DNA from: Circinaria calcarea
Lineage: Eukaryota
Length of the DNA: 46,464 bases
Assembly: GCA_051942165.1 (NCBI GenBank)
Contig: JAVECS010000016.1
Span: 1-46,464 of the forward strand
Direction of reading: 5' to 3'
Shown: piece after piece, positions 1 to 46,464 of the stretch
Layout: every line of letters starts with the position of its first letter
Position numbering within the stretch: the stretch's first letter is position 1
The notes under the pieces: model-generated
What the model was told of the DNA's origin: nothing
Databases searched by the model: none
The model's input: only the letters and a program-made list of their open reading frames with translations
Made by a program: the position numbers and the translations under genes

Positions 1-282
1 GACTTTATTCCCCCACTCCACAACCTCCTCGCTTGCCTCATTACCAACCCTCTCGATCCCAGCGCCCAGCCCAGCCTTTCTCCCAAAGATCTGGCGACCG
101 AAGCGGGTCTGATCAAACTGAAGATTCAGAAAGCCAAGGCGGCTGTGGAAAGTCTACCGGATATAGACCGTTCGACCGAGGAGCAGGAGGCTGAGATCCG
201 AGAGCTGCAGGAAAGGATCCGCTTCCTGAGAAGCGTTCGGAGGGACATTGCGCAGGCGGGATGCACAGCGAGGGAATCCTAA
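1..282 (+). CDS. MED9: Mediator subunit Med9 (Cse2), 3' part; 5' end outside window
   Basis: Frame 1 is open from base 1 to TAA 280-282: DFIPPLHNLL...PKDLATEAGLIKLKIQKAKAAVESLPDIDRSTEEQEAEIRELQERI. This matches the fungal Med9 C-terminal motif (LPDIDRS.EEQE.EI.EL). It is missing from the ORF track because no start codon is in the window. Confidence 0.85.
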   Translation, partial: DFIPPLHNLLACLITNPLDPSAQPSLSPKDLATEAGLIKLKIQKAKAAVESLPDIDRSTEEQEAEIRELQERIRFLRSVRRDIAQAGCTARES

Positions 283-605
283 CGGGCAGGATATCACGCT
301 GGATGATCGCAAACTGAATCACGAGACACAGGGCTGTCCCGCAAATCGGATAATTCGGGGAGATTAAGTAACGTTAATAGCAGATAAGTCAGTTCCTTGC
401 TATTTCTGGACGACAAATCATGTGTAAGAAAGAGACCTTTGGAAGTATATCAATGCATTTCTCTAATGGATCAGTAGGACTCTCTAATTGCCCATACGAT
501 GTGGTATTGCGTTGAAGCAAGAGGCTGGAGGTCGCCTACGTTCCCACCTTTTCAAATCAAACGCCATAAGCTATGCGAAGTGATCAAACAGCAACCTGCA
601 GCTGA

Positions 606-2230
606 TCAAACAGGAAGTGGAAAACTCCCAGCCCACGCCGAAATTTCCTTCTTCAGCTCATTGATCTCATCGACTTCACCACTTGCAACCTTTGCCTTGA
701 AATCCTTCAGCTTATTTGCTTGCTTCGGTAACTTGGCTTGGACGTCCTGGCATATACCGATACATTGATCAATATACCTTGCAACCTTCCTGAAATCAGC
801 TTCACCCATTCCGCGACTTGACATGGCTGGTGCTCCAATGCGGATGCCGCATGGCGTTAAGGCAGACTTGTCACCTGGTATTGAGTTCTTATTGCAGGCG
901 ATATTGACTTGCTCAAGTACAGCCTCTACTCGTGCTCCATCGAGCGACTTTGGCCGCAGATCAAGAAGGACCATGTGGCTGTCGGTACCGTCTGCGACTA
1001 GCTTGTACCCTAGATGCTTGAATTCTATCTCCAAAGCTTTTGCGTTCTTGATGACTTGCTCCTGATACTGCTTGAATTCGATGGACATTGCTTGCTTCAG
1101 AGCCACGGCTAAGGCGGTTATGGTATGATTGTGAGGACCACCCTGATGGCCAGGGAATACCGAGAAGTTGATGGGCCCCTCCAAGTCATACAGGAGCTCT
1201 TTTCCGTTCTTTGCATCTGTCCTTCTTACACCTTTACGGAAGAAGATCATTGCTCCGCGAGGGCCACGTAAACTCTTGTGGGTTGTTGTAGTGACAATGT
1301 CTGCAAATTCGAAAGGCGAAGGGATCACACCAGCGGCAATTAGGCCTGAAATATGGGCCATATCTACCATCAAGTACGCCCCGCAGAGATCCGCAATCTC
1401 CCTCATACGTTTGTAGTCAATCAATCGGCAGTATGCTGAAGTGCCAGCAACAAGGACTTTTGGTCTGTACATGAGCGCATTTTTCTCCAGGGTTTCGTAA
1501 TCGATTATACCAGTCTCGAGGTTGACCCTATATGGAAACGTCTCGAAATAAGTCGAAACGGCGGAGATCCTAAGGAGGAAGACGTTAATCTAGCCCGCTT
1601 TACAAGGGCCTGCTGCCGGTGGGCTTATGCCTTCAACTTACTTCTTTTGCGGTGTTTGATATCCATGACTCAGGTGTCCCCCATGCGGGAGATCCAAGCC
1701 CATCAATCGATCATGCGGTCTCATGATTGCCTGATAGACTTGTAGATTGGCAGGACTCCCACTCAGGCATTGAACGTTAACGCCCCATTTCTCTGGATCC
1801 AATCCAAAGACCCTAAGCGCACGGGCTTGACATGTCAATTCGATCGTGTCAATATGCTCGTTACCTCCGTAGTAACGCGCACCCGGATAACCCTCGGAGT
1901 ACTTATTCGACATGGGCGAGCCGAGAGCATCGAAGACGGCGCGGGAGGTGAAGTTTTCCGAAGCAATGAGGACTACGGATTCGCGCTGGCGTTTGGTCTC
2001 GAGTTTCTTTGGATAGAGTGTTAATCAGTGCGAAGAATATACGTGAGGCGATACTGGTGAGGGAGGGAGGAAAGGGTGGTGAAATACCATGATCTCAGCG
2101 ATTTCAGGATCGCTCTCCACCAGGGACCTTTCCAGCATCTTAGGTCTTGTCAGCTAAATTTCCAATGCATGTGTCTGCCGGGCATGAAACATACGTCCCG
2201 GTGAGACTGGGGTAAGGCATAGCTGGCCAT
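606..2230 (-). CDS. SHM2: Cytosolic serine hydroxymethyltransferase (4 exons)
   Basis: ATG 2230 ([12 protein letters not shown]). Introns at about 2194-2139, 2087-2007 and 1641-1570. Motifs [31 protein letters not shown] and PLP-lysine [13 protein letters not shown]. No mitochondrial presequence. Confidence 0.97.
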
Positions 2231-2530
2231 ATTGAAGGTTGGAGTTTGGGCGCTGCGAGACAGGTTGGAGTTCAGAAATCGCCCAGGTCTATTCCGAAGT
2301 AGAGCAAAATAAGAATACGAGGGCGGAAATTCATGGGTTGCGCCGATGACGGAGAACTCATGTTTCCCTTGATCAAAAGCAGACTACCGAACTCCTACTG
2401 TAAAGGTGAAAGCATCACCATACACTAGAAAATAGAACACCCTCCCGCTCCTAGTCACACCACGTGTGAGCGCAGTTTCGCCTCTCAGTCGTTTGTGAAA
2501 AGTGCCTTGGTCAAATACGTTGTCTGTTGA

Positions 2531-2625
2531 TAGATTAGATTACGTAGATTAGAATACATAGATATTAGTTTACACAGATTAGATTACATAGATTAGATTA
2601 CATAGGTTAGGTTAGATTAGGTCAG
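2531..2625. repeat. Degenerate tandem repeat, unit about 14 nt (TAGATTAGATTACA), about 6 copies
   Basis: tagattagattacg/tagattagaataca/tagatattagtttaca/cagattagattaca/tagattagattaca/taggttaggttaga, read directly between the eIF3k stop and the SHM2 start. Confidence 0.9.
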
Positions 2626-2848
2626 GGCAAGTGACAATGATTCAATTGCGCCTTGATAGAATCATTTTCTTTCTTCATCCTTGGTAGACTTCGAAAGCCA
2701 TTATTTGGTGATCGCTCCATGCCCGATCAAGCTTCGCATGGCAGGCTAATTCTCCCGTGCTTCTTTGGAGCTGATCTCACAACGCCCTTGCAACGCCAAA
2801 GAATCCCCAGTATCAAAGCCATTCGTCCTAGCTGGCATTGACCATCTT

Positions 2849-3893
2849 TCATGCTGGTTGCTCGTAAGCGCGCTTAATCACCCTTGCAAATTCTGCAAAC
2901 GTTAGTGCGATTTGGATTATTTACGGGGTGTGGACTCACGCTCAAAACTGACATTCTCCCTTACAACGGTTCCTTTGGCTTCATTTTCCTTGTTCACCGG
3001 TATCATGACAACCCCACCACGACCGCCGGTAGTGTTATCAATCCCCCACCCACAGATCTCGATTATGAATCTCTCAAAGTCCTGACCGTGCAACTGTAGC
3101 CAACCTTCCAACAGCCCCCTCTCAAGCTCTCTGCAGCTTTGACCCACGGTAACCGCTATCCGTACTCGAATGAGTTCTTGAAACCCACTCACATCCGCCA
3201 CAAGGTCTGCGTAGAGATCATCACCATCTAGGGTATTCCAAAAGCCCTTGTAGTCTGCTTGGGAAAGTAGCGTGTTCAATGCGGTAAGCTTCTGCACCGC
3301 TTCGGATAGTGGCGCATCGCCGGCGGCAGGCAGCGACGATGAAGATGATGACGCCCGGAGAATGTGGGGCGGTAACAGGTGCAGACAGAGAGAGAAGTCT
3401 GGGGAAGGGAAAACAGTCAGGGCTTTGACAAGGATATTGGTAATCGTTTCGTCGCGGGTAAGGTGGGGATTGAATTGGTAGCTGTGCGAAAGTGGTAGAG
3501 ATCAGCTTTGGAGCGCATAGATCAAGGTGTCAAGAATGTATTAAAATGTAAGAGTAAAATCAGATAGAGCTAATAAACTTCGCTTCAGGAGCAGGAGATT
3601 GATTCAAGATCTTTCCACTCGGTCAGGTAATAGGAAACGTTACGTATTTGATCATCATTTGATGCCGAGACACTTGTCTGCCGATAAGAGGCAGGCGGTA
3701 AACTTAAGAGACGGCAAACTCACAGCTTCAATAATGCTAAGTTTGCGTAACAGTCATATGTACGGTCCTCGCACTGCGCTGTCACGTAGTCCTGGAAAAC
3801 CGCAGTGGTTTCTGGGTTATATCTATCGAGGCCATTTAGTATTGTGTCGATGTGTTCAGGCCTGTCCGGCGCGAAGTCAAATGCTACGCCCAT
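2849..3893 (-). CDS. eIF3k: Translation initiation factor eIF3 subunit K (3 exons)
   Basis: Exon 1 3893-3724: [37 protein letters not shown]...YANLALLKL. Intron 3723-3482. Exon 2 3481-2940: YQFNPHL...[17 protein letters not shown]. Intron 2939-2893. Exon 3: [17 protein letters not shown] at 2851-2849. Confidence 0.95.
3556..3662 (-). ncRNA. Intronic box C/D snoRNA with two rRNA guides
   Basis: Lies in eIF3k intron 1. Box C ATGATGA (3658-3652), box D' CTGA (3626-3623), box D CTGA (3563-3560). The D guide TATTAGCTCTA is complementary to 18S UAGAGCUAAUA. The D' guide ACGTTTCCTATTA pairs with 25S UAAUAGGGAACGU with one G-U. The rRNA segments are recalled conserved sequences. Confidence 0.85.
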
Positions 3894-4631
3894 CTCAACA
3901 GACGACGGATAACCTTCTGTGCAACATTTACGGGAGAAGAATCAAGGACCTAGGAACTTAAGAATTTCCAGCTTATAGGGCTGAGATAACCTTAGGCGAG
4001 ACGTCCTCCCTTCGAGGCTGGGGATCCAAGCAAATCGCAGTTTTTTCACACATCTTTTGCCGAGGGAAAACTACGCTTTTTTAGTACCCTAGCCTGGTCC
4101 TTTGTCCGCATCACAATGCGAGTTCGGACAGTTTGGTGCCACTACGGAAAATGCACTTGGTACGGAGGAGATAAGTCCCCCCAATTTTCCCAACTTTCGG
4201 TGGGCAGTCTTTAACTGTGGTCTCAGGGGGAATAGTCCAGTTCTCGGTTACCCTGTATACTCAACAACAGTCCTTATAAATTTCTAGAGAGAAAGTGATA
4301 GCCTGTTGAATGGGCCCTCCGAATATATTCGGACCTTTTTAAATAAGATTAAACCATGATTTGGGCTTGCTGCGGCGGTTGCAAAAAACCACGCTAACAA
4401 CTATTTCCCTCCGACCACGGTAAGCTATCATTGCTGACTCAGTCTAGGTAATGGTGCTAACTTCGATTCTAGCTAGTCTGGGGTATCTTTAGAGCACAAA
4501 AAAAGTCTAGTCGTAAGATAACCCCGAAGCAGTCGCTAAAAGGTTTTTAAAAAAAAAAGAAAAATTGGGAATAGCTCCAGAAAAGGAGTTCCTTGGCAAA
4601 AGCCCCATACACAGATCCCTTGTATGATTCT

Positions 4632-5961
4632 TTATACCAGGACCTGGACGGGGTGTGATGACAGGGCTGGAGAGTAGCACGATGTTGTGGATTGTGTCAT
4701 CATCCGGGGTGCATCGGGTGTAGAGGTCCTCTTCCTCTCTGACTTTGGTAGTCTTTTAGTGCTATCTTCTCGGGTCTCTTCTTGCTCGTAGTATCGGTGG
4801 ATGGGTTTATGTCCATCAACCGCAAGCGTTGCATCATTATCCGTAATCGGCTGCTTCACCCTTATACCACCGAGGAGCTTCCCCAAATCCTGCAGCATAC
4901 ATACGAATATCATGTGAAGCTCACAGAAGAAGTTTTCGTTATCCACGAGTTCGGCAATGCCGCTAGCCCTGACGTTCGCCGTACCACGCCGAGGATATCC
5001 ATCAGGATCCATGGTACGCCCAGTCAAGAAGGACGATATTGGAGTAATGTGGCCGGTCTGCGGAGGACTGTCTTCGGTCAGGGAAGTCCGTAAAGCGACC
5101 TGGTCAGCGGTCTCAATAATGTTTCTTGCGAGTTGCTCGAAGAGGCTCCAGATAATAGTACAGGCCTCGAAAGCACGCCTACAATCGGATCCAGCCAGTG
5201 CGAGGAGCGCATAGTAACGTTGTCGACCTCGAGCATGGGGATCCGCTAAGCGAAAGACATAAGCTATTGTATAGCCTACAGAGGGATCGCCAAAGCACAG
5301 AGGACCTGCAGTCTGCCCGCGGGGAAGTTGTTCGCCAGACAGAGTGCGAATCGTGGCTCTTCGAAGACTTGAAAAGCTGTCGGATTCGGCCGGGCTTGAA
5401 TTGGATACATATTCTAGGCTGTGAGTATGACATGAGGTGATTGACGCGGCGGAACAGAAAGATTCAGGAGTTGAAGGTAGATTCAGGCTGTCGTCTTGCA
5501 ACTCCGAGTATTCGTTGACGCAGGCATGAATAACTTCTGTGGTCCTCAAAGGAGGAGACGTATCTGCGCCTGTTGTGCTCCTCCTGAAGCTTTTCCGAGT
5601 CCCCGAAGATAAGTCTTCGGGTAAGCTAACGCGACAGCTGGCGCATCCATCATCCGCATGTCCACCGATGTTGAAGTGTGGCCCGTTTGTGTTGCTTCTT
5701 TGGTCTTTCGGGGAGAAGAGGTAGGTCGGTGTTGGCGGCAGCCCTTTAGATGGCTGCGATGAATGCAACACAGGAGGGAAACAGGCCGAACAAGGAATCG
5801 GGAGCGCCTGCGTGCACAGAATAGAGGTAGGTCCGTGGAGCTCACAGAAGTGCGCAAGGGAAAGCTAGGAGCAAGGGACCGATCAGCGAAGTCTTATACC
5901 GGGCTTGATGCACCCCACGTCAGATGACTTTGCCAGGTACCTAACATACCGTGAAATCCAT
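4632..5961 (-). CDS. LST7: Folliculin/Lst7 family protein (Rag/Gtr GAP component), 2 coding exons
   Basis: Micro-exon MDFT (5961-5950), intron 5949-5865 (GTATGT..TAG), then LSLAHFCELHGPTSILCTQ, C-x2-C, IRTLSGE, FGD...GYTIAYVFRLADPHARGRQRYYAL. These are hallmark folliculin motifs. Confidence 0.92.
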
Positions 5962-7187
5962 GCCTACACTCAACACTCGACTGATCGGGCCAAGGACATG
6001 CTTACTCTGAATGGCGTCGTGATGCAGGTTTGAATCGCAGTGGTTGGGCGCAACACAACCGAGGCCTCCTATCGTCGACCACTGCAGGGCGTGGCTTTCG
6101 AGAATGACCAGCGACAAGGACAAAGATGGGAATGTCAATTTGGAGACAGCTTCAAAGATCGGACTCTGGCCTGGCCTTCCAGCAACCACGACCTCGTTGT
6201 CGGAGCGCGCTCCAATGGTCGGTCCTTATTGGGTCACCCCACGCTTTGTCACTGTCGCAAAGCAGCTAATCGATCTCGCAGGCAACTCCGAGAAGAGAGC
6301 AATCGATCGCGCAGGTAGGAGAAAGGCAGCAGGAAACTAGCAAGAAAGTCGGAGGGTGGGATGATGGGTGGATGGACGGCTCTCTCTCGTGGTTGATTAC
6401 GGTATTTGATTTAGGAGGTGGTGCTCAGCGTTCTGATCGGTTATAGGATTTCCATGCCGGCTTACAGAGTATTGCCGTTTAGCGCTCTCTAGCCCCACTT
6501 AGCGTTCTTCACCACTGTATTTATTTACTTCACATCGTATGGCGGACAGCGTACTATAGTACGTACAGAGCACAGACTCCACCCCGGCTAAAATACACAA
6601 TCCCGTATTATGGATGATACTAGCCTGATCTCGGTTTCCCACTGAAAATGGTCCGTGCAATAGGATACCATCCTGGGGTATGTTAGCCGGCAGAATCTGT
6701 ACTCTGTACGTTTCATGTGGAAGAGCCCAAGGGTGCGTCGAACCTTGAACAACTACGTAACGATAATGACCATCTCCCGGATCTGACGATGTCGGTACAA
6801 GATTCCCTGGAGAGTTGGCCGGCTCTAGCGGATGTTTCTACTCTATCCGTGGTGAATGCCTCCCAATCACCGCGCAAGGGCCTTCACGGCCATTCTTACG
6901 AGGATAGGAGGAAGTGAACTCTGGAAACAGAGTGCACTAGATGATCAACACCATGAGACTCGAGGGTGAACATAGACATGGGTATTGACAGCTTCGAATT
7001 TCCCCTCTGCATTCTAGGGTATCTCTAAACGCTCTCATATTCATGCAATAGCCCCTTTAAGCCGTGTCTCCTTTCGTAGTACGGCCATCCGGTTGTCCCC
7101 ATAGTAAGATGGCTCTTCATTGCAGCGTATACCCGGTCTCTTCAGCATTCCGAGAGACTTGGTCCAGCCAGCTTCTGCCACGGTCAA

Positions 7188-9898
7188 TCACTCCGACTTC
7201 CCCCCTCCGGACCATCTGTCGCGCAGGTTCCTCCTTACTTTCCAGATTCTGTCTTTGCACTGCTTGCCTTCGCTGCCTTGGTCCATGGTGATCCAATCCA
7301 CGTTTCTAGCCCAGTCCTCCATGTCGAACTCTACATCCAAGTAGCCACTATCGTCCGACTCAGCTTCGTCGCCGACATCATATCGAGGCGTATTTCCGCG
7401 TGTTTTCTTCCTTTTTCGACTTGAGACGGCAGCATTGTATTCCTCCATGTACGACCATTCGGGCAGATCCAATCTCCCTCTTACCAGAACGATTCTCCCC
7501 CCCGCCTCGCAATGGCCCTCAATTACGGTCCTTGGTATTGGCGTGACTACATGTAGTGACCTGTTTTCCCGATCTATCCCACGGACAAGCATCTGACCGA
7601 GAGACCGAGTCTTCGATGGATCGAGCGGTATATTCACTCCAAGGCCATTGAAGAGGCAAGGCAGCTCCTCTTCTGTGCGCCGTATCCAAGGGTGGTCTGG
7701 TCCTGAGCTTGACAAGGCACCTCGAGCCTCCGAGAAATCTGAGTTGGAGCGAGAAAACCTTACAACGTCATGTGAGCTTTGACCCTCGCATACCTCGTTA
7801 TCTGCCGACTGAGGAGGAGTTACTCCGTCGCCATCAACAACCAGCTCCGACTCGGAGGGATCTTCATGAGAACTAGTATCTTGATAAACTTGGCTAGAAG
7901 CAATACCCTGTACTGCCAAGACCGAATCGTCTTCGATGGCGACCACTCCAAGCACAGATCCGTCAATAAGGTCGAAGAGACATTTCATGTCTAACTCGTC
8001 TCCCAGAATCATTATGCCAAATACGACCTGTTCCGTACCTGCATACTGCAGTGTCAATGACTTTTGGAAATTGATGATTGAGGGATCCCATTGAAGACCA
8101 TTCTCGTCCGGTTTGTCGAGATGAAAATACGAAAGACTTTGCATAAGCCGCAAATCTGCGGGTGTCCGGGTTGCATACTGAGAGGGCTGTGACGTCAGCT
8201 TATGGAAAGATATCTGTGCCTTTTGTGCCGCTGTTTCTAGTACGTCGTGTACCTCCTCAGGGCCTGTTCTGCTCATATACACAATGTCCGTGAGGATTGG
8301 ACTTCGGAGGAGCTCAGCGAGGATTTCTAGACCACCACCGCCAACCCAACCGGAGCAATTGACGATCAACGGACAAGACGGGTAGGAGGATATTGTTTGC
8401 TGATAATGGTTCAAAAGATCCGCTATGCAACGCAAATAATGATCCGGATCATCTCTCGGTGACACGGACCCGATATGATGAGCCTTTAGGAGCCGATCCC
8501 CAGCTCGAATATTCGGTATTGGATGGGTAAATGGAGGGGAGAAAACACATGATCTGAGGTGCAGTAACGAAATCTCACCGGGTGGTGAGAACTCCGGTTG
8601 ACCAGGATCAATGTCAAGTAAGAGGAGTCCGTCAGAGGACCCAGTAGATGCAGGGCGTGTGAGGATGGTGTTGCTCAGCAATCGGGCAAATGTGGATTTT
8701 CCTGACGCTTTAGGACCGCAGATCAAAACTCCGTGAGGCCGAAGACTCGTTCCAACCGTGAACTTAGTGGCCAGCGCTTGCCAGTCAGGGCAGGGGTTGA
8801 CGGTAGCTATGGGTCGACGGTGGGGATCGTCCAATGAAGTTTGTAGCTTTACTATCGATCAACCACTCGATCATATTTCGCCATGGGAGTTACATACAAA
8901 GCTGAAAGACCTCTTTACCATATTTGTGGACTGAGAATTTTGTGATAAAAAAGTATTTCCATAATTCCAAACCCGTCTGAAGTTGCCATGCAGTTGACCT
9001 AGGAGCCGAATTCGAGTCCTACAGGAGATTAACGTGACCTCGGCCGGTTGTGACTCTGGGCCATAAGGGTTGCGGCTATGCCGAATCGAAGGAAGGGAAT
9101 GCGTAGAGGCTGCGTATATTCGATGTGCTTGAGAAGATGGATGAAGCGTTGCCCCCTGTATGACTACAGCGCCCCTACGTACCCAAAGTTCATAAATGCC
9201 TAGCAAGGTCAAGCTCTGCAGGCACGTCAGCCGATTGCCAGCTGAGTTGCCCGAAGCTAATCCCAACGAACATCACCATTATTCAGGAGAACTGTCAGTT
9301 CCTTTTCTGTATTTGCAAGCACATTTAGCTTGGACGGTACGAAGGTGCAGAGCTGGTTGGTTGGTATGTTAGCATGGGAAAGGATTTCAGGCTCAGGGCT
9401 ACAAGATCTTAGCCGTCTGGTGGGCGATCCAATTCAAGAGTGAAAAACCTGCTGTTGGCGAGTTCGACACCGCTGCCGCTATCAATGTCACTCCCATGCA
9501 ATACAACATCTTCTTTCTCCGGTGACTCTGGTTTCCATGAATTGTCCGACGAATCACTTGACCAATCTATGTCTAATATATGGCTCTTTGAAAACGGAAG
9601 TTGTTGTTGTAAAGGGGTACTCGGACCAGAATGAATCTCGGATTCCTTGAGAGTATCGTGTGCCCCTGTCTTCTGCGCAGTACACGAACCAGCCCAAGGA
9701 GGAGCCGTTCGTTTCTTATTTTCGACAGAATCGTTTATGTGCTTGGGTGGATTTTGCAAGGCTCGTCGTGCGGCGAAGGCGCTCACAGGCATATCTACAG
9801 CACTTTCGTAAGCTAACTGGTCCTCGTATATATCTGCACTTAGCGTGAGGCGTACCATGACTTGGCACGGTAGCCTTTGTTCTCTTTCTTTTAGGCAT
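7188..9898 (-). CDS. GRC3: Polynucleotide 5'-hydroxyl kinase Grc3/Nol9 (about 5 exons)
   Basis: ATG 9898 MPKRKRTK, then spliced exons DMPVSAFAARR, QLCTFVPSKLN, SLTLLGIYELWVRRG. Main exon has the P-loop ICGPKASGKSTF, DIDPGQPEFSPPG and IVNCSGWV. Intron 2 boundaries are ambiguous. Confidence 0.93.
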
Positions 9899-10260
9899 CG
9901 CGACCGCCGTTCTTTACATGTGACCTTACACAGTGGGTATCGGTGCTAGATAGATATTTCTCGCTAAACCCGTCCTACGTCCAGAGAGTTAAATAGTGAG
10001 GGATAAGGATTTAAGCTCAAACTCTAGCGAGATCTGGGGGGATGCGGAGTACAATTAAAGAAATAAAGTAAGGCCTATCCCTGTTCCGTATCATAGGGTG
10101 CTATTCTAGTGTCGTGTGGAAAACTTCTTGAATCTTAAAACCTGGTGAACTTGGGACTATGATTGAAACGTTTCGTAACGTGTACACAGTAGATAATCCT
10201 AATATGAAGGACCCCAACCAGTCTAAGTCGTCACTGAAAGACCCATTTACAACGAGGTCT

Positions 10261-11676
10261 ATGAGCAAACCTAACACAAAATCGAGAAGCGCCAGCACGG
10301 TTGATAAGATTTCTACGCTTAGCACGGAGTTCATCGTTGAATCAGATGATGATAAAGATACCGAGAGCCGTACGAATAGTACAGTGGAGTCTAGCATTAC
10401 GAATGGAACGAAGTCGATATCTCCAAGTTCACCGTTTCCAGGACCAACACCGCTTGGGGCAAGAGCCAAAGCTTCTGGGAAAAAAAGGCCCTCGTCACCT
10501 GATGGTGCCGTCAACATCTCTCGCAGCTCGAAAATTGACGTTTCAAGAGGGAGCTCAAGTGAAAGTGAGAGTGGTTATGATACAGAGGAAAGCAAGAGCA
10601 GAGACGCGGAGAAATCGTATAGCCATCCTTTCGACATTATTATCGTTGATCTAACATGATGACTTAGATCGAGATCCCCTCAGAATATTCCACGGCTCAT
10701 CCCAGCCTACAAGCCTCCGAATGGCTTTGGGCGTGCAAAGATCACGTTACCGAGCTCCTCTACGTTATCTACACTATTCCCAGTGGCAGATTCTAGCAAT
10801 AGGCAATTATGGCACATCACTGTACCAGCGACAATACCAATTAACGAAATTCAGAAAACCTCCATGCCTAATCTGTTGAAGACCGAAGCCATTGTGTCTC
10901 ATAAAGGATCTTATTATGGTTTTGTTGAGGACCCGAGAAGCGGCCAGGACAAAAAGCATATTTTGATACCCAACGCACAAGAAAGCCAATACCAATCTAT
11001 CTCCGCCAATGTCGACCGAACATTACATCTTCGGCATCTCGTACAGCTGCCAAACCTTACGAACACCACAGGAAGACGTGGTGATGGACCACAAGAGAGT
11101 CTTGCGCTTCCAAGAACCCATAGGAAATTTGTTCGACAACAACCAGAGGGATTAAGGATGCGCTACCGACCTTTCGGTGACACAGAGCAGGAACCTGAGG
11201 GAAATGCATCCGACAATTCTATCGCGGATGATGGGGAAAATAGCAAAGCTCAATTTCGTCCACCCCTTGGATTTGAGAAGATGAATGTTGATCCTATCAG
11301 CCGTGATGAGGACGGGCGTACAGCTAAGAAGTGGCGGAAAAAAGAATTGCCAACGTCGATTAGGAATGGGAATATGAAAGGACCTGTGAATACTGCAGAC
11401 CCAAGCAGCACCGCGCAGGCGGAGGATCTGCAGAAATCCCCTGCAGATGGGGATTTCATGAGGGAACTTAGTATAGCCAAGGGCACCGCCGACGATTCAC
11501 GTCAGAATGGCACGAAGATACATAAAAATAGGACTAGCGAAGCGAGGACAGCCCAGAAAGAAGAAAAAAGACGGCGGAAAGAGCAGGAGAGGACCGGGGA
11601 AGATCAAGTTGAACACAACATGGAGACTTTACGGAAAAAGCGGAAAAGGCATCAGGAACAAGTTGTAGGGGTCTAG
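10261..11676 (+). CDS. RPA34: RNA polymerase I subunit A34 (Rpa34.5), 2 exons
   Basis: Exon 1 contains LSTEFIVESDDD. Intron 10617-10667 joins in frame to PAYKPPNGF, QLWHITVPATIPI and RQQPEGLRMRYRPFG, followed by a Lys-rich tail. The start could be an upstream in-frame ATG (10159 or 10204). Confidence 0.85.
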
Positions 11677-11798
11677 GAATAACTTGTCTAAACCATTGCC
11701 GCTGATATTTGCATGCGTATTTTGTCGGTTTTCGCGTGTAATTTCATCATTAATCCGCTGCGTGATCAAGATAAAGCCCCTCTGATAGGTTCTTGTCT

Positions 11799-13165
11799 TC
11801 ACCTCCTTGCCGCGCGCCGTTCCTCCCATTGAACCCCCGCCCATTCTTCCAGATATCCGACGTGACCAACCTCTACTCCTTTGGCCTGACAATCCTTCTC
11901 GCACACGCCCACAATGATCGTCCCCCACTCCATCCCCTCCATTCCCATTTCATCGACCTCTAGCTCATAAATGGCATGCGGGGTTAGCTGTAATTCAAAT
12001 AGCCTACTGGATCCGCAATTGGGGCAGTCTGGTAACCCTGAATACCTGGTCTTCCCTGCTTTGGAAACTTTACTCTGGCTGGCACCCGATGAAGATAGAA
12101 AGGGCGCCAATCTGACCCCAACAGCATCCACCTTGGAGTAGAGTAGTGGCGAGCCTCCAAATTCATATCGAAGGACCTGCTGAGGATTCTGGGCGAGGCG
12201 GTCGGCAAAACCTTGAAACGTCTTGTCGATAGTTGACTCGAAGACTTCGGAGTCTTCCTGAGTATCTGCGGATTGTGATGATATAAGGTCTCTCTCGTCG
12301 ACGCCAATGGATTGAGACGCCGGGGCGAATTCTTTTGGGGCATCGAGGGTTTCATATTCGGCGTCAAGGTGGTATAATGGATACGCGGCTGGTAACTCCG
12401 CCTCCGATGGCCACGGCTCGACAGTCACAAGCGGTTTCATCGATGATGAAGGGGATGATATTCGAGCCTTTTGCGCAAAGGTATTTTGTGGGTCATCTTG
12501 AACTGGCGTTTGAGGGAGTGTAGTGGCGGCTGCCTCAGATACTGATCGTGCTCTGTTGGAATAGGTAAATGGGATGAGAGACGTTTTGGATGAGAACGGA
12601 TTGACGTTGATTTCTGAGGGAGCGGAGAAAGGATTCGCTTTTCCCATTTTTTGTCCAGGCTTGGTACCGAAGAGAATATTGCCGACATCGTTGATTTGTG
12701 TAGTTGGCGGTCTCTGTGACGATGGCCCATCATGAGAAAATTTGGATTCGACCGCTGGCTTTGAGATTCCCGACACTCGAACGCTCCTGATGACTCTGAT
12801 GCTTCCCTCATTCCTCCGACATGTCTTCCTTCTACAACCGAAAACATAGAGTCTACGCTCATGATTCGGGAAACATTCTGGAAGATCGCCGTGGAGTTGC
12901 AGTAGTAGCGCCATGATGTTTTTGCATACTTTACACCTCATGAGTGAAGCAGTTGGAGCGTTGGGAGCACTTGGCCATACCTGCACCTACCGTCAGCGTA
13001 AGGCCTATGGCTAAGCTAGACGTGGACCTCGAGACACACGGGGCGCCCGCCAAGCTGGCTGATGGAGTCATCAGTGGGTTCTTTTGAGGCATAGCCGAGC
13101 AAGACATTTGTAGTTGCGTAGTCATCAGTATCCTCGCCAGAGGAGTCGCTGTCGTATGACACCAT
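11799..13165 (-). CDS. TSR4: Tsr4 / PDCD2-like uS5 chaperone (PDCD2_C domain), 2 exons
   Basis: MVSYDSDSSGE...TNVLLGYA...SQLGGRP, intron 13039-12981, then CKVC..LLLQL, ERRLYVFGC, NPQQVLRYEFGGSPLLYS, CPNC..RLFELQLTP, GMEWGTIIVGVC. Confidence 0.93.
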
Positions 13166-13758
13166 GCTGAGACCCGCCGTCGACGCAAACAAACACCGTT
13201 GCGAAACATCAAAAGTGCCCATCCTCCCATCCCAGCCTTTAGTGCAATCATTAGTTCTAGCCTTGCAGAAGATCGGCCGCTTAGCGAGGCTTGTTTCCCC
13301 GCACCCTTTCTTATTCGACGTCCGCGTCACCTATGAGTAGATAAAGTTGAATAACAAGACGACTCTTCTAGCACCTTAGAACTTGCAACCAGCTACTTCA
13401 GACATTACCTTGTATTCGCCAATACTTGTATAAGTCCAAGCTAAACGTTACCCTTAGTGAAGCTCTCTTCAGCGTGTCTTTATCCTAGATCGTCACATAA
13501 GGACGATCGCATTTAAATCCATCCTTGCCTTTTCACCTTTTCGCCTATTCCCCAGGTCATCCAAAACAGTGCCATTAGTGTGGATCAGAAACAAAATCAG
13601 ACCCTTCTCTTACAGAGAAAGCTATGAGTCTTCACCGAGCTTCCTTTCATGCGTGTCTAGCCTCCCTTCAAGCCCTAGAGACTTTTTTGTTCTAAGTAGA
13701 TGTATGATCGAGGTCCGTACTAAAGATTTAGCGTACTTTCAATGGATTCGGTGTAGGC

Positions 13759-15276
13759 ATGGCACGCTCAAAGCCAGGCCTCAGTTCGATCAGAAGCATC
13801 CTTCGTCGTGATAGTGGCAAGACCAGCGTCTCGGGCCTAACTGGATTGCCGTCTGCCAATTCAGCAGGTTCATCACAACGCATTCGGCCGGAGGACGGAA
13901 TCGAAACCGCCAACCTCTCAGCTATCCTTTCACTGTCGACTCAGAAGACCACTGGAGCGAGGACTATTGTGCCACTAAATGGAGAGTAAGACAGAGCAGT
14001 AGTCATTCTGATGTCTGATTAGCTAAGAATAGTCTTTAGGATGTTTGTCGAAAGCTTTTCCAACCTGCCGGGAGAGCTGCAAATCGCGGTGCTCCTCTAT
14101 ATTGATGTTGATGTTTTGTTTGCATTGAGGATGAGCTGTCGCACTTTCTTTGATGTCATCCAAACGCATCAGTCCCCCATCGTTCGCAATATCTTACGAC
14201 AGCGAGACAGTACAGCAGCCGCAACCATCCTGTATCCTTCGCCATCTCCTCCATCATCTGCAACATGGGACTTTCTTCTTCAGTTGGTACATAGGGGCTC
14301 GGTCGTCCGCAAGCTAGCCCAGAAGATCGTTGAGTTCATTATGGTGAAGACATATATCTGCAAGACAAAAGAACAAATGAAAGAGTTCGCTCACAATCTA
14401 ACAAAGACGTTAAGCCATTTGCTTATGTATATTTCACATTTTCTTGAGAGCTATCGTGCCGCCCTTGTTCGGTCGCGGGATCAGCTCCCTGATGGTGTCT
14501 TTCCCAATCATCAAAAAATACAAAGACAAATCATCGAGCGCTATGATCTCCAAAGCATATACCTAGCTCATGCTATGTTCAATATTTTGTCCTTGGTAGT
14601 CTATAGGAAGCTCCGGCCCCCCTCCTACGCTGGTGACCTCGAACGAAAACTGAGAGGGTGGTCGAAACAACCTGCAACTAGAGAAGATGTTGTGAAGCTC
14701 CTTGTTGTTGGTGGACTGGATGAGGTAAAGCGTGTGATTGAACATAAGACGTATGCCGAGCGGAGGGATGCCTTGGAGATATATCTCAGGAGTATATCGA
14801 AAACGGAGGAATGCAAAGCAGGAAGGCAAGCCTCATCACGGTGGTTAAAAAGAGGGTCGACACCATCAGAAGTAAACGACGCTATGACAGGTAAACGTTC
14901 TGGAGAACCCCCTTCGACCGCTGATAAGCAACGTCCACTTCATATACTTGAAAAGCAGACTCTCCCAATGTGGTCTGATTGCATTGCGAAGCCTGATAAT
15001 CTCAAAGTGTCTGAGATATCTACCAGTCTTCCGGACCTAATGCACTTGCTGCTAAAACCTGCTGAGCGCATCCTTCTGGACCACGACTTTATCGAAGACG
15101 CCAGCGATCTTCCTACCTTTCGGGATTTCATTGAAAGGGCAATGCAAGGAGAAGCCGCTGGTCTGATTTTCCTGGAGGGTTGGAATAACGGTGATAATCA
15201 AGGTGTTGGAGATGTGGATGAAGAAGAGGATGAAATGGAGGATGTCTTGGAGGTCACGGCTGTTGGACCATCCTAA
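13759..15276 (+). CDS. Uncharacterised F-box domain protein, 2 exons
   Basis: Exon 1 13759-13985, intron 13986-14039 (GTAAGA..TAG) in frame with the 411-aa ORF. F-box-like FSNLPGELQIAVLLYIDVDVLFALRMSCRTF and an acidic C-terminal tail. Confidence 0.75.
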
Positions 15277-15935
15277 TTTCAACATTCAAAGAACGTATGC
15301 CAACTAGGCCGATATTTAAGTCGGCTAAGTCGGTTTGAATGCGTCCACAAGTCCCGGAAAAACGCCAGATCAGCTTGGCATTCCGATTGGGCAGGTAACG
15401 TATTTAAAGCTACAGCTTTTCTGGACAAAGAAAGATACGTCCAAACAAGTCGAAGACTTCGAGTTACCATTGTTCTTGGACCAATAAGTCAAAGGCTTCA
15501 AAGGCCGATCTACATGATTGACCAAGCAATAAATCTATCAAGCCGATGTTCCAGCTAAGCTTATAGACTGGGTAAGCCTTGATCTCCTGTTAGGTTGGTA
15601 CGGGCATCACCGCGCTGACATCGGAACGTTGTCTTGCCGAGCAATCGGGATCACTCAGCCAAGGTTGCGTTCGAGGCCCGTATGCAAAAGTCGCTGCCGA
15701 TGAAGGTCGATTAGTATTTGAGGGGTGCTCCGTTCCTACATCCTATATAGATCCGGTCTTTTGAGCAGGACTTCTATAATATTCATAAGGATAGAACTCT
15801 GATCACGCCGTTCCCGTTGCAATCTAAACAAGCGAAGATGACAATCGATCCGCTGATGTAAGAACTCCTAAGCCAACCAGTTTCATAAACGCCACTCATC
15901 CTTGCGTACCAGCCAGTCGTTCCCAAGCGACATCG

Positions 15936-18900
15936 TCAGCGGCCACTGCTCTTTCTTGGCTGCCTCCTCATCGACTCCACCTTCTTGGCCAGACTAGCCT
16001 GGATCTTCTTCTGTCCGGCCCACGCCTTCTGCAACCGCTGCATCCTTACGCCCGCTAGCACCATCACTCCCACCGCTCTAAACCGCGGTCGTTTCTCCCT
16101 GACCTTTCGATCCGGTGTCACACCCATTTCTTCCAACAGGCGGAGGTCCACAGTGTTGCTGTTCATGACTGTGAGCAATTGACTCGCCCACATCCAGGCT
16201 TCTGACTGGAGCACTCACCAAGCACTAAACATCTCAATCTGCAACAGCAAGAATTTCTTCTCATATACCAGGCCGAATCTAAACCTCTCCTCTCTCATGC
16301 ACTTTGCTCGCATCCACTGGATCTGCTTCGCTAATCCTTTCAACTCCGCTGCATGCCTCTTTCCCTTCTCCTGGAGCTCCGTTTCCATCTGTTTCAGTTC
16401 CGTCGAATCTCCTACATGGACACTACTGACAGACATGTTAGGAAATCGCACACGCGAGACGATCGCATGGCGTTCTTCTTCCCAGTCCTTTTGGGAACGT
16501 GCAAACTCGTCGACTGACCGCTCGTACCGCTGCTGAAGAGACTCTAGTTCTGCTGTCAGAGCGCTCGATTTTTCAGCCTGTAGAGTTCGTTCTTCACGCA
16601 CGCACTTGAGCTGAGCGCGGAGATCTGCTTCACGGGTAGAAGCGGACTGAAGTCGCTTCTCATTTCCAGCGATCTGCACCTGTAAATCTTCCGCCTCGAG
16701 CTTGGCGTCCTTGAGCATCTCGTGCAAGTCTTTGCGCTCTTCTGCAATAGTGTGGTCCTCGACTTGATTGAGGCGTGCGGCGTGAAGGTCTTTTTCTAGA
16801 TTATGGATTCGATTGCGGAGGCGCTTGATGGTTTGCTCGGCTGTGGTGGCGTTGACCATTAGTTCTTCCTGTCGAAGGCGAAGGTCCGCGGTGTGGTGTT
16901 CAAGCTGCTCCTTCTGTTGTTCGCACTCATCAAGTCTTTGTTGAGTGTCTTTGGCAACGGCGGCAGCTTTGCGCTTAGCTTCACGTTCTAATTCCTTGGC
17001 GCTCGACCGTATAGCTTTCATTTGCTGATGTGCATCCGCGAGCTGGCGGCGAACCTCAACGATCTCAGTTTTTCTGGCTGAGCCTCCAACGGACGATTTA
17101 GGCGAGTCTGCCGCCAACTTAGAAAGCTCGGCCTCATGGATCTGACGTTCGAGATCAGCTATCTGGCGTTTCAGGTCACGAATTGTCTCCCTCTGCATTG
17201 CCTCTCGCCGAAAATAGTCACTTTCCCTCTCACGGGCTGCAGATAGATCATGACGGAGGCTGTCAGTCTCAATTTTCTCTGCTTCTGCTTCTGCTGTGAT
17301 TGTGCGTATGGAGCCCAACTCGACATCGGTCTCCGTAAGTTTACCTTGTAACGCTTGCTTTTCTCTTCGGATGCGCTGTAGCTGGGTTTCCATGTCTCGG
17401 AGCCGTGAGTCCAACTGCTCTTTCGACCCATTGTTTGCTTGATGATCCGCCATAAATGTTTCGAGTTCGGCGAGAGCATTATCTCTCGCTGTGTCTGCAC
17501 GAATCAATTCCTGCTTCAAGGATTGCGTTTGACTCTGCAACTCCTGTCTAGCTGTGATCGCTTCGAATTTTCCCGCGCAAGCTTCGTCAAGGTGGACACG
17601 CAAAACCTCGTTTTCATCCTCCAAGGCTACTATATTCTCTTCAGAAGCAGCACAGTCGCGTTGACTAATACGTAATTCTTCCTTGATCTCGGCATGTTCT
17701 GATCGAAGGTCTTCCAAGTCGCGGCGCTTGTCATCGATATCCTTCCGGAGCTCCGTGATTTGGCGATCTAGTACAGCTTCCTCACTTTGATGTCGTTGCT
17801 CTTCACTTCCAAGAGCTTCCTGTAGCTTGATCTCCTTACTTGAGAGGGTCCCTTCGCTTCTCTGCAATTTGTCGACCAATCTTTGCAGACCAGCAGTCCG
17901 CTGCTCATTCCGTTCCTTTTGCATCTGAAATTCTTGGGTCTGACTGTTCCAGTACTCCTCCTTCGTTGAGTGTCGGTTCGCTTCGTTTTCAAGCTTTCGA
18001 TGAAGGCAGTCAATCTCCTCGGACAGACGATCAAAGTCTTCTTTTGCTTGATCTCGAAGAGTACGCTCGTTTTTCAAAGAATGTTGCCTCTCTTCCTCCA
18101 GATTCCATTCAAGTTCTTGAATTTTCACCTGAGATCGCCCTAGGTCTTTTTGTAGGATTTGCGATTCCGTCGTCAGAGCATCGTGACGAGATTGTAGTAG
18201 GTCTTTCTCTTCGTTTTTACTCTGAAGATCCCTTGTGATCTGCTGAACCTGGTCCATGAACGAGTCGCGCTTTCTTGTAACAGCGCAATGCTCATGGCGA
18301 AGGAGCTCAAGGTCATCCCGAAGCTTTTGCTGCTTTACTTCGGCGTCTTGCCTTTCATAGTGGAACTCGTCCTTTAATCGCTTGAGTTCTCTAGTTCTTC
18401 CATCCAAAATCTCCTGCAATTCGGCATAGTCCCTACGTATGCTACCGAGGTCATCTTGCAATTTGTTTGCCTTATCCTCTAGTTGCCTGCTCAAACCCTT
18501 GGTGCTGAATGACTTATCTGCCAATTCCTCCCGCAGCTCGTTAAGGTCATCTTCTGCCTTTTGCTTCTCTTTCTCGGCTGTACTCTGTAGCTCCTTTGCC
18601 TTTTGTAACTCTACCTGTGCGAAATGTAAACTGGCCTGGAGTTTTCTGAACTCATCCGTCAAGGGCTGCAGTCTCTCAACCTCCCGCTTTGCGTCGTTGA
18701 GTTCCCCCTCGAGTCCAGCCATATCAGCCGAGTCCTGGGCAGCTTGATCCTTCAATTTATCGACTTCATCTTCGCTCGTCTCGAGGATTCGATCCTTCTC
18801 GCGAAGGGCTACCTCGAGGTCCTCTATGTCTTCCTTAAGCTTTGCAACATCCTGACCCTTACTCTCCGCACTTTCAAGCTGTTTGCGCAGGCCAGTAACT

Positions 18901-19821
18901 TCCACGGTCTTTACATCCAGCTCCTTCCGTAGACCTTCAAGCTCGACCTTCGTGCCCTGATCGACGTGTTTTCGTTTGATCTTTTCCTGGATCTCTTCAA
19001 GATGCACCCGGTATGTCTCTACGTCCCGCGCTGCTTGGTTCAAAGCTTTTTTCATTCCCATAAGCTCCTTTTGCATGGTGATCTTGCCAACCTTGAGCTC
19101 TGTATTCTCTTTTAGTGCAGCCTCATGGAATCTAGGTCCGGCTTTGCGTAATGATTCCTCAAGGAAGTGTATTTTTAACTTCAACCCGAAATTCTCCTTT
19201 CCAACCTTGTCAATGATCTGGAATGTGTCAGTTCTAGAGTACGTCAAGCTAGCGGACCTTGGATCCACTAACATTCTCTTGCTCTCTTAGTGTTAGTAGA
19301 TTTCCCTGGCCTGCCAATACCCCATCACCATCTCGCTTCGGCAGGACAGCCAAAGGTGTTGACTGAGCGCTACTACTCATCATCTGGGGCATTGGCGTAC
19401 CATCCTCCTGCGTTTCAGCGGAGCTGCCAGTGTTATCCTCATAGAGCCTGGAGGTTTCACCCGCCCGTAACGCTGGACTGTCCTTGGACCGATAACCGGC
19501 CTTGAGAAAGGCCGGATTTTGGGACAATCCATTGTCTTTGCCACGCAGCAGCTGATTCTTCTTTGTAACACTTTTCAGTAAAGGAGTAAATTCGGCTTGT
19601 GCGGGAGCTGCGACGCCATTGCGCCGGTCTGCAAGAGGGGCGCGGTGTCGTGGAGTCTTGAGATTGACACCGCGATTATTTCGTAGTTGAAGGACCAGGT
19701 CATCTTGCCTCTTCAGAGGAGACAGCAGGGAGGTTTCCAGTGATAGGTTCTCAATGTTGTTTCCGTTCGTCATGTACGTCGCATTGCCGGCATCTGTATG
19801 AGGGGTATCAATGAAAGCCAT
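15936..19821 (-). CDS. pcp1: Spindle pole body gamma-tubulin receptor Pcp1/PcpA (Spc110/pericentrin family), 3 exons
   Basis: Introns 19272-19218 and 16218-16159. SPM-like EFTPLLKS, CM1 motif LTLREQENIIDKVGKENFGLKLKIHFLEE, a long coiled coil, and a C-terminal PACT-like region REERFRFGLVYEKKFL...RFRAVGVMVLAGVRM. Confidence 0.9.
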
Positions 19822-19932
19822 GGTGGAGAGACTATGAGGCTGATAAGTCTAGTGAGTTAATGTATTTAAGATGCTTCACTTCAGGTCGCCAACCCGAGCG
19901 CAATCAATACGTAAATGTCATCCACCCCGCAA

Positions 19933-20000
19933 GTCAACAGTCCCGAAAGTTCTATTGATACGAGGACGCGATTGTAAACACAACATCTACACTTGTTTAC
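19933..20000. promoter_or_regulatory. Cell-cycle-type cis elements upstream of pcp1 (forkhead sites plus MCB-like core)
   Basis: GTCAACA 19933-19939, ACGCG 19966-19970, GTAAACA 19974-19980 and TGTTTAC 19994-20000, clustered 110-180 bp upstream of the pcp1 ATG. Confidence 0.55.
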
Positions 20001-20285
20001 TTGGGGACTAGTGCTATCCTTCGCTATCCAACCGGCTACGCCCAATTCAGGGATACTTAGCGAGGCAACTATCGAGGAGGCAGCTGTACATATCGATTTA
20101 ACCCACTCTCCTCATCGAAGTGAGAATCCCTCCAAGTCTTTAGGAACTTATGGACACGTAATTTCTACAATGAATGACCCTCTGAGATTATATTATCTAT
20201 TACTTTCGACAGCGATTTAGGCCCGCCCTGGCCCACTTTGAACCCTTTAGTGCATATCGGGTACACTCGTATGCATATGATAAGT

Positions 20286-22255
20286 ATGGAGAAGCGTGAC
20301 CTTAAATGGTTTGGTGAAGGCTTTGATGGCTTTCCTAAGAAATTGCCCGAAGACTGTGTCCAATACACTGTTCGCATTTTGGATTCCAAACTCTCCGACA
20401 CTGAGCTTCGGCAGAGGCTTCGACATGTTCGTTCGGCGGCACATACCTTGACCAAGAAACTACTAAACAGTTTTATATGGCAGAGAGACAGCTTCGGACT
20501 CGAACTTTTTCAAGAAGATGGTAAGGCGCGCAATCCTTAAAGCTACTGGTGTCAATGCATCCTGACCTTACTTGCTCGATTAGGCCAAAGTTTCTTAAGG
20601 GGAACCACCATCTATGGAGATTCGGTCGAGGATGAGTGGCTGATAGTTTACCTTCTGCGAGAGCTCAGTAAAACATTCCCGGAAATATGGATTCGGATTG
20701 TTGACACCGACGGCGAATTTTTGCTCATAGAAGCAGCTAATGTCCTCCCTCGCTGGTTGAATCCCGAGATTGCGGATAATAGAGTTAGTGGTACCGGTAG
20801 AGTATCTACCCGAGTACGCAAACTGACATCTACCAGGTATGGCTCAACAGGGGCCAGTTACTAATTATTCCTCTCTCCCAACCCACAGACGGATCTGGCA
20901 GAGAGAATGCCGTTCCGGATGCACTGACGCTGCAGGATGCATGCAAATGCATCCAAGGAGATCGCTCCCGGTTTCTGCATTCGCCTCTGCTCGAAGCGGA
21001 AGCATTCTATCGTATCCGAGATTATCCCAATCAGATCAGCAAAAGCCTCCATAGTGCTTGTCTAACTATTCCCAGGAGGCTAGCGTATGTACTTGGCGAG
21101 AAAGCAGCATACATTAGCCCAGCGATTGAAGCATTCTACCTTCGTGATCCTATAGCTATGCGGCTATTGCGATTACCCAGCACCGAGGGGCTCGTATTCC
21201 CACCCACAGATCTTGTGAATGTTCTTGTAAAGTTCACCAAGGTTGGGTATGCCCAATTGAAAAGTCAGCAATTTACTATACCTCCAGCTTGGGCAGAGAT
21301 TATAGCGGCACTGCATGACAAAGCTTCCAGAGCCCGAGCAGTGATGGGCATGAAGCTTACGTGTGGATTTGAGATGTTACTTTCAGATCCTCAGAACCAA
21401 GATAAGAGACCCGTACGTGAAATCAAAATGCTCCTTGAGGACATTGATCGTGGCGGGGAGCAGCTTCCAAAGGATTCCGAACTCGCAGATTGGCCGCAGC
21501 AAGAAGACGATGACTCTTGGCTTGATATCGATTTCCAAGACTTTGAGAGAGAGCTGGGTGGAAAAGGTACAGGAGGGAAGCCTAAGTCAGGAGGAGGCTT
21601 TGGCGATAAAACTGCCCAGGAAAATCTCCAGAAAATTGTTTCAAGGTTTGAAGATTTTCTAAATGATGATATGGCTGGCTGTGACGGGGCAGAGTATCCG
21701 GATGATATGGACAACGACGATGGTGAAGATTTCCCGAGTAGTCTTAGCAGTGAAGGCGAAGATAAGGGAGTCAGCTTTGATGAGGCACAGTTTGCATCGA
21801 CGATGAGAGAAATGATGGGCATGCCACCAGAGACAGAGGCCCGGACAGAGAGCGATCATGCTCCAAGGGTAAAAGATGACACAAAAGGACTCGAGGTAGA
21901 CCAGATTACTGGGGTCGTCGCTGAAAGCGACGAGGAAAGAGAGACTCAAAAATTAACAGAGGCAATGGAGGCGGAGCTAAAGGCCGCTGGGGCCCTTCAA
22001 CTCGACCCCTACCCCGGAAGAAGCGGGAACTGGGAATCTCCCCAGCTAGATAGCGTGGTGGGTGACTCCGTTGCAGGCGAAGTATCTCATGAAGACGAGA
22101 GAACGTCAGAGGATAATAAGCTCGATGTTGATTACAATCTTGCAAAGAATCTGCTGGAAAGCTTTAAAAGTCAAGCCGGAGTGGCCGGGCCAAGTGGAAA
22201 TCTTATGGGCCTAATGGGAATGTACTTCCCTCGAGATGAGGATGATCAAAAATAG
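20286..22255 (+). CDS. SGT1/ecdysoneless (Ecd) family protein, 3 exons
   Basis: MEKRDLKWFGEGFDGFPKKLPEDCVQY...FIWQRDSF. Introns 20521-20583 and 20784-20836. Motifs YGDSVEDEWLIVYLLRELS, DGEFLLIEAA..LPRWL.PE...NRVW, GMKLTCGFEML, DYNLAKNLLESFKSQ.G.AGPSGNL. Confidence 0.92.
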
Positions 22256-24294
22256 AGAGGGAAGATGTAAATGGTTCTTAACCAGGAGGCGAAAACGGCG
22301 AGTCTAAGATGAAGCAAATTGAACGGCAGCGGGCATCTTGCGCCGATGTGCGGAGTACTGTGAGCTGTGAAACATGCGAGGTAGACGGTTGGGTGTGACG
22401 GTCTTGCTGCACGGCACAAGCCCAACGAACATGCTAAGCTTGCATATCGTGCATGTGGGCCAGTCTCAAATGGACAAAGCTCACTCCGGAACTGGCAGAT
22501 GACACATGACGCCACCGGAACCGCTCATACGTGTACTCACGCTCAATTTGGGACGTGAAAGCTTTCTTTCCTCGCGAGCGGATTTCTGTCAGATGTATAG
22601 TGGTGGTATGAGCACTTGACTCGTCAGGGGAATGACGCCTCCTCCGCGGATCACTGGACCACAACAGGCGAGGCTGGAGGACGATGGTGGCCACTTTCGA
22701 GGTCTCTCGTGTACAATTGCGCTTCGATGGATAGGCGCCCAGTGTTTTAGGGGGGATCTGACCTAAAAGGGTATCATTCCTTTAGGTCTTTGAGCTCTAG
22801 GCGCTACTTTGTAGAATCGCACGCTCGAGGTCCAAAGAGCAGGAAAGCAAGCAAGATGCTAGTGCATCGAGATTGTTGAAATCAGTGATCCGAGTCCTCC
22901 ACGGTTCTCCTGGGGTGGCATCTCATGTGCATGAGGATTCCGCCGTGGCCGTGCTGGTGGATGCGCAGTGGTCGGGATTCCTCGTGTAATTGATTGCCCC
23001 GAGGAGGGGAGGGAGAATTTTCCACAATCTGGAAGAACTCAGACACTTCTCTAGCACATCTGTGACCGGCAAGAATGCCTCCTTCAACTTCGAGGCATGT
23101 TTCCGATCCTGGGGATATGCGACAGGAGCAGCCACGGCAGATGCTGATTGGCGCTGCTACACGGCCATATAAGCGCCGCACCGCCATTCGGTAGACGCGC
23201 AAGACCCCTCCGTCACGCCGCTCGTCAGAGCCCTCCCCCTTCGAACGCTAAGGGGAAGCCGGCATCGAACCGTGGCTCCTCTTCTCGTTCCTGTCGCTCC
23301 TGCATGCCTCGACACTGGGCATCTCTGATCCGGACAGGCGATTCCCTGGTAGATTCAGGTTCTATTCCCCGGCAGATCACCGTATTCCCCGACCTTGCAC
23401 GTTCTACGCTTCTGCACGGGCTGCACATCATCTCAGACTCTCATCTGTCGAGTCGGCCGGGTCCTACCTAGCCGTCATCGTGGACGTGAAGAGCCTTCCT
23501 GATGCCCGTCCGGAAGATGAGGGTGAAACAGTTACAAAGTGTGACTGCTGGCCATGTACGGACCTGCATCATCGAGGCGTGGCATTGGCGGTGATGTTTC
23601 AATGGTTACAGCTGCCTCGACACTGCCATTGTTGGCCATGATTCTACCGACTCCCTTTGTAACAGAGCGAGGGCGGCCGCACGCATCCTTTTTAGTCATA
23701 GGTCATCAATTCCCAGGGACTGCCTAGGGTATTTCTCCCTTGCCTAATGCATGAGGCCTAAAGTGCTAAGCCTGCTACTCCAGGTTCGGGGTGGCTCTGG
23801 AGAGTTGGAGGCCTATACTCTGCGTTAAACTTTGTGGCTTTCCGACCTCCCGCATCAGCACCGTTTCCCGGCTACACACCATCCTGCTCAATTCTCCTTG
23901 CTCCCGCTCATTGGTCAATGGGGCCACCGCGGGATGGTGCAAGATGAAACGCTCGAACGTCGGACGACAGTAGTCTCTCCTCCATCTTGCTGATGGTGGC
24001 CTGAAGGAGGCCAGAAATCTTGGATCGTCCCTCGTGTTGCAGGCCCGCCTTCAGCCCATCAAAGTGGCTCCAAACCCATGGATGTGCCGGGCTTATGAAA
24101 ATGCTTCCTTCTCTTTTGCGCGCCTGACCCTCCTGCACAGACAGTCTCTATAATATTGTTCCGTCCGTTTTTCTTGAGTGGCCTTTCGGAGGTTTTATGT
24201 ATTGGTTTGAGGAGTATTACATGCGGTCCATTTGATCTGGACGCCCGTTACTTCCAATTCTTTGCGCCATACGAGTTGAACAACAGCATTCATC

Positions 24295-26227
24295 ATGACT
24301 GAGCCTATGACAGAGAAGGTAATCCATCGACCGTGTTCTGTTTATCATGACCTCTAGCTCAACAGCATCTCAGGCACCAGTAGACCGGACTGACTACGAA
24401 GGCCTTCAGCTGGACACAAGAGCCAAGGATGAGACCGAGAAGCACCTCGATGCCGAGCCGGAACTGGAGAGCCCTCAGAGTCCGGAGCAATGTCAGGTTG
24501 ATTGTCTCGATGAGAAGGCAATCATTGCCCAGAGAGAAGCCGAGGAAGGGAGGAGGTCCAGGGCGGCGATGACGACTGTCGAAGAAGCTCAAAGTCCATT
24601 GACTCCCAGGGTGGAACATCTGAGCCATAACGGATTGGAGGCAGTGATCCCAGCTACCCAACCTCGAGTACGACGAATCTGTGGTTTACGGCAAAAGCAT
24701 TTTCTGATCAGTTTTGTCCTGATCTTGGCCATTGTCATCCTTGCAGCTGTACTGGGTGGAGTTGCTGCGAAAGTCAGGCGCGACTCGGGGGCAGTTTCGG
24801 CTGCTGGCACCACACCTTCGACGCCTACTGGACCAAGTAATGGGTCAAGTAATGTTCAACCACAGTGCGTTTACGATTAGCATTGTCTTTATTTAACTTA
24901 CGGTACTTCTGACACTCTTCAAATTCTAGGGGAACCGATGTTATGGTTGACTCGCCGCTCCAACTGGTATCTTACAACAACAGCGCCCAGCAGGCAATCC
25001 GAATATATTATCAATCCGCCAACAGAGAGATCAGAGAGTCACAGAGTAATGGAGGGTCGCCTCCCTCTTGGTTACCTGCAAAGTAAGCACGCTCTCCTCT
25101 CCGTGCGCTACTACCTCTGATTAAAAGATAGACCTATTTTCACCGACGCCATAAACAATACCGGCTTAGCAACTATTACGTACATGAACAATTCTGTTCC
25201 CCAGGTCAGTGCATCCAGAGAGTTTCAGATGACTTGAATCTCATGTGATTCTACAGTCAGGCATCTTTTATGTTGGTTCAAACGGCTACATCCAGGAAAA
25301 GAGAAATTACGCTAGCTTGACGACTTGGGAGCCTGGCACCATCAACACCATTTCCTTAAGGGCAGTAATTACACCACTGGGCGATAGCATTAGCGAAGAT
25401 TCACAGGGCAATATTTGGGACAGCCTTCGTATGGCAGCTGCGTATTCAGCAGATTTCTATGGCGGACCTCAAGCCCGCTTATTCTATCATAGCCAGGCTG
25501 ATGATGGGACCCGTTTTTTGCAAGAGATGATCTGCACACACAGAAATGACTCGTGGAGATATGGCGCTACCTTGACGTCCCCATCGGTGAATTCTCACCT
25601 GGCTGTGACTGTTGATTCCGCCACCCAAACGTTACGTCTTTTCTACTCGGCCGGTAACCTGACCTTACAGGAATCGTGGTTGAACATATCCCAAGCAGGT
25701 GCAACCTGGCAGACAGGTGAGTTGGCGATTGCCTATTCATTCATTTACCCTGGCACACAGCATACTGAGATGAAACCTACGCAGGTATCAGTATCCCCAA
25801 TATGCTCGCCCGTGACGACGCCAATCTCGCGGCCGTTTCAGTGGGAGGCTCTACACTTGTTTATTATTACGCGCCACCCGTGGACGGGGTCATCTCAATT
25901 CGAGAACTGAACTTGACCGGCACTCCCGGCACCCCGGCCTACAAGAAGAATGGCGAAGGTTTTAATGTCAAATCCCTCCCTGTCGTTGCGCAGCCTCAGC
26001 TCGTGACGGATGGGGTCCCCTCCCTCTATCAACCGCTAGGAGCCGCAGTCTCCACTCTCACCACCTCGGAACCACAGGTCTATGTATTCTGGGCGGAGCA
26101 GAATATGAGCCCCAACAGCGGCTACGGCACGCTGAAAACGGTGTCGCGGTACGTGGACGTCGGGTGGGTGTCGAGTAGCGTAGGAGCCGGCAGCGGGCAG
26201 GTGACGCTCCCGATCCAGAGCGAATAA
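24295..26227 (+). CDS. Single-pass membrane protein with extracellular fungal fucose-specific-lectin-like (AAL/FleA-type) beta-propeller, 6 exons
   Basis: Introns 24319-24373, 24865-24929, 25083-25131, 25205-25256 and 25717-25784 keep one frame. TM segment FLISFVLILAIVILAAVLGGVAA, S/T/P linker, then repeated blades QAIRIYYQS..REIRES, GIFYVGSNGYIQEK, PQARLFYHS..LQEM, TLRLFYS..LQESW, STLVYYY..IREL, PQVYVFW. Confidence 0.75.
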
Positions 26228-29200
26228 CTGCTTACCTTTAATGGTCCGGGGCGGCGTTTTTGGTGAAGGGGCGTTTTAGATGGCCAGGGGGCTTATTGCC
26301 ACCGACCGATGCTCATGTAGATTAGACCGGGCAAATACCCATTTAACTCGTCGGTTGAGGCGGCCTTGGCATCATGCTGCTATATGGCGGTCATTATCAT
26401 CATGTACATGTATCACGAGGCAGCAAACGCTTCTACCGCTCTCCAAATATGCCTCTTTTCTACGTGACAGGCCGCCGCATTCCATCCCCGTTTCATTCTA
26501 CCGCAGTTTCGCCCCCGTCGGTCTTGCTTACGTTTTTGCTTCTCTAGTGAAGCAGGAACCTTTATTCATTGATCGACTTTCACGACACCATCGCAGTCGG
26601 TTCGAGGAAGGGCCCTTCGCCTGTTGAAACACACGCAGCCACAGTCAAACGACCATCACTTTTCCTTCACACCCTTCCGGTATTGGTGGCCCCCCTCCTC
26701 CTTCCTCCCTCGACCTGCAGCCCGCCCAGCCGTCATACTCAAGTCCGGAGCTAAGCATGTCGTGTGACACGAGATGGAAAGGTTCCGCTCCGGTATCATA
26801 CAGTCCCACGCCAACTTTATCTTTCCTGCTTATTCCACCTATTCCAACCCCCACTGCCAAGTTCCCTATCGCGCGAGGCTAGCCTCCTCCAATGATCATC
26901 CTCGGTATTACTAGTAGACACCCATGCCCGCGGCGACATCAGGCGCGGCAGACTTCGGTACTCTCCATTCTAGAAACACACCGCACCTCCTTCCGAGGCC
27001 TTAGCCTCATGTCGTGTCTCTATCTTCCTTAGGCCTCTTCCATCACCCCCAAGCCCCCATCGTCTACGAGACCATATTGTTGGCCGGCCACCTTCACCAG
27101 CTGCCAGCGCACATCGCTCTGCTTGACTGGACTAAGAGCAGAAGGCTGCGAGAGCCCCGGTCTAACACATCAGCCAACTCCAGAGGGAAAATGCGTCCGA
27201 GACCGCCGATCTTCTCGGCTTTGCTCTCTTCCAAGCGGTGATCGAATCGCCAACTGTTGGAAGATATGGGAAACATGTGAGCTGAACAAGGAGAGACCAA
27301 CGGAAATCGGGAGAGGGGGGGCTCTGACATCGATGCCAGTTTGAACATGTATGACCGGTGGTGTCCTACTTTTCGTTGGACGTCTCTAGCCAAAAGATGA
27401 ATCTTGACGTCCTTCTGCGTCCAGTTGACAAAAATGACTCGCTGAGTCCTGCCATTGCCTAAAGTATACCTAGAATAGCAAGTCGGACAATACACCTTGG
27501 GTACCGTAGCTCGGATAGGGAAAGCAGCCGCCATCCCATGTCTCGTGTGTTTCTGGATAGACTATGGAAGTATTCAAGGACGGTTGGAAATCCTCACTCC
27601 TGCTCGAAGCCTCGGATCTACGACGAGACTTAAGATGTTATAGGTCTAGATTAGGACACGTTCCGTTTCTTCAAGGCCGTGATTTGGGGGCGTAACTGAT
27701 TTGTTGCCATATCTCATCGTTTTGGCTTGCTCCAGGTCCAGCGGAGTTATGCAAGGCTTCTAGAATCCATAGTACCTTGAATGAACCTCACAGGCGAGTT
27801 GTCAATTCTACTCCCTAAATTCTATGATCCGCGTCGCTGGCACTTCCAAGCCCCTCCCTACCTAATCTTATTGCGATTTACCGTGTACCAACTACTCTTG
27901 TTATAATGATGTAAGTAATCAGTATTGATACATGCCAAATACAACTTTTCTTTCAGCACTTCCACCTTCCTCAAACATTCTGGAGATGAACCCCCAAACT
28001 CAGTGACAGCCTTCACCTGGATTATTTCATGTTCAGGCTCACCACTTGGCTCCCTGAACAAACACAGAAGCCGGGGAATCTACCCCTCGGTGACGTTCTT
28101 CGTTGTTGGGAGAGAAAGGAATGAGGTCGAGGCATCGAACAAGAGAGCCATAATTAAATAACTGAAGTCAGTGCGCAAAGCCCGCGTTCAGACCTAATCC
28201 CATGGGATCTATCGAGACTCTTTGATTGTAACTTGACAGAAAGTGGAGACAAATGAGGGATGAAGCCGTTGATTCTCGTTGTACCATCACACAACCCCTT
28301 ATGCGAATAGAAGCAGAAGTGACTTATCTAGCATATTGAACACTTCCCCCATCCCACCGACTTTACACGTTCTGCCCCTTACATCTTGTAATCTTACCGT
28401 GAGAGCATACAGCCTCACTAGCAATGGCATCCGGAAAACGCAAAATCATCCCTACTGTCATCCGCGTGGATGATCTTCGCCACCAGAATGCTCTCCCGCC
28501 TTCCCTAATCAACTCTCCCTCTCGCCCCCGCTACCCCTTTTCTTTCCTTCTCCCCTTCTTCTTTCCCCTCCACCTGGCAAAAACATCTCCAGCGAAATCC
28601 CCCATCCTCCGCCTCTTTTTCGATCCCAACCCTGGCCCCATCACCCCTCACCAGCCACGGAACCCTTTACCCTCCCCCCCAATTCTACCCTCTCTCCACT
28701 CCATGATAGATGGCCTACATGTCATGGTGGCGGCAATCCACCTCCCACCACGGACACACACGTTCGAGCTCTGCCGCCTCGGCTCTTGCTCTCGGAGTGA
28801 TGTTGCCCCGATGCCCTGCTTTTGGCAGGTGACGCGGCCCCGGGGGGGGATCACGGGGGGCTAGATGTGTGGAAAAGCAAGGGGGAGTTTGGGGAAAGGA
28901 GAGAGGGATCAAGGGCGGGAAGGTGAAAGGGGGGCAAGGAGATCGAGGGTGGAGGGACACCGAAAGGGAAGAGGTTAGAGAAGGAAAGGCGGCGAGGGAT
29001 TAATCAATACCTTCGGGCCTAGCACCACGTCTTTCGTACAAGTTCACCAGAGATATACGCCGAGCACTATACCTATCTACCCGATATATCATCCCTCCTA
29101 CCCGGACGCTACATCTCCCAAATCCCCACTCTGTCCGACGATTCGCCGCATATACACGTTTTCGCACACTGTTGCATCCAAGTCCCTCGCCGGACGGTTT

Positions 29201-29509
29201 CGATAAACAGCCAAAGCACGTCATAAAAGGGAAAGAAAAGGCAGACATTCTCGTATACATCATCATTCGTAAAAGACCAAGGAGAATTCCCGTATTTCAG
29301 CGGCAAGGAAACAGATAGCCAAAGACAAGGGGGCCAAGCGCCGTAAACGCCCCCAAATCGTGCAGCAAAACAATCCAGAGATTAAGCGACGTAACCTCCA
29401 ATGTCCCCTCTTCCCACCGTCCCCAAGATCCAATGTTCCGTGACCTACCGATTATTCAAACGCCCCTATTCCAGTCAATAAACCTGCGAACACCTTCTCC
29501 GTCGTCCCC

Positions 29510-32500
29510 TCAATCTTTAATCATCTCAATCTTGGCGTGCAACTCGGTATCCAGGAAGTTATAATAAGGATCTACCCTGCAAAACGGATGCCTCACCAGA
29601 AGCGTCTCCGCCGTCGGCCTCTCACTCGGGTCAATGGTGAAGCAATCCAACATGAAGGCGACGGCCTCGGCCGAAATACTGCTGCTCACGTCGTCGGGAA
29701 TGGGCGGTGCTTGATTAAGACTGCCCAGTTTGTAGATGGCCCCAATCGGCTCTTCCTTACTCCAGGGCCGGCGACCGGCAAACATTTCGAGGACAACGCA
29801 GCCGAGCGACCAGATGTCCACCTTGGCGCTGTAGCCCTGGCCTTGCGACCGGATGACTTCGGGCGCCATCCAGAAGACGGAACCTTGCATGCTGTAGGTG
29901 ACGTCATTGCCATAGATGTTGTCACTCCGCTTGGAGATGCCGAAGTCGGAGATTTTGCAGGTGCCATCCAAATCGAGGAGGATGTTGTCGGCTTTGAGGT
30001 CCCGGTGCAGGATACCTTCGGTGTGCAGGTAGGCAAGCCCGGCAAGCGTTTGCCGAGTAAGAGAGCTGACGACGCTCTCTTCGAACTTGCCGTGTTTGCG
30101 CAGGCAGCTACCGACGCTGCCGCCGGAGATGTACTCGAGGAAGATGGAAATGGAGTATTCTTTGCGTTCGCAGCCAAGATACTGGACAATGTTGGGGTGT
30201 TCCAGATGCTGCATCGTGTCGATTTCTTGGTCGAGGGCGCCGACGAGTTCTTTGATTTTGTCCTTGTCCTGGCCGGCAACTTTGGGGTTGACCTCGACTT
30301 GCTTGATTGCGAGAAACTCACCGTTGGTTGCATTGATACCCAGGTACACGCGTCCATATGTACCTTTGCCTATCATCTGACCTCGGAGGATCCTGAAGGT
30401 ATCTCGACGCTTCGGCTTCGATGGCTGTTCCCGCTGGACAGCATCGATCAGGCTCATTCGACTGCCTCGGCCAGGATTTATTTGTACAATGTTGGCACCA
30501 AACATCTTGGTGCTTTTGCGACGCACAATGTCACCTCCTGATTTGCTGCCTGTAGATGCCTTGGGATTACGCCGGCGCGAATGATTGGCACCCCTTGCTA
30601 CTTCACGTATAGACTTCATGCGGCCCAGGCCTCCAGACCTCCGGATGTTCCGTTGAGCAACAGATTGTGCAACTGACATGTTGGTTGCGATACTCTTGAG
30701 TGTCGAATCCTGAGAGCCTAAAGTATCTGGTTCTTCCGCGATAGCCTCCTCGGCTATGGACATCGGACGACCATAATCATGATACGATGACTTTGCTTGT
30801 TTCTGAGCTTGCATCGACACAGCGGTATCCATTGGGTTCTGGTCAACACCAGACATTGGGGATGCAGGGGGCGAGCCTGCCTGATCTTCCAGGACGGGCT
30901 GATCAAGGTCGATATTAGGGAAGTACGCATCAAGATTATCGAGCAAAGCCTCCATTGGCGGACGATTAGCCCAGACGTCGTCTCGGGCAAACGAATCCCT
31001 CCGCCCCAGTCCTCCCGATTTGGCGTCTGGGGATTGTGCAGAAGCGACAGTCGAAGTAGCCGAATCCGGAATGGGCCGCTCGGATTTGGAAAGCATGAGA
31101 TGGCCCTGTTCATCGAGGTCTGGCGTGTCGGACGATTGGGCAGTGGAGATACTCGTCGATGTCTCTGGCGTAGCAGCCCAGGTGACAGACCTGCCCTTGG
31201 CCCGACGCGCATTTGTATCAACGTTGAGAGTCGGTCTCTGCTGGGGATTAGATACAGTGGTCTTTGCAAGAGGTTTGGCAAACAAGCCATCGTCCGAGTC
31301 ATCATCGGATTCCTGCGTCAACACCGGCGTCCTTGCAAAAGTAACCTCGCTTTCTTTGAACGTGAAAGCAGGCCCGTAGGACCGCCGAGACATGAGCGAA
31401 GGTTTCCGGCCGGGTGGAGCTTCCGAACTTGGACTTATCGCTGGAGAGGGACCACGTTTGGGCATCTCAAAAGATGGCTTCTTGGGCATTTGGAGCGACA
31501 GAGAAGGTCTTCGTGGTTCCTGGACTTGCTCTGGGCCTTCTTCATAGTCAGGTATTTTAAAGACCATCTTGTTTTTCCCGTTGGTGAAACCAGGACTTCG
31601 GGGAGACCCACCTGGACTACTTCTCCTGGAACCGGTGGGACCAAAATCCACAGACTGTAGGGCGCGAGGTGGTCTGCCGTTACTCCCATCAGACCCTCCA
31701 GAGCGGGGAGAGACAATGCTGGAGAAGTTGCTGGAGCCTGAATCTGGTTTGCTAGGTGCTCCGATGGCCGTGGTCACGATTCCGGCGCCTATCAACGCAG
31801 AGCTAATTCCAGCAGCCACTGTTGGCGTGGGTATCACTGCTTTACGTCTTCCTCTTTCAGATGTCTCCTCAGGTATGGGTTCGCCAAGCGAACGGCGATC
31901 GCCGCTATCATTCTGACCTAACATCGGTTTTCTAACCCTCTCACCTGGCTTTTTGCTTAACGAGTTCGCTCTGGTTAATGTGCTCGATTCGGTAGGGGCA
32001 GGCGGCGGCTTTCTGGAGGGTATGAGAGTATCTGGCTTCTTGGGAGGGATCATAGTCGCAAACTTCTTGTCCTCATAAGGGGAGTCCCTCCGAGCATCAA
32101 AATCAATGACGCCGTCCCTCTTGATGCCCCAGGTTCCTGAGTCCGTCGGGGATTCTTTTCTGAGCTTTGTTTGTCTTGCCTCAAGATATGCTTTTTGTTT
32201 CTTCATGACCTCCCGACGATACACTTCAACGGCTGCGTCAAGTGATGCTTCTCGATCGGCTTCTGATATAGTTTCACTGAGCTGACTAGCATCGACTATT
32301 CTCAAACGCTCTTTTATCGCTTCCACCGTAGGACTACTGGTGCCCATATGCGGACTTCCGTTCGCAGACACACTTGACGGGAAAATTCCGTCAATTGCAG
32401 GACTGATACTGGCCTTCAGTGGTCCTTGCCGTGCGCTCATCGGGGGAGAATTTGAGCGGTGTGGACCGTGCGAAGTTACTCGTGGAAATCTATCTTCACT

Positions 32501-35440
32501 CAATGCTTTTCTTGATACAACGCTTCCAGCCGGTGGAGATGGTAAAGCTTTGGGCGAATAGTCATAGAGTCCTAGACCTGTTGATATAGGGGCAGGTACC
32601 GAAATCGCTGATGGGGGTGAAACACTGCGACGCACAAAGAATTTCAGCGAACCTTTGTGATCAGCTCTTGTACGCTTACACAATGTTAACATGGTATCTG
32701 TCAATATTTCTTCGTGGTCTGTTTGACCTGCTTCAGTTAGGTAAATCTGAGCGCTATCGCTGTCTGGCATATTGAGAGCCTGGCAGATTTGTTCGCGCAA
32801 GGCTTCAGGTGTGTCGACATATGTGATATCGATGAGACGATAATTGTATCTGTCAGGAGTAGCAAATATGTACTTCTTCTCCGAGCTTCCTCGCGTCGGT
32901 GCTCGACCACGGAACCCAAATTTATCTTGCTCCGCCATTGTGGAAGTAGAAGATGGCCTATCAAGGGAAGTATCGCTGTTATTCATATTTGGCCGGGCGA
33001 ATGGCAGATTAGGGGGCAAATGCCGGTAGTAGGTTGGGCTCGTGGGTGAATCAGGGTTCTGATCGTCAAGCAACGGATGCGCCTGATCATCTTTCTTGCG
33101 TTTCCGGAACTTTTCGAAAAACCCTTTACTATGTTCTTTTAATGTGCTCGGAGCCTCACTACTTACTTGACGCCCGGTGGTTTCCAGAAATGGCGGTCGT
33201 GGGGACTCTGGAGTGCCGCGTTTAACATCGGGAGCTCGGCCAGCAAGTGCGAGCTCACCTAGTGCACCTCCCATCAAACCACGCAGTGCGCCGGTGGCGG
33301 AATTGGTAGTATTCATCGATGACACTGATTCAGTGCTGTTACTCTTATGATGACTGAAGCGACCTGGTGGTGGAGCTACGAGAGCTCCGTTCCCAATTGA
33401 CGGCGATAGTGTAGCGTGCTGGATTGCAGGACTGCCGTTTTGAGGACTGGTATCGTGACTGGGCCGTAAGGCATCGCCGCGAGATCCAGGACCTGTGAAT
33501 GTATGGCTCGTCCCTGCTTCACTCGAATTGCTGGGACTGTGGCGCTTCGAAATCGTATCGTTGATGTCTCTGAGTATGCCACGGGTGTACCCGCTACGAA
33601 CATGAGAATGCTGACCCATTTCCGTGATACTTGGCTCACTGGCGTTCGCCTTGGAGATGTTGTAGACGGAGAGCGTACTGCTCCTAGGGCTTGACGCTGT
33701 TCGATTTCCCATGCCCATTCCCGGCCCGTAAGTCCTGAAGTGCATTTGACCTCCTGGACTGTCATCACCGCCACCAGCAGTACTGGGAGTGTTTACGAAC
33801 CCGTCTAACCTGCTGAGATTTGGCGAACTTTCTAGGGCTCCGTCGGTCGAGGCACTAGCCAGGAGCTGCGTCGATGCTCGTCGATTGTGGATGATTTTCC
33901 CGTCCTCGGTACCACTTGCCTCCGCAATCCTCCGGATCAACTTCCGCATGCGCTTTCCTTCCTCTCGTTCCCTTCCCTGATCCCACACGGTCCCGTTTTT
34001 GGTGCATTCCTGTGCCAAAGTTGGAAAGACTATATTATGCATCATTCCAAGGTTACCTCTACCATTGTTTGCACGGCCGAGCTCAAGGAAGCTGGCACCC
34101 TGTATGTCAAGAGTCCGAAAGGTTTCTTGCCAATCGTTTGAGAAACCGTTGGCAGCAAGCCATATCAGTACTCGATCGATCGGCCATTGCAGCATCGGAT
34201 CATTGGGAGATAACGGAGTGGTAGAGTTGTTGCTAATACTACGACGATGGCTACCAGTTTTAGTGGTCTCTTGGCTTGCACCTCCTTTAGGAGTCTGATT
34301 CGATGCATTATGCTTCGTCACCGTAGGTGGCCCAGGCGAGATGTATTCGTGGATGTCTCGAACTGGGGGATTGAACTGGTGGTGTCTAGTCAGGGGCGTT
34401 TGAGGTACATCAGTATTGGTGGGATACCTTTCGTCGTACCCAGGGATTTGCCCGCCGGGCGAATCAATAGGGCCAGAACCACTAATAAATCTTTGACTCG
34501 ATGGCATAGTAGACTCTGCGCTGGTATAGAAGTCAGGTTCAGTACCTTTACTGAAATTTGCCTGTTGATGTGAGTGGAGCGGTGGAATACCGACGCCGGG
34601 CCCAAACGACTCCCCAAATGGTATGTACGTGGCCGAGGTCAGTGGTTGGCCTTCATGTGAAGCCTGGTCCGGGTGAGACGAGCGGGAGATCGTCGAAGCT
34701 GAAGTTGGGTGTTGGTTTTGATATACATGATGGGGGTTGTATGGGGTGTGAGACGTTGCGGAGTGCGCTATATTGATCGGGGGAGGGGGGGGAGGAAATG
34801 CGGGGCGACCCCATGCTTGTGACATCCAGCTCGCAGAAAGGCCATGGTTACTTCCCGGAAATGGTCCTGGAGGCGGAGGTAGAACCTGACCAGCATAAGG
34901 TGTCGGAGGTAGGCGTGGTGGTGGCGGTGGTAGAGACATCATAGGAGTTTGTTGAGCCAGCGAGGCCGCAACTGGAGGTGGCCCTGGAATGTAGGGAGCC
35001 CTGGTATCCATGGCTTGAGCTGCCGAAGCATGCCTCTGGCCCTGCTGGTATCCTGCATTCATGTGAGGCCCTCCACCAACACGCGGGCTAGGGCGATGGC
35101 CGCTACTTTGCCCACCGCTGTGGTCGACAGCGGTGTTTGCCCTTGGTCGTTGCTGTTGCGCGCTATAGGCTGCGCCTCCGTTGGAGATTGGAGGGTAGGG
35201 AGAGCTCCCGCCTGAGCTAGGTGCTAGTAAGGACGAAGCGCCATAGCTGGGGACGTCGTTCAGAATGAGGTCATCCGGTATAAGGGACGATTGAGGCTGC
35301 TGGGAGTAAGGAGACGGTGACGACGTCGCAATCTGCTTGGGAGGGTAATCCGAGTTGTGGGAGCGTGCCGAAGATGATCTATGGCGGGTTGAGGTCATAT
35401 TCCGCCCAATCTGATGTTCACTCGCTGCACTCGACTTCAT
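29510..35440 (-). CDS. BCK1: Cell-wall-integrity MAPKKK Bck1/Mkh1
   Basis: Uninterrupted 1976-aa ORF. SAM-like WPIDRVLIWLAANGFSNDWQETF, DVWANRPP.E.L...LD.YFP, MKSIREVA and RRKSTKMFG motifs. STE kinase domain GKGTYGRV, HRDLKADN, DFG, MQGSVFWMAPE. The true start may be a downstream ATG. Confidence 0.96.
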   Translation of the reverse strand: MKSSAASEHQIGRNMTSTRHRSSSARSHNSDYPPKQIATSSPSPYSQQPQSSLIPDDLILNDVPSYGASSLLAPSSGGSSPYPPISNGGAAYSAQQQRPRANTAVDHSGGQSSGHRPSPRVGGGPHMNAGYQQGQRHASAAQAMDTRAPYIPGPPPVAASLAQQTPMMSLPPPPPRLPPTPYAGQVLPPPPGPFPGSNHGLSASWMSQAWGRPAFPPPPPPINIAHSATSHTPYNPHHVYQNQHPTSASTISRSSHPDQASHEGQPLTSATYIPFGESFGPGVGIPPLHSHQQANFSKGTEPDFYTSAESTMPSSQRFISGSGPIDSPGGQIPGYDERYPTNTDVPQTPLTRHHQFNPPVRDIHEYISPGPPTVTKHNASNQTPKGGASQETTKTGSHRRSISNNSTTPLSPNDPMLQWPIDRVLIWLAANGFSNDWQETFRTLDIQGASFLELGRANNGRGNLGMMHNIVFPTLAQECTKNGTVWDQGREREEGKRMRKLIRRIAEASGTEDGKIIHNRRASTQLLASASTDGALESSPNLSRLDGFVNTPSTAGGGDDSPGGQMHFRTYGPGMGMGNRTASSPRSSTLSVYNISKANASEPSITEMGQHSHVRSGYTRGILRDINDTISKRHSPSNSSEAGTSHTFTGPGSRGDALRPSHDTSPQNGSPAIQHATLSPSIGNGALVAPPPGRFSHHKSNSTESVSSMNTTNSATGALRGLMGGALGELALAGRAPDVKRGTPESPRPPFLETTGRQVSSEAPSTLKEHSKGFFEKFRKRKKDDQAHPLLDDQNPDSPTSPTYYRHLPPNLPFARPNMNNSDTSLDRPSSTSTMAEQDKFGFRGRAPTRGSSEKKYIFATPDRYNYRLIDITYVDTPEALREQICQALNMPDSDSAQIYLTEAGQTDHEEILTDTMLTLCKRTRADHKGSLKFFVRRSVSPPSAISVPAPISTGLGLYDYSPKALPSPPAGSVVSRKALSEDRFPRVTSHGPHRSNSPPMSARQGPLKASISPAIDGIFPSSVSANGSPHMGTSSPTVEAIKERLRIVDASQLSETISEADREASLDAAVEVYRREVMKKQKAYLEARQTKLRKESPTDSGTWGIKRDGVIDFDARRDSPYEDKKFATMIPPKKPDTLIPSRKPPPAPTESSTLTRANSLSKKPGERVRKPMLGQNDSGDRRSLGEPIPEETSERGRRKAVIPTPTVAAGISSALIGAGIVTTAIGAPSKPDSGSSNFSSIVSPRSGGSDGSNGRPPRALQSVDFGPTGSRRSSPGGSPRSPGFTNGKNKMVFKIPDYEEGPEQVQEPRRPSLSLQMPKKPSFEMPKRGPSPAISPSSEAPPGRKPSLMSRRSYGPAFTFKESEVTFARTPVLTQESDDDSDDGLFAKPLAKTTVSNPQQRPTLNVDTNARRAKGRSVTWAATPETSTSISTAQSSDTPDLDEQGHLMLSKSERPIPDSATSTVASAQSPDAKSGGLGRRDSFARDDVWANRPPMEALLDNLDAYFPNIDLDQPVLEDQAGSPPASPMSGVDQNPMDTAVSMQAQKQAKSSYHDYGRPMSIAEEAIAEEPDTLGSQDSTLKSIATNMSVAQSVAQRNIRRSGGLGRMKSIREVARGANHSRRRNPKASTGSKSGGDIVRRKSTKMFGANIVQINPGRGSRMSLIDAVQREQPSKPKRRDTFRILRGQMIGKGTYGRVYLGINATNGEFLAIKQVEVNPKVAGQDKDKIKELVGALDQEIDTMQHLEHPNIVQYLGCERKEYSISIFLEYISGGSVGSCLRKHGKFEESVVSSLTRQTLAGLAYLHTEGILHRDLKADNILLDLDGTCKISDFGISKRSDNIYGNDVTYSMQGSVFWMAPEVIRSQGQGYSAKVDIWSLGCVVLEMFAGRRPWSKEEPIGAIYKLGSLNQAPPIPDDVSSSISAEAVAFMLDCFTIDPSERPTAETLLVRHPFCRVDPYYNFLDTELHAKIEMIKD

Positions 35441-36222
35441 AACGAAAGCAGCTTCGGATCGCCGCCTTGCTCGCGTTGTGCTCAGGGCGGTCCATCAGCG
35501 CCTCGACCTATGTCGCATCAGTCATTGGAGCTTTGATAGCGTTCTTGTACTCTATCCCTACCTAAAGCGTGAGACACAAAGGATTCTTCCGCCGGAGAGC
35601 TTAATTGACCGACGTCTCAACGTCGGGTGCCTAATCCACCTCAAAAACCCCAAGTCAGATCAAGTCGGTGCCCAAGCACACCCTCCAGGAGAAAGACAGG
35701 ATGTCCGACGCCGATGTTCCAATATGACGGGTGGAATGCCGGCCTTTGGTCGTAGAACTCACACCCAGACCGTATTAGAACGGTCCGAATTTGACCGAAG
35801 GTATAAAAGATATTGGGCTTACTAGGCGCGGTCGACGAGGAGGAGATTCCCTTCAGCACAATTATACAATGGCAGTCAACAGCGACTACCACTGTTTCGA
35901 AATGTCCAGATTTCCTCTCATGTCCACCTTATTTTCGTACCACATCCGGACGCTGACTGTGGCTGGATGGGAGATGTCGCTAGACCTGCCAAGCGTGGGG
36001 CTGCCAGGCAAATACGAGTTACAAATTCATCAACCTTGGGATTTCTCAAATATTACAGGTAACTTTTTCTTCACATCATCCTACCGAAGCAGGGCAGGTG
36101 TTTCATTCCCATGGTATCAGTAATATTAACAAAAGCCCTTGGTGGTCGCTGAACCGGTGACCTGAGTTTGACTACCCCCAACCCAGGAAAACGCCGAGAG
36201 ACTTTCTTATCCATATCCTCTG

Positions 36223-37226
36223 TTAGTTGCTCAATTTCACAGTCGCCAGCTGTGACAAAAGCATCGTCAGATTCCTACGAGCACCAAGCTCCGATCCTTC
36301 CCGCTGTGGTCTATAATAGCTAGTCACGATCGTAACCACCGCCTCATAGCAGGCATAGCTAGGCGAGAAAGGTCAGTTAAGGCGGCTGGCTCTAGCACTC
36401 CAGCTCACTCCGAACGAAGAACTCACAGCAAGCCTCTCGTTCCTGTAGCCCCTCGATCAGTGCCCATTTCCGCATCTCCCCATAGAGCATTGTTGAAGTC
36501 GATGACTCCTGTGATCTCGTTTGTCCGCTCGTCAATCAGGATGTTCTCGACGTCACCCAATCCCAGTACGATAAGCCTTGCTTCCTGGACTTCGTCTAAC
36601 GCACCCTCTGCCCGCGCTACCTGTTGCCGGATCTGTGAGTAAGGCAGATTCAAGAAGACGTCCTCGCCGTCCTTCAAAACGCCTTCCAGCATGGCTTTGT
36701 AAGCTTCACGCCAGGATACGTGCCCCTGACCGGACGAGACTAGAGACATGGGTCCAAAAGTTGGCGAGACATGTTGTGCAATTGCCGTTTCTAGAGTCGA
36801 GATTTGCCGCTCAATCGCCAGGCGATCCGACCGATTCATCACCGGCAAAGCCTCGGCCAGTAAAATGCCCCGGAGAGATGTGGTGATGAGGAACGGCGAT
36901 CCGAGCGGTTTGCTACTTCTCTCATGCTTTACAACCGATGGGATAGGCAATCCACTCTGGTCGAGCAAAGACAGTGCGAGGGCCTCGGTCTCCAGTGCCT
37001 GGCGTTCATGTTTCAGCAATGCGACTGAAGCGGGAGGTTTGGCCTTCAGGATTAGACGGGAGCCGTTTGAAAGGTGTAGAAGGCGAACTTGGTGGAGTTG
37101 ATTTGGCAGGTCTTCCATATACTGAACTACAACGCGACTTGATTGAAACGTCGTCTGGATGATTTTGCGGAGAGAGTTTAAATCAGATGTAGCCAAAGGC
37201 TGAGGGGCCCCTTGAGCGGTCGACAT
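36223..37226 (-). CDS. Aminoglycoside-phosphotransferase (APH)/kinase-like fold protein, 2 exons
   Basis: MSTAQGAPQ...LSNGSRLILK..PP...LLKHE..ALETEA, LPIPSV, GSPFLIT, FGP, SWREAY..MLEGVLKDGED, NILID...ITGVIDF..ALWGD. Intron 36426-36359, then YACYEAVVTIV..YYRP...ARRNLT, stop at 36225-36223. Confidence 0.8.
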
Positions 37227-38261
37227 GGTAAGAGACGTTACCATTCCAATCGACGGCAGACAGATGGTTGTCATCATGAAAAGCAAGATGCGGAGAGAGC
37301 GAGCACGCCGAAGCCAAGATCCGGCAAGTCTGGCAAACACGGCGACGAGGACAATGTGAGAGAGTACCGGCCAGGCAAGGGCTTGGGTTGAGGGCAGACG
37401 ACATACTTTTACACGACAGGACGGTGAAGACAATAATCTTTGTCAGGCATCAAAAAAGGGCACGATTCAAGAAGCGAAAGGGTGGAGCCCAGCAGAGAGA
37501 AAATGATAGGACCAGAGGAAGCGAGCGTATGAAAGGGAAAGGCGCCTCGGCCGTCATCCTTCCTCTTTGTCCTCGTACTCGTCCTCGTCCTCGCTGTCTC
37601 GGCCACTCATGCTTGCGTCGTGGTGGCTCCGGGCCCCGAGGGCTTCCATCAGTGCGATCGTGAAGGCCGGGCAGCGGACTGGGTATCAGTGTGTGGTCAA
37701 TGGAGGAAGAAGGAAGAGAGATTATGAAAGTCTGACGAGGGACGGAGTCATTTCGTCTCATATTGCCCACTTTGGCACAGCGTCTGCAGCTCAAGGAAGC
37801 GACGTCGCGGGGAGGCGCATCTCGGTTCGCTAATTGCTGCTCCGACTAGTCTGCTCTCGTGCTCCCAACTGCCACGATGGTGGGGAGAGGCTGACAGTGG
37901 AGGCATCGGCATTCGTTGGTCGAGTACCTATCACTGTTACTGCTACTGCTGTAGACTAAGGGTACCAGTCAGAAGATTACATGGCGCGCACGCCTGGATG
38001 CAGAGAATCCCACTCGGTAACATGTACAGAATCCGTCGCTTGCGCGTCAGCCTCATTGGCTAGCCCTGCAAGACCCTGTTTCTCCTCCAACCTTGACCGC
38101 TGTTGGCCTCGATATTGAACCCCCCCCCACCCCATCGATAGATTTCCAACGACGACCAGAGACGATGCGCGGGCCATGACTAATGAATGACGGATGCTCT
38201 TCTCCGCTTCTTCCCTGCACCGACTCTCATCGGTCTCAACTGAGAATACATACCTCCCTCG

Positions 38262-39578
38262 CTACCTGTCACGTGGCATCGGGTCCGTGGGCGTGGGCGC
38301 GGTGACGCTCGGATCATAGATTTCCGCCATATTGTAGCGTTTCAGCCTGTCAAAGTCACCGCCCACGACACTCATTCCACAAAGATTCTGGAACGGGGAG
38401 TGGCCGCCACATCAGCCGGCGGCGGGTCAGGGGGTGGGAATGCACAGCATGGGCTTACCTTGTAAATCTCCACCAGGATCAAAAGATCGTAGTGCTTCAG
38501 GTCGACGGTATGGGGACTCCCAACGCCATCGGCAACTTGCTTGATTACACCTTCCCGAGTCAGCGTGCTATGCTGCCGTATCGTTGTCCGGATGGCAAAC
38601 TAGAGCACACGGAACACATCAGCTTTCCTGCATCGAAGACGCCCGTTCTTGGAGCGCCCATCTGGCGACAATTTGAATGTCGGCCTCTCTTGAAACATAG
38701 TCTCTGGCACTCAATTACGGCCGCGGATCCAAAGGCTTCACATACTTTCCGGCTCGCACTCCCCTCCTGATGAAAATGCGGCGCAAGAACGGCCTCGCTC
38801 ACTTCCTCAAGCCCCTTCTCCGTTGCTTTGCCCAGCAATGTCACGGGGGTCAAGCGCTTGATAAATCGACTCCGCTTCCTAGACGCCGAATGCCGGGCAT
38901 CGGTACATATCTTGTGAACGAATGCCACCGGTTCGATTGGGTGCTGCGTCTTGAAGAATACGACTTTGATGCATTAGAAGCCCACCTCAACACGGATATA
39001 TTCCAATGGTTCCGAACGTACCACACTTGACATCAACTCTGATGGGCTGAAAGAGGGCCAGCCGGCTTTTCTGCTGCATGCTTTCGATCTCGCCCTTGAT
39101 ATCTGCCTCGATGTCGACTGCTGTGCGGTCCTCATCCTGCCCTGCTCCATCGTTTCCAATCGAGTCACCGTAAAGCTTTTCGGCATACTGACGGATGAGC
39201 AGTAGCGCTCAGTATTGGCCCAAGAGTAGAGACACGTAGAACCCGTTCGTAACGAGTAAGAGGGCTCACCTCACTGAACAAGTCCCGAACTTCGGCAATA
39301 CACTTCCCTTCCTTGTGCATATCACACGTAACCCAGATGCCCATGTCCCCCGGCTCGAGACTTGATGCTGCCGGACCGGAGTCCTTCTCGCCCTTCCTCA
39401 CTACCCGCCACTGCTTGGGACCCTAGATCTTGTCAGTGAGCGTCGCGTCGCAAGCTGTACCCCCGGGGTGGTCTGTTATCCGGATTCCAACGTGTTGATG
39501 AAGGTGGTTTACTTTGGACTTTTTGTTCAAACCTTCGTCGGGCCCATCCTCGCCTTTTCGCTTTCTACTTTCCTCCAT
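38262..39578 (-). CDS. TAN1: THUMP-domain protein, Tan1/THUMPD1-like tRNA acetylation adaptor (6 exons)
   Basis: MEESRKRK, GIWVTCDMHKEGKC, VVFFKT..PIEPV, SRFIKRLTP, FAIRTTIR, HTVDLKHYDLLILVEIYK, NLCGMSVV..DFDRLKRYN, assembled across GT-AG introns. Confidence 0.88.
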
Positions 39579-39960
39579 GAATCTAGATGGGAGGCTTTCG
39601 ATAGATGTAAATACTAAGTAGGTGTAGTTGTTCTTTGATCATCATCCCGTCGTGGAAGTTGGACTGAAGGACTACATATGAGAATCGGAAAACATAGGTA
39701 TCGTGGGGGCCTAGGGTCTCGGTAGGTAAATTACAGCTCTGAAATTCCTACTGCATTGAATACATATATACAACCAAGGTCACAAGGACGAGCGCCCGAG
39801 GGTAGTAATTATATTAAGTGATTTTTGTCTTTTGTTATTCTTAGTATCCCTAGAATTCTGTGTGACAGTCCTCGCTTGACGTTTTATCCTCGTCATGACA
39901 CTCATACGGCACAAAAAAGATACCGTTGAAGCTTGGCTACCGCCTACACCTCATTTTGTC

Positions 39961-42093
39961 CTATTCTTTCGAGTTAGTTTTGGCGGAAGCTTCAGCGGTT
40001 AGTTTGAGGGCGACTGGCGCATCCTCTGCATCTCAAGGCGTTAGAAGAAGCCCCGTGAAACCAGGGGAGAAGTAATACCTTTGGGCATGTATAATTCCAC
40101 CAGCTAATCAAATCAATTAATCCGTGTAACCACGAACAACAGGAACGCCCTCCTACCTGGATATAAGGAGCCGATGAGAACTCTTTGTCATTGAACAAGT
40201 CGTGGATCTCTTGCTTGGTCTTGACTTGGAACGTTTTGGACTTCTTCGGATCAGCCCCAAATACGGAGATGAGGTCCTTGAATTTCCATTGCTGGATGTC
40301 ATTGTATACAGCATTCATACCATGAATATACCGTTCAATGGTATATCCCTCGTTGCAAATCACAAATCTGTTCTAATCAGCAGACGCTAACCGCTAGGAG
40401 CGGATCCAGACCTACATGATCGGGCTGAGTCCATGACGGATCATGGTACTAAGTTCTTGTGCTGTCAACTCGAAAGAACCATCTCCTACGAAGAGTATAG
40501 TCCGTCGCTTGCCCAGCTCTTTTACTGCGAGAGCGACACCCGCAGCAGCCCCAACGGAATAACCGATGCTCCCCCAGAGCACTTGGCTTACAGCGGTGAC
40601 TCCCTTTGGAAACTTGGTCTCCCTAAGAGGATTTAGCCCTTGCATAAGAAAGGCGGACTATGTGGATACAAACCATATCCCAAAATTGGCCGTTCCGGTT
40701 TCTGTGATGACGATATCATTCTCTTGGAGCCATTGTCCAATTCTTGGCCAAAGCCACGCATGAGTGATGGTTTGATCGTTTGACATATCTTGGTCCTCCT
40801 TTGCAATCTCGTTGTTCGCGCGTGGGCCAGACACAACGTTGATTTGGCCCATCTTGTCAATGACTTTCCTCAACACGCCCTGCATCCTAACGCCAGGGTA
40901 CTCGGAATAGCGAACCTTTACATGGTTTGAATGAAAGTCTATTGTGGAAAGCTGGCTGATTGCGTAACTGAATCCTGCCGTATTGAAATCTGACTTGATG
41001 GCTCCAATGCTTAGAATAAGATCAGACGACTCTACGCGCTTCTGTACGCCTGGATTGCTCCCACTTCCAGCGTAGACACCTAAACCAAAAGCATACGTGT
41101 CAGCACCTGACGCTCAAAGACTTGACGACGAATCTGGTATGGGGCCTACCTACCGCCGTATTGTTCGAGTGTCTCGTCTACAGCACCCTTGCCCATCGGG
41201 GTTACAAATGTGGGGAGGCCAGACCGCTCGATCAGGTCATGAACCTCCTTGAGGACTCGATGGCGAATGGCACAGGCATCAACTAAGATGACAGGATTCT
41301 TTGCAGCATGGAGGTATTTCAGTACAACATCGACAACGTAGTCCTCCTTCTCGGGCTCGTTTGCTGGATAGCTCAAATCAATCGGGGTCTGGAGTCTTTC
41401 ACCTTCTATCTTCTTCTGTACCATGTCCGTGGGTAATGTTATGTATACAGGACGAGACTGCACCCAGCATTCCCGGATCGCATGGTCTATTAAAGTCGCG
41501 GCCTCCAAGGCGTCATTTAATTTTGCCGTTGCACACGAGACATCACGTGCCATTTTGGCAAAGATATCGAAATCCCCATTGCCGAGTGTATGATGAAGAA
41601 GCATCCCAGAACGCTGGGATATAGTCGATGGCACCCCCACAACGTGAACGACAGGCACATACTCGGAATATGCCCCCGCGATGGCGTTGATAGCAGACAG
41701 CTCCCCGACTCCAAACGTCGTCACAATCGCGGCTATGCCCTTGATACGAGCGTAGCCATCGGCGGCATACCCTAGTCATGAGATTCAGTCGCGAGTTTTA
41801 GTCACATTCAATGGAATTCGAACATCGGGGTATGTCCTGTACCTGCATTGAGCTCGTTACAATTGCCCACCCAGTTCAGGCCTACTTTGCCGATGAAATC
41901 CAATGCTTCGAGGTTGTAATCACCTGTAATTCCCACATCAACATCTTTAGTACGAGAGGTATTTCCTGGATTGCCAAGACAAACCCGGTACACCATGGAT
42001 GTACCTCACGCCAACCTCGTGAAGACGGCGGAAGAGATACTCGGCCACGTCAATTGGCGATTTCAACTCGGATGTACGGATATCCGTTGCCAT
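39961..42093 (-). CDS. PDC1: Pyruvate decarboxylase (TPP-dependent), about 8 exons
   Basis: MATDIRT...YLFRRL...[58 protein letters not shown] motif GDGSF...[13 protein letters not shown]. Stop TAG at 39963-39961. Confidence 0.97.
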
Positions 42094-42612
42094 TCTGTAT
42101 GAGGGCTTGTCTTGTTGAAATACCTTGGTCAGCAATGCTGTCGAGAGGGTGCTGTTCTATCATATACCATACCAATTCGATTTGTCTGTCTGCGCTGTAC
42201 TAACGGACGATTGCCCTTATCAACCACAATCGAAATTCTCTTTAAGAGAGGTCGCTATCCCTTGGGACGTCATTTCACCCACCATCTTTTAATAGGATTA
42301 TTAGGCACATTTCGGATCGAGAGGGGTCATCGATGGGGATATCTTTAATCCACTTCCTCACATGTGCTGCGCTAGTTGTCAGGGTTCCTTCCGTCCTCGG
42401 CCCGAGATTCGTCGGGAGGGCGACCCGGTAGCCGTAGTGCTTAAGCTCGGATATACAATCAGGTGACTTACTCTGTACTGCTGCGGCATTGTATCTACTG
42501 TATTTCATACGCCGTAGAACAGATTCGTACATACGGATTCCCGAACAATGCTGGACACTTTTTGATGGATTAGGCTTACTCGAGAGACTCTCCTTGATTG
42601 TTCATAACTAAC

Positions 42613-45600
42613 ATGACCCATTTCTTACGTGGGAAGCAAGCTGGTATACACAGTGATTTATCCGCTGGGCTGTCTTCAGACTTGTTTGTGCTTGACCATG
42701 TATGCCTTGCTATCACCATGGGGTATTTTAGAGTGGACCATTAACAACTGCTAGGTTGCCCAATATGGTATCAGGTCCCAGATTGCAGCTCTGGCATATG
42801 ATCCCACACAGTCCCTTCTCGCCGTGGGTACCAATGATTCTAAATCGGCTGGCGCTCACATCTATGTCTTTGGACAGAAGCGGGTGTGTGTGACTCTCAC
42901 GGCGCCGAAACGGGCTTCAGTTCGAGTGCTCCAGTTCTGCGCGGATAAACTCATCAGCCTGGATTCGAAAAATGACATTGCCGTCTTTTCTTTGGAAACG
43001 AAGCAGTTACTGTCTTGCTATGCACCGCCGGGACACGTCACAGCCCTTCTTACAGACCCCACCCTAGACTATGCACTGATCGGCCTGCAGAATGGTGGGT
43101 GAGCCGGTAGCTACCTTGAAGAGGCAACCCAAGCTTACAGCTTCAAGGGGAAGTCATTGCCTACGATTTGGATAGACAGAGGCTGGCGCCGTTTAAGATC
43201 CCCAACCTCTGGAGAGAACGCAGTCCGCGTGTGCGGCTTTTGCCGGTCGTCGCTCTGGCGCTGCATCCGAGAGATATCGGGACTCTCCTTATTGGATACT
43301 CGGATGGTGCGGTAATCTTCTCCTTCAAGCAGGACAAGCCATTGAGTTTCTTTCAGTATGAGCTACAGCCAGGTGCTCCTGGTGGGCAGTCAGATCCCTC
43401 GTCTGCGAGCGGGGTGCGTTATCCGAAGGTAACACAAGCAGTGTGGCACCCGACTGGGACCTTCTTTTTAACAGGACATGATGATTCGAGCATGGTAATC
43501 TGGGACCCCAAATCTGGGAAGGTTATCCTAGCGAGGACGCTGCAAGACAGCCATGTAGATGAGATTGGGAGTGTCTCAGGCACATTTGGATCTACCCCGG
43601 GAACCTTCTCCCTCAAGGCACCCCTTTTCCGCATCGCGTGGTGCTCTCAGCAGAACCCCGAGGATACTGGCATGCTTATAGCCGGCGGTGCACCAACTAA
43701 CCTTCCCACCAGAGGCCTTACGTTCATTGACCTAGGGCCGACGCCTGTTTACACAACTTCATCATGGCAAGTTCTATCGGAGCACTTTGAGAAGCCGAGA
43801 AAACAGCACATACTTCCTACTCCTCCTGACGCCGAGGTTGTCGACTTTTGTCTTGTTCCGCGAAGCTCACCTCACTATGCTGGTTCGCATGACCCTATTG
43901 CTGTCATTGCTCTGCTTGCCTCTGGGGAGATTTTTACACTCAGCTTTCCTTCTGGCAATCCAATCACGCCGACCAACCAGCTACATGCATCATTAACCTT
44001 TGTCCATCCATTTGCCAATACCATTGCACTAGCCTGTGTTGAACGTACCCGGTGGCTGGGAATGACCGAAAAACGGTCGCACGGTCCTGCCGTACTGAAA
44101 GGGGGTGCCGAGGCTAGATATCCTCTCAAACGTTACGAGAGCCGCAATATCCTGCAGACTGCTCATGCGGATGGTACCATCCGCATCTGGGACGCCGGAC
44201 ACGGTGATGAAATCGAGAATGGGGATATGCTGCAAGTTGACGTAGCACGTGCACTTGAACGTCTTGAAGACGTTGAAGCCGTGCGGATGTCGATGTCTGG
44301 CGCGACAGGCGAGTTGGGCGTCGGCCTAAAGACTGGAGAAGTGGTCGTTTTCCGTTGGGGCCACAACCCAAACTACAACCAAGAGCTTCCTCATGTTCAA
44401 CTCGAGGCATTCGGGATGGAAAGCATCAAGGATCGAGCCGATCCTAGCTTAAGAGAAGGGCTTATCCCTCTTACACTCTTGGCTCGATCGTACGGGCCCG
44501 TGACAGCTATCAAGATGAGCGACATTGGGTTTCTTGCAGCTGGTTCTGAAAGTGGGAGTCTTACTATCATTGACCTTCGTGGTCCGGCAGTAATCATTGA
44601 AGCAAACCTACAGGATTTTGTTAGACCTAGCAAGCATGGCAGCGTTCGGAGAAGTAGCAGTGATCAAACCCAGGTAAAGCCTGAGTGGTCGACGGTCATT
44701 GAATTTGGTGTCATGAGTCTCGAAGGAGAAAGTACGTGGACAGAGTTCGTAACGAGTATGGCAATACTGATATACCTTAGATTATTCCAGTATCCTTGTA
44801 TTCGTAGGGACAAACCTTGGACGTCTAGCTACTTTCAAACTTCTTCCATCACCGCAAGGCGGTTACAGCGTTCAGCTGGCCGGCGTATCGAGCATCGACG
44901 ATAATATTATCTGTATCTGTGCTGTAAGTGCAGATACTGGGAAACCTGCCAGTGCATCTCAGACTGTTGTCGCTAATCTTCGCGACGGGTATACGGTAAA
45001 TGGTGTTCTCCTTGTGGTTACTCAGGGAGGAGCAAGAATATTCAAGCCAGCAACTGCCAAAGGAGCGAGTAAGACCTGGAACGAGTGCCTTTGTGACTCC
45101 GCGAACGTGGTTCAATTCGAAGATCGCGGATTTGCACTGGTAGGCTTATTTGGGGATGGCTCTGCAAAAGCGTTCTCCATCCCAAGCTTGAAGGAGATAG
45201 CTTCCATCGAGGTCGGCCACAATCTTGACGTTAGGAGGTTTGCCGAAGCTATTATATCGCCTACAGGTGATATCTTTGGCTGGAGTGGACCCTCAGAAAT
45301 ATCAGTGCTCAATGTTTGGGGGAGAGGTCGGAATACGTAGGTCATTCAACCTAACGTTGGCTCATTGACTCTCTCATTAATGGTTCTAGCACAATTTCCC
45401 TCGATAAGCTCTATAATCCTGACGCCATAATCCCGCCGAGACCAACAATATCTCACATACAATGGATATCTGGCACTCAACATGTAACTCCGTCTGATAT
45501 GGACATGCTAAGTAAGATCCTCCTTATTGCAAATGACCTCTTACTCATGCATATTCAGTCGGCGGCCCTGATCGGCCACCCTCGAAACGCATGATGGCCC

Positions 45601-45916
45601 AGTTGCAGTCCGAAGAACTTCAGCGACGGACTGCGGCTCGCTCTAACCCAGCTGTGTCATCATCTTCCGGCGGCCAAGAAGAAGGCTATTGGGCATACAT
45701 GCAGCGTCAAGTGCAAGAACGTACCGAAAGGTTGAATCTAGTGGGTGATTCTATAGATAAGCTCGAAGAGAACAGCATGAGCTGGACAGATGATGTGAGC
45801 AAATATGTTGGCAAGCAGAAGAAAAAAGCGGTCTTGGGAGGTAAGTGTAGAGCTCATGTTAAATCCCGTCCCTTGGTAATTTTCAAACAGTGATCGGAGG
45901 CAAATTGGGTTTCTAA
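42613..45916 (+). CDS. SRO7: Lethal giant larvae/tomosyn-like WD40 exocytosis protein Sro7/Sro77 (about 7 exons)
   Basis: MTHFLRGKQAGIHSDLS, LAYDPTQSLLAVGT, LHPRDIGTLLIGY, WHPTGTFFLTGHDD, TIIDLRGPAVI and a C-terminal R-SNARE-like QERTERLNLVGDSIDKLEENS. TAA at 45914-45916. Confidence 0.93.
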
Positions 45917-46426
45917 GCCCATATGACTTATGATATTGACGGTGCTTCGGAGTCGCGGGATCCACGGATAGTCGCAAACGTGGATGACAGCTCATCAAGT
46001 ACCCGTTCGTTCTAACTTCTGGATAACTGGGAGCAATCTTTGAAAGGACTATTTCGATGCAAGGCGTCATGATGCGCTTTGCCTTCCAGTTTCGTTGAAT
46101 AGATTGCAGGTTGAAACAAAGCGTCAGGACCGCAATCTCTATACTCCTTCCCTTTATTTACATCTTTCCTAGATAAGCCTCCTTCTCCTTCCCTTTGTTC
46201 ACAACTTCTATCCTACATAGGCCTCCTTCTCCTTGGCCCTCGTTTATCGCAACCTCTGCGCTCTCGCAGTCAAAGAACAAAGAATCATGAGAAAATGCCC
46301 TTCCCTCAACCCTTCTCTCCTCCATTTACCCTGCCGTCAGCATACCCCACCCCGAAAAGCATCCCCCACGCAGCCATCCACAACAGCATAATCGCCTACT
46401 TCTCATCTTCCGTCCACCAACACAAC

Positions 46427-46464
46427 ATGCCTCGCTGCCATTTCACATGCCCTCATCCCGGCCC
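46427..46464 (+). CDS. Possible start of the next gene (MPRCHFTCPHPG...), truncated by window end
   Basis: ATG in good context (caacATG) after a CT-rich leader. Only 12 codons are visible. Confidence 0.3.
   Translation, partial: MPRCHFTCPHPG

Follow-up and report, generated by a model that had tools for sequence, protein, structure and literature searches.

A probable intron-encoded double-guide box C/D snoRNA in the eIF3k gene of Circinaria calcarea

Results

Organization of the eIF3k locus

The window analyzed here, by which we mean the whole 46,464-nucleotide stretch of contig JAVECS010000016.1 from Circinaria calcarea, carries on its minus strand a gene for the translation factor subunit eIF3k, which comprises three exons and two introns (Table 1). 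Joining the three exons gives an open reading frame of 251 amino acids that closes with a stop codon. The product of exon 2 matches the Pfam family PF10075 (CSN8_PSD8_EIF3K) with an E value of 6.7e-31, and all five PDB matches of the eIF3k protein (5/5) are eIF3 subunit K, one of them listed under the older name subunit 11. An earlier note on this DNA had proposed that the first intron of a translation-factor gene hosts a small RNA, and both searches bear out that identity of the host.

The same note had given intron 1 a length of 242 nt, which agrees with the coordinates in Table 1 and with a splice junction found in a relative. A metatranscriptome contig from this relative, which is 90 to 95% similar, joins the two exons exactly at 3481|3724 and skips the 242 nt between them; since it is spliced at precisely these positions, the borders of intron 1 are supported by the relative's RNA. 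The run behind this contig shares 0.06 of the sampled words and was the single RNA run found. As a spliced mRNA, the contig does not cover the intron and is uninformative on the excised snoRNA.

Table 1. Features of the eIF3k gene and of the candidate snoRNA within its first intron. Positions are those of the window, written 5' to 3' along the minus strand.
Feature	Position	Strand	Basis and remarks
eIF3k exon 1	3893-3724	minus	ATG at 3893; tblastn of exon
eIF3k intron 1	3723-3482	minus	242 nt, GT..AG (GTGAGT...CAG); spliced contig of a relative
eIF3k exon 2	3481-2940	minus	Pfam and PDB matches
eIF3k intron 2	2939-2893	minus	47 nt; read from the sequence
eIF3k exon 3	2892-2849	minus	includes the stop; read from the sequence
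Candidate branch site CTGAT, eIF3k intron 1	3505-3501	minus	sequence reading only
Box C/D snoRNA, ~100-107 nt, intron-encoded	3662-3556	minus	matches to Rfam RF00359 and to model R1
C box AUGAUGA	3658-3652	minus	sequence; UGAUGA conserved in relatives
D' guide ACGUUUCCUAUUA	3640-3628	minus	antisense to LSU rRNA UAAUAGGGAACGU; 3631, fifth before the D' box, pairs with a U
D'-side spacer, one C	3627	minus	sequence
D' box CUGA	3626-3623	minus	sequence and register in relatives
D'-C' spacer, 35 nt, hairpin-forming	3622-3588	minus	RNAfold -6.3 kcal/mol; loop holds UGAAUC
C' box variant UGAAGC	3587-3582	minus	sequence and relatives' columns
D guide UAUUAGCUCUA	3575-3565	minus	antisense to 18S UAGAGCUAAUA; 3568, fifth before the D box, pairs with the second A
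D-side spacer, one U	3564	minus	sequence
D box CUGA	3563-3560	minus	sequence

Box and guide architecture within intron 1

All of the C, D' and D boxes that the earlier note had described are found on the minus strand within eIF3k intron 1, and each D box is preceded, as claimed, by a tract antisense to rRNA, with one spacer nucleotide between guide and box. The element has the arrangement that characterizes box C/D snoRNAs, with a C box near the 5' end, a D box near the 3' end and an internal D'/C' pair. Its proposed extent of 3556 to 3662 is matched closely by an Rfam alignment (3556-3661) and by a match to the family model R1 described below (3558-3661), and the end of the D box lies 78 nt from the 3' splice site of the intron. 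Only about three A-U pairs make up the terminal stem in this copy (duplexfold 0.8 kcal/mol), and the fold of the whole snoRNA has no extra stability relative to shuffled sequences (z +1.2). A weak terminal stem and an unremarkable overall fold are common among C/D snoRNAs.

To place this arrangement against chance, we considered all 392 CTGA sites on both strands of the window. An 11-mer that can pair with real eukaryotic rRNA precedes three of them, and of these three the one at 3563 alone also has a C box 45 to 140 nt upstream. In 100 shuffled windows, the mean number of rRNA-complementary 11-mers before CTGA was 1.09, and this fell to a mean of 0.02 when a C box was added, a figure that covers a single guide plus a C box and takes no account of the second guide or of conservation.

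A check of the intron against Rfam, which the earlier note had proposed, gave a divided answer. At gathering thresholds the entire 46-kb window has zero matches, and Rfam 15 offers no fungal model that reaches threshold in this window. The best family below threshold is the plant family RF00359 (snoZ102_R77), which aligns with 3556-3661 over its full length and with both guides aligned; the score of this match is 22 bits (E 2.2) and thus under the gathering score of 40. Two fungal entries were considered as relatives and rejected, namely Afu_300, which reached 17.5 bits in the Rfam search, and AM921920/CD_35 (Afu-191), the targets of which are 5.8S and U2.

Pairing of the two guides with rRNA

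Real rRNA sequences were obtained from an LSU-motif scan of prokaryote assemblies, which returned 32 loci that are eukaryotic rDNA contaminants. The reference rDNA among them, L013, has its SSU at 1358-3157 and its LSU at 3647-7443 by Rfam annotation and stands in for the organism's own rRNA. Both guides were scanned against the L013 SSU, 5.8S and LSU with G.U pairs allowed. Each guide has a single best site, and each of these sites is the one that the earlier note had predicted. The D guide forms 11 Watson-Crick base pairs with the SSU, which place A162, the second A of UAGAGCUAAUA, at the target position; its next best site in L013 rDNA has 10 bp with 4 G.U. The D' guide forms 13 bp, one of them G.U, with the LSU just 3' of the A-loop, and the +5 target is the U in CUAAUAGGGAACGU; the next best site in L013 rDNA has 10 bp with 5 G.U, and the best SSU site has 9 bp with 2 G.U at SSU position 863. 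Both guides therefore provide at least 10 bp of antisense beside the D or D' box with a target nucleotide at the fifth pair in L013. This fifth-nucleotide rule, by which the target lies at the fifth pair from the box, is established for the box C/D class. The 18S target is presumably human Am166, and the U targeted by the D' guide we take to be yeast U2935, in a numbering that would be offset by one from that of Arabidopsis in this region.

The LSU site UAAUAGGGAACGU lies immediately 3' of the A-loop UUGUUC, and rDNA fragments read from the A-loop directly into the LSU tract (UUGUUCACCCACUAAUAGGG). The surrounding LSU context UUGUUCACCNNCUAAUAGGGAACGUGAGCUGGG is likewise present in the rDNA fragments, which had been retrieved with a pattern that included the target. 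The D duplex is short, at 11 bp. Its 18S 11-mer is exact in L013 and L014 (which are on one contig), L015 and L025, but it is not universal, as L032, one of the rDNA loci that extend into the SSU, carries one substitution and reads UGGAGC for UAGAGC. We also considered the loop motif UGAAUC of the D'-C' spacer as an accessory pairing element and rejected it: in L013, no complementary 6-mer lies less than 60 nt away from either of the two targets, and only a 5-mer is located 18 nt 5' of the LSU site.

Conservation in orthologous introns

A metagenome scan with a pattern in which a gap separates the cores of the two guides returned at least 111 stretches. Among the matches listed, 110 re-matched the pattern, and subtraction of four that have no C box and no eIF3k nearby (L059, L065, L082 and L101) and of two that have the short plant-type form (L089 and L092) left 104 fungal-type loci, a label that rests on the eIF3k host, short GT..AG introns and literature parallels. 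Among these listed matches, eIF3k exon 1 lies directly upstream on the same strand in 102 of 104 (tblastn, 53-93% identical) and exon 2 lies downstream on the same strand in 98 of 104; in every case in which an eIF3k exon is missing, the contig ends within 21 to 114 nt. The 71 distinct orthologous introns among the matches listed for which both borders were placed are all GT..AG, are 185 to 406 nt long and interrupt the coding sequence at an identical position, with a median distance of 78 nt (range 65-141) from the D box to the 3' splice site. The earlier note had made conservation of boxes and guides in orthologous introns a test of its claim and had supposed that the RNA was kept in filamentous fungi, and the metagenome copies uphold both points, with 102 of the 104 listed fungal-type copies sitting behind exon 1 of eIF3k.

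Conservation within these introns is concentrated in the boxes and guides, which alone stand out, while the flanks and the rest of the intron are at background. The C and D boxes are both conserved in 81 unique relatives. Among these members, the columns that the search pattern left free show no variation or a conservation of at least 90% in the UGAUGA of the C box, the ACGUUU of the D' guide, the spacer C and the D' box, and values come close to 100% in the C box, in ACGUUU and in the D' box. In the C' box, the UG is invariant and the G at the fifth position is at least 90% conserved across the same 81 members, UGAAGU/UGAAGC being the commonest form. The D' box reads CUGA in 54, CCGA in 24 and another sequence in 2 of the 80 unique metagenome copies among the matches listed. 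Its register is constant, the box following CCUAUUA-N by one nucleotide in 80 of these 80 fungal-type copies.

When each spacer is folded separately, a D'-C' hairpin is predicted for 78 of 80 members, the stems of which differ greatly in sequence, and the loop motif UGAA[UC]C is present in 60 of 81. RNAalifold predicted no pairs on the MAFFT alignment of the family, which we attribute to misalignment of the variable hairpin. Across the family, the flanks of a given member pair better with each other than with those of other members (-5.07 versus -2.61 kcal/mol; Mann-Whitney p 9e-10), and several other members among the examples examined have weak flank pairing as well. Model R1 was built from the 80 metagenome copies with the window sequence excluded; searched against the 46-kb window, it returns 3558-3661 as the sole match, with a score of 63.9 bits and an E value of 5.2e-19.

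Relation to known snoRNAs

The window snoRNA is the fungal counterpart of the plant RNA known as snoR18, SnoR77.1 or, in rice, Z102 (RF00359, clan CL00060). In both, the D' guide faces the LSU 3' of the A-loop and the D guide faces 18S UAGAGCUAAUA, and the D guide and D box of the window, UAUUAGCUCUAUCUGA, are identical to the RF00359 consensus. The earlier note had drawn a plant parallel with a combined 18S and LSU layout. The Arabidopsis RiboMeth-seq study assigns SnoR18 (SnoR77.1) to 18S-A162 and 25S-A2935 (PMC8053127), so the parallel is right as to the two guides and their order; the plant LSU target is an A, however, and not a U. The A2935 guides named in the same study are SnoR77.1, AtsnoR18, SnoR18a and SnoR18b, and the site has a wild-type MethScore of ~0.96-0.97; for several other Arabidopsis guides, the study flags noncanonical targeting of adjacent nucleotides (PMC8053127).

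The difference in the LSU target follows from the position of the D' box. The plant box, UUGA, lies two nucleotides after CCUAUUG/A, whereas in the fungal-type copies the box lies one nucleotide after it; because the plant D' box is one nucleotide further from the guide, the fifth pair is an A in plants and the next U in fungi. Judged as a member of RF00359, the window snoRNA thus has the D guide for 18S A162, and its D' guide pairs with the same tract as the guide for 25S A2935 in a register shifted by one nucleotide. Within the D' guide, plants have CCC where the fungal-type copies have UCC, which forms a G.U wobble, and the plant pairing stops earlier. The distance between the two forms is also apparent in their RF00359 scores, which are 22 bits for the window and 84.2 and 73.5 bits for the tandem plant-type copies in L089. 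Plant copies are ~80 nt long with a short internal stem, and those in tandem in L089 have no eIF3k match; plant copies are described as occurring in snoRNA clusters (PMC5122169).

Among fungal RNAs, the closest described relative is Nc CD32 of Neurospora, an intronic snoRNA cloned as cDNA and 82 nt long, the D guide of which is assigned to 18S-Am161 and the D' guide of which, CAGCAUGUAUUAU, is assigned to 18S-Um167 (PMC2780460). In a comparison by eye, the window snoRNA and Nc CD32 have an identical D guide and D box (UUAUUAGCUCUAUCUGA); they also agree in the D' box, CUGA, and in the last bases, UAUUA, of the D' guide. The D' targets differ: Nc CD32 is assigned to 18S-Um167, whereas the D' guide of the window pairs best with LSU rRNA and has its best SSU site elsewhere. 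The Neurospora list contains no 26S site at the equivalent LSU position, and its sites are predictions, with mapped targets given for CD11 and CD29 (PMC2780460). The main text of "The fungal snoRNAome" places the CD_32 family only in Sordariales (PMC5824354), and the eIF3k-intron family may figure in the supplements of that work under another name. For 18S-Am161, Table 1 of the Neurospora study lists two homologs, human U44 and Arabidopsis snoR18, and leaves S. cerevisiae and S. pombe without one (PMC2780460), an entry that fits the statement in the earlier note that S. cerevisiae lacks this 18S modification.

The list of A. fumigatus snoRNAs has no guide for this 18S site, and the T. rubrum paper mentions none of U44, snoR18, CD32 and eIF3. 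A literature search by title or abstract start found no report of a snoRNA in an eIF3k intron, and literature searches for a map of ribose methylation in any filamentous fungus yielded none. SNORD44 (U44) has no row in the Rfam search of the window, which says little, because overlapping matches of one clan are collapsed to the best match. U44 is not known to carry an LSU guide. Its host gene is a different one. By Table 1 of the Neurospora study, U44 has the 18S site in common with the window snoRNA (PMC2780460).

Discussion

We propose that eIF3k intron 1 encodes a functional box C/D snoRNA that is predicted to 2'-O-methylate one A of 18S rRNA and one U of LSU rRNA, a reading to which we assign a probability of about 0.88. 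It builds on four observations, namely the boxes, the match of the guides to real rRNA, the conservation of the element across orthologous introns and the splice borders; for this organism, we infer from them that the RNA accumulates and that methylation takes place at either site. By the general pathway for intronic snoRNAs, the RNA would be released from the spliced intron 1 and trimmed to its C/D core. RNAs of this class accumulate as stable species of about 70-120 nt bound by fibrillarin, Nop56, Nop58 and Snu13. The box C/D proteins, among them the methyltransferase fibrillarin/Nop1, would then bind it, and its two guides would pair with pre-rRNA. The D guide would bring the second A of 18S UAGAGCUAAUA to the fifth pair, a nucleotide that corresponds to N. 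crassa A161, Arabidopsis A162 and human A166, and the D' guide would bring to the fifth pair the U of LSU CUAAUAGGG, which lies 14 nt 3' of the A-loop G and would be number 2936 in Arabidopsis. Both target nucleotides would receive a 2'-O-methyl group.

The part of this proposal most open to another reading concerns the D' guide. The snoRNA could be real and the D' guide could methylate the neighboring A, or could simply pair with pre-rRNA near the A-loop, where the duplex would aid folding or serve an accessory role and leave the rRNA unmodified, a reading that we judge unlikely but worth keeping in view. The sole mapped site of the guide family is an A, Arabidopsis A2935, adjacent-nucleotide targeting is flagged for other Arabidopsis guides (PMC8053127), and the Neurospora list has no equivalent 26S site (PMC2780460). 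The internal motif pair is moreover imperfect, given the C' variant UGAAGC and the CCGA that serves as D' box in 24 of 80 members among the matches listed. Against this, the spacing between guide and D' box is one nucleotide in 80 of 80 fungal-type copies and two in both plant-type copies among the matches listed, and so constant a register speaks for a specific target under selection. Conservation reaches at least 90% in the D' box and in the guide bases that the search pattern left free, and the fifth-nucleotide rule, established for the class, designates the U.

Two further readings set aside the function of this copy or the snoRNA itself. The family might be real elsewhere and the copy in this organism decayed or silent, a view that draws on the near absence of its terminal stem (0.8 versus a family mean of -5.07 kcal/mol) and on the fact that accumulation of the RNA in this organism is a prediction. 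We consider this very unlikely, as its four boxes and both guides are intact, it scores 63.9 bits against model R1, its D box lies 78 nt from the 3' splice site, which is also the median of the family, and weak flank pairing recurs in several other members. The constant position in the same intron of the same gene would also suit a conserved intronic regulator of eIF3k splicing or expression that resembles a snoRNA by chance. Yet conservation coincides with the four boxes (C, D', C' and D) and the two rRNA-antisense tracts, with the remaining intron at background, plant-type copies with the same guides occur outside eIF3k (in tandem in L089), and one guide plus a C box is expected by chance at 0.02 per window. 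This reading is already disfavored, and we hold it to be the least probable of those considered here.

Beyond the preferred reading of a functional snoRNA with two guides, we put forward a history tentatively, at somewhat short of even odds. An ancient double-guide snoRNA, directed at the equivalent of 18S A161 and at the LSU tract beside the A-loop, could predate the split between plants and fungi and could later have become fixed in eIF3k intron 1 of filamentous fungi, with lineage-specific changes. If this is true, the D' box would have slid by one nucleotide in fungi, so that an undescribed Um, next to the A methylated in plants, would join the dense modification cluster around the A-loop, and the D' element of Sordariales would have been re-aimed from LSU rRNA to 18S-U167. 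The LSU and 18S-U167 targets have a CUAAUA hexamer in common, within which the U to be methylated occupies an identical position, and this shared hexamer, with the Neurospora guide read by eye, could have made the switch of target easy. The family offers a clear example of a double-guide RNA in which one guide is kept and the other shifts by one nucleotide (plants versus fungi) or is retargeted (Sordariales).

The eIF3 of S. cerevisiae and S. pombe is described as having no subunit k (PMC3826745). The presence of the guide thus appears linked to that of its host gene, both yeasts being without eIF3k and without the guide, and it is plausible that budding and fission yeast lost the snoRNA together with eIF3k. 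This bears on work with filamentous fungi, in which eIF3k is reported to be nonessential and has been deleted in Neurospora (PMC3826745) and has been studied in Magnaporthe (PMC8558559). If the snoRNA sits in the gene in Neurospora and Magnaporthe, deletion of the whole eIF3k gene removes it, and the eIF3k deletion strains described for filamentous fungi may lack a conserved guide for rRNA modification as well. The snoRNA catalogues for filamentous fungi are thin, and the eIF3k intron extends this repertoire by one well-supported guide RNA with two predicted sites of rRNA methylation, one of them beside the A-loop.

Pairing and loop conservation in the fungal snoRNA family

Within the D′ guide, the U at position 9 pairs with the LSU GGG as a G·U wobble; full Watson-Crick pairing at this point would require a C. 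Among the matches listed, conservation of the U over the 81 snoRNA family members is 90% or higher, and the perfect-pairing C is found only in two metagenome loci, L050 and L084. The hairpin between the D′ and C′ boxes carries UGAAUC or UGAACC as its apical loop in 60 of the 81 unique members, again among the matches listed. A search of the stand-in rRNA (L013) returned no convincing complement of this motif close to either the LSU or the 18S target. Because the C′ box of the plant model (Z102/R77), AUGAUGG, sits in the equivalent loop, the fungal motif may represent a relic or a second C′-like motif.

Features in the window and in metagenome loci
Feature	Location	Strand	Source or score
CTGA sites after 11-mers complementary to L013 rRNA	window 30451 and 28003	-	
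D′ guide position 9, U	window 3634	-	alignment A1
Apical-loop motif UGAAUC/UGAACC	window about 3605-3600, inside hairpin 3622-3588	-	sequence; also across metagenome loci L033-L143
Weak match to cyanobacterial wcaG RNA	window 4127-4214	+	Rfam 28.9 bits, E 0.0044, gathering score 42
Open frames with a putative short intron, downstream of eIF3k	window 1638-2153	-	translation
Group I intron in LSU gene	L013:5984-6326		Rfam RF00028, 109.5 bits
Tandem plant-type Z102/R77 snoRNAs	L089:37-118 and 293-375	+	Rfam 73.5 and 84.2 bits

Plant-type copies recovered from metagenomes

Both tandem snoRNAs of L089, a plant-type metagenome locus, harbor UUGA as the D′ box, and a search of the flanking sequence found no eIF3k nearby. 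A further plant-type locus, L092, matches L089 in both its snoRNA and its flanking sequence.

rRNA targets and chance complementarity

The rDNA of L032 (5380-5440, minus strand) has UCUGGAGCUAAUAC in its 18S gene in place of UCUAGAGCUAAUAC, and thus the 18S target tract varies among eukaryotes and is not invariant. All 32 loci of the LSU-motif scan are pieces of eukaryotic rDNA filed under prokaryote assemblies; these include L013, a eukaryotic rDNA unit with a group I intron that lies inside a prokaryote MAG contig. Two further CTGA sites in the window follow 11-mers complementary to L013 rRNA, both lacking an upstream C box; 1.09 such 11-mers are expected by chance per shuffled window, and the two matches are at chance level.

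Surroundings of the eIF3k gene

The wcaG RNA match falls upstream of the start codon of eIF3k and is probably due to chance, since it scores under the gathering threshold and the family belongs to the wrong kingdom. The open frames downstream of eIF3k resemble, on our reading of the translation, a serine hydroxymethyltransferase gene with a short intron.
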